A DNA stretch of 64,000 nucleotides, from positions 3,104,001-3,168,000 of the forward strand of contig CAXXMD010000003.1 of assembly GCA_963675755.2 (NCBI GenBank). Direction: 5' to 3'. The notes under the pieces are model-generated. The model had not been told where the DNA came from. It made no database searches and saw only the letters and a program-made list of their open reading frames with translations. How positions within the stretch are numbered: the stretch's first letter is position 1; the number at the start of each line of letters is the position of its first letter. The stretch comes from a bacterium (GTDB lineage Bacteria > Zhuqueibacterota > Zhuqueibacteria > Residuimicrobiales > Krinioviventaceae). The position numbers were made by a program, and so were the translations under genes. Shown piece by piece: positions 1-64,000 of this stretch.

Positions 1-1
1 A

Positions 2-733
2 CAGCAGATGGCACAAGCAAGCCAAACCCTTGCTCAAGGTGCATCTGAACAGGCAAGTAACATTGAAGAAGTTTCAAGCAGCATGCAGGAAATGAATGCA
101 ATGACACGTCAGAATAGCGCCACTGCAAAAGAAGCACTAAATTTATCCAAAGAGTCAAGGCAAACCGCTGAAAAATCATCTGCAAGTATGAACAAATTGT
201 CAGATGCGATTCAACGTATCAAGGACTCTTCTGATGAGACATCGAAAATAATAAAGACGATTGATGAAATTGCATTTCAGACGAATCTGCTGGCATTAAA
301 TGCGGCTGTCGAAGCTGCCCGAGCCGGTGAAGCGGGTAAAGGATTTGCTGTTGTTGCGGAAGAAGTACGTAACCTTGCAATGCGTAGTGCTGATGCAGCT
401 CGGGAAACTTCGGAGATGATTGAAGCAGCAATCAGAAATTCTGACGATGGAGTAAATCTTAATCAGGAAGTTACCAATTCTTTGCAGGAAATGATTGTTC
501 AGGTTAATAAAATTGAGGAACTTGTAGAAGATATCTCTGCAGCAAGTGAACAGCAGAGTGAAGGGATTGAACAGGTAACCAATGCTATTGAACAGATGAC
601 AAGTGTTACGCAGCAGAATTCTGCAAATTCAGAAGAAACCGCAAGTGTTGCTGAAGAGCTTACTAGCCAGGCAACAGTTATGAAAGAGATGGTTGCAGAA
701 TTTAAACTTTCGAATAAATTATCTCATATTTAA
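2..733 (+). CDS. Methyl-accepting chemotaxis protein, C-terminal signalling domain (5' end outside window)
   Basis: Signature [40 protein letters not shown]; frame is open from the window edge. Confidence 0.95.
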
Positions 734-864
734 TCTTTTACTTTATCTCAACCTAATGATAACAGGTTTTATGTGCAAAATAATGGTGATAACGGAATAG
801 CAGATTCCTTTTGATGAGGATGACGCATTTGATGGATTTTAGGGATAACAAGAGGTAAATATTT

Positions 865-900
865 GGGGCTATTTCAGAAATTGAAATAGCCCCTTTTTTT
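865..900 (+). terminator. Intrinsic terminator between convergent genes
   Basis: GGGGCTATTTCA-gaaat-TGAAATAGCCCC followed by a T run. Confidence 0.8.
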
Positions 901-3685
901 ATTTATTTTTTTCTGCTCTGATCTTGTCTTCTTTAATACTGTTTTCCAGCATATCAGCAGGATGATCAAGGATTGGGGAGTCTGCAACGGCTTTCCAATT
1001 GAAATTTTCATCAAAGGGGTCCAGTGCTTTCTGTGGATCAAATATGCGCATGTCTGGCGCAAGTGCGTTATAAGGGTTAAAATCAGGTTCGTTTGTAAAA
1101 AAGTCTGACATGTCTGATGCACCCGCATCGTATTGGTTCAAATAGGGGAGGCCTAAAATATGCCAGAATGTTTTAAATATGCTGCCAAAACTGTAATGTA
1201 CATGGCTGACATAATTCTTTTTAACCCAGGGAGAGATCACCATTAACAGGCTTCGGTGCGCATCAATATGATCAACGCCGCCCTGTGAATCATCTTCGGT
1301 AATGACGATTGCCATATTTTTCCAATAGGGGGTATGAGATAGAAATTCAATCATGCGGCCAACGGCCAGATCGTTATCTACCATATAGCTTTCTCTAAAG
1401 GGGTAGCCATCTTTTGGACGCTCACCTGAACCATGATCATTGGGGACCATGATTGTAATTACAGACGGCATGGTTTTTCCTTCACCCATCCATCTATCAT
1501 TGAATTCTTTGAGGAACATGTCGATACGGAACTGGTCTGGGATACCTGTGTTGTAGGTGGCATATATTTTTGATGATTTGTCATATATTGGTGCCGGAAC
1601 CGGATAGTTTACAACATAACGAACGCCGGTGTATTTGAAAACATTTTCGCCATACGAGGGAGCAAGCTCAAGCCCGAATCCAAAATTAAAGAAATCGATC
1701 TTGTTACGTTCCAGATGGTCCCAAATTGAACCTGCTTCGTTATAGTCTTCAGGATAGATTGCACCGGTAGCGCCTACAAACGCAAGGTTGCCGGGAGCTG
1801 CTGAGCCCTGGCGCATTCTTCTTCCACCGCCATAACTTGCAGATACACTTGTCTCCACCCACTCGTTGGGGTATGTATTGACCAGCCAGCGATGACCATC
1901 TGCCGAGTGGTCAGAATCGCAATAGAAATTATCAGAAATTGCAAATCGTTTAGCCAGTTCAAGGTGATTACGCATTACGGTTGCATTTTCTACAGATCTT
2001 TTTTTATCATCGCTTTTGAAATTAACACCCGCCCCATATCGTGCAAGTGAGGGTTCGCCATTTCCATTTTCTACCTGACCAAAAACTTCGTCATATGTTC
2101 GGTTTTCTTTGGATACAAATACAATATGTTTGATTGGTGACTCTTTTTGTCCGGGAAAGAGGGGAATGGGATTGTCACCGCGGTTTTGAACAGCCTTTTC
2201 TGTGACTTGTTCAAAGTTGAAATTGTTCTCTACAACCTTTTGCGTAAGCGATTTTAATTCGCCATCCGCGGGTATGTCCATTATCGTAACAGTACCTTTC
2301 ATCAATCTGCCAATATTACTACCTTCGGGTCCCGGATCAAATGCAGGTCCGCCATTAGGACCACTTCCAAAACCTTTGGCATTGGCAACAATGAGTTTTT
2401 TCCCGTCTTTGCTCACTCTGATTTTGGATGGAAACCAACCTGCGGGAATGTGCCCCAGCACTTTCATCTTTTCTATATCCAGAACACCAACAGCATTGAT
2501 ACCTGATTCTGCAACATACAGGCGTTTATTGTCCGGTGATAATGCCAGACCAAAAGGAATTACACCCCTGAGCTGGCCCAGACGTTTGTCTACAGATAAA
2601 GAAATGTTTTGCACAACCGTGTCTTGTTGAGTATCGATAACGGAAATACAATCGTTATTACCGTTGCTTACAAATATATATCGTTCTGTTGCCACAACCG
2701 AATTGGGGCTGGCACCGCCAACTGCGGGAAAATCTTCAACCATTTCACCTACGAGTATGCCTGTTTTTACTTTTGCGGTTACTTTGGGTGGGGTCTGTTC
2801 CAGATCCACTTTCCAAACGGAAAAGGATTCAGGAACATTCGGGTCACCCAGGCCAGGTACTTTAACCGAGTCCGTATCAATACCATCTCGTGCTTCTTTC
2901 GTATTGTAAGCAAATGGCGGGTAATGCAGGGCAGTGCCTTGCATATTTTTCGGATCAACGCTGCTGATATATTTGTATTCAAACATACCTACGTTGGCTA
3001 CCCATGCATGTTTGCCATCGGGTGACAGGGTAATTCCAAAAGGATACCGGCCGGTGGGTACATTGTATTTAATTTTTTGGGTTTGTGTATCGATGACCAA
3101 TAAACGAAAGTTGATTTGATCTACCGCATAAAGGGTAGAGCCATCATGGCTCAAAACCATATCGCCAATATAGCCATGAGTAAAGTCAACAGCTTTATCT
3201 TTGTAACTGCATTCAATCTGTCCTTTGGATTCACCGGTTGCTACATCAAACATGAAAATTCGATTTTCCTGACCGCCTGCAACATATACGGTTTTGTTAT
3301 CAGGAGTGATTGCGAGTCCCATAAATACAGCTGCAAGGGTACCGTTGTCATTTTCAACACCGGGAGGTACTTGTTGAATATCCGGTTCGTCACTGGTGAC
3401 ATTTCGCAACAGTGTTATGGAAAAGGGACGCGTACCCGAGTTGGCTGTAACTGCAACACTGCCATCGGGGCTAAGCGTTAATCCATACGGATGCGGGGCA
3501 ACCGTATAGGTTTTACCCAAAGGGGTTACAATTCGACCATTGGGTATAATGGTTTCACCCTGCTTGTTAATTTGGGTGATCTCTTTCCCTGCGGGTGCAG
3601 AGACAGTCCATTTTTTATTATTTTGTGATCCACATGATATTGTGAATAGTACAACTAGAAACAGCAAAAAAACAATTTTTTTCAT
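899..3685 (-). CDS. Lipoprotein: YVTN/YncE beta-propeller fused to a phosphoesterase (alkaline phosphatase superfamily) domain
   Basis: Start moved to ATG 3685 (GGAGG RBS, lipobox TISC); propeller repeats HPYGLTLSPDG and YPFGITLSPDG; KENRTYDEVFG and TEDDSQGGVDH phosphoesterase motifs. Confidence 0.85.
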   Translation of the reverse strand: MKKIVFLLFLVVLFTISCGSQNNKKWTVSAPAGKEITQINKQGETIIPNGRIVTPLGKTYTVAPHPYGLTLSPDGSVAVTANSGTRPFSITLLRNVTSDEPDIQQVPPGVENDNGTLAAVFMGLAITPDNKTVYVAGGQENRIFMFDVATGESKGQIECSYKDKAVDFTHGYIGDMVLSHDGSTLYAVDQINFRLLVIDTQTQKIKYNVPTGRYPFGITLSPDGKHAWVANVGMFEYKYISSVDPKNMQGTALHYPPFAYNTKEARDGIDTDSVKVPGLGDPNVPESFSVWKVDLEQTPPKVTAKVKTGILVGEMVEDFPAVGGASPNSVVATERYIFVSNGNNDCISVIDTQQDTVVQNISLSVDKRLGQLRGVIPFGLALSPDNKRLYVAESGINAVGVLDIEKMKVLGHIPAGWFPSKIRVSKDGKKLIVANAKGFGSGPNGGPAFDPGPEGSNIGRLMKGTVTIMDIPADGELKSLTQKVVENNFNFEQVTEKAVQNRGDNPIPLFPGQKESPIKHIVFVSKENRTYDEVFGQVENGNGEPSLARYGAGVNFKSDDKKRSVENATVMRNHLELAKRFAISDNFYCDSDHSADGHRWLVNTYPNEWVETSVSASYGGGRRMRQGSAAPGNLAFVGATGAIYPEDYNEAGSIWDHLERNKIDFFNFGFGLELAPSYGENVFKYTGVRYVVNYPVPAPIYDKSSKIYATYNTGIPDQFRIDMFLKEFNDRWMGEGKTMPSVITIMVPNDHGSGERPKDGYPFRESYMVDNDLAVGRMIEFLSHTPYWKNMAIVITEDDSQGGVDHIDAHRSLLMVISPWVKKNYVSHVHYSFGSIFKTFWHILGLPYLNQYDAGASDMSDFFTNEPDFNPYNALAPDMRIFDPQKALDPFDENFNWKAVADSPILDHPADMLENSIKEDKIRAEKNK

Positions 3686-3929
3686 AATTCCTCCATTTTT
3701 GCCAATACAGTAACATACTGTAATGTAAAACAATTTCCAATAACATGTTTTGTTTAAATTACAAGTTTTTCTTTTTTTTACTTGATTTTTAATACTTTTT
3801 TCATTTTTATAAGGACAGGGGTTTTGTTGATCCAAACATTAACAAAATCAACCAACCGCAGCACCGGCATTACAATTATAATTAATCATTAATGTTGTAG
3901 GAATGCAGTAGAGTCTATGGAGGGCTTTT

Positions 3930-5198
3930 ATGAGACTTTTAGCAGTATTCTTATTGGGGGTATGGTTATGTTTTACCTGCCCGGTGTTTTCTCAATTATC
4001 AGAATGTCGTATTGATTTCAATACCGCAGGAGATGGTGCAGATGTCTATGGCGGCAATACCTGGAATTTGAAAACGTATGCTGTAAGTACTGGTTTGGCT
4101 TTGACCAATATTGATGGGAGTTCAGCAGTTGGAGCTACTGTTCGTCTTGAAAATTTAGACGATAAATTGCCAAATGGCTGTTGGAGTTTGGGATCGGTGG
4201 ATTGGATCCATTCAGCTTCTGGTGAAGGGGCTGATCAATTGTTTTATACATCTGCAGCAGATATTCAATCTTTTATCCGATTAGAGAATCTGGTAGATGG
4301 ATACTATCGTATTGATCTGGTTGTAAGTTATTCTTATACAGGCACCTATTATAGCAGTGATTATCAGATCGGCAGCAATTATGGTGTTGTACGAGAACCG
4401 GGTGGAGACATTGTTAGTGGTATGACCGGTCAGGGATTTAATCCCAATGCAGGATATAATGATGGCAGGTATATATCGTGGTCGGATATTGTGCCGGATG
4501 ATGGATCAATCTCTGTACAAATATCCGGCAGTAACCATAACATGATTAATGCATTGCGAATTATTTACACGGGAGATTTATCTTTACCTGTAGATCTTTC
4601 CATGATGCGGGCGCAATGGAAAGGAAACAGTCTTTTGATTGAATGGTGCACTGCAAGTGAACAAGATAACCTGGGATTTGAAATACATCGCTCCTGTTCT
4701 GAGGTGGGCGGGTTTGAAAGGATTGCCAGTTATTTGGATCGTTCCGAATTGATGAGTAAAGGCAATTCAACAACGATCAGTCAATATTCCTATACGGATC
4801 TTGATGCCAATTTTGATGACTACTATTGGTACAAAATAGTTGATGTGGATATTGCCGGTAATCGCACAGAGCATGGACCATTCAAAGTTCAAACTGAGGG
4901 AGAGCAAGCAAAGCACCTTGATCAGTTTGAAATCTATCCGTGTTATCCCAATCCTTTTAATCCGGTGACACGAATCGACTTTGAGCTGCCTGGTGATCAA
5001 TATACGCAAATTACAATTTTCAATGTATTAGGAAAACCCGTATGTGAATTGGTCAATAGTCAATTATCGGCCGGTAGACATTCAGTTACATGGGACGCCA
5101 AAGATTCAAATGGAAATGAGATAGCAGGTGGTGTGTATTTTGTACATGTGTCGAGTGGTTCGTTCAGTGAGGTGACAAAAATTATATACTTGAAATAA
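3930..5198 (+). CDS. Secreted protein with T9SS/FlgD-like C-terminal sorting domain
   Basis: Signal peptide; LPVDL...W.TASEQDNLGFEI module; YPNPFNP...GVYFVHV C-terminal domain. Confidence 0.8.
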   Translation: MRLLAVFLLGVWLCFTCPVFSQLSECRIDFNTAGDGADVYGGNTWNLKTYAVSTGLALTNIDGSSAVGATVRLENLDDKLPNGCWSLGSVDWIHSASGEGADQLFYTSAADIQSFIRLENLVDGYYRIDLVVSYSYTGTYYSSDYQIGSNYGVVREPGGDIVSGMTGQGFNPNAGYNDGRYISWSDIVPDDGSISVQISGSNHNMINALRIIYTGDLSLPVDLSMMRAQWKGNSLLIEWCTASEQDNLGFEIHRSCSEVGGFERIASYLDRSELMSKGNSTTISQYSYTDLDANFDDYYWYKIVDVDIAGNRTEHGPFKVQTEGEQAKHLDQFEIYPCYPNPFNPVTRIDFELPGDQYTQITIFNVLGKPVCELVNSQLSAGRHSVTWDAKDSNGNEIAGGVYFVHVSSGSFSEVTKIIYLK

Positions 5199-5263
5199 CA
5201 TCTGTTGCATTTTAATGGATTAGTCATTATTTTCATCCTTGTACCACAATTTGGAGTTAAAGA

Positions 5264-5581
5264 ATGGCCTGGTTTTTTCTTTTTATTGCCGGTGTGATGG
5301 AGATTACCTGGGTGTTGGGGATGAAGTTTTCAGAGGGTTTTAGCAGACTCTGGCCAAGTATAATGACAGTTATTGCAATGACTTTTAGTATGTATTTTTT
5401 ATCTCGTGCTATCAAGGTAATTCCCATTGGGACCGGTTACGCGGTTTGGACCGGAATTGGGGCAGCAGGCACTGCAATTATTGGTATGCTGTATTTTGAC
5501 GAGTCCCGATCTTTTTTGCGGATGATTTGTATTGTGTGCATTGTATTTGGGATTGTAGGGCTCAAAGTGTTTTCAAAATAG
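5264..5581 (+). CDS. sugE: SMR-family exporter (SugE/Gdx type)
   Basis: 105 aa, 4 TM; MAW..L.IAG.ME..W and IPIGTGYAVWTGIG motifs. Confidence 0.85.
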   Translation: MAWFFLFIAGVMEITWVLGMKFSEGFSRLWPSIMTVIAMTFSMYFLSRAIKVIPIGTGYAVWTGIGAAGTAIIGMLYFDESRSFLRMICIVCIVFGIVGLKVFSK

Positions 5582-5590
5582 GCTGAAATA

Positions 5591-6070
5591 ATGGAATTAT
5601 TACAAAATGGTTTTGTATATCTGGTTCCGGTTCTGCTGCCTAACCTGATTTGGCTTTTTTTCTCAAATCATGATGAAATTGGTGAAGTAAAGGAAAGTCA
5701 AAAAACAATTTACAAGAATTTATCGATTCTTGAGAATGTTGGGCGCATTGGGATTTTTATTATACCCTTGTTTGGCAATGTTTTAATTGATCAATATTAC
5801 CCCTATTTTGCAATAATGCTTTTTATTGGATTATTTATTTATTATGCCGGCTGGATACGGTATTTTATTAATGAACGGAAACCAGAATATTTGTATTGTT
5901 CTTTATGGAATCTACCATATCCTCTGGCTGTAGCTCCTGTGTTTTATTTTATGCTATTATCATTATTAATTCTTTCAATACCTATGCTTCTTTTTTCTAT
6001 AGTGTTTGGGATTGCACATGTATTGAAAAGCAGGATAGATTATAATTTATTGCTGGATCAAAAAGAATAA
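5591..6070 (+). CDS. Hypothetical membrane protein
   Basis: 159 aa with several hydrophobic segments; tight operon spacing. Confidence 0.7.
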   Translation: MELLQNGFVYLVPVLLPNLIWLFFSNHDEIGEVKESQKTIYKNLSILENVGRIGIFIIPLFGNVLIDQYYPYFAIMLFIGLFIYYAGWIRYFINERKPEYLYCSLWNLPYPLAVAPVFYFMLLSLLILSIPMLLFSIVFGIAHVLKSRIDYNLLLDQKE

Positions 6071-6089
6071 AAAAAGTCAGGATGTAGTT

Positions 6090-7349
6090 ATGAATTCTCG
6101 TGATCGTATCCAATGTACTCTGTACAATAAAGAACCGGATATTCTGCCTGTTGATTTTGGTGGCGGGCCTGTAACCGGTATTGCTGTTCAGGTTGTGTAT
6201 CAGCTTCGGCAGAGATTGGGTTTGGACAATCCGGGAACTCCGGTTAAAGTAATTGAGCCTTATCAAATGCTGGGTGAAATCAAACCGGATTTGCAGGACG
6301 CATTGGGATTAGATGTGATTTCTGTAAATAACAACGGAACTATGTTTGGATTTGATCTGGTTGATTGGAAGGAATGGACTACTCCTGATGGAACGCCTGT
6401 ATTGGTGCCGGGATTATTTAATACACAAAAAGATGAGAATGGTGCTATACTTCAATATCCCAAAGGAAATACCCAATTACAGCCTTGTGCAAAAATGCCC
6501 AAAAGTAGCTATTTTTTTGATGCAATTGATCGTCAGTTGCCTATTGATGAAGAAACGCTGGACCCTAAAGACAATCTGGAAGATTTTTCTCTTTTAAAAC
6601 AAACGGAAATCGATCATTATAAGACAGAAACAAATCGTTTGTTTACCGAAACAGATAAAGCCATTTACAGCACTTTACCCGGAGTAAGCTTTGGTGATGT
6701 TGCTCTGGTACCGGGATTGTTTCTGGAGAATCCCAAAGGGGTACGTAGTGTTGAAGAGTGGTATATGAGCTCCTTAATTCGTCCCGATTATATCAAGGCT
6801 GTTTATGAACAGCAGACCGAGATTGCTTTGCAGAATTTGAAAACTTTGTATGATACTATCGGTAATAAAATTTCTGTTATTCAGATTAACGGTACGGATT
6901 TCGGAACACAGAATGGTCCTTTTTGCTCCAAAGCGCAATACCGTGACATGTATTTACCCTATCAGAAAAAACTAAACGATTGGATCCACGCAAATACCCA
7001 ATGGAAAACATTTATTCATAGCTGCGGGGGAATTTACCCCTTGTTGGATGAAATTGCAGAAGCAGGATTTGATATCTTGAATCCTGTGCAAAGTACTGCC
7101 AAAGATATGGAATTGGCACGTTTAAAAAAAGAATATGGAGATACCTTTGTATTCTGGGGTGGTGGTGTAGACACGCAGAATATATTTCCTTTTGGTACGC
7201 CAGAACAGGTTAAAGAAGATGTTAAACAACGAATAGAGATTCTGGGTGATGGCGGTGGATTTGTTTTCAGTACCATACATAATATTGTTGCCAATGCCCC
7301 CATTGATAATGTGTTGGCCATGTTTGAGGTGATTAAAACTTTTCGATAA
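6090..7349 (+). CDS. Uroporphyrinogen decarboxylase-family (MtaA/CmuA-like) protein
   Basis: MNSRDRI start; DFGTQ, HSCG, FWGGGVDTQ and GGGFVFSTIHNI motifs. Confidence 0.85.
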   Translation: MNSRDRIQCTLYNKEPDILPVDFGGGPVTGIAVQVVYQLRQRLGLDNPGTPVKVIEPYQMLGEIKPDLQDALGLDVISVNNNGTMFGFDLVDWKEWTTPDGTPVLVPGLFNTQKDENGAILQYPKGNTQLQPCAKMPKSSYFFDAIDRQLPIDEETLDPKDNLEDFSLLKQTEIDHYKTETNRLFTETDKAIYSTLPGVSFGDVALVPGLFLENPKGVRSVEEWYMSSLIRPDYIKAVYEQQTEIALQNLKTLYDTIGNKISVIQINGTDFGTQNGPFCSKAQYRDMYLPYQKKLNDWIHANTQWKTFIHSCGGIYPLLDEIAEAGFDILNPVQSTAKDMELARLKKEYGDTFVFWGGGVDTQNIFPFGTPEQVKEDVKQRIEILGDGGGFVFSTIHNIVANAPIDNVLAMFEVIKTFR

Positions 7350-7350
7350 A

Positions 7351-7388
7351 AAATCTCTGCATTATTTCGATAAGCAATGCAGAGATTT
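7351..7388. terminator. Hairpin between convergent genes
   Basis: AAATCTCTGCATT...AATGCAGAGATTT inverted repeat. Confidence 0.7.
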
Positions 7389-7404
7389 GAGCAATTACAA
7401 AATC

Positions 7405-8220
7405 TTATCCCAACGCAACATCCAGGGTCATCATGACCGCGAATCCCAGCATGGCTCCAATGGTTGCTATGTCGCTATGCTTGTCGAGTTGCGATTCAGG
7501 AATGAGTTCTTCAACCACAACATAGATCATTGCTCCTGCTGCAAAAGCCAGCGCATAAGGCAGAATGGGGCGCATCTGCAAAACAGCCCAGGCACCCAGC
7601 ACACCCGCTATGGGTTCAACTGTACCGGAAAGCTGACCATACCAGAAACTTTTACGCCTGCTTAATCCTTCTCTACGCAGGGGAACAGATACCGCTGCAC
7701 CTTCAGGAAAGTTTTGAATTCCAATACCAATTGCCAGTGCAACTGCTGCCGCAGTTGTAGCAGAAGGAAGCCCAGCTGCCGCTGCACCAAAAGCAACACC
7801 AACCGCCAGACCTTCCGGGAAATTGTGAATGGTTATTGCCAAAACGAGTAAAATACTCCGCTTCCATGTGGTTTGCGGACCTTCTGCTTCTTCAGTTGGA
7901 AAGCCGGGATGCAGATGTGGAAGTAATCTGTCGATCAACCATAAAAATGCTCCACCACCCAAAAATCCAACCGTTGCAGGGATCCATGCGGGAATTGTCA
8001 TTTGGTTTTCAGCCATTTCTATTGCTGGTGCTAACAAGGACCAATAACTTGCGGCTATCATAACGCCTGCCGCAAAACCCAGCATACCATTTAATATATT
8101 ATGTTTTACAGATTTAAAAAAGAATACCATAGCGGCACCCAGGGCTGTAACAAACCAGGTGAATAATGTGCCGATTAATGCTTGTATAACCGGATCTTGT
8201 TTCGATATGAAATCAATCAT
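7405..8220 (-). CDS. ZIP-family (GufA/ZupT-like) metal transporter
   Basis: [10 protein letters not shown] and IQNFPEG motifs; His-containing loop HLHP. Confidence 0.92.
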
Positions 8221-8410
8221 TGTAATGTCTCCAAGAATTTTAGAGTATGTAACAGTATAAAAAATGTAAATCTAATATCCAACTTAAAAGTTGGAATTAT
8301 TATTCCATAAAATTCAGTTTATATGATGTAATATAAAAAATTTTTTTTGCATCCAACCCCAACATCCTGCATCTAAATTATAAACACTAGAGAAACAGCA
8401 GGAGAAAAAA

Positions 8411-8989
8411 ATGCTAAAAGCAATTGAAAATGTTGAACAATACCAGCAGGTTGCAGATAAAGAGAATTTTTATATTCTGGCGTTTTATTCAGACGCTTCT
8501 GAAAAAAGTAAACAGGCAATAAATGTACTGGATGATTTAAAGAATGACAATAGCGATACTCCGTTTTACTCAGTTAACGCTTCAACAGTCAAAGATATTC
8601 ATCCCCGGCTGGGTGTGAACAGTGTGCCAACTGTATTGGCTGTCAAAGACGGCAAGATCGTAAAGAATATTCAAGGATTGCAGAACCGCAATCATTATGA
8701 AATGTTGTTATATGATGCACCCGTTAAAAAAGATGGTACTGCAAAACCACGTCATTCTGTAACCGTTTACAGTACACCAACATGTTCCTGGTGTAACCGG
8801 TTAAAACAGCATTTGCGTCAACATAGGGTCATGTTTCGTGATGTTGATGTATCCAGAGACCAGCATGCAGCTCAGGAATTGATGCGACGTACCGGTCAAA
8901 CCGGTGTACCACAAACAGATATTGATGGTCAAATTATAGTAGGATTTGATCAAACACGAATCGATTCATTATTGGGATTAGCGAAATAA
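8411..8989 (+). CDS. Thioredoxin-like domain (no CxxC) fused to a glutaredoxin/NrdH-like domain
   Basis: N-domain with GVNSVPT cis-Pro loop; C-domain YSTPTCSWC...GQTGVPQTDIDG..IVGFD. Confidence 0.85.
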   Translation: MLKAIENVEQYQQVADKENFYILAFYSDASEKSKQAINVLDDLKNDNSDTPFYSVNASTVKDIHPRLGVNSVPTVLAVKDGKIVKNIQGLQNRNHYEMLLYDAPVKKDGTAKPRHSVTVYSTPTCSWCNRLKQHLRQHRVMFRDVDVSRDQHAAQELMRRTGQTGVPQTDIDGQIIVGFDQTRIDSLLGLAK

Positions 8990-9017
8990 TATAAAATTGA
9001 TATGGAGGAAAAGTAAC

Positions 9018-9302
9018 ATGCAAAATATTCAACCCGTAAACGGCAATGTATTGATAGCATTTGAAGACAGCTCGGAAGAAACTACTTCCGGTGGTATTAT
9101 AATACCTGATACTGCTAAAGAAAAACCCAGCGAAGGCGTAATTGCTGGTATAGCTGCCGATGCATCAGAGCAGATTGCTGTGGGTGATCGTGTTATTTAT
9201 AAAGCATATTCCGGGACTGAAGTCTCTTATGAAGGTAAAGACTATTTGATCGTTCCGGTGGGTGATATCCTTGCCAAATATGTAGAGGTAGATGCTATTT
9301 AA
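9018..9302 (+). CDS. groES: Co-chaperonin GroES (no adjacent groEL)
   Basis: IQPVNGNVLI, mobile loop ETTSGGIIIPDTAKEKP, VGDRVIY; ATG 9018 after GGAGG. Confidence 0.9.
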   Translation: MQNIQPVNGNVLIAFEDSSEETTSGGIIIPDTAKEKPSEGVIAGIAADASEQIAVGDRVIYKAYSGTEVSYEGKDYLIVPVGDILAKYVEVDAI

Positions 9303-9334
9303 CTCTAAATACCAAGATTAGAGTTATTGTGAAT

Positions 9335-9368
9335 AAAAAACCGGATTGTTTATCTTTCCGGTTTTTTT
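9335..9368 (+). terminator. Intrinsic terminator after groES
   Basis: AAAAAACCGGA...TCCGGTTTTTTT. Confidence 0.8.
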
Positions 9369-9492
9369 ATTGGGTATTGATTTATGCTGTATGGGCTTTT
9401 AATAATTAATTGTTCAGATAATTCCATTGAATATTATTAAATACTGTTTTATTTTATGTTATATCTGACCATTTAAAAGTGAGGTCCTCCCC

Positions 9493-10590
9493 ATGAAAAA
9501 TAAAACAACCCGTCGGCAATTTTGCAAGTCTGCCCTTGTCGCAACGCCTCTGGTGATGTTGAGTAAAGCATCGGCACAATCTCAATCTACCGGTTTGTCA
9601 AAAAAGCTGGGTATAGCACTGGTAGGATTGGGTTACTATAGTAAAGATTTACTGGCACCAGCCTTGCAAATGACGAAAAATTGTTATCTGGCCGGAATTG
9701 TTTCTTTTCCTATGGATGATCAACAATACTGGATTGATAAATACAATATCCCCCGTAAAAATGTCTATGCGCATACTGATTTTGATGCCATTGCAGATAA
9801 TCCTGATATTGATATCATTTATGTGGTTCTGCCCAACTCGATGCACCACGAGTATACCATCCGTGCGGCAAAAGCCGGCAAGCATGTGATTTGTGAAAAG
9901 CCCATGGCCCTGACGGTTAAAGAATGTCAGGAAATGATTGATGCCTGTAATGATAATCATGTAAGATTGTCTATTGGGTATCGTTTACATTACGAACCCT
10001 ATACACAAGAGGTGATGAGATGTGGGCGAGATAAAGTGTTTGGTGCTATAAAATATGTGCATGCTTCCGCAGGGTATCGAAACGGATCAAAGAAAACCCA
10101 TTGGAAACTGCAAAAAGCTTATGGTGGTGGAGTATTGATGGATATGGGGGTATACTGCATTCAAGGCGCCAGATATACCATTCAGGAAGAACCCATTAGC
10201 GTTACTGCGCAGCAATTTACCTTTGATCCTGAACGTTATGATGAAGTGGATGAAATGGTTACCATGCAATTTGAATTTCCGGGAGGGGCTGTTGCAAATT
10301 TATCCACTACTTTCGCAGCCAGCACAAATACTCTTTACGCAGCGGCTGAAAAAGGATGGTTCGATATGAATCCGTTCTCGCTCTATAATGGATTAACGTT
10401 GCGAACACAGAATGGCCCGGTAAATCTACCGGATATTAATCAGCAGGCCGCACAAATGGATGATGTAGCCTGGAGTATCGCAAAAAAGCTGCCAATGAGG
10501 GTGCCCGGAGAAGAGGGATTGCAGGACATCAAGATCGTTACCGCTGTTAAAAAAGCAATTGAAACCGGGAATAAAGTTGAAATATTGTAG
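9493..10590 (+). CDS. Tat-exported Gfo/Idh/MocA (glucose-fructose oxidoreductase-like) oxidoreductase
   Basis: TRRQF twin-arginine motif; VGLGYY, HVICEKPMA and GGGVLMDMGVY motifs. Confidence 0.9.
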   Translation: MKNKTTRRQFCKSALVATPLVMLSKASAQSQSTGLSKKLGIALVGLGYYSKDLLAPALQMTKNCYLAGIVSFPMDDQQYWIDKYNIPRKNVYAHTDFDAIADNPDIDIIYVVLPNSMHHEYTIRAAKAGKHVICEKPMALTVKECQEMIDACNDNHVRLSIGYRLHYEPYTQEVMRCGRDKVFGAIKYVHASAGYRNGSKKTHWKLQKAYGGGVLMDMGVYCIQGARYTIQEEPISVTAQQFTFDPERYDEVDEMVTMQFEFPGGAVANLSTTFAASTNTLYAAAEKGWFDMNPFSLYNGLTLRTQNGPVNLPDINQQAAQMDDVAWSIAKKLPMRVPGEEGLQDIKIVTAVKKAIETGNKVEIL

Positions 10591-10626
10591 CTTTTACTAT
10601 TATTAATTTATCGAACAGGAGTTTGC

Positions 10627-12441
10627 ATGTCGGAACATATTATGGTCAGTCTGTCAAGTATCATTATTCTGGGAATTGGTGCACAATGGCTGGCATGGCG
10701 TTTAAAATTACCTTCAATTTTATTTTTACTCTTGTTCGGCTTTATTGCTGGTCCTATTACCGGATTTTTGAATCCCGATGAGTTGATGGGTGAGCTTTTA
10801 CTACCGGTTGTTTCAATTTCAGTTGCGGTGATTTTGTTTGAAGGGGGGCTTACGCTAAAACTCAACGAACTGAAAGAGATTGGCCGGCAGGTCATGATTC
10901 TTATTTTTGTGGGCGTTTTAGTTACCTGGGCTATTGCCGCTGTTTCCGCGCATTATATCTTGCATTTGAACTGGAATATCTCATTGTTGCTGGGATCGAT
11001 TCTGGTTGTAACCGGACCTACAGTTATTGGTCCTTTGCTGCGTCATATCCGGCCAACCCAAAAGGTGGGTAAAATATTAAAATGGGAAGGAATTGTTATT
11101 GATCCCATTGGTGCTTTGCTGGCTGTACTGGTCTTTGAAGGTATTTTGATTGGTGAAATGGGAAAAGCCGGAACGGTAGTCATGTTGAGCATTGGTAAAA
11201 CTATTGTTTTCGGCAGTCTGATTGGACTGCTGGCGGCGGGATTATTGGTATTGTTTTTTAGACGGTTCTGGATACCCGATTTTTTACAGGAAACCGTAAC
11301 CCTGATGATGGTTGTTGCAGCGTTTGTGGCTTCCAATATGGTGCAAAAAGAATCAGGATTGTTTGCAGTAACCTTGATGGGCATAGCGCTTGATAATCAG
11401 AGATATGTTACGGTTAAACATATTGTAGAGTTTAAAGAAAATCTTAGAATCCTGGTAATATCGGCCTTGTTTATATTGCTTGCAGCACGGTTGAATTTAC
11501 AAGATTTTCGAGCATGCAGTTATACCAGTTATATCTTTTTGGCTGTAATCGTGTTTATTGCACGACCGGTTTCGGTATTTTTGTCAACCATCAACTCTGG
11601 CTTAAATATTCGTGAAAAGCTGTTTCTGTCATGGATGGCCCCCCGTGGAATTGTTGCTGCTGCCGTGGCTTCTATCTTTGCCCTGGAGCTGACACATATT
11701 CATCTGCCTCAGGCTGAATTTCTAGTGCCCATAACCTTTATGGTTATTGTGGGTACAGTAAGTATTTACGGTCTTTCTTCCTCGGCTGTTGCCAGGTTGC
11801 TGGGAGTTTCGCAGCAAAATCCGCAGGGTGTGTTGTTTATTGGGGCGCATCATTGGGCCAGGGCATTGGCAAAAATTCTACAGGAATATAATTTTCGTGT
11901 GGCCCTGGTAGATACCAACAGGTTTAATGTGAAAACCGCAAGAATGGAAGGGTTAAAAGTCTATCATGGTAATGTAATGTCTGAACATATTTTAGATGAA
12001 ATGGAATTGGAAGGGATTGGAAGAATGGTTGCATTAACTTCAAATACCGAAGCCAATTCCATGGCTGCGATCCATTTTTCCGAATTGTTTGACAAGGAAG
12101 AGTTGTATCAACTGCCGCCTGCACCTGAAACCAAAACGGATATCAATTCGTCCAAACATTTACGTGGCAGATATTTATTTACCAAAGATGCTTTCTACAA
12201 TGCCCTAAACACGCTTTATATAAAAGGCTCTGTTATCAAGGCAACAAAGTTGACCAAAGAATTTGATTTGCAAAATTTTTACAATCTGTACCAGAACAAG
12301 GTCATTCCTTTGTTTTTAATCGTTGATGATAAACTGCGAGTATTTACGGTTGATACTGTACTGGAGCCCAAACCAGATCAAATAATAATTGCTATGGTAG
12401 ATCAAACTGTTTTGCCTTCCAATGCCAAGATGAAAGCTTGA
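10627..12441 (+). CDS. CPA1 (NhaP-like) cation/proton antiporter with C-terminal TrkA-N-like domain
   Basis: ILFEGG, TGPTV, EGIVIDP and PRGIVAA motifs; soluble Rossmann-like tail. Confidence 0.9.
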   Translation: MSEHIMVSLSSIIILGIGAQWLAWRLKLPSILFLLLFGFIAGPITGFLNPDELMGELLLPVVSISVAVILFEGGLTLKLNELKEIGRQVMILIFVGVLVTWAIAAVSAHYILHLNWNISLLLGSILVVTGPTVIGPLLRHIRPTQKVGKILKWEGIVIDPIGALLAVLVFEGILIGEMGKAGTVVMLSIGKTIVFGSLIGLLAAGLLVLFFRRFWIPDFLQETVTLMMVVAAFVASNMVQKESGLFAVTLMGIALDNQRYVTVKHIVEFKENLRILVISALFILLAARLNLQDFRACSYTSYIFLAVIVFIARPVSVFLSTINSGLNIREKLFLSWMAPRGIVAAAVASIFALELTHIHLPQAEFLVPITFMVIVGTVSIYGLSSSAVARLLGVSQQNPQGVLFIGAHHWARALAKILQEYNFRVALVDTNRFNVKTARMEGLKVYHGNVMSEHILDEMELEGIGRMVALTSNTEANSMAAIHFSELFDKEELYQLPPAPETKTDINSSKHLRGRYLFTKDAFYNALNTLYIKGSVIKATKLTKEFDLQNFYNLYQNKVIPLFLIVDDKLRVFTVDTVLEPKPDQIIIAMVDQTVLPSNAKMKA

Positions 12442-12531
12442 CAATAATAAAAATATTATTTATTTTTCAAACTAGTGAACTCATCAGATCGATGGATGTG
12501 TATCTGTCGAATTTAACCTAGGAGAGGAAAA

Positions 12532-13293
12532 ATGAAATTTCGCAATTTTACTTTTGTAGTATTGGCACTAATTTTCATCTCTGTTACATATGTAGCAGCG
12601 CAGGAACAAGAACTCCCTGATCCAAAGTTGACCGAGGTATGGGACCCGGTCCCCCCAATTGTAACTCCTGGTGAAGGTACAGCTGCCCCATCAGATGCTA
12701 TTGTTTTGTTTGACGGTACAGATTTTTCCAATTGGAAACATGCAGATGGCAAACCTGTTAAATGGTTTTTGAATAAGGATGAAGGTTGTATGACGGTTGT
12801 TAAAAAGACCGGTACAATTGAAACAAAACAAGAATTCGGTGACATTCAGCTCCATATCGAATGGCGTACCCCTGCAATTCCTGTTGGTCGTGGACAGGGA
12901 CGTGGCAACAGTGGCGTTTTCTTTCAAAAACGTTATGAACTGCAAGTGCTGGATTCATATCTGAACCAGACCTATTCAAATGGTCAGGCAGGAAGTATTT
13001 ATAAGCAATCTATTCCATTGGTTAATGCCAGCAAAGGTCCCGGTGAATGGCAAACATACGATGCTGTCTTTATTGCACCCCGCTTCAACGATGACGGCTC
13101 TTTGAAAACCCCAGGTTATATTACTGTATTTCATAATGGCGTGTTGATTCAGAACCATTTCGAAATACAGGGCCCTACAGAATTTCGTGGTAAACCCGAA
13201 TATAAAGCACATCCTCTTAAACAAGGAATTATGCTGCAAGATCATGGTAATCCAACAAGTTTTAGAAATATCTGGGTAAGAGAACTGGATTAA
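12532..13293 (+). CDS. Secreted DUF1080 (3-keto-glycoside hydrolase-like) protein
   Basis: Signal peptide; LFDG, GNSGVF, YELQVLD, GEWQTYD and LQDHG...FRNIW motifs. Confidence 0.9.
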   Translation: MKFRNFTFVVLALIFISVTYVAAQEQELPDPKLTEVWDPVPPIVTPGEGTAAPSDAIVLFDGTDFSNWKHADGKPVKWFLNKDEGCMTVVKKTGTIETKQEFGDIQLHIEWRTPAIPVGRGQGRGNSGVFFQKRYELQVLDSYLNQTYSNGQAGSIYKQSIPLVNASKGPGEWQTYDAVFIAPRFNDDGSLKTPGYITVFHNGVLIQNHFEIQGPTEFRGKPEYKAHPLKQGIMLQDHGNPTSFRNIWVRELD

Positions 13294-13300
13294 GTTTTTT

Positions 13301-13338
13301 AAACAGGCCATCAAATTTTTTGATGGCTTGTTTTTTTT
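13301..13338 (+). terminator. Intrinsic terminator
   Basis: AAACAGGCCATCAA...TTGATGGCTTGTTT plus T run. Confidence 0.85.
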
Positions 13339-13673
13339 GGGGGTTGTTGTGTAATTCATTGTACGGGTTGTAATTGTTAATTCGATTATATTTTCAATTC
13401 TTTATTGCAATAATTTAAATTTTTCCATAGTATATTAATATAGATTTCAAATTTGTCAATGTGTATCCAATATCAAGGGTGTTATACAATTTAATGGAAT
13501 GTCATAAATGTTGCCTCTGGACAATATTGTTTCAATCTGACTACCGACAACTATTGTGATATTCACAAATGGGCTATATTGAAATAGAATCTTTATTGTG
13601 ATAAATGCGTTATAATACAATATGGTTTAATGAAATTATCCCGGATGAATTTCCGGAATAATAAGGAGCGCAA

Positions 13674-14540
13674 GTGGATTTAAAAACGACTTTGTTTAGA
13701 TACCGTTTATTAATTATCACTGTTTTGGGTTTTTTTGTACTGATTCTTGTATCAATGCTTAACGAAATTTTGGATTTGCCGCATCTGCTTTTTAATCAAC
13801 CCGCAACGCCAATCAACAAGACCGAGTTTTTATTAGAAACGTTTATGCTGTTATGCTTTGGTTTTGTTATCAATGTCAGTGTTTTTATCTACTCTTATCG
13901 ATATAATCGCTCCAAGATTATGCTTATTCGATCATTGGAAGAAAAAGAATTTTTGCTCAAAGAAATTCATCACCGCGTCAAGAATAATCTGGCTTTGATT
14001 ACCAGCATTATCAACCTGCAGGAACGATCTGTTGATGATGAAAAATTTAAAAATATTTTGCAGGACCTGAAAAGCAGAATAACTTCTATAACGCTTATTC
14101 ACAAAAAACTATATAATTCTGATGATTTGAACACAGCCCATGCTGAAACCTATTTCCGGGAACTGCTTGAAGAAGTAACACAGATATCTGACAAATCGAT
14201 TGATATTCAAATGGATTTTGATAATATCCGGATTGATCAGAAAACACTCATTCCACTTGCAATTGTAACCAGCGAGCTTGTGACCAATGCCATTAAATAT
14301 GCTTTTCCGGATGAAGCCCATCCGCAAATCCGTATGGTGTTGAAAAATGGGAAAAAAAACTTTTTATTCAGCCTAGGGAATAATGGGGCGGGGCTGCCGC
14401 AGGATTTTTCAATAGAAAATTATTCTTCATTGGGCCTAACACTGGTGAGGCTGCTGACCAGCCAGATAGAAGGGGACCTGGAGATTGTAACCGAGCCACA
14501 TACGGAATTCAGAATCAGGATTCCGGTAGTGGGGGAGTGA
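13674..14540 (+). CDS. Sensor histidine kinase (HisKA_2 type), 2 TM, no partner regulator nearby
   Basis: EIHHRVKNNL H-box; ELVTNAIKYAF N-box; SLGL G2 box; GTG start after AAGGAG. Confidence 0.9.
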   Translation: MDLKTTLFRYRLLIITVLGFFVLILVSMLNEILDLPHLLFNQPATPINKTEFLLETFMLLCFGFVINVSVFIYSYRYNRSKIMLIRSLEEKEFLLKEIHHRVKNNLALITSIINLQERSVDDEKFKNILQDLKSRITSITLIHKKLYNSDDLNTAHAETYFRELLEEVTQISDKSIDIQMDFDNIRIDQKTLIPLAIVTSELVTNAIKYAFPDEAHPQIRMVLKNGKKNFLFSLGNNGAGLPQDFSIENYSSLGLTLVRLLTSQIEGDLEIVTEPHTEFRIRIPVVGE

Positions 14541-14706
14541 AAATATTGTTAAATATTATTTTTTGTTTAAAATTTTGTTAATTTTTATTAATATTTACGA
14601 GTTATGAAATAAATATCTTGACTTTTACGATAATATTTGCTAATTAAATACCAATCCTTGGGTCGTACAAAACTAAAATTTCAAATAAAATCTTAGGGGA
14701 TTTATT

Positions 14707-14997
14707 ATGAAAAAGATGAAAACTATTAGTCTTGTTCTATTAGTAGCTGTAGTTGTCTTTGGTGGGATTCATATAGTAAATATTCAAAGTGCAAATGCGA
14801 GTATCACACCCAATCCTTGTCGATTGTCAAATCTTTGCTCCGCAAGTGGCAATACATGTATTACTTGTTGGTGTGATGTGTATGGCGCTTGGAGTTGTGA
14901 ATGCGAGGACCCTGTTACTCTAAATCATTTTACTGTTGCGGAATATGACCCTGATTGTGATAGCCCGACGCATCCATGTTACCCTTGTCCAAATTAA
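14707..14997 (+). CDS. Small secreted cysteine-rich peptide (10 Cys in ~65-aa mature part)
   Basis: AGGGGA RBS; Sec signal ending ANA; C-x5-C-x6-C-x2-C-x-C-x7-C-x-C-x17-C-x6-C-x2-C. Confidence 0.8.
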   Translation: MKKMKTISLVLLVAVVVFGGIHIVNIQSANASITPNPCRLSNLCSASGNTCITCWCDVYGAWSCECEDPVTLNHFTVAEYDPDCDSPTHPCYPCPN

Positions 14998-15076
14998 TAA
15001 AGTGAATTAATTAAAAATGGCCCAAGGATTATTGATAATATATTTGTTTTCTGTTTGTGTTGCATAATAATCTATA

Positions 15077-15661
15077 ATGGAGAGAATAATGAAGAAATTT
15101 TCTTTTTCCAATTTGATTTTGAGTATTATTTTTATAATTATGGCATTTGAAATTATTTTTCTGAGTATACAAAATAAAAAGTTGAATGATCAATTAAGTA
15201 AATTAATTGGACATACTAGCGCTCAACCTGATATGGTTGTAGGGACAAAACTGGCTGATAGTTTATCTGTGAGCTTGGAATATGGAAATGTTGTTAACTT
15301 TGATGAAAAACATCCAAAATATTTAGTTATATATTTTTCAACAACTTGTAAGGCTTGTATAGAAGATGCTGAGACGTGGATGGATTTGTACGAGTATTTG
15401 GGAAAGAAGAACATTAGTATGTTTGGCATTTGTCAAGGTGAGCCGGATATAGTAAACGAATTTATTATAAAGAATAAACTAAAATTTCCTGTTGCTCCAG
15501 ATCCCACAAATGTTTTGCTAAAGAAATTTGGAATACATTCACTTCCAAGTAAATCTATGATTGATGAAGATAATATTGTCTTGTTTTATTCAAGGGGAGC
15601 ATCAGGTGAACGCGATTTGAAAGAATTAAAAAAGATTGTACCTGAATTGCAGGCAGGATGA
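15077..15661 (+). CDS. Membrane-anchored TlpA/ResA-like thiol-disulfide oxidoreductase
   Basis: N-terminal TM; YFSTTCKAC active site; FGIHSLP cis-Pro loop. Confidence 0.85.
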   Translation: MERIMKKFSFSNLILSIIFIIMAFEIIFLSIQNKKLNDQLSKLIGHTSAQPDMVVGTKLADSLSVSLEYGNVVNFDEKHPKYLVIYFSTTCKACIEDAETWMDLYEYLGKKNISMFGICQGEPDIVNEFIIKNKLKFPVAPDPTNVLLKKFGIHSLPSKSMIDEDNIVLFYSRGASGERDLKELKKIVPELQAG

Positions 15662-15664
15662 GAA

Positions 15665-16294
15665 ATGAAAAAAATAGCGATGAATGCTTTACTGGTCATT
15701 GTTTTGCTTGCGGTTTGTGTCCACTTTGTTATGCAGATCAATAGCAACAATAAAGTTTTGGCTGAAATTGATGATTCGCTCAAGCCCTTATCATATCAAC
15801 AACAAGTTGATTACATGAAGCAGGTGTTTGTCCGGGCAGACTCGTTTCGTTATATTAAATTCAGGGACCAGTTTTTTTATCATGTCTTTCAGGATACCGT
15901 TCCAGTTGGGTATGCTAAAATTATCGACAAGGACCTTGCATGTTCTACCTGTCGTGATGTGAGATATTTATGCGCCCTGGACAGTGCCTTGTGTGTTAAA
16001 GAGGTTGTTTTGATTAGTGATTTGGATCAAAAACGCATCTATGACAAAATACTCCATTTTGAAGATGGTGTAAACCGAGTGGTTGGGAAAAAAGTTTTTA
16101 ATATTGTGAATTTGTCTGATTTTATCTCTCAGTTTAAAAGTACTTTGCCTGGTGATAAAATCTTTAACGAGGATGCGGAGATTGATGTAATCAGTGGTGC
16201 TACTAAGACCAGTCACAGCATGTATGAGGGGATCAAAGAGTTTTTAGCAGAGGCTTCTTATTATTCAAAGCAATATTATGCTAAAAATATGTAA
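15665..16294 (+). CDS. Membrane-anchored FMN-binding-domain protein with an additional CxxC
   Basis: N-terminal TM; CSTC at 15941-15952; DVISGATKTS flavinylation motif at 16184-16213. Confidence 0.75.
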   Translation: MKKIAMNALLVIVLLAVCVHFVMQINSNNKVLAEIDDSLKPLSYQQQVDYMKQVFVRADSFRYIKFRDQFFYHVFQDTVPVGYAKIIDKDLACSTCRDVRYLCALDSALCVKEVVLISDLDQKRIYDKILHFEDGVNRVVGKKVFNIVNLSDFISQFKSTLPGDKIFNEDAEIDVISGATKTSHSMYEGIKEFLAEASYYSKQYYAKNM

Positions 16295-16319
16295 TTAAAT
16301 TGTATTTTTTAAAATGAAG

Positions 16320-16347
16320 TTGCCATGCACTTTTTTGTGCATGGCAA
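16320..16347 (+). terminator. Hairpin closing the three-gene cluster
   Basis: TTGCCATGCAC-tttttt-GTGCATGGCAA; no clear U tail. Confidence 0.6.
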
Positions 16348-16658
16348 TTGGGGAAAGATTTATCTCGTTATATTCATTTTCATAAAATGAAATATACTCC
16401 TAAATTAATATTTCAATCATTTTTATTCCAGAGTTATGTGAATAATGCAATTCCTGTCTATAATAAAATTAGATTTATATTTAAATTATTTGCTTTTTTG
16501 TGTTAAATTTTGTATTATTTCAAACTTGATTCCAAAATAAAAATATTGCAATTTTTTATGTTTGCGTTTGCGACACAGGGGTTAGTGTGTCTGAATGTAC
16601 CGGGAAAAGTGTGTTTATCTAATTATTCTTATTAACTCATAATTCGAGAGGGTGTATT

Positions 16659-17606
16659 ATGCGTAATTGTTTCATTTCATGTCTGTTACTAGTATTACTT
16701 TCAAGTGTAGTTTTTGGCAATGAACAGAAATTTGTAGATGATGTAGAGCAGTTTGTAGCACAATTGAATTCCCAGGAACAAGCATTTGAGAAACGCAGTA
16801 TTCAAAATCAAATGAATATTATTAATGAACGCCGAGTTCCTTATGCAATGATCTATGAGCAGACAGGATTGTTTACCTGGCAGCTGTTTTCAAATTGTTT
16901 TTTTGATTCAGATGTTGATACTACAACTACAGTAAACGTAGATATAGATTACAGACCCACAACAGATCAATTTACTGTAATACCCGCATATTTTACTTTT
17001 ACTTCAAAGCGTCCTTATGATTCATTGAATGATTATAAGGATTTTATGGTTGGTATTTTTCAGAGTGTAGGTACAGCTCATTCAGTATTAATTGATGAAG
17101 CAAATACCAGATATGGATTTGATGGCCATCATTATTGCCAGTCATTCTATTCCGGTACAACAAAGTTGGTTCTTGATTGTTACTTTGTATATGTTAATGA
17201 TGTTGCCTGTGCATTTTATTACATGACGGGTGACTCGTTTTATGACGATGCCTTGTATCAAATCTTTTTTGAATTGATACTTGATGTGGTCGAGTTTCAA
17301 CAGCCAAACGCAATCAATAACGAATCCTTGAAAAAACCGGTGAATTTTGACATGTCTCAAAATTACCCGAATCCCTTTAACGCTTGTACCCGGATCCAAT
17401 ATTCTGTAAATGAACCTACTGATGTAAAAATTGAGATTTTTGATGTCAATGGTAGATTAGTACAGACTCTGGTAGACAAGTTTCATTCCCAGGGACAATA
17501 TGACATTAGCTTTGATGCAAACGATTTGGCCAGTGGAGTGTATATTTACAGAATTTCTGATATGAACCATGCTTCCCGTGCACATCGGATGATCTTGGTG
17601 AAATAA
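16659..17606 (+). CDS. Secreted protein with T9SS/FlgD-like C-terminal sorting domain
   Basis: Signal peptide; QNYPNPFN...LASGVYIYRI. Confidence 0.8.
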   Translation: MRNCFISCLLLVLLSSVVFGNEQKFVDDVEQFVAQLNSQEQAFEKRSIQNQMNIINERRVPYAMIYEQTGLFTWQLFSNCFFDSDVDTTTTVNVDIDYRPTTDQFTVIPAYFTFTSKRPYDSLNDYKDFMVGIFQSVGTAHSVLIDEANTRYGFDGHHYCQSFYSGTTKLVLDCYFVYVNDVACAFYYMTGDSFYDDALYQIFFELILDVVEFQQPNAINNESLKKPVNFDMSQNYPNPFNACTRIQYSVNEPTDVKIEIFDVNGRLVQTLVDKFHSQGQYDISFDANDLASGVYIYRISDMNHASRAHRMILVK

Positions 17607-17655
17607 ATATAAAATTCAACGTGTCGGAGATCGCATTGCTAATCTCCGACACGAT
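17604..17655. repeat. 52-bp direct repeat, copy 1 (contains 12-bp hairpin)
   Basis: TAAATATAAAATTCAACGTGTCGGAGATCGCATTGCTAATCTCCGACACGAT; 51/52 identical to 18631-18682. Confidence 0.95.
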
Positions 17656-17714
17656 CTATTAATATTTTATGATCCCACCGAGCTTTTTATAAACTATAAT
17701 TTTGCAATAACATT

Positions 17715-18524
17715 TTAGTTATATTCTCTAATATAGAAATTTCCCCTGTCATTAATTTTTTCAATTTGTTTAATAGTCTTTTTGAGTGATTTTAAATTCG
17801 GTTCAAGTTTTTTATCATTCTTGTAGACAAAAGAAGATTTAACGCCTAGTGTAGAATATGCTTTTTCTACAAAAACCATTTTATTTTCAAGTTTAGAATT
17901 TGTAGGAAACGTATGTGCACCATAGTTTTTAAAAACATTTTCAATATCCATACTTTTTAGAGCAGTATATAATATTTTCAAGTGATTTCGTGTTAAAAAG
18001 AATATATATTGTTTTTCCAAATCCAAGGGAACCGTATCAATAGATGATCCTACATACAGCCCAGTTTGTCTCATTATATAAATAGTATCCTGTAATTTGT
18101 ATTTATCATTTCCCAATAAAATTTCATCAACATGAATAGAAAAGGTTGAACCAAATAGTGGATAATAGGTTTTTTTTACAGTATCATATACCGTAGAGTC
18201 ATATTCAACTTTAACTACTGTTCCCAATATTACAAAATCTGATTCAAGCGCGTTTTCTTTATAGTTTTTTCCACCTGCCAATTTATAAGCCAATTCTTTT
18301 AAATCAATTCCCATCTTTTTGAATTTTTTATGTTCATTGATATTGATTTCATGCTCATAAAAGCTTTCTGCAAATTTTTTGTCAATCTCTAGTGTTTTTA
18401 ATGCTTTTTCAAGAAAATCATTTTTGTGAACAGTATTTGTTTCAGACATATTATCCTGGCAAAATGAGACAGAATTTAAAAAAATAATGAGAATTGATAA
18501 AACGATAGATGTTTTTGTTTTCAT
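17715..18524 (-). CDS. Hypothetical secreted protein, AT-rich, between the direct repeats
   Basis: GGAG RBS, signal peptide, Lys-rich; SDFVILGTVVKV motif of unknown family. Confidence 0.75.
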   Translation of the reverse strand: MKTKTSIVLSILIIFLNSVSFCQDNMSETNTVHKNDFLEKALKTLEIDKKFAESFYEHEININEHKKFKKMGIDLKELAYKLAGGKNYKENALESDFVILGTVVKVEYDSTVYDTVKKTYYPLFGSTFSIHVDEILLGNDKYKLQDTIYIMRQTGLYVGSSIDTVPLDLEKQYIFFLTRNHLKILYTALKSMDIENVFKNYGAHTFPTNSKLENKMVFVEKAYSTLGVKSSFVYKNDKKLEPNLKSLKKTIKQIEKINDRGNFYIREYN

Positions 18525-18630
18525 TTATGACTCCCCGGTTGTACCCCGTTTGTATTCTTGTACCAAGGATCTCTGCCTTGGGATTATTTGTTTCTTGCCA
18601 CCCAGGTTTTAACCTGATTGAAAAAGTGAT

Positions 18631-18682
18631 TAAATATTAAATTCAACGTGTCGGAGATCGCATTGCTAATCTCCGACACGAT
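18631..18682. repeat. 52-bp direct repeat, copy 2
   Basis: TAAATATTAAATTCAACGTGTCGGAGATCGCATTGCTAATCTCCGACACGAT. Confidence 0.95.
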
Positions 18683-18692
18683 TGTTTTGTTA

Positions 18693-20171
18693 TTATCTCG
18701 ATAGTATCTTTTTCTGGTCGGCGGGGCGTGGCATAAAAAAGTCGTATTGACCGATACCGCATTCCTGAATCATATCGATGCAATATTCCAGACGTTTTAA
18801 TTCTTCTGCGTTACGATTGTTGGTACCCATGGCGAATTTACATCCTGCTGCTTTGGCTTTTTTGATGAATGTAGCACTGGGCACGCGGTAACGATCATTG
18901 ATCTCTATGGCAACATCGTTTTCCAATGCGGCTTTTATCACTTTATCCATGCGGGCATCGGTCCACAGTTCGTCATAGCGATCACGGATGATTTCGGGCA
19001 GTACCGTAGCATTGACATAAATGTCGATAGGTTCATCCTGCAATACCCCGAGGATTTTTTCCACATACATGTCCATCCATTTCTGTTCGTCATCAACCTC
19101 TACTTCATCTTTTATCCATACATGGATTCGTTTTCCGCGATGGTCGATAAAGGTCATGGCGTCGCTGAAGACATAATCGAATTTTGCAATGGCTTCCTTG
19201 CTGAACAGGTCCATCCATTCGCGGCCTTCGGCTTGCATACCCAGATACACCGGTTTGTCTTTCATGGATTCGATAAATTCGTAAATACCGGCATCATCAT
19301 GAATAGGAAAGTCGAGCCCGCAGTTGGGTGCAATACCGTACATGATACCGTCGCGCATGGATTGGGCCAGAGCCATATCCAGGGTAATGTCTTTTTTTAA
19401 ATGAACATGAAAGTCGATAACGGGATAGTTGTCATGGTTCATGTTGAGGAGTGTGGTATAGGTTTCGTCCACAACCGGGGTAACAATCTCACCGGGATCA
19501 GCATCGTCAGGTAACGGTTTAACCATAATGTTTTTATACATGGCTGTGCTGTTGGGATCGTGACACTGGAACGCAAAAGTCCCGCTTGAAAGTACGCGGC
19601 CCGGTTCACTGGGACGAACAGGATGTTCAGGCTCTACATAATCAGATACCAGCATATCGTTGATCCATACCTGAATACGGGGTACAACCACTTTGATACG
19701 CATGGTAAACCATTCATCATCACCAATAAACTGTTTAAAGGTATTGCGTACTGCATAGATACTGCCGGTTTTTTTGTATTCATACCAGGTGCCGTCTGCA
19801 CTGGGCTTTTGTGAATTGTTGACCTGTATTTCGTAACCATGGTCAGGCCAGCCATCCTGCTGATATTTTGAATGAACATAGATTCCGGAATTGGAATTGG
19901 CGCGAGCCATTACATCGGCCTTGAATTCAAAGTTTTTGAAATTGTGGTCCATGACCGGTCCATCGTAAAAGAGATGTGCGCGTGTACCGTTGCATACAAT
20001 GGCGCCGTTTTCGATGCGAGCCGATTCACTGTTTTCACTTATTTTCCAACCATCAAAAGATTTTCCATCAAACAGGGAAATCCAGTTTTTTGCATCAGGA
20101 TCACCGCATCCGGAGAAAAAAAACAAGAACGAAACTGACAACAAGAGGGGCAGGAGCATCCGGTATTTCAT
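18693..20171 (-). CDS. Lipoprotein: DUF1080 domain fused to a PHP-like TIM-barrel domain
   Basis: Lipobox FSGC; LFDG, NSGIY, YEIQV and FQCHDP motifs; C-terminal DFHVH and AIEIN. Confidence 0.8.
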   Translation of the reverse strand: MKYRMLLPLLLSVSFLFFFSGCGDPDAKNWISLFDGKSFDGWKISENSESARIENGAIVCNGTRAHLFYDGPVMDHNFKNFEFKADVMARANSNSGIYVHSKYQQDGWPDHGYEIQVNNSQKPSADGTWYEYKKTGSIYAVRNTFKQFIGDDEWFTMRIKVVVPRIQVWINDMLVSDYVEPEHPVRPSEPGRVLSSGTFAFQCHDPNSTAMYKNIMVKPLPDDADPGEIVTPVVDETYTTLLNMNHDNYPVIDFHVHLKKDITLDMALAQSMRDGIMYGIAPNCGLDFPIHDDAGIYEFIESMKDKPVYLGMQAEGREWMDLFSKEAIAKFDYVFSDAMTFIDHRGKRIHVWIKDEVEVDDEQKWMDMYVEKILGVLQDEPIDIYVNATVLPEIIRDRYDELWTDARMDKVIKAALENDVAIEINDRYRVPSATFIKKAKAAGCKFAMGTNNRNAEELKRLEYCIDMIQECGIGQYDFFMPRPADQKKILSR

Positions 20172-20172
20172 G

Positions 20173-21135
20173 TTACATTCCTTTCTGTGATATTGAGTTG
20201 ATTAATGCCAGCTTGCCGGCAACATGACCAGTCTCAAGCAATATATGAGCATCTTTAGCCTTTTGCAAGGGGAATTCTTTTTCGATATGGATATAAATTT
20301 TTTGGTTTTCAATCAGATCGCTTATACGCTGAAGGTCGTTTGCATCGGGTTTTACCACCATGCCCACTGCTTTGCGACCCAATTCTGTTGCTTTGGCTGT
20401 AATTGTTTGCGCGGATATGGTAGGAAGGCAAACCAATAATCCATTCGTAGTCAGGCAGTCAAGCGAGCGAATGCCGGTTTCACCGCCAACAGCGTCTATT
20501 ATCAGATCCATATCATTGGCGATTTGGGTGAAATCCTCTTTTGTATAATCAATACATCGATCAACACCCAGTGAATAGAGTAAGTCGTGATGGCTTGATG
20601 ATGCTGTTGCGATTACCCGGGCATTTTGAGCTTTGGCAAACTGTACGGCAAAATGCCCAACACCACCGGCGGCTGCGTGTATCAGCACCTTTTGTCGGGA
20701 TTGCAAATGCCCTGTATTGTGCAGGGCCTGCCATGCAGTTAAGCCGGCGAGAGGAACACCGGCAGCCTGAGACCATGAAATTTTAGATGGTTTGAAAGTA
20801 ATTTCATTTGGATACACCATAACGTAATCTGCATATGCACCAGCCCGGTCCAGTGCGATCATCCCCAAAACCTCATCACCTGGTTTGAATTCGGAAATGG
20901 TATCTCCGCACTGTTCAACGGTGCCTGCCAGGTCGTATCCGGGTGTCCAGGGGAGGTGGTCTTTGATTTTTTGCGCCATGAAACCCAGTCCCTTGCGTGT
21001 TTTCCAGTCTATGGGATTGATACCCGCAGCACGGACTTTGATCAATATTTGATCGTTATCGATTTTCGGTTTTTCTACATCCCGGTATTCAAGAACAGAT
21101 GGAGGTCCAAATGCTGTAATTTGTATGGCTTTCAT
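20173..21135 (-). CDS. NADP-dependent oxidoreductase (MDR/quinone reductase-like)
   Basis: GINPIDWK, GYDLAG and LIHAAAGGVG motifs. Confidence 0.9.
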   Translation of the reverse strand: MKAIQITAFGPPSVLEYRDVEKPKIDNDQILIKVRAAGINPIDWKTRKGLGFMAQKIKDHLPWTPGYDLAGTVEQCGDTISEFKPGDEVLGMIALDRAGAYADYVMVYPNEITFKPSKISWSQAAGVPLAGLTAWQALHNTGHLQSRQKVLIHAAAGGVGHFAVQFAKAQNARVIATASSSHHDLLYSLGVDRCIDYTKEDFTQIANDMDLIIDAVGGETGIRSLDCLTTNGLLVCLPTISAQTITAKATELGRKAVGMVVKPDANDLQRISDLIENQKIYIHIEKEFPLQKAKDAHILLETGHVAGKLALINSISQKGM

Positions 21136-21142
21136 TATTTCC

Positions 21143-23290
21143 TTATTTTAATAACAGACACTTTTTTATATCAATAGCAGTCTCTGTTTCGAGTTTATAA
21201 AAATATACACCGCTTGGTAAATTCTCTGCATTCAAGGTCAACTTGTGATTTCCCGGGGATTGTACCCCGTTGTATAATTTTTGTACCAGTTGTCCGTTTG
21301 TGTTATATAGATCAAGTGTAACGAACTGTTGTTGCTTTAAATCATATTCAATAACCGTCTCAGGGTTAAAGGGATTGGGATAGTTTTGTTTTAAATGGAA
21401 ATTTTGGGGAACAGTTTCCAAATGATCTAATGCAATAACAGTTGTTGGATCATATTGTACAAAGCTGAGACCAATTTCCATATTGAGTATTCCTATTATA
21501 TCATCACCTATTGCTACGCGTCTTGATCCATCCAGCGTTTCAAATGTACCTAGTGTTTCAAGGTTATAAATGTCTTGAATATCTAATATGTCTAATGCAC
21601 TAGATGAACTTGCTGCATAAAGGGTATTGTTGATTATGTCCATGTCAAAAATATAATTTCTGTAACTGATAGCATGAGATTCAGTTATTGCTGCAGGATT
21701 AGAGATATCAATATATCGGACATAACGTGAATAGTCATAAGTGATTAAATAATTATTAAAAAAGGTGAGTGCTGATAGCCGACTGGGAGTTAAGAATGAA
21801 TCCATTTTTACCGGATTCATAAAATCAGTCAGATCATACAGGTATGTTCCGTATTGATCTTCATGGGTTGCCAGATAGGGGGCAGAATATACGAATTCTT
21901 CTGCTTCATTGCTGGTAGTGAAGGAACTGACCTCCGCAGGTGCTGTGGGATCAGAAATGTCGATTATACGAATGTGTTTGTCAAAAGTTGCCAATATGAT
22001 TTTATCATTTTCTACATGTAAATATTCACAGGAATAGGATGAATCCAATTTCCCAATAACCTGTGGATTTTGTTTGTCTGTTGTGTTTAGAATATATAAT
22101 CCGGCATAACCCATTGCAATATAAACCGTATCATTTTTTACTTCAAGATCCGTTGCGTAACATTGGTCCTGGCGCCAGGTAGATAATAGTTGAGGATCTG
22201 ACGGATTTGTTATATCGATAATTCGTAAACCATGATGTGAATTGGCTATATATGCGTAATTGCCTTCTAATTCAATTTCCTGTAATCTGCCACCCGGTTC
22301 AATTATAGAGGGTGTCATGGTGCCCATTTCCGCTTCCGGATCGAATTCGAACAGATACACATCTCCACCATTGTCTGCTATAATCACTTTGTCAGATGAA
22401 GCAGTTACATAAAATGTGTTATCTGGTGTATAGTAATAATTTACCATTTCACAATTATGAGGATCAGAGATATCCCATATATCCAGCCCATTTGTGCTGG
22501 AAACGATAGATATGTAATCATCATGTATAATTATTTCCTGTACAACGCTGCCGGTATCCATTGTATCAATAATAACCGGATTTTCAATATCTGTTATATC
22601 ATAAACAAATACATATCCTCCGCAACCCGTGTAAAGAAAATTGTCTTTAACATCAACAGCATTATTTTTCCCATCCAGAGGAATGTTGAGCATCTCAAAC
22701 ATATTTGCAGGATCTGCAATATTGTATATTGTAGTTCCATCATTATAACCGGTAGTGAAACAATAATCTCCGTCTATATGAAAATCCTGGCAATAATGTG
22801 CATTTAATTCCGAGATCAATGTGGGCTCACTTTTATTGCTAATGTCCAGAGCGGTTATATTGCTTGTAATAAGAAAAATAACATTGTCTTTAACATAAAG
22901 ATCCTGTACTTGAAAGTCTTGATTGTTACCCGGGTATCTGGATAGTTCTGTAGGATTTGTGAGATCCGAAATATCTAAAATGATCACCCCTTCATTATAG
23001 CTTCCAATAAATGCGGTTTGGTCCTGAACATCTATAACCTGAATTAATCCTTTTGTAGTAAACTCGGAAACAAGAACCGGATTTTGGATGTCTGAAATAT
23101 CATAAACTTGAAAGGTCTTTCCATTTCCCATGAATAGAGTGTTACCTGATGCATATACTGCTTTACATATGCCATATGGCCATTCACCTAATAATGTACA
23201 ATTTAAATTATCCTGTGGAGTTGCTGATACGCGATCTGAAATACCTGATATAAACAAAACAATGAGTATCAAGAAAATATGATGTTTCAT
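21143..23290 (-). CDS. Secreted LVIVD-repeat beta-propeller protein with T9SS-like C-terminal domain
   Basis: Many GLRIIDITNPSDP-like repeats; QNYPNPFNP C-terminal domain. Confidence 0.85.
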   Translation of the reverse strand: MKHHIFLILIVLFISGISDRVSATPQDNLNCTLLGEWPYGICKAVYASGNTLFMGNGKTFQVYDISDIQNPVLVSEFTTKGLIQVIDVQDQTAFIGSYNEGVIILDISDLTNPTELSRYPGNNQDFQVQDLYVKDNVIFLITSNITALDISNKSEPTLISELNAHYCQDFHIDGDYCFTTGYNDGTTIYNIADPANMFEMLNIPLDGKNNAVDVKDNFLYTGCGGYVFVYDITDIENPVIIDTMDTGSVVQEIIIHDDYISIVSSTNGLDIWDISDPHNCEMVNYYYTPDNTFYVTASSDKVIIADNGGDVYLFEFDPEAEMGTMTPSIIEPGGRLQEIELEGNYAYIANSHHGLRIIDITNPSDPQLLSTWRQDQCYATDLEVKNDTVYIAMGYAGLYILNTTDKQNPQVIGKLDSSYSCEYLHVENDKIILATFDKHIRIIDISDPTAPAEVSSFTTSNEAEEFVYSAPYLATHEDQYGTYLYDLTDFMNPVKMDSFLTPSRLSALTFFNNYLITYDYSRYVRYIDISNPAAITESHAISYRNYIFDMDIINNTLYAASSSSALDILDIQDIYNLETLGTFETLDGSRRVAIGDDIIGILNMEIGLSFVQYDPTTVIALDHLETVPQNFHLKQNYPNPFNPETVIEYDLKQQQFVTLDLYNTNGQLVQKLYNGVQSPGNHKLTLNAENLPSGVYFYKLETETAIDIKKCLLLK

Positions 23291-23356
23291 AACTTGCCCC
23301 TTTTGTTTTATAATACAGTATTAATACAATATACGTATTACTGGTGCAGAGTCAAG

Positions 23357-23390
23357 AAAAAACTGATCTAATTATTAATTAGATCAGTTT
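23357..23390 (-). terminator. Intrinsic terminator after GH16 gene
   Basis: AAACTGATCTAATT...AATTAGATCAGTTT with an A run on + (U tail on -). Confidence 0.7.
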
Positions 23391-23421
23391 GAATTTTATG
23401 AAAAAAAGTGAATATTGAGGA

Positions 23422-24210
23422 CTATTTGTCTTTTTGATAGACTCTTACATAATCTATATAATATTTTTGAGGGAAAATAGCGTCATCAATACCTTCGCGT
23501 CCGCCCCATGAACCGCCAATAGCAAGATTCAGCAACAGATATTGAGGTTTATCAAATGGCCAGGTTTTCCAGTCTCCCTTGCCATCATTTTCATAGGTGA
23601 ACAGGGTGTCATCATCAACAAAGAATGCCAGCTTTTCAGGCGTCCATTCAAGCGTATATGTATAAAATTGATCATAAGGAGTGGAATATACTTTACGGTT
23701 GCCCTTGCCGGTGCCAATTGTATGATTGTTTGTTTTGGTATGAACATTGGCGTGGATATTTTCGGGAGCATAACCCACGTTTTCCATGATATCGATCTCG
23801 CCGCAACCTGGCCAGCCGACAAATGTACGGTTTGTGCCCAGCATCCAGATGGCGGGCCAGGTGCCTTTACCGGTGGGGAGTTTGGCCCTGATCTCGAACC
23901 GACCATAGGTCCATGATTGGGTATAGCGGGTGTTGATACTTGCCGAGGTATATTCCATATCTTTGAACGGCTCTTTATGGGCTTCAATTACCAGAAAACC
24001 ATCCTCAACCCTTGCGTTTTTCAGACGGTGCTTGGTATAGTACTGTTTTTCCTGGTTGCGAACGTATCCTGATTCATAATTCCATTTTGCGGGATCAGGC
24101 AGCCCTTTGTAATCAAATTCATCACTCCAGACGAGCTTCCAGTCCTGAGCAAAGGAGGGGAGTATTGAACAAAATAATAAAAAGACCAGGAAATATTTAA
24201 CAATTTTCAT
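23422..24210 (-). CDS. Secreted GH16 (laminarinase-like) glycoside hydrolase
   Basis: LVWSDEF; WPAIWMLG...WP.CGEIDIME catalytic motif. Confidence 0.93.
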   Translation of the reverse strand: MKIVKYFLVFLLFCSILPSFAQDWKLVWSDEFDYKGLPDPAKWNYESGYVRNQEKQYYTKHRLKNARVEDGFLVIEAHKEPFKDMEYTSASINTRYTQSWTYGRFEIRAKLPTGKGTWPAIWMLGTNRTFVGWPGCGEIDIMENVGYAPENIHANVHTKTNNHTIGTGKGNRKVYSTPYDQFYTYTLEWTPEKLAFFVDDDTLFTYENDGKGDWKTWPFDKPQYLLLNLAIGGSWGGREGIDDAIFPQKYYIDYVRVYQKDK

Positions 24211-24798
24211 CTAAACTCCTCTGAATTTGGGAAGGATGTTTTGTTCAATATAAAAGACAACTTTATCTCTTGTGGGGAAAAATAGATAGACAAAGATAAA
24301 AAAGAAGATAGAAGGAAAAAGTAGAAACCAATAAACATTCATTTCCTGCATTAAATCCGCAAATACACCCGTTAAAAAACTGGTTATACCTAATAGTGCT
24401 ATACCTTCGAGTATAGCCAATTTGATAATCATGAGAGTACGATACTGAACAAGCAGGATTTCAACAGGATTTTCTACTTTTTTCCCCTGAGTATCTCTGA
24501 AACCTTGTTTATGGATTTTAGCTATTCTGCCGGGTGAAAGAAGGATTTTGTGAATAGAGAATACAAGCGGGTAACCTATTATCATTAGCGCAAATACCAT
24601 TATTAGGAAAATATTCAGCACATTATAGTCTGCACCGCCTGTTCCGCTGTTGCTGCCAAAGTAATTTAGATACATGGTAGCAATTAAAAGAATGAGTACA
24701 CCCATTACCATAGCTATATTGATTGTTTTCATTTGACGAGTTTCAATATCTGAGATTTTCTGTTCAACCTGGATTGTAGATATGTTTGTGAAATCCAT
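24211..24798 (-). CDS. Hypothetical membrane protein (4 TM)
   Basis: GGAGG RBS; hydrophobic segments; abuts the GH16 start. Confidence 0.75.
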   Translation of the reverse strand: MDFTNISTIQVEQKISDIETRQMKTINIAMVMGVLILLIATMYLNYFGSNSGTGGADYNVLNIFLIMVFALMIIGYPLVFSIHKILLSPGRIAKIHKQGFRDTQGKKVENPVEILLVQYRTLMIIKLAILEGIALLGITSFLTGVFADLMQEMNVYWFLLFPSIFFFIFVYLFFPTRDKVVFYIEQNILPKFRGV

Positions 24799-24826
24799 TT
24801 TGGCCCCTCCAAATTGATAAATAATG

Positions 24827-24850
24827 GGGGCTGTTTTTTTTAACAGCCCC
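24827..24850 (-). terminator. Hairpin after sugar porter
   Basis: GGGGCTGTT...AACAGCCCC. Confidence 0.6.
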
Positions 24851-24863
24851 TGAATTGTTAAAT

Positions 24864-26201
24864 TTAAACGATCCCCAGTTCTTTTTGAATTTGTTCAAGT
24901 GATTTGCCTTTGGTTTCGGGCAGCCATTTCCAGACCATAAAGAATTGTAATATCATCATCAGGCTGAAAAAGATAAAGGCACCGCCACCGCCAATGCCGG
25001 GCAGATTGGCAATCACTGGAAATGTCCAGGATACCAGGGCAGCTCCTACCCAGTGAGTAAAGCTTCCCAGTGCCTGTCCTTTAGCGCGTACCATGTTGGG
25101 GAAAATCTCGGCCAGAAAAACCCAGATAACTGCACCCTGTGAAAAGGCGAAAAAGGCAATATAACCGATCAAATATACCAGAACTGCATATCCGTTAAAG
25201 GATTTCAGAATGAATGCTCGTCCCACCATACCCATAAAAAAGGTTAGACCTACAGATCCAATTAAAAGCAGTGTTTTGCGACCAAATTTGTCAATCACAG
25301 TCATGGCTATAATTGTAAAGATTAAATTGGTTGCACCTACTGCAACGGTTTGTAGTAATGCAGTATCAGATGCCAGTCCGGTCATTTCAAAAATGCGGGG
25401 AGCATAATACATGATTACGTTTATACCGGAAAGCTGGTTAAAAGCTGCAACCATAATAGCCAACAGAATTGGTTTTTTGAATTTGGGTGAAAATAGTTTT
25501 TCCTTGGCGCTATTGAGTTCAATTTTTAAGGATGCTTCAATTTCATCCAATTCCTGTTCTACATTGTCTTCACCAATTTTAAGCAAAACTGTTTTTGCTT
25601 CTTCACGTCTGCCTTGTTTCATAAGCCAGCGTGGACTGAAAGGAATGAAAAACAGTAAAATGAAAAACAAAACTGCCGGCAGGGTTTCTACACCCAGCAT
25701 CCAGCGCCAGGCATCAGTTTGAATTGAACCGGCAATAAGAAAATTTGAAAAATAGGCAACCAGAATACCAATAACAATATTGAATTGACTGACGGCTACC
25801 AGGCGTCCACGTAACCGTGCAGGAGAGATTTCAGCAATATACATTGGCGCCATAACAGAAGATCCACCAACGGCCAAACCACCGATAAAGCGAAAAAATA
25901 ACAGTGAAAACCAGTCCCATGCAAACGCACATCCCATTGCTGATACTGCATACAGAACTGCAAGAATAACCAGTACCCGTTTACGACCGAATGCATCGCC
26001 CGGTTTACCCACAACAATTGAACCAATAATGGTACCGATCAAAGCCACTGCCACTGTAAAACCCAACCAAAATTCATTCAGATTGAACACTGTTTCCAGG
26101 GCGCTGGTAGTGCCTGAAATAACTGCGGTATCAAATCCGAATAAAAAACCCCCTAATGCTGCAACAACAGTACATCCTATCACAAACATTTTGCTTTTCA
26201 T
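24864..26201 (-). CDS. Sugar porter family MFS transporter
   Basis: GGFLFGFDTAVISG, EISPARLRG, NQLSGIN and PETKGKSLE motifs. Confidence 0.95.
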   Translation of the reverse strand: MKSKMFVIGCTVVAALGGFLFGFDTAVISGTTSALETVFNLNEFWLGFTVAVALIGTIIGSIVVGKPGDAFGRKRVLVILAVLYAVSAMGCAFAWDWFSLLFFRFIGGLAVGGSSVMAPMYIAEISPARLRGRLVAVSQFNIVIGILVAYFSNFLIAGSIQTDAWRWMLGVETLPAVLFFILLFFIPFSPRWLMKQGRREEAKTVLLKIGEDNVEQELDEIEASLKIELNSAKEKLFSPKFKKPILLAIMVAAFNQLSGINVIMYYAPRIFEMTGLASDTALLQTVAVGATNLIFTIIAMTVIDKFGRKTLLLIGSVGLTFFMGMVGRAFILKSFNGYAVLVYLIGYIAFFAFSQGAVIWVFLAEIFPNMVRAKGQALGSFTHWVGAALVSWTFPVIANLPGIGGGGAFIFFSLMMILQFFMVWKWLPETKGKSLEQIQKELGIV

Positions 26202-26446
26202 TTTCGTCCTCTTTTTCCAATGTGATTGATATGTACAGAATTTAATAAATTTTATTTACTATGCAATATTTTATAATTTTTAGGATTTTTAATTTATATC
26301 AAATTATAGTATATTCTAAAACCAGTTGATAGTGTATGGTATGAGTATTCGTTACCGGGGTAACGCATCTGGGAATGTGGATTTTATAAAAGGTGTTTTA
26401 AAATTTTTATCTATAATTGAATGTATTCGTTTTATTGGAGATATTA

Positions 26447-28786
26447 ATGCGCAATATTTTGATTGTGCTCTTTTTATTTTGGGTTGTTCAGGGTCTTGCG
26501 CAAACTGCAGGAACGGTCAGCGGTTTTGCGTATGATGACGATACCGGAGAGGCTTTAATTGGTGCAAATGTCTTTATAGAGGATTCTCGTATTGGATCTT
26601 CAACAAATACAATGGGATTTTTCTCTATCCCTAAAATACCAGTAGGGCAGTATAATCTTGTTTGTCAGTATATGGGGTACAAATCAGAACAACAAAAATT
26701 AATTATCAAACCTAATGGTAAAGTTGAATTAATTTTCAGGCTCGAACCCACTACTATTTATACAGAAACGGTTTCGGTGGTTGCAGATTCGGTAAGAACC
26801 AGTGTGAAATTGTATCGCCAGCCCATATCCAAGATTACCATGTCTCCGCGGGAGATTCAACACATTCCGCAGGTTGTAGAAACGGACCTGCTGCGTTCGT
26901 TACAAACCATGCCGGGAATTGCATCGGTTTCGGATTTTTCTTCAGAACTATATGTACGCGGAGGAACGCCGGATCAGAATTTATATTTAATTGATGGTAC
27001 AGATGTTTACAATCCTGAACATTTATTCGGACTGTTTTCTACTTTTAATACCGATGCTATTAAAAATGTAGAACTGTCAAAGGGTGGTTTTGGCGCCGAG
27101 TATGGCGGTCGATTATCCTCCGTATTGGATGTTACCAATCTTGATGGAAACCGGCGTGAATATACCGGCAAGACCAGCATCAGTATCTTGTCTGCAAAAA
27201 CCACAATGCAGGTCCCTCTGGGCAGGTATGGCGCATTATCTGGCTCTATCCGCAGGACTTATTTTGATAAAACCATCGCCAAGCTGGATGCGTTTAAAGA
27301 TGAGAATATTCCGGATTATTATTTTTACGACGGCCATCTCAAAGCATATCTGGATCTGGGAGCTCATGACAAACTGACCCTGAGTACTTATAAGGGGCAG
27401 GATAATATGGATTTTGTGTTTGATAAAGATAATCCCAATTCTCAATCCATGATGTATAAATGGGGAAATACAACAGCCAGTGTCAGATGGACCCATATTT
27501 TCTCTTCCCAATTGTTTGGGAATTTCTGGTTCACCAGCAGCAGCTTTGATTCGGGATTTGAGCTGGGTGATGATATGAATGAAACCAATACCATTGATGA
27601 CCGCACATTAAAAGGGAATCTGGAGTATTTTTATTCCGGCAGGTTGAGCTTTAAGCTGGGTTATGAATACAAAGATTTATCAGGTAAATTTGTCTCAAAA
27701 TTTCCCGGTAATGAAGTAAATATTCAACAAAAACCGGTCCATTTTGCAGCCTATTGGCAGGCTGAATGGAAGCCTACTCCACTCATGGAAGTTCAACTCG
27801 GGTATCGTTATAATTCTTCATATAATAAAGTTACTCGGCACGATCATGATCCTCGTGCAAGTTTCAAGTATCGTTTGAATGAAACATTGAATCTGAAAGC
27901 CGCTGCCGGGCGGTATCATCAATACCTGTTTCGCGTTCCACGGGTGTTTATAGCGGATATCTGGTCGGTTTCTGACGAGTATTATGATGATGCCAAATCC
28001 AATCACTATATTTTGGGTCTGCAAAAAGAAGTGGCTGGAAATTACGAGTTTGAAGTTGAAAGTTATTACAAAGATTATGCAAACCTCTATATCTTTGATC
28101 CGTTTTTCTGGGTGGAAACACAGCATGCCCAATATAATGATAAAGGTGAACCCTTGTACACCAATACCAAAGACATGTATGATGTTGGTACAGGGCGTGC
28201 TTTTGGTTTGGAAATGATATTACGCAAAAACAGCGGACCGGTAACCGGGTGGATCGCATATACCCTGGGTCGAGTTGAAAATACGGTTACGGATTTGAAT
28301 GGCGGTAATGAATATGTTCCACGTCATGATCGTACACATACATTAAATATGGTCAGCACTATGGACGTGAAAAATGCCATACGGGCGTTTAGGGGCGTAC
28401 CGGCAAAAGATGATAAGGCAAAATGGCGTTTGGGTTTCGGATTTGTCTATGCAACCGGTCAGCCCATAACAACAACCAGTTCTGTGTATGTTACCAACCA
28501 GCTCCCTGATCAAAATGTGTATTTGGGTTACAATTTGTATCCTACCAGTCGAAATAATTTTAGATTGCCGCCTTATATACGTTTGGACCTGAGTTTAACA
28601 TATTCGCGAAAATTCAAGCATACTACATTTGAACCCTATCTACAGGTTTTTAATGCTTTGAACCGGAGGAATGTCTGGTTTATTCGATATGAAGACGAGA
28701 TTAACAATGGCATGATCATGCAGAATGTTGACACACAGGGTATGTTACCTGTATTACCGTCTATTGGTTTTAATCTGCTATTCTGA
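26447..28786 (+). CDS. TonB-dependent receptor with N-terminal carboxypeptidase-regulatory-like domain
   Basis: ATG 26447 after GGAG; TGEALIGANV; plug YVRGG.PDQNL; KGGFGAEYGGRLSS; C-terminal Phe. Confidence 0.9.
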   Translation: MRNILIVLFLFWVVQGLAQTAGTVSGFAYDDDTGEALIGANVFIEDSRIGSSTNTMGFFSIPKIPVGQYNLVCQYMGYKSEQQKLIIKPNGKVELIFRLEPTTIYTETVSVVADSVRTSVKLYRQPISKITMSPREIQHIPQVVETDLLRSLQTMPGIASVSDFSSELYVRGGTPDQNLYLIDGTDVYNPEHLFGLFSTFNTDAIKNVELSKGGFGAEYGGRLSSVLDVTNLDGNRREYTGKTSISILSAKTTMQVPLGRYGALSGSIRRTYFDKTIAKLDAFKDENIPDYYFYDGHLKAYLDLGAHDKLTLSTYKGQDNMDFVFDKDNPNSQSMMYKWGNTTASVRWTHIFSSQLFGNFWFTSSSFDSGFELGDDMNETNTIDDRTLKGNLEYFYSGRLSFKLGYEYKDLSGKFVSKFPGNEVNIQQKPVHFAAYWQAEWKPTPLMEVQLGYRYNSSYNKVTRHDHDPRASFKYRLNETLNLKAAAGRYHQYLFRVPRVFIADIWSVSDEYYDDAKSNHYILGLQKEVAGNYEFEVESYYKDYANLYIFDPFFWVETQHAQYNDKGEPLYTNTKDMYDVGTGRAFGLEMILRKNSGPVTGWIAYTLGRVENTVTDLNGGNEYVPRHDRTHTLNMVSTMDVKNAIRAFRGVPAKDDKAKWRLGFGFVYATGQPITTTSSVYVTNQLPDQNVYLGYNLYPTSRNNFRLPPYIRLDLSLTYSRKFKHTTFEPYLQVFNALNRRNVWFIRYEDEINNGMIMQNVDTQGMLPVLPSIGFNLLF

Positions 28787-28802
28787 TTTTGAGGAGATCA
28801 TT

Positions 28803-29720
28803 GTGAAATATATATATATTAATATTCTCATTTTATTTTTACTATTGTCCGCTTGCGGCAAAGTTTCTGTGGATGTGGATGAATCAACGTATGAACCCAA
28901 GATTGTGGTAGAGGGATATATCTATCCCGGACAGTCGCCCGCAAAGATTATTCTAACCCGGAATTATCCCTTGAATACGGAAATTGATTTGGGAGCTTTT
29001 TACATTACAGATGCAAATGTATCCATTACGGATATGAAAAGTGATGAAACATTTGATCTGGATTATGATGCGTTTTCTTTTTCATACAAATACAAGGGTA
29101 ATGATTTTGTAATTGATTATAATCGTTCTTATAGAATCAATTTGAAAGCAACAATTGATGGAAAAGAACTGACCGCATCTTGTGTTACAACCACACCTGC
29201 GGATGGCTTTGATATTGTTTCTGATGAATCTTTGCTGGGCACACAAAAATATACAACAGCCGTAGAGAATGGTACAAAATTCAATTTAAAGTTTAAACGT
29301 TCACCCACAGTAGATTCTTATATCACTTCTATTGTTGCGCTTGATGCATCGTTTAATAACTTTATTGAAGATAATATTATGGGTTTATCACGTTCGGATT
29401 TTGCAGATACAACAGATTCCGACGACTTGAGATACTTTAACTATATCAAAAACCAGTCCCAATGGACACAAACGCGCTTGGGCGGGGGAGACGATTTGTC
29501 TGCTATGGATATTGAATGGTATTCTACCTGGTTCTATGGCACCTATCGGGTCATTATGTATTGCGCGGATGAGAACATGACAGAATATTATCTTACTCAC
29601 AGTACGATACAGGAAGTAGATGGGAATTTACTGGAACCGAAATTCCATTTTGAGGGAGATGCTATTGGCGTGTTTGGATCGGCAATTCCGGATACGGTAT
29701 ATTTTGTGATAATTGATTAA
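28803..29720 (+). CDS. DUF4249-like lipoprotein partner of the TonB-dependent receptor
   Basis: GTG 28803 after GAGGAG; lipobox LSAC; KIVVEGYI and AIGVFGS motifs. Confidence 0.8.
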   Translation: MKYIYINILILFLLLSACGKVSVDVDESTYEPKIVVEGYIYPGQSPAKIILTRNYPLNTEIDLGAFYITDANVSITDMKSDETFDLDYDAFSFSYKYKGNDFVIDYNRSYRINLKATIDGKELTASCVTTTPADGFDIVSDESLLGTQKYTTAVENGTKFNLKFKRSPTVDSYITSIVALDASFNNFIEDNIMGLSRSDFADTTDSDDLRYFNYIKNQSQWTQTRLGGGDDLSAMDIEWYSTWFYGTYRVIMYCADENMTEYYLTHSTIQEVDGNLLEPKFHFEGDAIGVFGSAIPDTVYFVIID

Positions 29721-29725
29721 CTGGA

Positions 29726-30403
29726 TCAAGTTGGTAATTCTTGTAAATGTTGTAGCTTTTCTAACCATTTGTTCAAGTAGTAACATTCATTTTTCATTCT
29801 GACCAAACTGATTTCTTGGGAGATCAATGGGCCATGATATGTCTTTTTGTAATGTGGGAAAATTGACTCTATCCTTTTTGATGGTGCTGTTTGCGGTCCG
29901 TCATTTATTTTTTCCGGTGAGTCAAAGTCGCTGCGAATTTGTTCAAGTTGCCTAGTTTGGCTTGGAGTAGCTTCTAACTCCCGAGCAATTATTTGAGGTT
30001 CAGTAAAAAGGTAGCCTTCAAATTCATGGACCATCAGGTTTGGGATGAATCTGGGATTGTTTATATCATTTTCCAGTTCTCGAAAAAGAGTGTCAACTTT
30101 AGTTTCCAAATCTGGATTGAGAGTCGATATGCCGGGGAAATCATTTGGTAGTCCATATAAATCCAGTAATGTGGTACAATATGCAGACTGGTCATTCAAA
30201 CATCTGACAATTTCTTTTCTGATATTAGTTTGGTAACCCGTTCTCGGATTAAAGCCGCCTTTACCCTTGCGTCCCAGTTGACGATTTGTAACTGTTAATC
30301 GTGGATAAAAAAATATATTGTAGTGATTAAATTCAGGAATTAGAACTCTTTTAACAAATGCTTCTTCAGTTTCACCTTCTACTACCACATTGATTCTGAC
30401 CAT
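29726..30403 (-). CDS. DUF4276-family (TOPRIM-like) protein
   Basis: ATG 30403 overlaps the ATPase stop (TAATG); VVEGETEE.FV, LDLYGLP.DFPG, HEFE and PE.IND...TAPSKRI motifs. Confidence 0.85.
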   Translation of the reverse strand: MVRINVVVEGETEEAFVKRVLIPEFNHYNIFFYPRLTVTNRQLGRKGKGGFNPRTGYQTNIRKEIVRCLNDQSAYCTTLLDLYGLPNDFPGISTLNPDLETKVDTLFRELENDINNPRFIPNLMVHEFEGYLFTEPQIIARELEATPSQTRQLEQIRSDFDSPEKINDGPQTAPSKRIESIFPHYKKTYHGPLISQEISLVRMKNECYYLNKWLEKLQHLQELPT

Positions 30404-31503
30404 TAAGGTCTTCCCCCTATAACATTTTTCTCCCACAATTCACCCATAGAATAATCTTCAAGCCAGTCTTTGAGTTCCTGTTCGTTACATCTTTTAAATT
30501 CTGATGCACCCTCAGAGTTTCGATCAACAACTATTATATCCTCCGGTTGAAAGTGATCAATCAGATAGGTTGATTGCGTAGAGACAATGACCTGTGTGCT
30601 ATTACTTTTTAATTTTAATATGTCCGCAAGCCTGGCCAAGGCATAAGGATGTAAACCCAATTCCGGTTCATCTAATATGATTGTTGCCGGCGGGTTGGGT
30701 TGTAAAAGTGCCGTGGCAAGGCAGATAAAACGTAATGTGCCGTCGGAGAGATGTCTCGCTGTAAAAGGGAAATCTGATCCTCTTTGCAACCATTCAAATT
30801 GTATCTTGTCTTCTTTATAGGGAATTGGGCGAAGTTTAAATTGATCGATAAATGGCGCAACCATTTGCACGGTTTTCAGTATTTTGTTATAGTGAACCGG
30901 ATTTTGTATTTGCATTGTAAATAAAAAAGCTGCCAGATTGCCTGCGTCATGATTTAGTTTTTCATTATCATTTATATATGTTTGACGTTTTACAGAAGCC
31001 GAATCGCTGGTGTCTTGGAAATGGTAGACAGTCCAACTTGAAATTGTTGGGTAAATATAGGATGCAATATCTTGTCTTTTACCATTGTTATATTCGTTTT
31101 TTAAATTTGACTCGACATTACCCATGCCAATACTATACCATTGGGGACTATGCCAAAATACACCAGCAAAATACATTGTTTCTTTCTCGAAGATTAAGCT
31201 ATTGGTATCGGTAGGTTCTAGAGTGAAGCCATATCCATTTACTTTAAAATATAATTTACCATTAAAAGTTTTAGTTACTTTTGGCCCTAAATATAAAAAC
31301 TGATCTGCCCCGCCTTTTTTGTTAACGAAATGTTGCAGTCTTTCTTTAACAATGTTGTTTAATAATTCAAAGAATTCAATGAAATTACTTTTACCTGCAC
31401 CATTGGGGCCAATGAGAATATTCAAATTGTTTAATTTAAAATTTTCCAGGTTTTTTATTGATTTGAATCCTGAAATTGTAATTTTATCTAAATGCTCTGA
31501 CAT
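30403..31503 (-). CDS. AAA_21/AAA_15-type ABC ATPase
   Basis: GFKSI; Walker A GPNGAGKSN; signature LSDGT; Walker B IILDEPELGLHP; STQS. Confidence 0.9.
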   Translation of the reverse strand: MSEHLDKITISGFKSIKNLENFKLNNLNILIGPNGAGKSNFIEFFELLNNIVKERLQHFVNKKGGADQFLYLGPKVTKTFNGKLYFKVNGYGFTLEPTDTNSLIFEKETMYFAGVFWHSPQWYSIGMGNVESNLKNEYNNGKRQDIASYIYPTISSWTVYHFQDTSDSASVKRQTYINDNEKLNHDAGNLAAFLFTMQIQNPVHYNKILKTVQMVAPFIDQFKLRPIPYKEDKIQFEWLQRGSDFPFTARHLSDGTLRFICLATALLQPNPPATIILDEPELGLHPYALARLADILKLKSNSTQVIVSTQSTYLIDHFQPEDIIVVDRNSEGASEFKRCNEQELKDWLEDYSMGELWEKNVIGGRP

Positions 31504-31598
31504 TCGAAATTGCCTTTATAAAATGTAATAATCTCAATATAAAATTATATTCAATAAAAGCAAATTGATAATTGAGGAAAGGTAATGTTGGAAAAGCA

Positions 31599-31632
31599 AC
31601 ATCCCCTGGAGAAATGTCCTTCCAGGGGATGT
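31599..31632 (-). terminator. Hairpin after GH97 gene
   Basis: ACATCCCCTGGA...TCCAGGGGATGT. Confidence 0.7.
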
Positions 31633-31638
31633 CTATTT

Positions 31639-33591
31639 TTACGGGGTTATCTTGATCACACAGCCACCGCCAGGGGCGAGATGGATATTAAGTTTGTCAC
31701 TAGCGGTTACTTGTTTTTTATCTACGATATAATCTTCAGCAAATCGGTCTGCGTTTATGCCGTCTTTGTATATTGTTGTCATAAAACTGCCGGATGTGAG
31801 AAATGACAGATCAACGGTTATGTCTCGGGGCGTCCAGTCTGCCATGGCTCCCACATACCAGGTGTTACCGCTGCGGCGGGCAACAATTAAATAATCTTCT
31901 ATTTTAGCGTCTAATACTTTGGTTTCATCCCATTCAACCGGTACGTTAGCAATCAAATCCATAATGTTGGCGGGTTCACGTTCGTAATTTGACGGAGAGT
32001 CACACAGCATTTGCAACGGACTTTCATAAACCACATACATGGCCAATTGATGTACACGTGTTCCCTGTGACATGGGACGTTCAAAAACCGGATTGAAATT
32101 GTTCTTGTTTGTATTGCGCATTGCCCCTGGTGTAAAATCAATGGGACCTGCCAGCATACGTGTAAATGGAATTAGCACTTGCTTGTCCGGTGTTTCATCC
32201 TTTGACCATTTGTTATATTCGTTTCCACGAACACCTTCACGCGTCATTAAATTGGGATATTCTCTTCTCAAACCGGTGGGTTTGTATGCTCCATGGAAAT
32301 CAACCAGCAGATGATGTTCGGCAGCTTTTTTTACAATCTTTTTATACCAGTTTACAATCTTTTGATCGTCACGGTCCATAAAATCAATTTTTACACCCGC
32401 AATACCCCAATCTTCAAACTGGGCAAACGCTTCATCTAATTGATTTTCAACAGTAACCCAGACACACCATAACAATATCTTTACGCCTTTTTCTTTTGCA
32501 TAATCGATTAGAACCGGCATATTTACTTCAGGATTGGTATGTAAAAGGTCTTCGGTACCAGACCAGCCTTCATCGAAAAGAACATATTCTATACCATATT
32601 GGGCTGCAAAATCTATATAGGCTTTATATGTATCTGTATTCAGGCCGGATTTAAAATCGACATTGTAGAGGTTTGAAGCGTTCCACCATTCCCATACAAC
32701 TTTGCCGGATTGGATCCAGGATGTATCTTTGATCTGATTGGATTTTGCAAGACGATAGACCATATCGCTTTCGATAAAAGTACCATCGTTTTCGGAAATG
32801 ACCATAACTCGCCAGGGGAAAAAACGACTGCCCTTTGTTTCGGCAATGTAATCTGCTGATTCTGATACAATGATCTTGCGGTCACGCACCTGTTTTTCTT
32901 TTAACGCAACATTGGGAAATGTACTTACAAGCGTAGCTGAATGATCGTTAGTGCCTTTGAGATAGAGGCCTGCGTAATCATCAAGATCCGCTTCTGTAAT
33001 GACAAGTTTAACGCCATTTCCTTTTTCTACCAATACAGGCAGGTAGCTCTTTTGAGAATCAATAACAGAGTTTACTGCAACAAAATGATGTAATTCTTCA
33101 TAAGAGGTATGAAAACTTTCTACAAAACTGTAAAAACAAGAGTCTGCTTCATCAAGCCGATATTCTACATGTTCATTTTTGATTTTAATTTTACCGGGAA
33201 TGGATGTAAAAAAACGATAGGCTGCACCATCATTATATGCTCTGAATTCAAGGCCAAAGTTGCTATTAAAAGTAAGTGTTAATTTATTATAATTGTCTGT
33301 AATTGTTGAGCGTTTTGTTTTTACAATGGGTCTAATTGTATTATTGATGGTGTTTTTACGTGAGTTTCTAACAGTAGGATTTTCTCCCAGTACGATACCG
33401 TTTGACAAGGTCATGTCTATGCGAGAAGGGGATATAACGGTTTTGTTATTTAATGTTACATTGTATTTTATATCTTTTTTTACATTTATGGTGATTTCCA
33501 AATTCTCATCAGGAGACTGGATTTTGTATTCCTGTGCAAATCCATTGAAGCAGAATAATATGACTAGTATCCCAATTAACCTTGTTTTCAT
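31639..33591 (-). CDS. GH97 glycoside hydrolase
   Basis: ATG 33591 after GGAGG; YIDFAA, DEGW, GVKIDF, DFHG..KPTG, EGVRG.E and FTRMLAGP.DFTPG motifs. Confidence 0.93.
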   Translation of the reverse strand: MKTRLIGILVILFCFNGFAQEYKIQSPDENLEITINVKKDIKYNVTLNNKTVISPSRIDMTLSNGIVLGENPTVRNSRKNTINNTIRPIVKTKRSTITDNYNKLTLTFNSNFGLEFRAYNDGAAYRFFTSIPGKIKIKNEHVEYRLDEADSCFYSFVESFHTSYEELHHFVAVNSVIDSQKSYLPVLVEKGNGVKLVITEADLDDYAGLYLKGTNDHSATLVSTFPNVALKEKQVRDRKIIVSESADYIAETKGSRFFPWRVMVISENDGTFIESDMVYRLAKSNQIKDTSWIQSGKVVWEWWNASNLYNVDFKSGLNTDTYKAYIDFAAQYGIEYVLFDEGWSGTEDLLHTNPEVNMPVLIDYAKEKGVKILLWCVWVTVENQLDEAFAQFEDWGIAGVKIDFMDRDDQKIVNWYKKIVKKAAEHHLLVDFHGAYKPTGLRREYPNLMTREGVRGNEYNKWSKDETPDKQVLIPFTRMLAGPIDFTPGAMRNTNKNNFNPVFERPMSQGTRVHQLAMYVVYESPLQMLCDSPSNYEREPANIMDLIANVPVEWDETKVLDAKIEDYLIVARRSGNTWYVGAMADWTPRDITVDLSFLTSGSFMTTIYKDGINADRFAEDYIVDKKQVTASDKLNIHLAPGGGCVIKITP

Positions 33592-33621
33592 CGGTTCCTC
33601 CAAATTTATTAAAAAAAGATA

Positions 33622-33715
33622 GAAAGATTCGTTGAAAAAAGCAAGGATAGTGTTTTTGTATGTAAAACAAAAAAAGCCCGATAATTTTAACTACCGGGCT
33701 TTTTTTCTAATAAAG
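33622..33715. repeat. Diverged direct repeat, copy A (terminator 33669-33706 plus putative GH97 promoter)
   Basis: GAAAGATTCGTT...GGATAG...TTTTGTA.GTA.AAC..AAAAAGCCC...GGGCTTTTT..AATAAAG; aligns with 36560-36649. Confidence 0.85.
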
Positions 33716-33722
33716 GAATTTT

Positions 33723-36290
<2,568 letters not shown>

Positions 36291-36559
36291 TTTTTACTCC
36301 TATACTTCATCACTACACACATCCCTAATTTTCCTTATTGTGCAATTATTGTTCCTTTTATGTTTGGCCTTGCTTGTTTCTGTCTTAAGGGCCATAAAAA
36401 CATGTGTTTAGTTAAAACTTAAACGTTAATGGTTTTGTATATATTCCTTCCCAATGGGACAAATTTGAAATTGCTGTTACATAGATGTAACATTCGGCAG
36501 CTTTACTTGAAAATGAGAGCTATGTTTTGTAAGCATTACATTGAATTCAGTACAGGGTT

Positions 36560-36649
36560 GAAAGATTCGTTAAAGAAGCATGGATAGGATTTTGTAGGTA
36601 TAACAAAAAGCCCTGTAGTAAAAAAACAGGGCTTTTTGTCTGAATAAAG
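36560..36649. repeat. Diverged direct repeat, copy B (terminator 36605-36637)
   Basis: GAAAGATTCGTTAAAGAAGCATGGATAGGATTTTGTAGGTATAACAAAAAGCCC...GGGCTTTTTGTCTGAATAAAG. Confidence 0.85.
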
Positions 36650-36662
36650 TGATTTTAATTGA

Positions 36663-37067
36663 TCAAAGATCTATTGGGATCGAATCCAGGAAGGCAATAT
36701 CATAATTGCCTTTTGGGCCTTGCCATAAAAACCAGTATGTAACTTGAATGCTTTTGGCTTCTTTATGCTTTTCCAATAATTCAGAGTATTGCAGTTTTAA
36801 ACATTCACCGCTTTGAATCCCTTTTCCGCATGTTTCCGGGCTGGAGCAGGGTGTAAATTCTATCATCCGAAGATATGTTATAAAATGTATCGCATAATAC
36901 ATGGTATAACTGGTTTGATTATTCAATGTCAGTGTCTGGCTTACAGAATCCGCAGATATTGTAAAATCCTGCGATGCCATATTATCGGGTTCCAATGGCT
37001 GCTTTTTTGTTGTGCAAGAAAACAATACCACAGCCATTATAAGGATTAATACCAGATAATTTTTCAT
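36663..37067 (-). CDS. Hypothetical lipoprotein
   Basis: AGGAGG RBS; lipobox LFSC. Confidence 0.75.
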   Translation of the reverse strand: MKNYLVLILIMAVVLFSCTTKKQPLEPDNMASQDFTISADSVSQTLTLNNQTSYTMYYAIHFITYLRMIEFTPCSSPETCGKGIQSGECLKLQYSELLEKHKEAKSIQVTYWFLWQGPKGNYDIAFLDSIPIDL

Positions 37068-37132
37068 AACATCCTCCTATAGAGAATGGTTTGAACTGCA
37101 TTGGATGTTGCCATTAATATTATAAAACAAAA

Positions 37133-38674
37133 TTAAATCTGTTCATGTTCCTTGTTTGTTGCAATCCGTTTGATAACCAGTTTATCATATCCAAGAATCA
37201 GTAATGCGGATACAAGAGCCAGCACTGTGAATATGATCCACATGATGTCTGGGCGCTGCATGTCTCTTGCGAATTTTGCGTATAGTTGTCCTGAAAGGAT
37301 TCCACCAAACAGATTGCCTAGAGCAACACACCAATAAAAATAACCCATATAGAGAGCAACTTTATTGGGTGGGGCAATAGAACCGGTATATTCTTTAGAT
37401 TTGGGGCTGGCCATCATTTCGCCAAAGGAAAAGATAAAGATACCCCAAACAACAACCCATCCCATATGGCTAAAAGTAAGCACAGAAAAGCTTACAACCG
37501 TTATGAGTACGCCCCAAAAGATAGTGGTAAATGGTTTGAGACGGGTAACCAGGTATGAAACCAGCAATTGAAAAAAGATAATGGCACCGGCATTGATGTT
37601 GATAATATATTCAGGATTCATTTGTCCGCTTACTGCCATGGAATTACGGAATGATTCTATAGCGCCTCCCAGCCCTACGACTTTCATAAATGCTGCGGAT
37701 GTGTTCATCAAATCTGTTGTATCTACAAAATCCCGGATATAAAGCGGAAGCGTGTAAAAGATCTGATTAAAGGACGTCCAGAAACCGGACATGAGCAGCA
37801 GAAACAGACCAAACCGCCAGTCACCCAGTTTCATGGGAGATGTAAGCCAATTTTTACTTTGACTGGAAGCGTTTTTGAGAATTATATCATATACAATATT
37901 GATTCCCGTCCAAACAATCAGAATGATTATAATGTCATACCATGAAATAAATCCACTAGCAGTATATTTGGACCCCAGAACCAATACAAATAATAGTACA
38001 AATACAAACAGGAAAAACCGGCCATTACCCAAAACTTCTACCATATCCGTCAATACTTTTTTCAGGTTGCGTTTTTCTGCAGAAGTGCTTTCGGTTGTGG
38101 GCTCTTTGTATAACAATAATACCAATAGAATATTAAAAGCAATCCAGCCTGCGGACGCGACAAATACCCATTTCCAGGCTATACCTCTAACAATTCCGGC
38201 AACTATGGGGCCCACAAAGCCACCAATATTTACCATCATGTAAAAGATACCGAATCCCATAGAAGCGGTTTTAGGATTGGTTGTTTTTGATACGGTACCA
38301 ATGATAACCGGTTTGAACATGGCTGCACCCAGGGCTACAGTCATATAGACCAGAAAAAAGGCAGGAAAGGATTTTGCCTGTCCCAGGAAAAAGTAGGCGG
38401 GTGTAAGTACGAGAAATGCTGAAAACAGCATCTTTTTAAATCCATACCGGTCGGCAAGCGCACCGGTAACAACGGGAAAAAGATAGAGGAAAAATGTAAC
38501 AACACCCTGTAAAACACCACGATCTTCGTCTGTAAATCCCAATCCGCCTTCACTTACTGCTCCGGTAATATATAAAGAAGATACGGCAAAAAAACCGTAC
38601 CATGCCATGCGTTCAAATATTTCCATTACATTGGCGATCCAAAACGTTTGTGGGAAATCTTTTAATTTAGCCAT
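37133..38674 (-). CDS. MFS transporter, POT/PTR peptide-transporter-like
   Basis: EIFERMAWYG (ExxERxxxY), GALADRYG and FYMMVNIGG motifs. Confidence 0.88.
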   Translation of the reverse strand: MAKLKDFPQTFWIANVMEIFERMAWYGFFAVSSLYITGAVSEGGLGFTDEDRGVLQGVVTFFLYLFPVVTGALADRYGFKKMLFSAFLVLTPAYFFLGQAKSFPAFFLVYMTVALGAAMFKPVIIGTVSKTTNPKTASMGFGIFYMMVNIGGFVGPIVAGIVRGIAWKWVFVASAGWIAFNILLVLLLYKEPTTESTSAEKRNLKKVLTDMVEVLGNGRFFLFVFVLLFVLVLGSKYTASGFISWYDIIIILIVWTGINIVYDIILKNASSQSKNWLTSPMKLGDWRFGLFLLLMSGFWTSFNQIFYTLPLYIRDFVDTTDLMNTSAAFMKVVGLGGAIESFRNSMAVSGQMNPEYIININAGAIIFFQLLVSYLVTRLKPFTTIFWGVLITVVSFSVLTFSHMGWVVVWGIFIFSFGEMMASPKSKEYTGSIAPPNKVALYMGYFYWCVALGNLFGGILSGQLYAKFARDMQRPDIMWIIFTVLALVSALLILGYDKLVIKRIATNKEHEQI

Positions 38675-38812
38675 TTCTGTTCCTGCTTTATTATGTTCAA
38701 TTTTTCAAGGCCTAGTATACTAAATACCTGTTTGAATATCAAGTCAAATAAAGGATTGAATAATAACTTGCTATATGTGTATATTCTTAATGACAAATTA
38801 TGGAGGGAATTT

Positions 38813-39562
38813 ATGTTGAAAAGATTGGGCATTTTGTTAGTATTACTGGGGACTTTTTCTGCATGTACCAAAGAAAAAAAGAGTTCCGAACCCTGGGCCG
38901 AGCTGCCTCAGGAGCAGTGGCCTGCTATTGCTTTGACAAGTGATTTTGTGATTGATGGAAAACAATATGTAGCTAAAGGCAGTGGGTTTTTGATTGATAC
39001 CGGCAAAGATACACTGGCAGTGACCTGTAAACACTGGTTTTTATTTTTCCAGGGCGCACACAATTTACATAGTATCGATTTTGAAGGCAAATTGGAGTCA
39101 TGGGAAATGTACCCCAAGGACCAGCCGGAAAAACGGATTGTTTTAGGAGAACCCATCAATACGGACCCGAATGAAAAGGTATTAAGTAATAAGATTATGA
39201 ATTACGACTGGTTATTGTTTAAAATTAAAGAAAAAAATCCGGATATTTATCCATTGAAAATTCGTTTTGGCAAGGTTGACAAGGGAGAAGATTTGTATTC
39301 AATCGGTTGGACAAATGACCAGGATCCTATCTCTCAACCCGTGAGACATTGGATTATGTACAAAACCTATGGTTTTCGACACTTGATTGATATTCAAGGT
39401 AGTAAAGATTTGGCGGGTCACAGTGGAGCGCCGGTAATTGACTGTAATGGGTACGTAATTGGTATTAACGGAGGTGGTTCCGGTGAAAAAGCCTGGATAT
39501 GTACAACAGAGTATTTAAAGACTGTATTGGTAAAATTTGGTTATTTATCAGTTGACATGTAA
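38813..39562 (+). CDS. Trypsin-like serine protease lipoprotein
   Basis: ATG 38813 after GGAGG; lipobox FSAC; GSGFLI, TCKH, DW and GHSGAP triad motifs. Confidence 0.8.
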   Translation: MLKRLGILLVLLGTFSACTKEKKSSEPWAELPQEQWPAIALTSDFVIDGKQYVAKGSGFLIDTGKDTLAVTCKHWFLFFQGAHNLHSIDFEGKLESWEMYPKDQPEKRIVLGEPINTDPNEKVLSNKIMNYDWLLFKIKEKNPDIYPLKIRFGKVDKGEDLYSIGWTNDQDPISQPVRHWIMYKTYGFRHLIDIQGSKDLAGHSGAPVIDCNGYVIGINGGGSGEKAWICTTEYLKTVLVKFGYLSVDM

Positions 39563-39580
39563 CAATTTTTTTTATATTAT
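39552..39580 (+). promoter_or_regulatory. Putative sigma70 promoter upstream of M1 peptidase
   Basis: TTGACA-N17-TATTAT. Confidence 0.5.
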
Positions 39581-39719
39581 TAATAACTCCCCCCGGCGCA
39601 GAGAATGTATTTCCTTGTTTAACAATGTTTTATTTAGCTGCAATGAATTGGTGTCTGAAAATTGTTAATTGTAGTTAGAATAGAAACTGTTTCCTTAAAT
39701 TTGTGTTTAATTTAAATAG

Positions 39720-42700
39720 GTGATTGCTATGAAATTAAATGTAATATTCTTGTTTTTGGGATTTGTTATTACCTCTGCTATTGCCGGGCCTGAATTTGAT
39801 ATTGGGATGCATGAAAAGTTGGCCAACGCTAAAGAACAGCGTGTTCGCAAAATGTTGAGACAAGAGCAAACGCTCCCGGATGTTGAAACTGTTCATGCAA
39901 TTGATGTGGTGCATTATGATTTGCAGCTTGACTTTGATATTGAGGCCAAAGAAATTTTTGGTAAAGTTGGCGTTACAGCATTGGTAAATGTAGACGCTAT
40001 CTCAATGATGGGGTTAAACATGTGGAATGGATTGGTTATAGATTCTATTGTTGTGAGTGAAACACAGCAACCTTTAAATTATTCAATCAAAGGTGCATTA
40101 GACATGCTTATGATCAGTCTTGATCGTGAATATACGGCGGGGGAGTATATTCAATTTCAGGTCATTTATCATGGACAGCCTCAAAAATCAGGATACAGGG
40201 CTTTTGATTTTTCCGGTAACGGAAGCAGTACGAACATCTGGTCTTTGAGTGAGCCTTTTGGAGCAAGAAGCTGGTGGCCATGTAAAGATACGCCTGCAGA
40301 TAAAGCAGATTCCGTTGATATTCGTTTGACTGTACCCAACAATATGATTGCAGTATCAAATGGAACGCTTCGTTCAACAGAGGACCACGGCGAGAAAACT
40401 ACCTGGTGGTGGCATGAACAATATCCTATTACAACTTATTTGGTTTCAGTTGCAATCCATGAATATGAAATCCATTATGATGACTATATTTATAATGATG
40501 GTGCCGATACTATGGCAATAGAATTTTACAACTTTCCGGGAAATTATCAGGGGCAAAAAAAAGATCTGGATAAAGTCAAACACATGATCGAATTCCTGTC
40601 TGATATATATGGCCAATACCCGTTTATCAAAGAAAAATATGGTCACGCGGACTATGACGGGGGAGGTGCAATGGAGCACCAAACCTGCTCTTCTTTTAGT
40701 TTTTGGGGTGAAGAAGTATTTGTACATGAACTTGCGCACCAGTGGTGCGGAGATCTTATAACCTGTAATTCATGGGAGCACATTTGGCTAAATGAAGGAT
40801 TTGCTACTTATAGTGAAGCTTTATGGTATGAGCATGCTTATGAGAATATTACTGCCAGTAAATACCAGATGAGTTCAATTGGAATTGTAGGGGAGGGTAC
40901 CGTAATTGTTGAAGATCCATTGAATGATCGTATTTTTGATGGAGGACTGTCATATATCAAAGGATCATGGGTTTTACATATGCTGCGTCATGTTGTGGGG
41001 GATAGTTCATTTTTTGATATTATGAAATACTATTTCGGAGAATCAGAGTATAGATTTAATTCTGCAACAACAGAACAATTTCGAGATCTTTGTGAACAGA
41101 TTTCGGGAATGGATTTGGATACATTTTTCCACCAATGGATCTATGAACCGGGTAGCCCGGTTTATCAGGTGTCCTGGGATTGGGAGCCTCTACCGGACGA
41201 AACATATCGTGTGTCTGGAGTTTTAAAACAAGTTCAGACTTTGGGGCCTGTTTTTGAAATGCCAATTGATTTTACCATATTACAATCAACTCTGGATACA
41301 TTGTTTACTATGCAGAATAATGCCTCTGAGCAACCTTTTGAATTTATTGTTAAAGATGTTCCTCTGGGGTTGATAGTTGATAAAGGTAACTGGATTCTCA
41401 AGGCGGTAGAGTATCAATCTCAACCTGATATAAAAATAGATTCAATTGCTATAACAGAATCTATTGGTAATCAAAATGGCGTACCTGAAGCGGGTGAACA
41501 AATTAATTTGCAAATTCATATTGAGAATTTAAACCGGCGTTTAAACTCTGTCGATTTTACACTTTTATCAGATGAAGAATCTGTAGAAATTCTGGAAAAT
41601 ACCTGGCAGGTAAATGATTGGATCAAGGGTGATATTGTTGGTAATGATCCTCTTGAAATTAAAATGAATGTTACAGATAAAGCTTATCCGCATCTTGTTA
41701 AATTTAAATTACAGCTTTTGACGGATGGCGATTTTGAATCAAATTATTATTTTTATTTTCCTATAGGAATTGAACCTTTATTATATGTTGATGACAGTAA
41801 TTCTTTGGAATCTCAACTTTATTTTGAAACTTTATTGAAAAAATATAATGTATTCTATGAAAAATGGGATACAGCATTGCAAGGTCCGCCGGAATTAAGC
41901 GATTGGCCTATGGTTATCTGGTCTACCGGAAATGAAACGGATAGTACGCTTACAACCACTGAACAAGGTGTTATTCGCGAATATCTTGAAAATGGCGGCA
42001 GATTGTTGATATGCGGTCAGCATATTGGTTTTGATCTGGTTGAAAACGGGTCCGTAGAGGATTCTCTGTTTTATTCCAATATTCTCAATGCCGAATATGC
42101 GGGACGTGAATCAGATTTTAGATATCTTTACGGTATTGGGAATACACTATTAGAAAATAGTGTCATGCTAAGTTTGTTACAGGACAAGAGTAATTATAAA
42201 TTCAGTGATTACCCGGAAATAATCGTTCCAATGCATACGGAAGATCGGTTGTTTAAATATAACAATACTGCCAATACATCAGGGATATATTTTCATAATG
42301 AAATAAATGATTCAAAGCTGATATATCTTTCATTTGGACTAGAGGGTATTTCAACATTATATGATCCGAATTCAATGCTGAGATTTGTAAATGGTACCTT
42401 GATGTGGTTTATGGATTCATCCAAACCTGTTACTAATTTAACTGAAGAAAAGGGAATACTGCTGGATTATAAGCTGGGTAATAATTATCCCAATCCCTTT
42501 AATCCTGAAACAATGATCTATTTTACAGTCCCAAAATCAGAACAGGTAAAGCTTGAGATATTTGACATTACCGGTCGCAAAGTCATAACACTATATAATA
42601 AAGTTGCTGCACCTGGTGAATATTCTGTTATCTGGAATGGGAAAAATAAAAGTGGTATCCAGATGCCCAGTGGTACATATTTTTACCGGCTAGCGGGAAA

Positions 42701-42740
42701 ATCGTTTAGTGAAACTAAAAAATTATTACTGTTAAGGTAG
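39720..42740 (+). CDS. Secreted M1 aminopeptidase with accessory domains and T9SS/FlgD-like C-terminal domain
   Basis: GAMEH; HELAHQW-x-WLNEGFATY; NYPNPFNP C-terminal domain; ATG 39729 is an alternative start. Confidence 0.92.
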   Translation: MIAMKLNVIFLFLGFVITSAIAGPEFDIGMHEKLANAKEQRVRKMLRQEQTLPDVETVHAIDVVHYDLQLDFDIEAKEIFGKVGVTALVNVDAISMMGLNMWNGLVIDSIVVSETQQPLNYSIKGALDMLMISLDREYTAGEYIQFQVIYHGQPQKSGYRAFDFSGNGSSTNIWSLSEPFGARSWWPCKDTPADKADSVDIRLTVPNNMIAVSNGTLRSTEDHGEKTTWWWHEQYPITTYLVSVAIHEYEIHYDDYIYNDGADTMAIEFYNFPGNYQGQKKDLDKVKHMIEFLSDIYGQYPFIKEKYGHADYDGGGAMEHQTCSSFSFWGEEVFVHELAHQWCGDLITCNSWEHIWLNEGFATYSEALWYEHAYENITASKYQMSSIGIVGEGTVIVEDPLNDRIFDGGLSYIKGSWVLHMLRHVVGDSSFFDIMKYYFGESEYRFNSATTEQFRDLCEQISGMDLDTFFHQWIYEPGSPVYQVSWDWEPLPDETYRVSGVLKQVQTLGPVFEMPIDFTILQSTLDTLFTMQNNASEQPFEFIVKDVPLGLIVDKGNWILKAVEYQSQPDIKIDSIAITESIGNQNGVPEAGEQINLQIHIENLNRRLNSVDFTLLSDEESVEILENTWQVNDWIKGDIVGNDPLEIKMNVTDKAYPHLVKFKLQLLTDGDFESNYYFYFPIGIEPLLYVDDSNSLESQLYFETLLKKYNVFYEKWDTALQGPPELSDWPMVIWSTGNETDSTLTTTEQGVIREYLENGGRLLICGQHIGFDLVENGSVEDSLFYSNILNAEYAGRESDFRYLYGIGNTLLENSVMLSLLQDKSNYKFSDYPEIIVPMHTEDRLFKYNNTANTSGIYFHNEINDSKLIYLSFGLEGISTLYDPNSMLRFVNGTLMWFMDSSKPVTNLTEEKGILLDYKLGNNYPNPFNPETMIYFTVPKSEQVKLEIFDITGRKVITLYNKVAAPGEYSVIWNGKNKSGIQMPSGTYFYRLAGKSFSETKKLLLLR

Positions 42741-42867
42741 ATGATTTGTCCGGCACAATTCTTTGGATAGAAACAGGTGGTCCGATTTTTCTTGCAATTT
42801 TGTATAAATATAATTAATATATGCAGTTAAACTTGTTTTGGGTGAACATTAAAAAAAGGGGAATGTT

Positions 42868-43242
42868 ATGTTTTTATATGGTCTGGTACCCGGGTTATTT
42901 GCAGGTTTAGTATGGGTATGGTATTCAAGTAAATATGAACTGTATCCGGAAAATAAATTAAGCCAGTTTGATAGAAAAGTTTTATCTATTCTTGGCTTTG
43001 GTGCATTGTTGTTGATTGCGGGGCCCATAAGTTTATATTTTTATTCTTTACGGTATGTAGACTCTGGCAATTCTGCTTTTTGGGACCATTTGTTTGTATT
43101 AGGAGTTCCAATAATTATTTTAAATTTGATGAATTTAAAAAACATGAACAGGAATAAATTGAATCAATTTATGTTTTCAGGACTGATTGTTGTGATATTT
43201 GGATTTATTACACCTTTGATGTTTACTATACAGAACCACTGA
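42868..43242 (+). CDS. Hypothetical membrane protein
   Basis: 124 aa, 4 hydrophobic segments, GGGG RBS. Confidence 0.65.
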   Translation: MFLYGLVPGLFAGLVWVWYSSKYELYPENKLSQFDRKVLSILGFGALLLIAGPISLYFYSLRYVDSGNSAFWDHLFVLGVPIIILNLMNLKNMNRNKLNQFMFSGLIVVIFGFITPLMFTIQNH

Positions 43243-43255
43243 TTGGAGTAGAAAA

Positions 43256-45133
43256 TTGTTACGGCGTTGGGATGCGGTTATTGTTGTTATATTGACTATG
43301 GTATTTACAGTATTGTACGCAAGTACTCCTGCTGAAGATTATGATAAAGTACAATCACGGCTGGCAAAAGGATGGAACACCTGGAACACGCACAGCTTAT
43401 TGTCGCATGTTTTGTTACCACAAGGTTTAGCTGTAAATATTGGGTTGAAATATTCCGGGATTGAAGGTGACTCTTTTTTAAATTCCCCCCTTGTAGAACA
43501 GGAAAAAGAAAGTGCAAATATTCAATTCGGTCCGCATGCCTGGGACGCAAGTTATACTGAACTGATTGTCGAATGGCAGGGTGCACGTATCAAGGTGCAG
43601 AGTGCCATTGACAACCGGGATTGGTATATATTACTCACTCCCGAAAAAAAGGCTGACAGACCTTTGCTTGCTTATGCAGAGACAGGTATGCTTTGGAACC
43701 ATTCCGGTTCAGTTGCATTTGTAGGAGATCATGTTGAAGCGGTTTTTCCGGATTCTTTGGTAAATATATATGCATCCGGGCAACTGGTTTCTGATGCAGG
43801 TTTGCCGGTTTTATCTCCCTATTTGGCAATGCGTTTGGATAATGCTGTTGGTTTTTGTACTGGTGCACGTAAAAGTATATCTGAAATACAATCTGTTATA
43901 AACCAGAAAGAAATGGATCTGAATGCTAAAGTCCAGAAATATGGAAATTCGGCAGAAGCATATCTTGCAATGCAAAGCGTTGTTGCCTGGAATACCATTT
44001 ATGACGCGGGTAATAAAAGAATCTTTACCACTCCTGACCGGCTGCAAAACAAGATTAATGGTGGTTGGGCACTGAACACAACGGATGTTTTTTATTCTGC
44101 TTTTATGACATTACCGGATCATAAAGACCTGGCTTTGGCAAATATTGTAGAAGTATTGGGTGAAAAAACTGAATTGGGATTTGTACCCGCAACTATATGT
44201 GCCAATGGAAAAACCACACTTGACCGTTCGGCATTGCCGCTTGCATCAACAGCAGCATTGAAGTATTTTAAAAAATATAATGAAAAGTGGCTTTTAGAGC
44301 TGGTTTTTGAAGATCTTTTAACCTGGAATCGCTGGTGGGATATTTATAGAAATTATGATGGACTGCTGTGTTGGGGCTCTAATCCCTATTCCGATCCTTT
44401 TAATGATCCTGCTAGAGGTAACTTGCGGGCTGCTATTTTAGAATCCGGTACAGTTAATTCTCCCATGTACGATCTGGTTCCTTTTAATGACAAAACGCAA
44501 TTGATGGAATTGTGGGATGTTGGTTTGAACAGTCTGTATGTGATGGATTGTAAAGCGTTGGCGGAAATTGCAGTAACACTAGGCAAGACATCTGAAGAGC
44601 GCGAGCTCCGTATGCGTGGGGAACAATATGCTGATAATATTGAAAGATTATGGGATGATAAAGCCGGCTTGTATGTAAATGTTCGTACTGATACGGATGA
44701 AAAGAGTTCCCGGATTTCTCCAACATCCTTTTACCCTTTGATTGCAAAAATTCCAGATGAAGCACGTGCAAAAAAGATGGTTGAAACCCATTTGCTTGAT
44801 CCTCAAAAATTTTGGGGTAATTGGATCGTTCCATCAATCTCTAAAACGGACCAGGCATATAAAGATAATAATTACTGGCGTGGAAGAATTGTTGCCCCCG
44901 TAAATTTCTTTTTATATCTGGGGCTGAATAATTATGATATGGCCCAGAGTAAGACCGAATTGGCAGAGAAATCACAAGCTTTGCTGATTAATGGATGGTC
45001 TGAAAACGGTTGTATATGTGAAAATTTTAATGCTGAAACCGGTATGGGTAACGATATAGAATACAATAAAAGATTTAATCTGCGCAGTGGTTTGCTGGGG
45101 TTGATTTCACTCATGAATGCCGGACAATTTTAA
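43256..45133 (+). CDS. Secreted MGH1/GH63-like (alpha/alpha)6 glycosidase homologue with degenerate motifs
   Basis: GWNTW, AWNTIYD, ESG..NSPMYD, DVGLNSLY, YWRGRI and EN(F/Y) motifs. Confidence 0.8.
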   Translation: MLRRWDAVIVVILTMVFTVLYASTPAEDYDKVQSRLAKGWNTWNTHSLLSHVLLPQGLAVNIGLKYSGIEGDSFLNSPLVEQEKESANIQFGPHAWDASYTELIVEWQGARIKVQSAIDNRDWYILLTPEKKADRPLLAYAETGMLWNHSGSVAFVGDHVEAVFPDSLVNIYASGQLVSDAGLPVLSPYLAMRLDNAVGFCTGARKSISEIQSVINQKEMDLNAKVQKYGNSAEAYLAMQSVVAWNTIYDAGNKRIFTTPDRLQNKINGGWALNTTDVFYSAFMTLPDHKDLALANIVEVLGEKTELGFVPATICANGKTTLDRSALPLASTAALKYFKKYNEKWLLELVFEDLLTWNRWWDIYRNYDGLLCWGSNPYSDPFNDPARGNLRAAILESGTVNSPMYDLVPFNDKTQLMELWDVGLNSLYVMDCKALAEIAVTLGKTSEERELRMRGEQYADNIERLWDDKAGLYVNVRTDTDEKSSRISPTSFYPLIAKIPDEARAKKMVETHLLDPQKFWGNWIVPSISKTDQAYKDNNYWRGRIVAPVNFFLYLGLNNYDMAQSKTELAEKSQALLINGWSENGCICENFNAETGMGNDIEYNKRFNLRSGLLGLISLMNAGQF

Positions 45134-45175
45134 TATTAAATGACGGTATTTTTATTTTCACACCATAGAATTTCA

Positions 45176-45204
45176 TGTAAACAAAGAGTATAATTGATTC
45201 GTCT
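45176..45204 (+). promoter_or_regulatory. Putative ECF-sigma promoter (autoregulatory)
   Basis: TGTAAAC-N17-CGTCT just upstream of the ECF gene; fits the AAC/CGT ECF consensus. Confidence 0.55.
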
Positions 45205-45254
45205 TATTATTGAGTAGTGTTCAATACATGACGAGGTTATGTGCAGGATATTGA

Positions 45255-45815
45255 ATGGCGGACAAGGATAAGCGACTTGTAAAACAGGCACAAAATGGAG
45301 ACCGGTCCGCCTTTGGATTGCTGGTTAAGCGGTATCGTATGCAGGTACTCTATCTTGCATTTGATATTGTTGGCAATTACGATGATGCACAGGATGTAGC
45401 ACAGGAAACATTTATTCGGGCATTTACGCGGCTGCATCAATATGAAGATCGTGCCAAGTTTTCAACCTGGTTGTACCGGATAACTGTTAACCTGGCGTTG
45501 GATACGCATCGTAAAAAAAAGCGCAGTCGTCAAGACGCACTTGACACCCGGGTTCGTGAAGTAGAGGCCTTGAGTATACGTGAAGAGTTTGAAGGTGCTC
45601 ATCCGGATGAACGTGTTGAACAAAATGAGCTCAGAAAAGTTCTGGAGGATGGATTAGATAAATTGACAGAGAACCAAAGAACTGCAACTGTGTTAAAGTA
45701 TTTTCATCAAAAATCATCCAAAGAAATTGCCGAGATTATGGGTTGCGCTGAAAGTACTGTTAGAATACACATTTACAGAGCTTTGCAGAATTTAAAAAAT
45801 ACGATCAATTATTAA
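45255..45815 (+). CDS. ECF RNA polymerase sigma factor
   Basis: DAQDVAQETFIRA, FSTWLYRI and EIAEIMG...STVR motifs. Confidence 0.95.
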   Translation: MADKDKRLVKQAQNGDRSAFGLLVKRYRMQVLYLAFDIVGNYDDAQDVAQETFIRAFTRLHQYEDRAKFSTWLYRITVNLALDTHRKKKRSRQDALDTRVREVEALSIREEFEGAHPDERVEQNELRKVLEDGLDKLTENQRTATVLKYFHQKSSKEIAEIMGCAESTVRIHIYRALQNLKNTINY

Positions 45816-45835
45816 GATAATTAGAGAAGATTATC

Positions 45836-46627
45836 ATGAGCACAAAATGTAAATACAGTCACCTGCTGCCCTTGTTTCTTGATGGAGGCATGTCTAACAG
45901 CGAGCATGATGACTTTACATCTCATTTGGATGAATGTAAAGATTGCTCAGAGAGTTTAAACGGTTTGACCAGTATTGAACAGATGCTTGAACAATATAAT
46001 CGACAAGAGCCTTTAGTGGAAATTCTTTACGCATATCAAACCCGCTTAGCTAAACATTTTCCAATAACCAATAGATTTGTAGCTGCCTGGCGGCGAATTT
46101 CAAACAGTTGGAATTGGATATGGGATTATCATCCCCGGATGATGACAATTGCCCGAGCTTCCGCATTTGTTTTTATTGGTGTTTTAATTGGAAGATTTGT
46201 ATTTTATACACCGGTAAATGAACCGGAAATGTTGGCATCAAATGCTGAGATTATGATCCTGGCTCCGGATTCCAAAGATGTACATCTGGTGAATGAATTT
46301 TTTACACAGTCAGAGATTTTACTGCTTGCAATTAAACATACGGATGAGAATTCTTCCGCGCAGCAGACCAGTGATTTGAAATTTGAAAAACAGCTTGCAC
46401 AGAATTTATTGTTCAAATCTCAACAGTTACAGGAAAATATGATTGTGCTGCAAGATCAAGAGCTGAAAGCCTTTTTGGAAAAACTTGAATTGGTCTTGCT
46501 GGAAATATCAAATACTGAAGATTCTGAAATACGTTATATATTTACCGAGTTGAAAAAGATTATAAACAATACCAAAATGGTAAACCAGTCTAAACAGATC
46601 CAAAAGAAAATAGAGAAATTGATCTGA
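45836..46627 (+). CDS. Anti-sigma factor with zf-HC2 (ZAS) motif and one TM
   Basis: HLDECKDC (Hx3Cx2C); central TM; follows ECF sigma. Confidence 0.85.
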   Translation: MSTKCKYSHLLPLFLDGGMSNSEHDDFTSHLDECKDCSESLNGLTSIEQMLEQYNRQEPLVEILYAYQTRLAKHFPITNRFVAAWRRISNSWNWIWDYHPRMMTIARASAFVFIGVLIGRFVFYTPVNEPEMLASNAEIMILAPDSKDVHLVNEFFTQSEILLLAIKHTDENSSAQQTSDLKFEKQLAQNLLFKSQQLQENMIVLQDQELKAFLEKLELVLLEISNTEDSEIRYIFTELKKIINNTKMVNQSKQIQKKIEKLI

Positions 46628-46671
46628 TAGTAGTATACAGGCTTGATAAAAAAAAAGTCTTTGAGGTCTTT

Positions 46672-48240
46672 ATGAAAATACAATCCGTTCGTTTCATCCT
46701 TGTTCTAACGGCCCTGATTTTTATTTCTGATTTGTTTGGGAATACGGGGGATGCGGTCCAGGATTTGTACTTTAATGCCAAGACCCGAACCATGGAGCAG
46801 AACTGGGATCAGGCTATTCAGCTGTATAGCGAGATTATAAAACAATATCCTGACAGCAGATATTTTGATGAATCACGGTTCTGGATAGGGTATTGTTATG
46901 AAAAAAAAGAGGGGGGACTTGAAAAAGCATTTACAGCATTCAATGAGCTGGTAAGTGCAAATAAGAGCAGTTCATGGGCCGATGATGCCCTTATGCATCA
47001 GATCTATATTTCTGAAAAGTTGTTTCATTCTGAAAATCCGGAATATCGTAATTTTTTGATTGGTAAACTCTCTGATCCGCAAATTAATGTGAGAAACCAG
47101 GCTGCTCTGGCGCTAGCCAGAAACGGACACAAGAGCGCGTTGCCGGTTTTAAAGGACATCCCAAAAGATGAAGATTCTTTTGAAGAAGCCCAGATATTGA
47201 TCAGAGAGATTGAGAAAAATGCAGGACAGGAATCTGGTGTTGCCGCTACTGTGCGCGATGAGCTGGTTATTGATCAGGAAGCCCCGAATCCCAGTGTTTC
47301 GTTAAAAGCAGATGGCCACCGTATTGGTTACTTTGCCAAACAACGGTTTGCCCAGTATCAGAATTTAACTAAAACTGAGGATGTTTGGTCTCAGGAAGAA
47401 TTGATCGATTTTGGCTTGTGGCATATATTACGTGCAGATATTTTTGATTATTATATCATGTTAGACAGTGCGGGTAAAGAAAAGTTTATGCGTAAACTCT
47501 GGCTTACTAATGATCCTACTCCCACAACGACATTAAATGAAGCTCAACAGGAATTTTACAGACGAATTAAATATGCACGTGATCATTATTCCTATTTTGA
47601 TAATCTACCCGGGCATTATTACGCACCCTGGGATGCCAGGGGAGAAGTATATATTAAGTATGGAACACCCCATTCCATCAAGATCCGGGGTATGGAAGAG
47701 TTGTGGTATTATCCTGAACATAATCATCTTCAATTTATGGTACGTCGCTATGTAACCAATATATTTGGGCGGGCCATATTTACTCGCTATGGAACGCGAT
47801 GGGGAATGTGGGCCGATCCGCAAAAGATTGATCCTGAATCTTTTGAATTGATTTACAAGCCAGTGTTTGTTTATAAATTTGAAGGTCCTTTTAAAGAATT
47901 GGAAGATTTGGAAACCACAGTCAAGATGGATGGTGGGTATCCTACCTTGCATTATTCAATACCGGCAAAATCATTTAAAATTCAAAAGGATGATTCCGGT
48001 TATTACATTGATTATACTGAAAGATATGCTATTTACAACAGTGAATACTTGCAGGTTAAAACAGAAGAAACGCCCAAGCGCCTTACAGGTACCAAATCTG
48101 AATTGAAAAATATGACTATTGAACAGGATGTTAAGATGGAACTTGGCCCCGGAGATTATTTTATGGGTATTCGTCTTGAAGATAAAGCTGCAAAAAAACG
48201 TGCTGTGAGCAAGATGAATTTTAAAGTGAAAAATTTTTAG
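46672..48240 (+). CDS. Secreted TPR/HEAT protein with a GWxTD-like domain
   Basis: TPR helices (YPDSRYFDE); HEAT-like VRNQAALAL; DPTP.T.LNE...F..RI.YA...W.ARGEVYIKYG.P. Confidence 0.75.
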   Translation: MKIQSVRFILVLTALIFISDLFGNTGDAVQDLYFNAKTRTMEQNWDQAIQLYSEIIKQYPDSRYFDESRFWIGYCYEKKEGGLEKAFTAFNELVSANKSSSWADDALMHQIYISEKLFHSENPEYRNFLIGKLSDPQINVRNQAALALARNGHKSALPVLKDIPKDEDSFEEAQILIREIEKNAGQESGVAATVRDELVIDQEAPNPSVSLKADGHRIGYFAKQRFAQYQNLTKTEDVWSQEELIDFGLWHILRADIFDYYIMLDSAGKEKFMRKLWLTNDPTPTTTLNEAQQEFYRRIKYARDHYSYFDNLPGHYYAPWDARGEVYIKYGTPHSIKIRGMEELWYYPEHNHLQFMVRRYVTNIFGRAIFTRYGTRWGMWADPQKIDPESFELIYKPVFVYKFEGPFKELEDLETTVKMDGGYPTLHYSIPAKSFKIQKDDSGYYIDYTERYAIYNSEYLQVKTEETPKRLTGTKSELKNMTIEQDVKMELGPGDYFMGIRLEDKAAKKRAVSKMNFKVKNF

Positions 48241-48316
48241 GAACTTGTTTGTATTTATCTAGTTAAAACACCATAGCTGGAAACGCAGGTATGCGTTGAC
48301 TTGCTCTCCTTCCCTG

Positions 48317-48343
48317 AGCCCCGGATAAACCGGGGCTTTTTTT
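48317..48343 (+). terminator. Intrinsic terminator
   Basis: AGCCCCGG-ataaa-CCGGGGCT plus T run. Confidence 0.85.
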
Positions 48344-48346
48344 ATA

Positions 48347-49459
48347 TCAAGACATTTCTAAAAGTGTATGATACAAGTGGTGAAGTAAAAGGCGATTGTC
48401 CAGAGAAGCATAAGTAACCCTGCCACCCATTCTGTAAAAAGATTTTAAAAAGCGTAGATAATAATCCGGAGAGCTCTTGGGTGGTTCACCCTGTGACCAG
48501 TCCCATACAGATGCCTGAAGATCGTTAATAATAATTTCATGGTTTTGTACAATTTTGCCTTCACGTAACAGGATATTGTTTGCAAAAGATACTGCTTTTT
48601 CAAATACCTGAGGTGCCATAATAGCAGAACCAATTGATAAAAATACACCATTTGAAAGGTTTTTTACAGAATGTACAAAACTGCCATAATCCAGATGGGA
48701 ACCGCGTCCCAGGGCCGCACCATTAGCAAAGGGATTGTTGTATATAATATCATACCCAATTCCGGGATGTACAGTTACAGGTACGTTTAATCGATACGCA
48801 TTACCAAAAATTGAAAAAGCCTTATTCGGATGCAATACCGACTCTTTGCCTCCTGACATTTTAAATGTTTTTAATGTATTGTACAATTCTGCTTTTGCAG
48901 GGAGCAATTCATCGTTATTGTCTATGGCCTTGCGAAGGTCTGCTTCCAGTTCTTCTATTGTCGGCAGGTCAAGCGTGTCTTCCTGGATCAATTTACCAAG
49001 AGATTGACCATAGCCCATATTTTGTATTGCGCCAGCTTGAACTGCAAGGCTGATGTACTTGCCGGTTTCTTCCCATGTCCCAAAAGTACCGGTTTTAACA
49101 TTTGCCCTTACATCTTCTTCGGTTCTGCCAAAATATGCAAGTTCCCAATCATGTATGCTGCCTGCACCCTGTGTTGAAACGTGGGTAATCCATCCCTTTT
49201 CCATCAAACGTACAACAATATGTGAAGCACCATTTTTTACAAGATGGGCTCCATATGCCATCATAATAGATGCATTATTAGCTTTTGCTGATAGAATTTT
49301 TTCAGCAATAGGCATTACCAGTTCTTTAATTTCTTTATCGGGAGCCGGTGGGGTATCCGGATCAATAGTGATAGCTTTAATTTCTGATTTACTTTTTCTT
49401 TCTTTAACAGAAAGTACATTAATTTCTCGAGGTCCGATTTTGTCGTATGGCATTTTCAT
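48347..49459 (-). CDS. Conserved hypothetical protein, possibly deoxyhypusine-synthase-like fold
   Basis: GAHLVKNG, T.GAGSIHDWE, TVHPGIGYDII and GSAIMAPQVFEK segments recall DHS-like proteins. Confidence 0.55.
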   Translation of the reverse strand: MKMPYDKIGPREINVLSVKERKSKSEIKAITIDPDTPPAPDKEIKELVMPIAEKILSAKANNASIMMAYGAHLVKNGASHIVVRLMEKGWITHVSTQGAGSIHDWELAYFGRTEEDVRANVKTGTFGTWEETGKYISLAVQAGAIQNMGYGQSLGKLIQEDTLDLPTIEELEADLRKAIDNNDELLPAKAELYNTLKTFKMSGGKESVLHPNKAFSIFGNAYRLNVPVTVHPGIGYDIIYNNPFANGAALGRGSHLDYGSFVHSVKNLSNGVFLSIGSAIMAPQVFEKAVSFANNILLREGKIVQNHEIIINDLQASVWDWSQGEPPKSSPDYYLRFLKSFYRMGGRVTYASLDNRLLLHHLYHTLLEMS

Positions 49460-49601
49460 TCCTTTTTTGGTTATATGTGACTAAAATACTAAAAAAAATA
49501 ATAGAATCAAATATTGAATTTTGTATATTATTCTTGATGTTGTCATAAATTTTTATCATTATGTTATCTATCTGTAGGTTAAAATGTTTTGGAGGCTTTA
49601 A

Positions 49602-49904
49602 ATGATTAAGCATATAGTATTATGGCGTTTAAAAGATCAGGCCGAGGGTGCTGATAGTGCAGAGAATGCAAAAAAAATAGTACAGGCTTTGGGTACATTA
49701 AAATCAAAAATAAATGAAATTGTAGACCTTGAAGCGGGCATTAATTATAATGAGACCGCTGCCGCCTATGATGTTGCATTGTATTCTGTATTTAAAACCA
49801 AAGCTGATTTGGATATCTATCAAAAACACCCCGAACATGTGAACGTTGCGCAAATGGTAAGTAAGCTTGTTTCAGAACGTGCCGTCGTGGATTATGAAAT
49901 ATAA
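49602..49904 (+). CDS. Dabb (stress-responsive A/B barrel) protein
   Basis: MIKHIVLW, YQKHPEH and VVDY motifs. Confidence 0.9.
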   Translation: MIKHIVLWRLKDQAEGADSAENAKKIVQALGTLKSKINEIVDLEAGINYNETAAAYDVALYSVFKTKADLDIYQKHPEHVNVAQMVSKLVSERAVVDYEI

Positions 49905-49913
49905 AGGTTAATT

Positions 49914-50699
49914 ATGTTTAAAATTTTTCAGGTAGATTCGTTTACAGATAAAGCTTTTCATGGCAATCCTGCGGGAGTCTGTTTGTTGGATAAACTAATG
50001 GATTCCGATTGGATGCAAAATGTAGCAATGGAAATGAACTTGTCAGAAACCGCTTTTCTGTTAAAGGATACTGACAGCTACCGGTTGCGTTGGTTTACTC
50101 CTGCTATTGAAGTGGACTTGTGCGGGCATGCAACATTAGCCAGTGCGCATATTTTGTTTCAGGAAGAATTGGTAGCTCAGGACAGTGTCATCAATTTTCA
50201 AACCCGTAGTGGGTTACTTCAAGTTGTTAAGCAAGATGGCTGGCTAGAAATGGACTTTCCGGTTGATCCGGAAAAACCGGTTGAGGCCGCACCCATATTA
50301 CAACAGGGGATTGGTGGTCCATTACCTCTATACACCGGCAAGAGCAAACGATTTTATTTGTTTAGATTTAAAAGTGAAAAAGATATTTTAGAGTTAAAAC
50401 CTGATTTTAACATGCTTGCTGATATTCCTGACAGTGAAGTGATTGTTACAGCCGTTTCTGATAATCCTGAATATGATTTTGTGTCGCGATTCTTTGCACC
50501 CGGTATTGGTATTAATGAAGATCCGGTTACGGGTTCAGCACATTGCACATTGGGACCCTATTGGCAAAAAGAATTGGGCAAATCACAGTTGTCTGCGTTT
50601 CAGGCATCTAAAAGAGGTGGTTTGCTAAAGTTGGATGTTGGTAATGAGAGAATTAAAATTAAAGGACAAGCCGTTACTGTAATTCGCGGTACGATTTAA
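49914..50699 (+). CDS. PhzF-family isomerase
   Basis: VDSFT...GNPA, LSETAF, EVDLCGHATL and EDPVTGSAH motifs. Confidence 0.93.
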   Translation: MFKIFQVDSFTDKAFHGNPAGVCLLDKLMDSDWMQNVAMEMNLSETAFLLKDTDSYRLRWFTPAIEVDLCGHATLASAHILFQEELVAQDSVINFQTRSGLLQVVKQDGWLEMDFPVDPEKPVEAAPILQQGIGGPLPLYTGKSKRFYLFRFKSEKDILELKPDFNMLADIPDSEVIVTAVSDNPEYDFVSRFFAPGIGINEDPVTGSAHCTLGPYWQKELGKSQLSAFQASKRGGLLKLDVGNERIKIKGQAVTVIRGTI

Positions 50700-50767
50700 T
50701 TGTACTTTCAGATTTGTTACCGGGGGATTGATTTCTTTATAAAGCAATTGATTATTTGATTGAATTA

Positions 50768-53700
50768 TCAACTTTCAATCTGGGCTTTGAACGCAGAATC
50801 CAGCACATCTCTTATTGCTTTAGCAATGTTTGACATGGTTAGGGGTTTCAGAATAAATTCCCTTATACCAATTTGTTTAGCTTTTTCTTGTGTAACAGAT
50901 TCGCTATAGCCCGTACACATGATGATGGGGATATCTGGTCTGATATTGAGCAGTTTTTTTGACAATTCAGTACCCGTTAAATGAGGCATAGTATGGTCTG
51001 TAATAACCAGATTGAATTCATCTGGATTTTGCTGAAACATTTCCAATGCTTTTTCACTCTCTGTAAATGTAGTTACAACATACCCCAAACTTTCAAGGAT
51101 TTGTTGATATAAAAGAACAATTTCTACTTCATCATCTACAAACAGGATATGTTCATTACCTTTAGGTATTTTGTCTGAAATTTTATTGTTAAATTTTTCA
51201 GCTTTTTCTGTGTGTTGGGGAAAATAGATTTCAAAAGTTGTACCTACCTGAGGTGTACTGTTTACCTTGATGTCTCCACCATGGCTTAATACAATACCGT
51301 GAACAGCAGACAACCCGAGCCCGGTACCTTCACCCACTTTTTTAGTAGTAAAAAATGGCTCAAAAATACGTGTAATTATGGTTTCATCCATACCTTTACC
51401 CGTATCAGAAACTCGTAGTGATACGTATGGCCTGTTCGCTAGTAAATGACTAAACTTGGCTGCTTCATCTTTGTCGAATATTTTATTTGATAAATGAATG
51501 CCCAATGTTCCGCCATTTTCACGCATTGCGTGAAATGCGTTTGTACACAGATTCATGATAACCTGGTGTATCTGTGTGGGATCAGCCAGCAAGGAACCTG
51601 TATCTTTATCAATTTTTACATCAATTTCTATAGTGCTTGGTAATGATGATCTCAAAAGGCGTAAAGCTTCATTGACCAGATTTTTAATATTTACTGATTC
51701 CAGGCCTTTTTGTTCTTGTCTGCTAAATGTTAAGATTTGCTGAACAAGATCTTTGGCTCGCTTGGATGCTTTTAATATCTTTTCCAGGTTTGATTTTAAT
51801 ATGTCGTTGCTTGTAACGAGATCTATAGACATTTCCGCATACCCAATAATAGGTACCAGGATGTTGTTAAAATCATGTGCAATGCCGCCAGCCAGAGTGC
51901 CAATTGTCTCCATTTTTTGGGCATGTCTTAACTGGGCTTCCATAATTTTTCGTTTTTCTTCTGCTACTACAAGGTCTGTAATATCTAAAACTGCACCAAT
52001 GGATCCGCTGAATTCTCCTTCATCATTATACATAGGAGATGATGAAATTCGAAAATATCTTTTCTCACCCAATGGATGAAGATAATTGAGTTCATAAGTT
52101 GTATTCAGGCCTTTTTTCTTTTTCTTTGTTTCGTCCACAATGGTTTTATGTGTGCTTGGTGGAAAAATATCCAAAAGGCTTTTGGTTAAAAGCTCTTCAA
52201 CCGGGTACCCCAGTAATTCTGCATAAGCATTATTGAGATATATGAAATTTTCATGTTCATCAACAATGCCAATACCTTCCTGAACGCCATTTAATACATT
52301 ATCAAGAAATATTTTTTGTTCACGTAATTCATGTTCTATACGTTTTCTTTCTTTTATTTCTGATTCAAGGTTGTTATTAAACGACATTAATTCTGCATTT
52401 CTTTTCTTTATCGAGCGGGTTTGCAATATGTACATACCCATAATAATGGACACTACAAAGGTTGAAAATAAAATTCTGAACCAGAGGGTCATCCAGAATG
52501 GGGGATACATGATAACCAGAATACTGGTGCCTTTATCATTCCATATTCCATCATTGTTGGATGCTTTAACATGAAATGTATAGTGGCCTGGATTCAAATT
52601 GGTATATGTTGCAAATCTTCTGTTTCCGGAATAGATCCAATCTTCATCTACTCCTTCCATTTTATAAGCATATTGGTTTTTATCAGATGCAAAATAGTTC
52701 AAAGCTGCAAATTCAAAAGAAATGATCTTGTCATGATGTGATAATTGGATTGTGTCTGCTGAAGTAATGGTGTGATCAAGTACTTTTTTGTTATATCGAA
52801 TTTCTTTATGATCAATGGATTCATTCAGAATTTGAAAATCAGTAAACACAACAGGAGGTATAAAATCATTTTTCTTGATTTTTGATGGGGAGAACCAGAT
52901 CAAACCACCAATTGAACCATAATAAAGATCACCATTGTCGCTTTTAAAATGTGCACCTGTGTTGAATTCGTCATTTATTAAACCTTCCGTATGGGTATAA
53001 TGTACCATATCGTAAGTAATTGGATTTAATTTGATCAATCCTTTGTTTGTACCGATCCATAGATTGTTTAATTCATCCTGTTCAATACCATGAATAGCCT
53101 CTGTTCCTGTTTGATTATTTTCAAGAACAGTGATAAAAGAATCTTTATCCGGATTGTATTTTAATAGCCCTCCACCCCAGGTACATATCCAAATATTATT
53201 TGAATTATCCTTAAACAGGGACAAAATATACTCATTTTGTAAACTGTTTTTATCATTTGGATTATGTTTATAGTTTCGAAAGGTATCATTTTTATAATTA
53301 TATCTGCTGATACCTCCACCCAAAGTACCGATCCAGAGTTCACCACTATCAGACTCTATTATTGTACCCACTCTATCATACACCAGACTATTGGGATCTT
53401 GCGGATTGTGATAGAAATGAGTGAATTTTTGGCTCTTTCTGTTGAATTTGTTTAGTCCTTTTTCAGTACCTACCCAAAAGTTAAGGTTAGAATCTTCATA
53501 GATTGAATAAACACGATCATGTGATATGCTGTTTGGATTTGAATCTTTATGCCGAAATGTAGTAAACGTTTCATTTCTGGGATTGTATTTGTTTAAACCT
53601 CCGGCACCTGTTCCTAGCCATATTTGACCTTGTTTATCTTCAAAGACCTTCATAACCTGATTGTCGCTAATTGAGCCAGGTTTTTCAGGATCATATTGGT

Positions 53701-54946
53701 AGTGAACAGCCTGTCTGTTAACTGGCTCAATTTTATTAAGGCCACCGGCGTCTGTACCTACCCACAATGTACCATCTTTTTGCTGATGAATGCTCCACAC
53801 AACATTGTCACTCAACGAGTTTGATGTCCAGGGAGAAAATGACATGCTATTAAAATAGTTTCTATTAGCATCTAACTTTACTACACCTGTTCCTGTGGTG
53901 CCTAACCATAAAATACCTGAATCGTCAAGAAAAAAACTGGAAATTCTGTTGTTTGGCAGAGACGTATATCTGTAATCATTAATAAAGTATTTTTCCGCCT
54001 GCATAGTCTCAGGATTAATTAAATATATATCTCCAGGTTCATTTATAACCCAAAGCATTCCTTGTTGAGATGCTGCAATTCCCACAATGCTGTTGTTCAA
54101 GGTTTTATGTTTTTCAACGGTTGGTAAATGAAACTGTTTCGCTTTGCCATTAATATTGTCAATTAAAATTAATCCTTCAGTGGTACCTACCCACAGGTTA
54201 TGTTTTGAATCAAGAAAATAGGATTTTATATTGAATTGTTCCAGAGAAGCATTTTCTCCAACCATGATATTGGCTTGTTGAAATTGTTGAAGCTGAGAAT
54301 TATAAATGTATATTCCATGGTTTTCAACACTTGTCCATATTTCACCCGTTTCCTCTATCAGGATACTCTCTATGGTTATATTCTTTTCTGGAATTTCCAT
54401 AAAGCTTATGGATTCATAACGTTTTTCCGTAGGGTTAAATCGATAAATTCCTTTATTGTTGGTTCCAATAATTAAATCTCCATCGGGTGTTTCTTTAATA
54501 CAAGTGATTTTGAATCCCTGGTTGGGTTTCATTGAAGAGTCGGGAGGGGGCAGATAATGCTCAAACGCATCCATTTTAGGGAAATAACGGTTTAAGCCAT
54601 TTTCTGTACCAATCCACAATGTTCCGTCCTGGCTTTTAAGTAATATATTGATGGCTTGGTGACTCAACGAGTTTTTCGGATCTTTTTTGTCAGGGCGATA
54701 TATTTTAAAATTATAACCATCATACCGGTTTAATCCATCTCGTGTAGCAAACCAAATGAATCCAAAATCATCCTGAACTATACTGTAAATATCACTTTGT
54801 GATAATCCATCATTAATGGAAAGAATTTGTATAGATGAGGCTGTTACATTAATAACATTTATTGATAGTAATATCAATAAAGTGACGAACAATTTATGCA
54901 GTTTTTGAGTGGTAAAATAAACAGATTTTAGAAAATTTGTCCACAT
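50768..54946 (-). CDS. Hybrid sensor kinase: Reg_prop propellers, Y_Y_Y, TM, PAS, HisKA, HATPase, REC
   Basis: Repeated LW.GT..GL motifs; ATYTNL.PG.Y; GIAHDFNNIL; FEPFFTTK..GEGTGLGL; TD..MP receiver. Confidence 0.93.
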   Translation of the reverse strand: MWTNFLKSVYFTTQKLHKLFVTLLILLSINVINVTASSIQILSINDGLSQSDIYSIVQDDFGFIWFATRDGLNRYDGYNFKIYRPDKKDPKNSLSHQAINILLKSQDGTLWIGTENGLNRYFPKMDAFEHYLPPPDSSMKPNQGFKITCIKETPDGDLIIGTNNKGIYRFNPTEKRYESISFMEIPEKNITIESILIEETGEIWTSVENHGIYIYNSQLQQFQQANIMVGENASLEQFNIKSYFLDSKHNLWVGTTEGLILIDNINGKAKQFHLPTVEKHKTLNNSIVGIAASQQGMLWVINEPGDIYLINPETMQAEKYFINDYRYTSLPNNRISSFFLDDSGILWLGTTGTGVVKLDANRNYFNSMSFSPWTSNSLSDNVVWSIHQQKDGTLWVGTDAGGLNKIEPVNRQAVHYQYDPEKPGSISDNQVMKVFEDKQGQIWLGTGAGGLNKYNPRNETFTTFRHKDSNPNSISHDRVYSIYEDSNLNFWVGTEKGLNKFNRKSQKFTHFYHNPQDPNSLVYDRVGTIIESDSGELWIGTLGGGISRYNYKNDTFRNYKHNPNDKNSLQNEYILSLFKDNSNNIWICTWGGGLLKYNPDKDSFITVLENNQTGTEAIHGIEQDELNNLWIGTNKGLIKLNPITYDMVHYTHTEGLINDEFNTGAHFKSDNGDLYYGSIGGLIWFSPSKIKKNDFIPPVVFTDFQILNESIDHKEIRYNKKVLDHTITSADTIQLSHHDKIISFEFAALNYFASDKNQYAYKMEGVDEDWIYSGNRRFATYTNLNPGHYTFHVKASNNDGIWNDKGTSILVIMYPPFWMTLWFRILFSTFVVSIIMGMYILQTRSIKKRNAELMSFNNNLESEIKERKRIEHELREQKIFLDNVLNGVQEGIGIVDEHENFIYLNNAYAELLGYPVEELLTKSLLDIFPPSTHKTIVDETKKKKKGLNTTYELNYLHPLGEKRYFRISSSPMYNDEGEFSGSIGAVLDITDLVVAEEKRKIMEAQLRHAQKMETIGTLAGGIAHDFNNILVPIIGYAEMSIDLVTSNDILKSNLEKILKASKRAKDLVQQILTFSRQEQKGLESVNIKNLVNEALRLLRSSLPSTIEIDVKIDKDTGSLLADPTQIHQVIMNLCTNAFHAMRENGGTLGIHLSNKIFDKDEAAKFSHLLANRPYVSLRVSDTGKGMDETIITRIFEPFFTTKKVGEGTGLGLSAVHGIVLSHGGDIKVNSTPQVGTTFEIYFPQHTEKAEKFNNKISDKIPKGNEHILFVDDEVEIVLLYQQILESLGYVVTTFTESEKALEMFQQNPDEFNLVITDHTMPHLTGTELSKKLLNIRPDIPIIMCTGYSESVTQEKAKQIGIREFILKPLTMSNIAKAIRDVLDSAFKAQIES

Positions 54947-55154
54947 ATTTGGATTTCTTGAGATTGGATTTCAAGTTTTGTTTTTTACAAACAGTTGTTT
55001 TTTATTTAAATATGTTTGCTGTTTGTGTGGTAAACATTTTATCAGTTTTTAATTAGCAATTATTATTCCATGAATTTGCAAGTTTAATGTTGTAATTGTA
55101 AAAATTGTTTGATACTTTTTTTCATAGTTGTGAATATTTACGAGTTGAGGCAAA

Positions 55155-55982
55155 GTGAAAAAAATTGGATTAGCTTTAGGAGGTGGCGGTGCTCGTGGGT
55201 TAGCACACATACCAATACTTGAAGCACTTGATGAAATGAATGTAAAGCCTGTTGTAATTTCAGGCACCAGTATAGGAGCAATACTGGGCAGTTTTTATGC
55301 TTCAGGGTACAGCGGCAGAGAGATCCGTGACTTGACATTAAAAATAGGACTCCGTGATATTAATAAAATGCTGGATCTCAATTTTTTTGGAGACGCGCTT
55401 TTCAAAGGCAAGGGGGTAGAAAACTTTTTTGCCAAATATTTAAAACCAACTACTTTTGAAGAATTAAAAATACCCATGTATATTGTTGCAACCGATTTTT
55501 GGAATCGCTCAGAAGTTGTGATGAACAAGGGACCCTTGGTACCTGCTATTCGGGCAAGTATGTCTGTACCGGGAGTGTTTGATCCGGTTTCTCATGATAA
55601 CAATATACTTGTAGATGGTGGTGCGGTAAATCCATTACCCTATGATATTATACGGGAAAAGTGTGATATATTAATCGCTGTTGATGTTTCCGGTAGCCCT
55701 TCTGAAAAGCATAGAAATAAACCCCCATCCATGATTGAAAGTATATTGGGTACATTTCAGATAATGCAGGATTCTATTTTAGAAAATAAACGCAGGATCT
55801 CTGATATTGATCTCTATGTTAAACCGAATATTGTAGATATTGGTATTTTAGAGTTTCATAAATACAAACATGTATTCCAAAGTGGTGATGATGAAATAGA
55901 CAATTTTAAAAATCGACTGCAAGATTTGTTAAAGGGAACTGTGCAAAGTTTTTTCGAACGACTGAGAAACAGTATAGATTAA
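55155..55982 (+). CDS. Patatin-like phospholipase (RssA-like)
   Basis: GGGGARG, GTSIG and DGG motifs. Confidence 0.92.
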   Translation: MKKIGLALGGGGARGLAHIPILEALDEMNVKPVVISGTSIGAILGSFYASGYSGREIRDLTLKIGLRDINKMLDLNFFGDALFKGKGVENFFAKYLKPTTFEELKIPMYIVATDFWNRSEVVMNKGPLVPAIRASMSVPGVFDPVSHDNNILVDGGAVNPLPYDIIREKCDILIAVDVSGSPSEKHRNKPPSMIESILGTFQIMQDSILENKRRISDIDLYVKPNIVDIGILEFHKYKHVFQSGDDEIDNFKNRLQDLLKGTVQSFFERLRNSID

Positions 55983-56013
55983 TAAAAAAATGCCGGCAGA
56001 AGCAAATTTTAGA

Positions 56014-56394
56014 TTAATATTGTTTATTAACAAGTTTAAAAGCATACCAAATTATTAGCGAAAAAATCAGGATTAATGATCCAAAGATAACAGCATGTAA
56101 TGTTGCACCATACCCACCGGCATTCATACGTAAACCCATTTCAGTAATGTCAGGCTTTTTTGCAATGGTTTCAGTAAGGTATTGTAATCCTATAAAGTGC
56201 CCTAAAATGCCTGTTACCAGGCTCATAACTCCCCAAAAGAGGATAGCGTCCACCCCCCGCAATGGGTGACCGGTATTGTGTTTCTTGTGTTGATATATCC
56301 CAATAATCTGTTTTACAGCAAGGCCAATTATGATCAATAGAAATACAGCAAGAAAATACATAAATCCGCCCCCGTCATTCAAATAATTTAACAT
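56014..56394 (-). CDS. Small 3-TM membrane protein (MotA/TolQ/ExbB-like small family)
   Basis: AGGAGG RBS; GG.FM, ILFWG...GILG..IG and AGG motifs. Confidence 0.7.
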   Translation of the reverse strand: MLNYLNDGGGFMYFLAVFLLIIIGLAVKQIIGIYQHKKHNTGHPLRGVDAILFWGVMSLVTGILGHFIGLQYLTETIAKKPDITEMGLRMNAGGYGATLHAVIFGSLILIFSLIIWYAFKLVNKQY

Positions 56395-56426
56395 ATTTAC
56401 CTCCTTATTAATGCACTGCCGGCATT

Positions 56427-57167
56427 TTATTGAAAGAATAATACATCAAATTCATATTGCCTGATTTTGTTTGTCTTTTGCAGTAAACTAAACCAGGCTG
56501 TACCACCAATCAATATACATGTTATACCATAAATCATTAGCGGTGTTGTCTTTTTAAATAATAATATCAGATTCTCAAACCATAGATTGGGATGTTCTGC
56601 TATTTTAAAAAGTGTATATTGCCATTCCAGATAATAAGCGCTTAATCCCGTCAGAAAGATAAGAATCGAGAAAAACAAAATTGAAACAAGACCTTGAGAC
56701 AAGTTTTTGAGCTGATGGTCTCGCTTTAAATATAATTGAAATCCTTTAAAAAGGATAAACACAATTAATGGTATAGTGAGGGTGAATTGGAGCCAGATTG
56801 CCGGACTGGTGGAGAAAAGGGTAGACATGTTGAATAGCTTGTAAACTGTAAAACATATAAAACATAATAAAAACGATATGATACTTTTTTCAAATATTGA
56901 CAGTTTATATTTTGAAAACCTTTGCGCCAGTCTTGAATAAAATCCCTGATGAAGTGATATCAACTCTTGTAATGCCTGATCAGATGGAAACCATTCATCT
57001 CGAATGGTTGTTATAGCATTTTCCTGAGCCACACCGCTTGAAATCAATTGATCATAATATGCTTCCATATCAGAAGCGATCTCTAGAATGATGCGGAATT
57101 TTTCCGGTTGCGGTAGTTTGATTTTGTCGTTCAATTCCAGGTAAAGAGGGGATAATGCTTTAATCAA
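56427..57167 (-). CDS. Membrane protein with N-terminal HAAS-like helical domain
   Basis: TTG start after AAGGAGG; I.EI..D.E..Y..L...G.....A pattern then 4 TM; follows PadR. Confidence 0.7.
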   Translation of the reverse strand: MIKALSPLYLELNDKIKLPQPEKFRIILEIASDMEAYYDQLISSGVAQENAITTIRDEWFPSDQALQELISLHQGFYSRLAQRFSKYKLSIFEKSIISFLLCFICFTVYKLFNMSTLFSTSPAIWLQFTLTIPLIVFILFKGFQLYLKRDHQLKNLSQGLVSILFFSILIFLTGLSAYYLEWQYTLFKIAEHPNLWFENLILLFKKTTPLMIYGITCILIGGTAWFSLLQKTNKIRQYEFDVLFFQ

Positions 57168-57509
57168 TTATACCTCCTTGAAAAATGATTGAAAAGAATT
57201 GATAAATTCTTTCCATCCTTTTAATTGTGTTTCAAAATGGATTTTACCTTTTGTTGTGATTGCGTAATATTTGCGTTTACGTTTGGGACCTTCCTGCTGC
57301 CAGGTACCTTTTATCAATCCCTCTTTTTCCATTTTATGTAAAATAGGATAGAGCGTTCCATGATTAAAATGAAAATATGCTTTACTTTTTTCTTCAATCT
57401 CTAACGCAAGTTGATAGCCATGCATTTTTTCGTTTAATAATGTTTGCAAGAGTAAAAGTTCATTACAGCTTTTAGTCAGGTTTTGTATTTCAAAAATTTT
57501 ATCCGGCAA
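57168..57509 (-). CDS. PadR-family transcriptional regulator
   Basis: MHGYQL, GTLYPILHKME.EG.I and RKYYAIT.KG motifs; likely TTG start at 57509. Confidence 0.92.
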   Translation of the reverse strand: MPDKIFEIQNLTKSCNELLLLQTLLNEKMHGYQLALEIEEKSKAYFHFNHGTLYPILHKMEKEGLIKGTWQQEGPKRKRKYYAITTKGKIHFETQLKGWKEFINSFQSFFKEV

Positions 57510-57552
57510 TATATAGATCCCTTTTATATAGATATTCGATATATATAGGTTC

Positions 57553-57581
57553 AATATATATAAAAGGGGGATATATGTCAA
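57553..57581 (-). promoter_or_regulatory. Putative sigma70 promoter of the PadR operon
   Basis: TTGACA-N17-TATATT on the minus strand; ATATATA repeats downstream may be an operator. Confidence 0.6.
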
Positions 57582-57878
57582 GAGATTTTTTTATGGCAAT
57601 GAGTACCCAGTTTTTAAAATTTGTCCCCTGCATACCACACATTAATCGTAAAAATTTATGGCCAAAGTAATTATTTTAACTTTTTTTATTTTTTATAATT
57701 TTGCGTTTTTTGTGATTAGTCTATTGTAATTTATAGAGTTAGTTTGTTTTTCTCATGCATGCTATTGTGACATTAAGTTCCGAAAATGGATTTTATTCAT
57801 TTTTGGCAAAAAGAGGTAAGGTATTTGCTTGATAGCCGGTAATGAATAGTATATGAGTACCATTATTACAGGCGTTTG

Positions 57879-60800
57879 ATGAAAGTATATATTTATATTT
57901 TTTTTATGTTCATTTCTGTCACTGGATTATTTGCAAGAACTGTCTCGTTGGACAGTTATAATACATCTGTTAGTACTTTTGAAATATTGGAATTTACATT
58001 AAATATTACTAATCCGGTTACAGGTAATCCTTTTACCGAAGCACATGTATCTGCAGAAATTCAAGCCCCCAATAAAACATTTTCTATTAACGGTTTTTGT
58101 GATGCTCAGGATGGTACAATCTTTCGCGTTAGATTTACACCTATGCGTACAGGTAATCATTCATTTACAATTACTTTTACTGATACCGCTGGCACTGAAA
58201 CTTTTTCTGGCAGTTTTGATGCGAGTGAAGGGGGCAACAATGGTTTTATCAAAGTTGATTCTCAAAACCCAACACGCTTTGCGTTCAGCAATGGCGGGCA
58301 TCCCTATATTATTTCAAAAACAGCATGGCTAATTGCGGGAATTCCTAAAACCAATTATCAACAGTTTATTGATAAAATGGTACCTCGCGGCGAAAACTGT
58401 TTACGTTTTGGACTAGAATTTGATTATTCTAACGATGATCCGTATGTGGATGTCTGGCCTTATGAGCAGCCACGTGAAGCACAGAATTTTACAGAATTTG
58501 ATATTGATTACTGGCGCAACCTTGATGAGCTTTTAACCTATGCTGCGGAAAGAAATATTTACGCGGAACCGGTGCTCTTTACTTTGATGAAATTTAGTGA
58601 CATGGCTGATTCAGATGTTATGTTTTATATTGACTATCTTGTTGCTCGTACTGCCAGTTATCCCTCTATTATCATGTATCAATTGGCAAATGAACGCATT
58701 AGCAGATATGATTTTCAAACCGTAATGGCTGATCGTATTCACAATAATGATCCTTATGGACACCTTGTGAGCACATCGCATGGTACAACTATGGACGCTG
58801 CTTGGCCGGATGCTCCCTGGATGGATGTTGCAATCAATCATGCCTGCTATGATGATGAACAATTGAGTGAACGTTATTACGCAATTGCGAATACAATTTC
58901 AGGTTATAATATGCCGGGTTGGTGCGATGAAACCGGACGTGAAGATCGTCATGGAAATGATGACGGAGTACATCGCCGCAAACAATATTGGACCTGGAAT
59001 ATGGGTGGTTCTTATTTTAACTACCATTCCTGGGAAGGCTGTGAAGGGATCATGGATATCTCTTATAACGGACCGGGAAGTCAGTACCTGAAATACATTC
59101 GCTCTTTCTGGACATCTACAGATTTTTGGAAAATGCGTCCCAATAACAATATTATTAAAAATAATCCTGATGTACAATATGAATGGGCCGTTGCCTCTGA
59201 CGATGAGGTGGTCGTGTATCTGGTGAATGAGGCAACGGGCCAATCTTCTTCGGAAGGAACCATTGATATAGATTTACCTGCCGGTCATACCTATGTGGCA
59301 GATTTTTACAATCCTTCCAATGGTGAAGGGTTCCCACAGTATCGAAAATCCAGACTGGCCGGAGGCACAATAGTATCAATTGCTTATCCTTCATTTACAA
59401 ATGACCTTGTTCTTCATTGTTTTGTCAGTGACGATACGCAAGCTCCCCAACAATCTTCTGTTTCAAGCTCTAATGTATCTCAGAATCAGGCAACAATTAG
59501 TTGGAGTACCAATGAAAATTCAGAAGCCAGAGTAGAATATGGATTAACAACAAATTATGGGCGTAAAACCTATTGGGATGTAGAGCTGAAAACATCTCAT
59601 TCATTTACATTGAATAATTTGATGCCGGGTACTGAATATCACTACCGTGTTATGTCTATGGATATGACAGGAAATTCTTCTGTCAGCTCTGACTACACTT
59701 TTACTACACCGGGTTCAAGCGCACAACCGGCAATTTCTTCTTTCTCTCCAACTACGGGAAATATGACAACCGAAGTTACAATTCAGGGTTCTCATTTAAT
59801 GGGATCATACGCTAATCCCATGCGTTTGATGCTGCTGGGACAGTCTGAGGTCAGGGGAGTAACCGGATCCACAGACAGCAGCGGATATCGAAATGATCTT
59901 GCGAATTTGTTGTTCAACAAAGGTATTGGTTTTCATTTTATCGGTTCACAGGCAGATGGAACCGCTTTTGATGCTTTGCATGAAGGGCATGATAATGATG
60001 GCGTTGAAACGCTGACCCAGAATGTAGGTGGTTATATATCGCAATGGTCACCGGATTATATGTTGATTTATGCAGGTGCCCAGGATCTTGATAACGGACA
60101 AACTCCGGATGCAGTGATTGCTGAGCTGGAAACGTTGTTGGATGCAATATATGCCAGTGATTCCAATATAATCATGTTGTTGGGGAATTTACTGCCCCAT
60201 ACAGATGCTACGAATTCAGATGTACAGCAATTGAATGGATTTATTGAAACGTTGATCACCGCCAAAAAAGCATCCAATTACCGGGTATTCATGGCTGATC
60301 AATATCAGGCCTTTACAGACAATGCAAATTGGGCTTCTGAATTGATGCATGATAAACGTCATCCCAATGATACCGGGTATGGAGTTATGGCCCTTGCATG
60401 GCAAAGTGCTTTGCAGGCTGCATGGACCGAGTTTGCCGATATTGAGATTTCTTTTGCAGGTACTGCTGTTACAGAATATTCAATTCAATCCGAACAAAAA
60501 GTGTTGGCCAGAGTACCGAACGGAGCTTCTAACGGTAAAATTAGTATTACAACACCTTATGGATCTGTTGAAAGCAGCGATAATTTTATTACTTCTCAGG
60601 TAGAAGGCAATTTCACCGCAAATGTAACTACCGGTTACGCTCCATTGATCGTACGGTTCTCCAATCTTACTGAGGGAGAGATGAGCAGTTTTGAGTGGAA
60701 TTTTGGAGATGGAAGCAAGAATTCTACTGAACAAAATCCCGGTCATGTTTTTACCAAAGCCGGTACTTATACAATTACGCTGACGGTATCTGACGGTATA

Positions 60801-63800
60801 GTGCAAGATACCGAAACCAAAACCGGGTACATCAAAGTGCAGGAACGTTCTAATGTTCCATTGACACCCAAATGGGTATATGAACCCTGGGTCTGGGAAG
60901 ATAATATAAATACCCAGGCTGGCCTTGAAGAACTTGTACAAGGTTATCTGGATCGTGATATTCCTGTTGGTGCAGTCAATATTGACAGCCCCTGGGAAAC
61001 GGAATTTAACACATTTCAATTCAATAGCGAAAGCTATCCCGATGCTCAGGGAATGATTGATGGTCTGCATGATAAGGGAATCAAAGTCATGGCGTGGATC
61101 ACTCCCTTGACCAATTTACATTCAAAAGACGATCCCAATATCGGTAAAGCATCAAATTATGATTACGCTCTTGAGAATGGCTATTTTATTAATGACGGAC
61201 AAACATTCGAGTGGTGGAAAGGCTGGGGAAGTTTTATTGATTATACCAATCCGGATGCTCTGGAATGGTGGCATAACCAAATGGACCAGGTACTTGATCT
61301 GGGAATTGATGGATGGAAGACCGATGCCGGTAACCGGGTTTTTCCGGAATCTACAAATGGATATAATGGTAGGATTACCCAAAAAGAATACAGTTATCTT
61401 TATTATAAAGATTTTTATGAATACAGTTTAAAATCACGTGGGCAACATGCAATTATTTTTGCCAAACCTTATGATGAGAATCCTGCTGATTCAACATTTG
61501 TTCCCAAGGCTTATACTCCCGCAGCATTTGTTGGAGATCAGACCCATTTCTGGGGAGACAGTGGTTTGTTGAATGCTCTCAATAATGTTTTTGAAACTGC
61601 CAAAAATGGATTTGTGGCGATTGGATCGGATATTGGCGGGTTTATGGGTGAAATGAATGTAACCAAAAGTTTACTTATCCGTTGGGCACAGTTTGGTGCC
61701 TTTTGCCCCATAATGGAAAATGGTGGCGGTGGAGAGCACCGTCCCTGGATGTTTGATCAGGAAACGGTTGATATATATCGCTATTATGCAAAATTGCACA
61801 GCCAGTTGGTACCCTATCTGTATTCTTATGGTGTACTGGCACATAATGGCGGCAAAGTTATTATCCGGCCTATGGATGGTGTTTGGCAATACATGTTGGG
61901 ACGTGATCTTTTTGTTTCTACTATTTTTCAGGATGTGACTTCACGAGAGGTTACTTTGCCGGAAGGTACAAGATGGGTTGATTACTGGAATGATGATGTA
62001 ACCTATGACAGTGGACAGACATTGAGCAACTATGATTGTCCGATCGACCAGTATCCGGTTTTTATACGGTCCGGTGGAATTGTACCCATGTATGTAAAAG
62101 ATGATGAAACCGGCCACGGCTCTTCTGCTTCTGCGGGTAAATTAACGGTGCTGGTTTACCCTGATGGTACATCCTCTTTAACCTTTTATGATGAAAATCA
62201 TACAACAGAATTTGAATGTGTTGAATCGTCCGATGTTGTAACTGTTAATGTTTCTTCTGCAGCAGATGATTATATTTTCAGGATCAAATACAAAACCACT
62301 CCTTCAATCGTTACCTTGAACAGTTCCGAAATGCAAGCGTATGCCGAATTCAGTCAGTTTGAAGCTGCTCAGACAGGTTGGTATTATAATGAAGAAAAGC
62401 ATTACGTTTGGATCAAAACAGGTGCAAAATCCGGTAACTTTAATATGTCCATTGCACCGCAAACAACGGCCGCGTTCAGTGCGGATCCGTTAACGGGTGA
62501 AACTCCATTGGATGTACAGTTTACGGATGAATCTGTTCATGCGGTATCATGGCAGTGGGATTTTGGTGACGGTTCTGAATTATCCACAGACCAGAATCCG
62601 GTGCATACTTATACGGATCCGGGGAGTTATGATGTAACCCTGACTGTTACAGGAGCGTCTGGTTCCGATTCCATTGAAAAATTAAATCTCATCCAGGTAG
62701 GTTCCAGTGCCCATGCTTTTACAGATATAACGAGCAGTGCGGGTGTTCATGTTTCATCTGTATCCGGCAGTCATGGCGCAGGTTTCGCAGACGCGAATAA
62801 GGATGGCCGATATGATATTTTTGTTGCAAATAGCGGTGAAGATTACAATTACGACTTTATGTATATGAACCAGGGAGGAGCAACCTTTCAGCAAAGTTCT
62901 TCTTCCCGTGGCGTTGATGATGAAGGACATACCTTTAAAATTGTAAATGCTGATTTTGACAACGATGGTGACCTGGATGTATTCTATGCAAATCAACCCA
63001 TTGGTAATAATTATGTTATTGGTGTGAACAAACTTTACCAGAATGACGGCAATGGGTATTATACAGATATATCTGATGATGCCGGTATACCCCAGGAATA
63101 TTCAAACAGTCAGGCTGCGTTGGCTGCGGATTTTAATGGGGATGGCTGGCTTGACCTTTATGTAGCCAATTGGGATGCTGAAAACGCCATGTATTTGAAT
63201 GATGGTACCGGAAAGATGATACGGGTGCATAATGGTTCAGATGGTGATGGCAGCGGTATATATAAGTCTGTATCCGTATCTGCGGCAGATGTGGATAATG
63301 ATAATGATGTTGACTTGTATGTCAGTCGTCATGAACAGCCCAACTGGTTATTCATTAACAATGGATCCGGTTATTTCTCTGAGCGGGCCGCCTCTGCGGG
63401 AGTAGATATGAATGCACGTTCAAAAGGAGTCAGCTTTGCGGATGTAGATAATGATGGAGATATGGACTTGTTCCTGGCAAAGTATTCATTGTCCAGCGGT
63501 GGATTGCCGCAGGTTGGTATCTTTTTTAATAGGGGGAACGGTACTTTTCATGATCGCAGCTCGGATTATAATATTCAAAGCAGCTTGTATTCCATACTCT
63601 TGATGGACGCTGACAATGATGCGGATGTGGACATGCTGGTGGTCAGGAATAATCAAAAAGAAGACAATGCCGTACCACAGATGTATTTAAATGACGGTTC
63701 CGGTCAATTTACATATCAATTGTTCCCAGGACTTGAAGTCCCTGCCAAAGACGCGCAAAGCGCTGCGTATGCTGACATTGACAACGATGGTGATGTGGAT

Positions 63801-64000
63801 GTTTTTCTTACCTGTGAAGATGGCAGTAATTATTTGCTCCGTAACGATCTTGAATATGAAAACAATTACATTGATATTCTTTGCAAAGGCGCAGGTGGAG
63901 ATTACGGCGGTTTTGGGTCCCGTGTGTATGTATATAAGCCCGGCTATTTGGGTGACAATAACAATTTGATAGGATACCAGCAAAGCACAAGTTCATCCGC
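57879..64000 (+). CDS. Giant secreted multidomain CAZyme (3' end outside window): DUF5060, DUF4038-like GH, FN3, IPT with inserted SGNH, PKD, GH31, PKD, FG-GAP repeats, ASPIC/UnbV
   Basis: Hand translation from ATG 57879 (MKVYIYIFFMFISVTGLFA...); same frame at every segment checked; GFCDAQDG..FRVRF.P; LANE; GH31 IDSPW, DGWKTD, VGDQ, SDIGGF, RWAQFGAF; D.D.DGD.D repeats. Confidence 0.88.
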   Translation, partial: MKVYIYIFFMFISVTGLFARTVSLDSYNTSVSTFEILEFTLNITNPVTGNPFTEAHVSAEIQAPNKTFSINGFCDAQDGTIFRVRFTPMRTGNHSFTITFTDTAGTETFSGSFDASEGGNNGFIKVDSQNPTRFAFSNGGHPYIISKTAWLIAGIPKTNYQQFIDKMVPRGENCLRFGLEFDYSNDDPYVDVWPYEQPREAQNFTEFDIDYWRNLDELLTYAAERNIYAEPVLFTLMKFSDMADSDVMFYIDYLVARTASYPSIIMYQLANERISRYDFQTVMADRIHNNDPYGHLVSTSHGTTMDAAWPDAPWMDVAINHACYDDEQLSERYYAIANTISGYNMPGWCDETGREDRHGNDDGVHRRKQYWTWNMGGSYFNYHSWEGCEGIMDISYNGPGSQYLKYIRSFWTSTDFWKMRPNNNIIKNNPDVQYEWAVASDDEVVVYLVNEATGQSSSEGTIDIDLPAGHTYVADFYNPSNGEGFPQYRKSRLAGGTIVSIAYPSFTNDLVLHCFVSDDTQAPQQSSVSSSNVSQNQATISWSTNENSEARVEYGLTTNYGRKTYWDVELKTSHSFTLNNLMPGTEYHYRVMSMDMTGNSSVSSDYTFTTPGSSAQPAISSFSPTTGNMTTEVTIQGSHLMGSYANPMRLMLLGQSEVRGVTGSTDSSGYRNDLANLLFNKGIGFHFIGSQADGTAFDALHEGHDNDGVETLTQNVGGYISQWSPDYMLIYAGAQDLDNGQTPDAVIAELETLLDAIYASDSNIIMLLGNLLPHTDATNSDVQQLNGFIETLITAKKASNYRVFMADQYQAFTDNANWASELMHDKRHPNDTGYGVMALAWQSALQAAWTEFADIEISFAGTAVTEYSIQSEQKVLARVPNGASNGKISITTPYGSVESSDNFITSQVEGNFTANVTTGYAPLIVRFSNLTEGEMSSFEWNFGDGSKNSTEQNPGHVFTKAGTYTITLTVSDGIVQDTETKTGYIKVQERSNVPLTPKWVYEPWVWEDNINTQAGLEELVQGYLDRDIPVGAVNIDSPWETEFNTFQFNSESYPDAQGMIDGLHDKGIKVMAWITPLTNLHSKDDPNIGKASNYDYALENGYFINDGQTFEWWKGWGSFIDYTNPDALEWWHNQMDQVLDLGIDGWKTDAGNRVFPESTNGYNGRITQKEYSYLYYKDFYEYSLKSRGQHAIIFAKPYDENPADSTFVPKAYTPAAFVGDQTHFWGDSGLLNALNNVFETAKNGFVAIGSDIGGFMGEMNVTKSLLIRWAQFGAFCPIMENGGGGEHRPWMFDQETVDIYRYYAKLHSQLVPYLYSYGVLAHNGGKVIIRPMDGVWQYMLGRDLFVSTIFQDVTSREVTLPEGTRWVDYWNDDVTYDSGQTLSNYDCPIDQYPVFIRSGGIVPMYVKDDETGHGSSASAGKLTVLVYPDGTSSLTFYDENHTTEFECVESSDVVTVNVSSAADDYIFRIKYKTTPSIVTLNSSEMQAYAEFSQFEAAQTGWYYNEEKHYVWIKTGAKSGNFNMSIAPQTTAAFSADPLTGETPLDVQFTDESVHAVSWQWDFGDGSELSTDQNPVHTYTDPGSYDVTLTVTGASGSDSIEKLNLIQVGSSAHAFTDITSSAGVHVSSVSGSHGAGFADANKDGRYDIFVANSGEDYNYDFMYMNQGGATFQQSSSSRGVDDEGHTFKIVNADFDNDGDLDVFYANQPIGNNYVIGVNKLYQNDGNGYYTDISDDAGIPQEYSNSQAALAADFNGDGWLDLYVANWDAENAMYLNDGTGKMIRVHNGSDGDGSGIYKSVSVSAADVDNDNDVDLYVSRHEQPNWLFINNGSGYFSERAASAGVDMNARSKGVSFADVDNDGDMDLFLAKYSLSSGGLPQVGIFFNRGNGTFHDRSSDYNIQSSLYSILLMDADNDADVDMLVVRNNQKEDNAVPQMYLNDGSGQFTYQLFPGLEVPAKDAQSAAYADIDNDGDVDVFLTCEDGSNYLLRNDLEYENNYIDILCKGAGGDYGGFGSRVYVYKPGYLGDNNNLIGYQQSTSSS

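Follow-up and report, generated by a model that had tools for sequence, protein, structure and literature searches.

An FMN_bind protein with a CxxC and its TlpA/ResA-like redoxin neighbour next to a secreted ten-cysteine peptide: a candidate extracytoplasmic flavin-dithiol relay

To our knowledge, the bacterial routes described so far for making disulfides (DsbB, VKOR and, as a preprint has it, MauE) all pass electrons to quinones via polytopic membrane proteins. Bacteriocin operons carry dedicated thiol-disulfide oxidoreductases, e.g. BdbB for sublancin, which are quinone-linked membrane proteins of the DsbB/VKOR type. QSOX is a fusion of a thioredoxin with an Erv module, and both the Erv/QSOX oxidases and thioredoxin reductase have a disulfide next to the flavin. 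Redoxins of the TlpA/ResA/CcmG type classically act as reductants. Methylamine and quinohemoprotein amine dehydrogenases combine a small cross-linked subunit with a propeller large subunit, and MauD and MauE are known as biogenesis factors.

MauE is presented as a substitute for DsbB in a preprint (bioRxiv 10.64898/2026.03.05.709764), according to which about a fifth of the surveyed species are without DsbB, VKOR and MauE. In the flavinylated domains SaFMN3-D2 and CbFMN4-D1, a Tyr of the strand1-strand2 loop stacks on the isoalloxazine, and a flavinylated FMN_bind protein was reported to have an Em of -184 mV, its reoxidation by O2 proceeding at 1.2 per s (PMC10339131). Clusters of DsbD-DUF3570-thioredoxin-like-DUF4266 composition were described as 'hybrid thioredoxin-like/flavinylation' clusters (Meheust et al., eLife 2021, PMC8238504). 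Our literature survey retrieved no description of a CxxC-bearing FMN_bind protein with a thioredoxin-fold partner; the supplementary tables of the eLife 2021 paper may list such clusters, and the words cysteine, disulfide, thioredoxin and thiol are absent from the mSystems 2024 paper on flavinylation.

Here we analysed a three-gene unit carried by a 64,000-nucleotide stretch of bacterial DNA (the window) from genome G000. An initial annotation had described an AT-rich unit closed by a hairpin and encoding a Sec-exported peptide of about 65 aa with 10 Cys, a membrane-anchored TlpA-like protein with a CKAC motif and, 3 nt further, an anchored protein with CSTC and DVISGAT, without any RiPP enzyme, DsbB, DsbD or ApbE in the window. 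Each of these elements was recovered (Table 1), and the flavin-based oxidative folding pathway that the annotation proposed is supported in part. The cassette is built from known domains, and it is their combination that appears to be new.

Table 1. Coordinates of the features of the unit, in window positions
Feature	Position	Strand	Description
Region 5' of the peptide gene, with putative promoter and RBS	14562..14706	+	AGGGGA 7-12 nt 5' of ATG
Three-gene unit	14707-16294	+	Cys-rich peptide, then TlpA/ResA-like redoxin, then FMN_bind protein
Secreted Cys-rich peptide precursor, 96 aa	14707-14997	+	Sec-like signal peptide and 10-Cys mature part
Peptide signal sequence, residues 1-31	14707-14799	+	MKKMK, hydrophobic core, then SANA|S
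Membrane-anchored TlpA/ResA-like thioredoxin-fold protein	15089..15661	+	Pfam Redoxin, N-terminal hydrophobic anchor
Redoxin active-site CKAC	15347-15358	+	Sequence
Membrane-anchored RnfG/NqrC-fold FMN_bind protein	15665-16294	+	Starts 3 nt after the redoxin stop
Flavin-domain CSTC (C93, C96)	15941-15952	+	Sequence
ApbE-type motif DVISGAT	16184-16204	+	T180 at 16202-16204
Perfect inverted repeat closing the unit	16320..16347	.	Hairpin scan; 11-bp stem, 6 G-C pairs

The GC content was 0.29-0.37 over about 13000-18700 versus 0.40-0.47 in the flanks. In the scan, the hairpin displayed a T-run on its minus-strand side only, a role as plus-strand intrinsic terminator being putative at most. Positions 14562-14801 match two places in L003 of the sister genome G001 with 90% identity (blastn, window versus G001); the upstream region and the signal-peptide codons are conserved, and they are duplicated in this sister genome. 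Promoter-like hexamers are present in the upstream region and are not enriched relative to shuffles. A Pfam sweep of the 52 window ORFs with a length of 90 aa or more (six at E<=1 and 46 at E<=1e-5) detected no DsbB, DsbD, ApbE or radical-SAM/RiPP enzyme. The peptide bears a Sec-type signal and not a leader, and no modifying enzyme is encoded by these 52 ORFs, which places the locus outside the definition of a RiPP cluster. The unit also differs from the eLife 2021 clusters, as no DUF3570, PF13899 or DUF4266 match was obtained with Pfam for the three genes, neither DsbD nor ApbE belongs to the cluster, and the Cys pair lies inside the flavin domain itself. With the sublancin type it shares a secreted, potentially disulfide-bonded peptide accompanied by its own oxidoreductase, which here is not of the DsbB/VKOR type.

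The mature peptide is acidic and comprises 65 residues with exactly 10 Cys. When a crude filter (signal peptide and at least 8 Cys) was applied to the whole 6.48-Mb genome, only four of the 20,208 ORFs of 50-130 aa passed, and two of the four are members of this peptide family; given this rarity, the peptide gene is not a chance ORF. Relatives were identified in G001 (two paralogues that are intact and a third copy with a frameshift) and, as single copies, on contig C1 of G000, in L012 and in G051; a word-index protein search matched the two G001 paralogues only, and the best hit in the protein atlas (score 0.82) led to no informative cluster. The AF2 model (pLDDT 68) contains three strands (50-56, 62-67 and 74-80), for which no Foldseek match was retrieved at E<=0.001 and the best VIA-align Z was 4.0, so that no fold was assigned. 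Between the window and G001, the signal peptide (30/31 identical residues) and the flavin protein (90%) are little changed; the mature peptide (28/59) and the TlpA-like protein (52%) are both diverged.

The redoxin ORF opens at 15077 (15077-15661), and its likely start is 15089 in view of the GGAG located upstream and of the 190-aa length of the database copy P0030. It matches Pfam Redoxin with 43.7 bits (cut-off 26.6; 3.2e-11) and AhpC-TSA at 3.8e-11, and it combines the Redoxin domain, the CxxC and the N-terminal anchor that characterise the TlpA/ResA/CcmG type. Its best NCBIfam match is ResA (49.3 bits for a cut-off of 170), ahead of StoA (25 bits, cut-off 210), i.e. the equivalog level of ResA, StoA or CcmG is not reached, and the NCBIfam MauD model gave no match. 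The active site reads CQAC in the G001 orthologue and CPAC in G051. A word-index protein search at a strict E<=1e-10 returned only the redoxin itself.

The third protein scores 21.6 bits with Pfam FMN_bind (PF04205), just below the cut-off of 22, which is exceeded by its relatives P0003 (26.6 bits), P0012 (30.8 bits) and the L008 protein (27.8 bits). The top five Foldseek PDB matches of its AF2 model (pLDDT 80) are all RnfG chains, including 9eri_G, 8rb9_G and 7zc6_G (probability 1.00, E from 1.8e-4 to 3.6e-4, TM-scores about 0.5), and no Erv family appears among the Pfam matches of the cassette. With RnfG/NqrC and other FMN_bind proteins it shares the fold, the N-terminal anchor, a Dxx[ST]GA[ST] motif starting the last helix and the presence of ApbE in the genome. 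It is not RnfG or NqrC proper, since the corresponding NCBIfam models gave 14.9 bits (RnfG, cut-off 205) and 14 bits (nqrC, cut-off 144). Unlike these proteins, it is encoded outside an rnf/nqr operon, next to the peptide and redoxin genes (the true RnfG loci L010 and L044 are arranged differently), an invariant CxxC replaces 'GYGG', and the partner is a thioredoxin-fold protein instead of a membrane complex. In this phylum, ordinary RnfG genes retain 'GYSS' and lack the CxxC.

The CxxC (C93 and C96) is invariant in the 14 full-length family sequences, these being the only two invariant Cys of the family, and 13 of the 14 retain the Dxx[ST]GA[ST] flavinylation motif (D-V-I-S-G-A-T in the window protein). 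The Pfam model opens with G-Y-G-G-D in the alignments of P0016 and P0021; in P0012, model position 5 corresponds to D93, so C88-P-V-C91 spans model positions 0-3. The family profile pairs 'CsvCeD' with 'sGYAGE' of the A. woodii RnfG 9eri_G, and the AF2 secondary structure puts residues 93-96 in a loop between strands 79-89 and 99-106. By homology, i.e. from these two alignments and the model topology, the CxxC would thus occupy the 'GYGG' loop that caps the flavin. The initial annotation depended on a CxxC that is conserved and close to the FMN; conservation was borne out, and proximity is suggested by the alignments. A complex prediction for the TlpA domain and the flavin domain with FMN scored 0.00, which is evidence neither way.

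A phmmer search against 1.84 billion representatives yielded 24 matches at E<=0.001, and a word-index search with the flavin protein matched nothing beyond itself, P0003 and the copy in G001; the family is thus a real one, though rare. Members of the CxxC type were found in 18 genomes from two phyla, and a thioredoxin-fold CxxC partner is adjacent (10) or fused (6) in 16 of these 18, in line with the expectation of the initial annotation that TlpA genes recur beside such flavin proteins. Within the phylum of the window, the profile matches 26 of 167 genomes, and 10 of the 26 are of the CxxC type. The redoxin gene lies immediately upstream of the flavin-domain gene in G000, G001, G051 and G056, and G000, G001 and G051 share the gene order peptide-TlpA-flavoprotein, the genes being separated by short gaps. 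In G134, G127, G130, G135 and G126, an N-terminal thioredoxin domain (CPHC) is fused to the flavin domain (hhalign 95.9%); these five genes sit behind a MobA-FdhD-FdhE-molybdopterin oxidoreductase-4Fe4S operon, i.e. a formate-dehydrogenase-like molybdoenzyme, with an NrfD gene alongside in at least G134, G127 and G130. Among Planctomycetota, the CxxC type occurs in at least 8 of the 401 genomes sampled: G271 encodes a Redoxin-CxxC-FMN_bind fusion (hhalign 98.8%), and at six loci the next protein is about 800 aa long with a CPxC. Three of these six large partners were scanned with Pfam, two of which match DsbA-type models, the other three being assigned by size and CPxC motif alone. Four of the five fused forms and G404 deviate from [ST]GA[ST] and read TAAT, TSAT or SRAT.

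Cys-rich ORFs with a signal peptide accompany four of the six stand-alone loci (window, G001, G051 and L012) and are absent at G128 and at all eight Planctomycetota loci. The recurrence of such ORFs proposed in the initial annotation therefore holds among the closer relatives but not among the distant homologues, an outcome that counts in part against its original formulation. What recurs across the family is the pairing of the flavin protein with a thioredoxin fold, the peptide being a probable client specific to one lineage. G000 and G001 are congeners, and the group of G051, G056 and G128 together with the five fused forms represents one GTDB family, so that independent lineages are few. 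In L012, the flavin-domain and thioredoxin-like genes carry in-frame stops and the latter is devoid of CxxC; an alternative genetic code was considered, but both TGA and TAA occur among these stops, which makes decay of the genes or an error in the assembly likelier.

Gene order, motifs, fold, conservation and recurrent adjacency or fusion form the basis of our reading, namely a self-contained extracytoplasmic flavin-dithiol relay with a local client, functionally QSOX-like and serving the neighbouring hypervariable peptide. We give this reading as a whole an even chance; of its components, the relay is quite likely, the role of the peptide as its client is probable, and a net oxidative direction is slightly favoured. 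The RnfG-like FMN_bind protein would be tethered outside the membrane, with FMN attached to Thr180 by ApbE. As the CxxC would sit on the loop whose Tyr normally stacks on the isoalloxazine, its disulfide and the flavin could swap two electrons directly, and the same CxxC would exchange with the CKAC motif in the TlpA-like protein, to which the flavin protein is presumably coupled in translation. The latter may act on a substrate, here the predicted co-transcribed hypervariable 10-Cys peptide, in which the relay would most likely insert and proof-read five disulfides, FMN then handing the electrons on to O2 or a different acceptor. This logic (dithiol, thioredoxin-fold CxxC, flavin-proximal CxxC, flavin, O2) is that of QSOX/Erv/Ero1, and the fused forms of G271 and of the five genomes of the same phylum mirror the Trx-Erv fusion. 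The flavin module differs, as FMN linked by a phosphoester would be carried on an alpha/beta domain of the RnfG kind and not FAD in a helical Erv domain, and the likeness is functional only. Several findings weigh against this reading: the window protein scores below the FMN_bind cut-off, motifs are altered in four of the five fused forms and in G404, the L012 genes carry in-frame stops, Cys-rich ORFs are missing at G128 and the eight Planctomycetota loci, and independent lineages are few.

Oxidation is suggested by cassettes without electron input (none of the stand-alone cassettes inspected codes for DsbD/CcdA, NapH, PepSY or a cytochrome), by DsbA, DsbB and VKOR, which were not found in the 98%-complete genome, by the DsbA-type partner matches and by the CPHC of the fused forms. 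The O2-reactive FMN_bind protein mentioned above, the heme-copper oxidase encoded by the genome, which implies that the organism meets O2, and two ApbE genes (PF02424 above cut-off, neither in the window) point in the same direction. Away from the cassette, however, the genome codes for a MauE that has a CGCF motif; the initial label 'DsbB/VKOR-independent' is therefore to be qualified, as MauE may already be a general oxidant, which together with the classical role of TlpA/ResA proteins as reductants argues against an oxidative use. The MauE/MauD-MauA system likewise involves a thioredoxin-like helper and a membrane-linked redox protein for a small multi-disulfide secreted protein, and the setting agrees with that of MauE as a general DsbB substitute in the preprint, neither DsbB nor VKOR having been found in the genome. 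MauE itself is a polytopic membrane protein that carries a CXC motif and presumably uses quinones; the cassette has a flavin domain instead.

Electrons could also run the other way, from an envelope redox protein or a quinol-linked complex to the flavin, the CxxC and TlpA, making the pair an extracytoplasmic analogue of thioredoxin reductase/thioredoxin that isomerises the peptide disulfides or keeps the peptide reduced, e.g. for metal binding. ResA as best NCBIfam match and the usual reductant role of such redoxins fit this direction; low-potential electrons could be fed to the fused forms by the molybdoenzyme/4Fe-4S operons with their NrfD genes, and with MauE as candidate oxidant the 10-Cys peptide may need an isomerase rather than an oxidant. 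We nevertheless regard this reversal as rather unlikely, given the stand-alone cassettes without an input protein, the location of both DsbD_TM genes of the genome away from the cassette, the CPHC and DsbA-type matches of the partners, and an even Cys count and predicted beta-sheet core that suit structural disulfides. A wider role is conceivable too, in which the pair would serve thiol redox chemistry in the envelope generally and the peptide would be a mere neighbour or one of many clients, others being e.g. Cys-containing propeller lipoproteins or nearby T9SS cargo. The eight Planctomycetota loci and G128 (with its propeller overlap), where the pair stands without Cys-rich peptides, the peptide paralogue on contig C1, which has no flavin/thioredoxin pair beside it, and the T9SS paralogues adjoining two cassettes all agree with such a role. 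It is improbable in our opinion, as the gene order with short gaps is kept in three genomes, such peptides are extremely rare genome-wide, and TlpA and mature peptide diverge together between congeners.

Much lower still do we place the idea that the peptide is a small cross-linked subunit of a periplasmic propeller enzyme of the methylamine or quinohemoprotein amine dehydrogenase type, with the TlpA-like and flavin proteins as MauD/MauE-like biogenesis factors. Propeller-type proteins do recur near the family (G001, G000-C1, L012 and G128), and two Trp are conserved in 4-5 of six peptides; these Trp are not invariant, TlpA does not match the MauD model, the window cassette contains no propeller gene, and the hypervariability of the mature peptide is unlike that of an enzyme subunit. 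Furthermore, the 350-aa lipoprotein family has at least nine other copies in the genome, and no Cys-rich peptide was found beside them at the four loci checked (seven copies). Equally far-fetched appears a flavin-domain CxxC that binds a metal or Fe-S cluster and not a redox disulfide, or a protein that is not flavinylated. Although the sub-threshold FMN_bind score, the altered motifs of several relatives and a weak, non-significant resemblance of the P0012 CxxC region to IscU (E 1.3) could be read that way, there are just two invariant Cys, Dxx[ST]GA[ST] is nearly always retained, and every partner likewise has a thioredoxin-fold CxxC, a point in favour of dithiol exchange.

Returning to the flavin-dithiol relay, the flavin/thioredoxin pairing may represent an undescribed route for making or editing disulfides outside the cytoplasm. 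If true, the ApbE/FMN_bind flavin module would be a fourth route, oxidising or reducing, and would join flavinylated and thioredoxin-like extracytosolic electron carriers in one domain; with three small proteins, the system is directly testable. The peptides would constitute a new disulfide-rich scaffold, in which the cysteine framework is conserved and the loops vary. More tentatively, and with odds that we hold to be somewhat against it, the family could be an undescribed class of extracytoplasmic sulfhydryl oxidase, i.e. a flavinylated RnfG-like domain with CxxC in place of the stacking loop, paired with or fused to a thioredoxin fold, a convergent bacterial counterpart of QSOX independent of DsbB, VKOR and MauE. 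In this lineage it would have been recruited to mature hypervariable cystine-ladder-like peptides with conserved signal sequences, possibly polymorphic antagonists or signals.

As regards the gene neighbourhoods, the flavin-domain gene of G128 overlaps NHL/DUF5128 propeller genes whose products have 3-9 Cys each, and large T9SS paralogues flank the G051 and G056 cassettes. Propeller-type lipoproteins of 350 aa flank the peptide genes in G001 and on contig C1 of G000, and NHL/DUF5128 propellers are found in L012 and G128.

All three cassette genes, encoding a Cys-rich secreted peptide, a TlpA-like redoxin and a flavin-domain protein, are read in one direction within a low-GC stretch (~13000 to 18700). 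Both this AT-rich setting and the three-gene unit described in the initial annotation (ORFs, ten Cys, CKAC, CSTC and DVISGAT) were confirmed. The peptide precursor has a Sec-like N-terminus (MKKMK, then a hydrophobic core, then SANA/S), and its mature part is acidic, 65 residues long and contains exactly ten Cys. The TlpA-like gene probably starts at 15089, a start favoured because of the upstream GGAG and the 190 aa of the database copy. Its product carries a hydrophobic N-terminus and a CKAC active-site motif and exceeds the Pfam cut-offs for Redoxin and AhpC-TSA; its top NCBIfam match is ResA, far under the equivalog score. The flavin-domain gene starts 3 nt after the TlpA-like stop, and encodes a protein with a hydrophobic N-terminus, CSTC and DVISGAT, scoring 21.6 bits against Pfam FMN_bind (slightly under the cut-off of 22). 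The closing hairpin that had been proposed does have a perfect stem, but the hairpin scan detected no adjacent T-run on the plus strand. The Pfam sweep of 52 window ORFs retrieved no DsbB, DsbD, ApbE or RiPP enzyme, as annotated.

Features of the cassette and its 3' flank
Feature	Position	Strand or location	Basis
Peptide precursor ORF, 96 residues	14707-14997	+	ORF reading
TlpA-like redoxin ORF	15077-15661	+	ORF reading
Flavin-domain protein ORF	15665-16294	+	ORF reading
Perfect 11-bp hairpin	16320-16347	3' of flavin gene	Repeat scan

Elsewhere in the window, a 269-aa signal-peptide ORF (17715-18524, minus strand) without family match shares the low-GC island and is missing from the syntenic place in the sister genome G001, i.e. 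it is an insertion relative to that genome. A 192-aa thioredoxin-glutaredoxin fusion (8411-8986, plus strand), unrelated to the cassette, lies immediately 5' of a Cpn10 gene. Additionally, a DUF4276 gene adjoins an AAA_21/AAA_15 ATPase gene (29729-31503, minus strand), a pairing frequent in candidate defence loci.

Sequence comparison places the flavin-domain protein in a family that is rare and coherent. In a word-index search it matched only its sister-genome counterpart (90% identical) and a single metagenomic protein (49%). Exhaustive phmmer against 1.84 billion representatives returned 24 proteins at E<=0.001, about half of them multi-FMN_bind proteins aligned through the C-terminal motif only. 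When the full-length phmmer relatives and two sequences from genomes were aligned end to end, C93 and C96 were invariant (14/14), in favour of the initial annotation, and [ST]GA[ST] was conserved in 13/14. The AF2 model obtained from this alignment (mean pLDDT 80) had RnfG chains as its best five PDB matches, with NqrC next.

Three indirect lines agree in placing the cysteine pair on the flavin-capping loop. The Pfam FMN_bind model starts G-Y-G-G-D (read from database entries P0016 and P0021), and in the family member P0012 its position 5 falls on D93, hence C88-P-V-C91 lies over positions 0-3; the profile alignment sets the family 'CsvCeD' against 'sGYAGE' of A. woodii RnfG (9eri_G); and in the AF2 secondary structure residues 93-96 belong to the loop that joins the domain's first and second strands. 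In SaFMN3-D2 and CbFMN4-D1 a tyrosine of this loop stacks on the isoalloxazine ring (PMC10339131), and the corresponding loop of NqrC squeezes the ring (PMC10339131 and PMC4348036). Ordinary RnfG genes of the window's phylum retain 'GYSS' and have no CxxC; it follows from this and the loop placement that, in this family, a cysteine pair has probably taken the place of the residue that caps the flavin. Such a geometry, with a cysteine pair at the flavin-capping position, is used by flavin-dependent disulfide oxidoreductases.

In the window's phylum, 26/167 species genomes matched the family profile at E<=1e-5; all their loci were inspected, and 10 were of the CxxC type, 16 being RnfG-like without CxxC. 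A redoxin gene lies directly upstream of the flavin gene in the window's genome (G000) and in G001, G051 and G056, the G056 copy being truncated by the contig end. Five genomes (G134, G127, G130, G135 and G126) encode one fused protein of about 375-400 aa, in which a thioredoxin domain (CPHC) at the N-terminus precedes a 'C..CHDAHFW ... DAVT[GAS]AT' domain at the C-terminus; hhalign aligned it to the family at 95.9% with CxxC and flavinylation motif in register. In G128, where the flavin gene overlaps NHL/DUF5128 propeller genes, no thioredoxin-fold partner was seen in the available sequence, which stops 700 bp further on. Metagenome contig L012 retains cassette-type neighbours, with an in-frame TGA in the flavin gene and an in-frame TAA in the thioredoxin-like gene, which has no CxxC. 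L012 also carries ABC exporter fragments, an RND pump fragment and a transposase (1-2360 and 6035-6784), an indication that the region is degraded or error-prone. Near the G128 flavin gene, five propeller genes surround a 62-aa ORF (L007:5311-5499), which we take to resemble the N-terminal part of a radical-SAM peptide maturase, and, ~6 kb upstream, a 91-aa ORF with 5 Cys and no signal peptide (L045:10966-11241); both may be remnants of another peptide-maturation system.

Among Planctomycetota, at least 8 of 401 sampled genomes have the CxxC type (counted from 30 inspected loci, with 24 further match rows outside the count). At six loci the flavin gene is followed by that of a ~800-aa protein bearing CPxC; three of these partners were Pfam-scanned, two matching Thioredoxin_4, DSBA or Thioredoxin_2 and the third nothing, and the remaining three were classed by size and CPxC motif alone. 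G271 combines membrane anchor, Redoxin (CPAC), CxxC and FMN_bind in one protein (hhalign 98.8%), and no partner was seen at the inspected G321 locus. In two ~800-aa partners (L008:5659-7953 and L082:3587-6016), the N-terminal part matches NCBIfam 'UshA-like (seleno)protein' models, contains a C-x-C motif (PCDCP) and is joined to a DsbA-like thioredoxin domain; L008 also encodes an NHL-repeat protein on the opposite strand.

Overall, the CxxC-flavin domain is paired with a thioredoxin-fold CxxC domain in 16/18 CxxC-type genomes (10 as neighbours, 6 as fusions), bearing out the recurrence expected on the thioredoxin side. The finding is real, non-random and recurrent, and these two domains are, by sequence, its conserved core. 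On the peptide side, recurrence was partial: Cys-rich signal-peptide ORFs adjoin 4/6 stand-alone loci but 0/8 Planctomycetota loci by a single crude filter, the fused loci L089-L091 lying outside this screen. In G000, 4/20,208 small ORFs passed the filter, two of which belong to this peptide family. The initial annotation is partly supported: the recurring core bears it out, and the peptide, limited to some lineages, is probably a lineage-specific client to which the system may be dedicated.

In G001, two intact peptide paralogues and a third, frameshifted copy form a tandem array 5' of the TlpA-flavoprotein pair, and G000 has a second paralogue (C1:91371-91682) whose mature part has 8 Cys. 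The L012 peptide (10 Cys) is a recognisable homologue sharing W-x-C-x-C-[DE]-D-P and Y-x-V, and G051 has a signal-peptide ORF with 8 Cys, position and order unchanged. Between G000 and G001, identity is 30/31 in the signal peptide, 28/59 in the mature peptide, 52% in TlpA, 90% in the flavoprotein and 95% in the downstream T9SS protein; synonymous divergence is saturated in mature peptide and TlpA and 0.05-0.5 elsewhere, and the 5' region of the peptide gene is conserved and duplicated. A 'mature peptide plus TlpA' module thus looks to have been replaced or deeply diverged between conserved flanks. Since pN is lower than pS, this is not simple positive selection. With a pLDDT of 68 the peptide model is middling; three strands bear CxC motifs, and structure comparison found no resembling solved structure. 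Acidity, hypervariability, conserved signal sequence and tandem copies point to a polymorphic peptide that, once secreted and folded, may act as an effector, inhibitor or signal. The second G000 paralogue is flanked by two paralogous 350-aa lipoproteins (C1:90129-92777), CarboxypepD_reg-like at the N-terminus and propeller-like at the C-terminus, and the same arrangement is inserted 5' of the G001 cassette (L003:4553-7242). At least 9 more members of this lipoprotein family are encoded in G000, and no peptide was found beside the seven copies at the four loci checked.

The initial annotation had electrons passing from peptide through TlpA and CxxC to FMN, in oxidative folding independent of DsbB and VKOR. 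Oxidation, with proof-reading, is modestly favoured as the net direction: the inspected stand-alone cassettes encode no electron-input membrane protein, the 98%-complete G000 genome yielded no match to DsbB, VKOR, DSBA or Thioredoxin_4 and encodes a heme-copper oxidase, 2/3 scanned Planctomycetota partners match DsbA-type models, and CPHC is the motif of the fused forms. For a flavinylated FMN_bind protein, PMC10339131 gives an Em of -184 mV and reoxidation by O2 at a rate of 1.2 per s. The less favoured alternative is a flavin/thioredoxin relay working reductively. The five fused relatives lie directly 3' of a MobA-FdhD-FdhE-molybdopterin oxidoreductase-4Fe4S operon and 5' of a porin gene; in at least G134, G127 and G130 an NrfD gene separates the fusion from the 4Fe-4S gene. 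Such an arrangement could supply low-potential electrons. TlpA-type proteins are, moreover, usually reductants. G000 also has a MauE with CGCF adjoining a rhodanese-like gene, and a 2026 preprint (bioRxiv 10.64898/2026.03.05.709764) reports that MauE from Calditrichota can functionally replace DsbB.

Its fold and motif place the flavin protein in the FMN_bind/RnfG superfamily, yet it is neither RnfG nor NqrC proper, and the TlpA-like protein is a Redoxin family member, yet no ResA, StoA or CcmG equivalog. QSOX/Erv, whose fold is unrelated, is the nearest functional analogue of the proposed relay. Among published bacterial systems, the nearest idea is that of eLife 2021 (PMC8238504), which predicts hybrid thioredoxin-like/flavinylation clusters; these rely on DsbD, DUF3570 and DUF4266, families that differ from those of the cassette. 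The literature searched, which excludes the large supplementary tables of that paper, yielded no account of an FMN_bind domain carrying a CxxC.

The G000 MauE homologue (C3:2559420-2559806; L050:1010-1914) has 140 aa and shows translational coupling with a rhodanese-like protein anchored in the membrane; the two are candidates for general disulfide formation in G000, where searches returned no DsbA, DsbB or VKOR. In L089:241-10107 (G134), L090 (G127) and L091 (G126), the fused thioredoxin-flavin gene closes an operon of MobA, FdhD, FdhE-like, Tat-signal molybdopterin oxidoreductase and 4Fe-4S subunit genes, followed by the porin gene; NrfD is present in G134 and G127 and absent in G126. An in-frame stop divides the molybdopterin oxidoreductase into 187 aa and ~803 aa and may mark selenocysteine, and the arrangement suggests a formate-dehydrogenase-like enzyme linked to periplasmic thiol redox chemistry.
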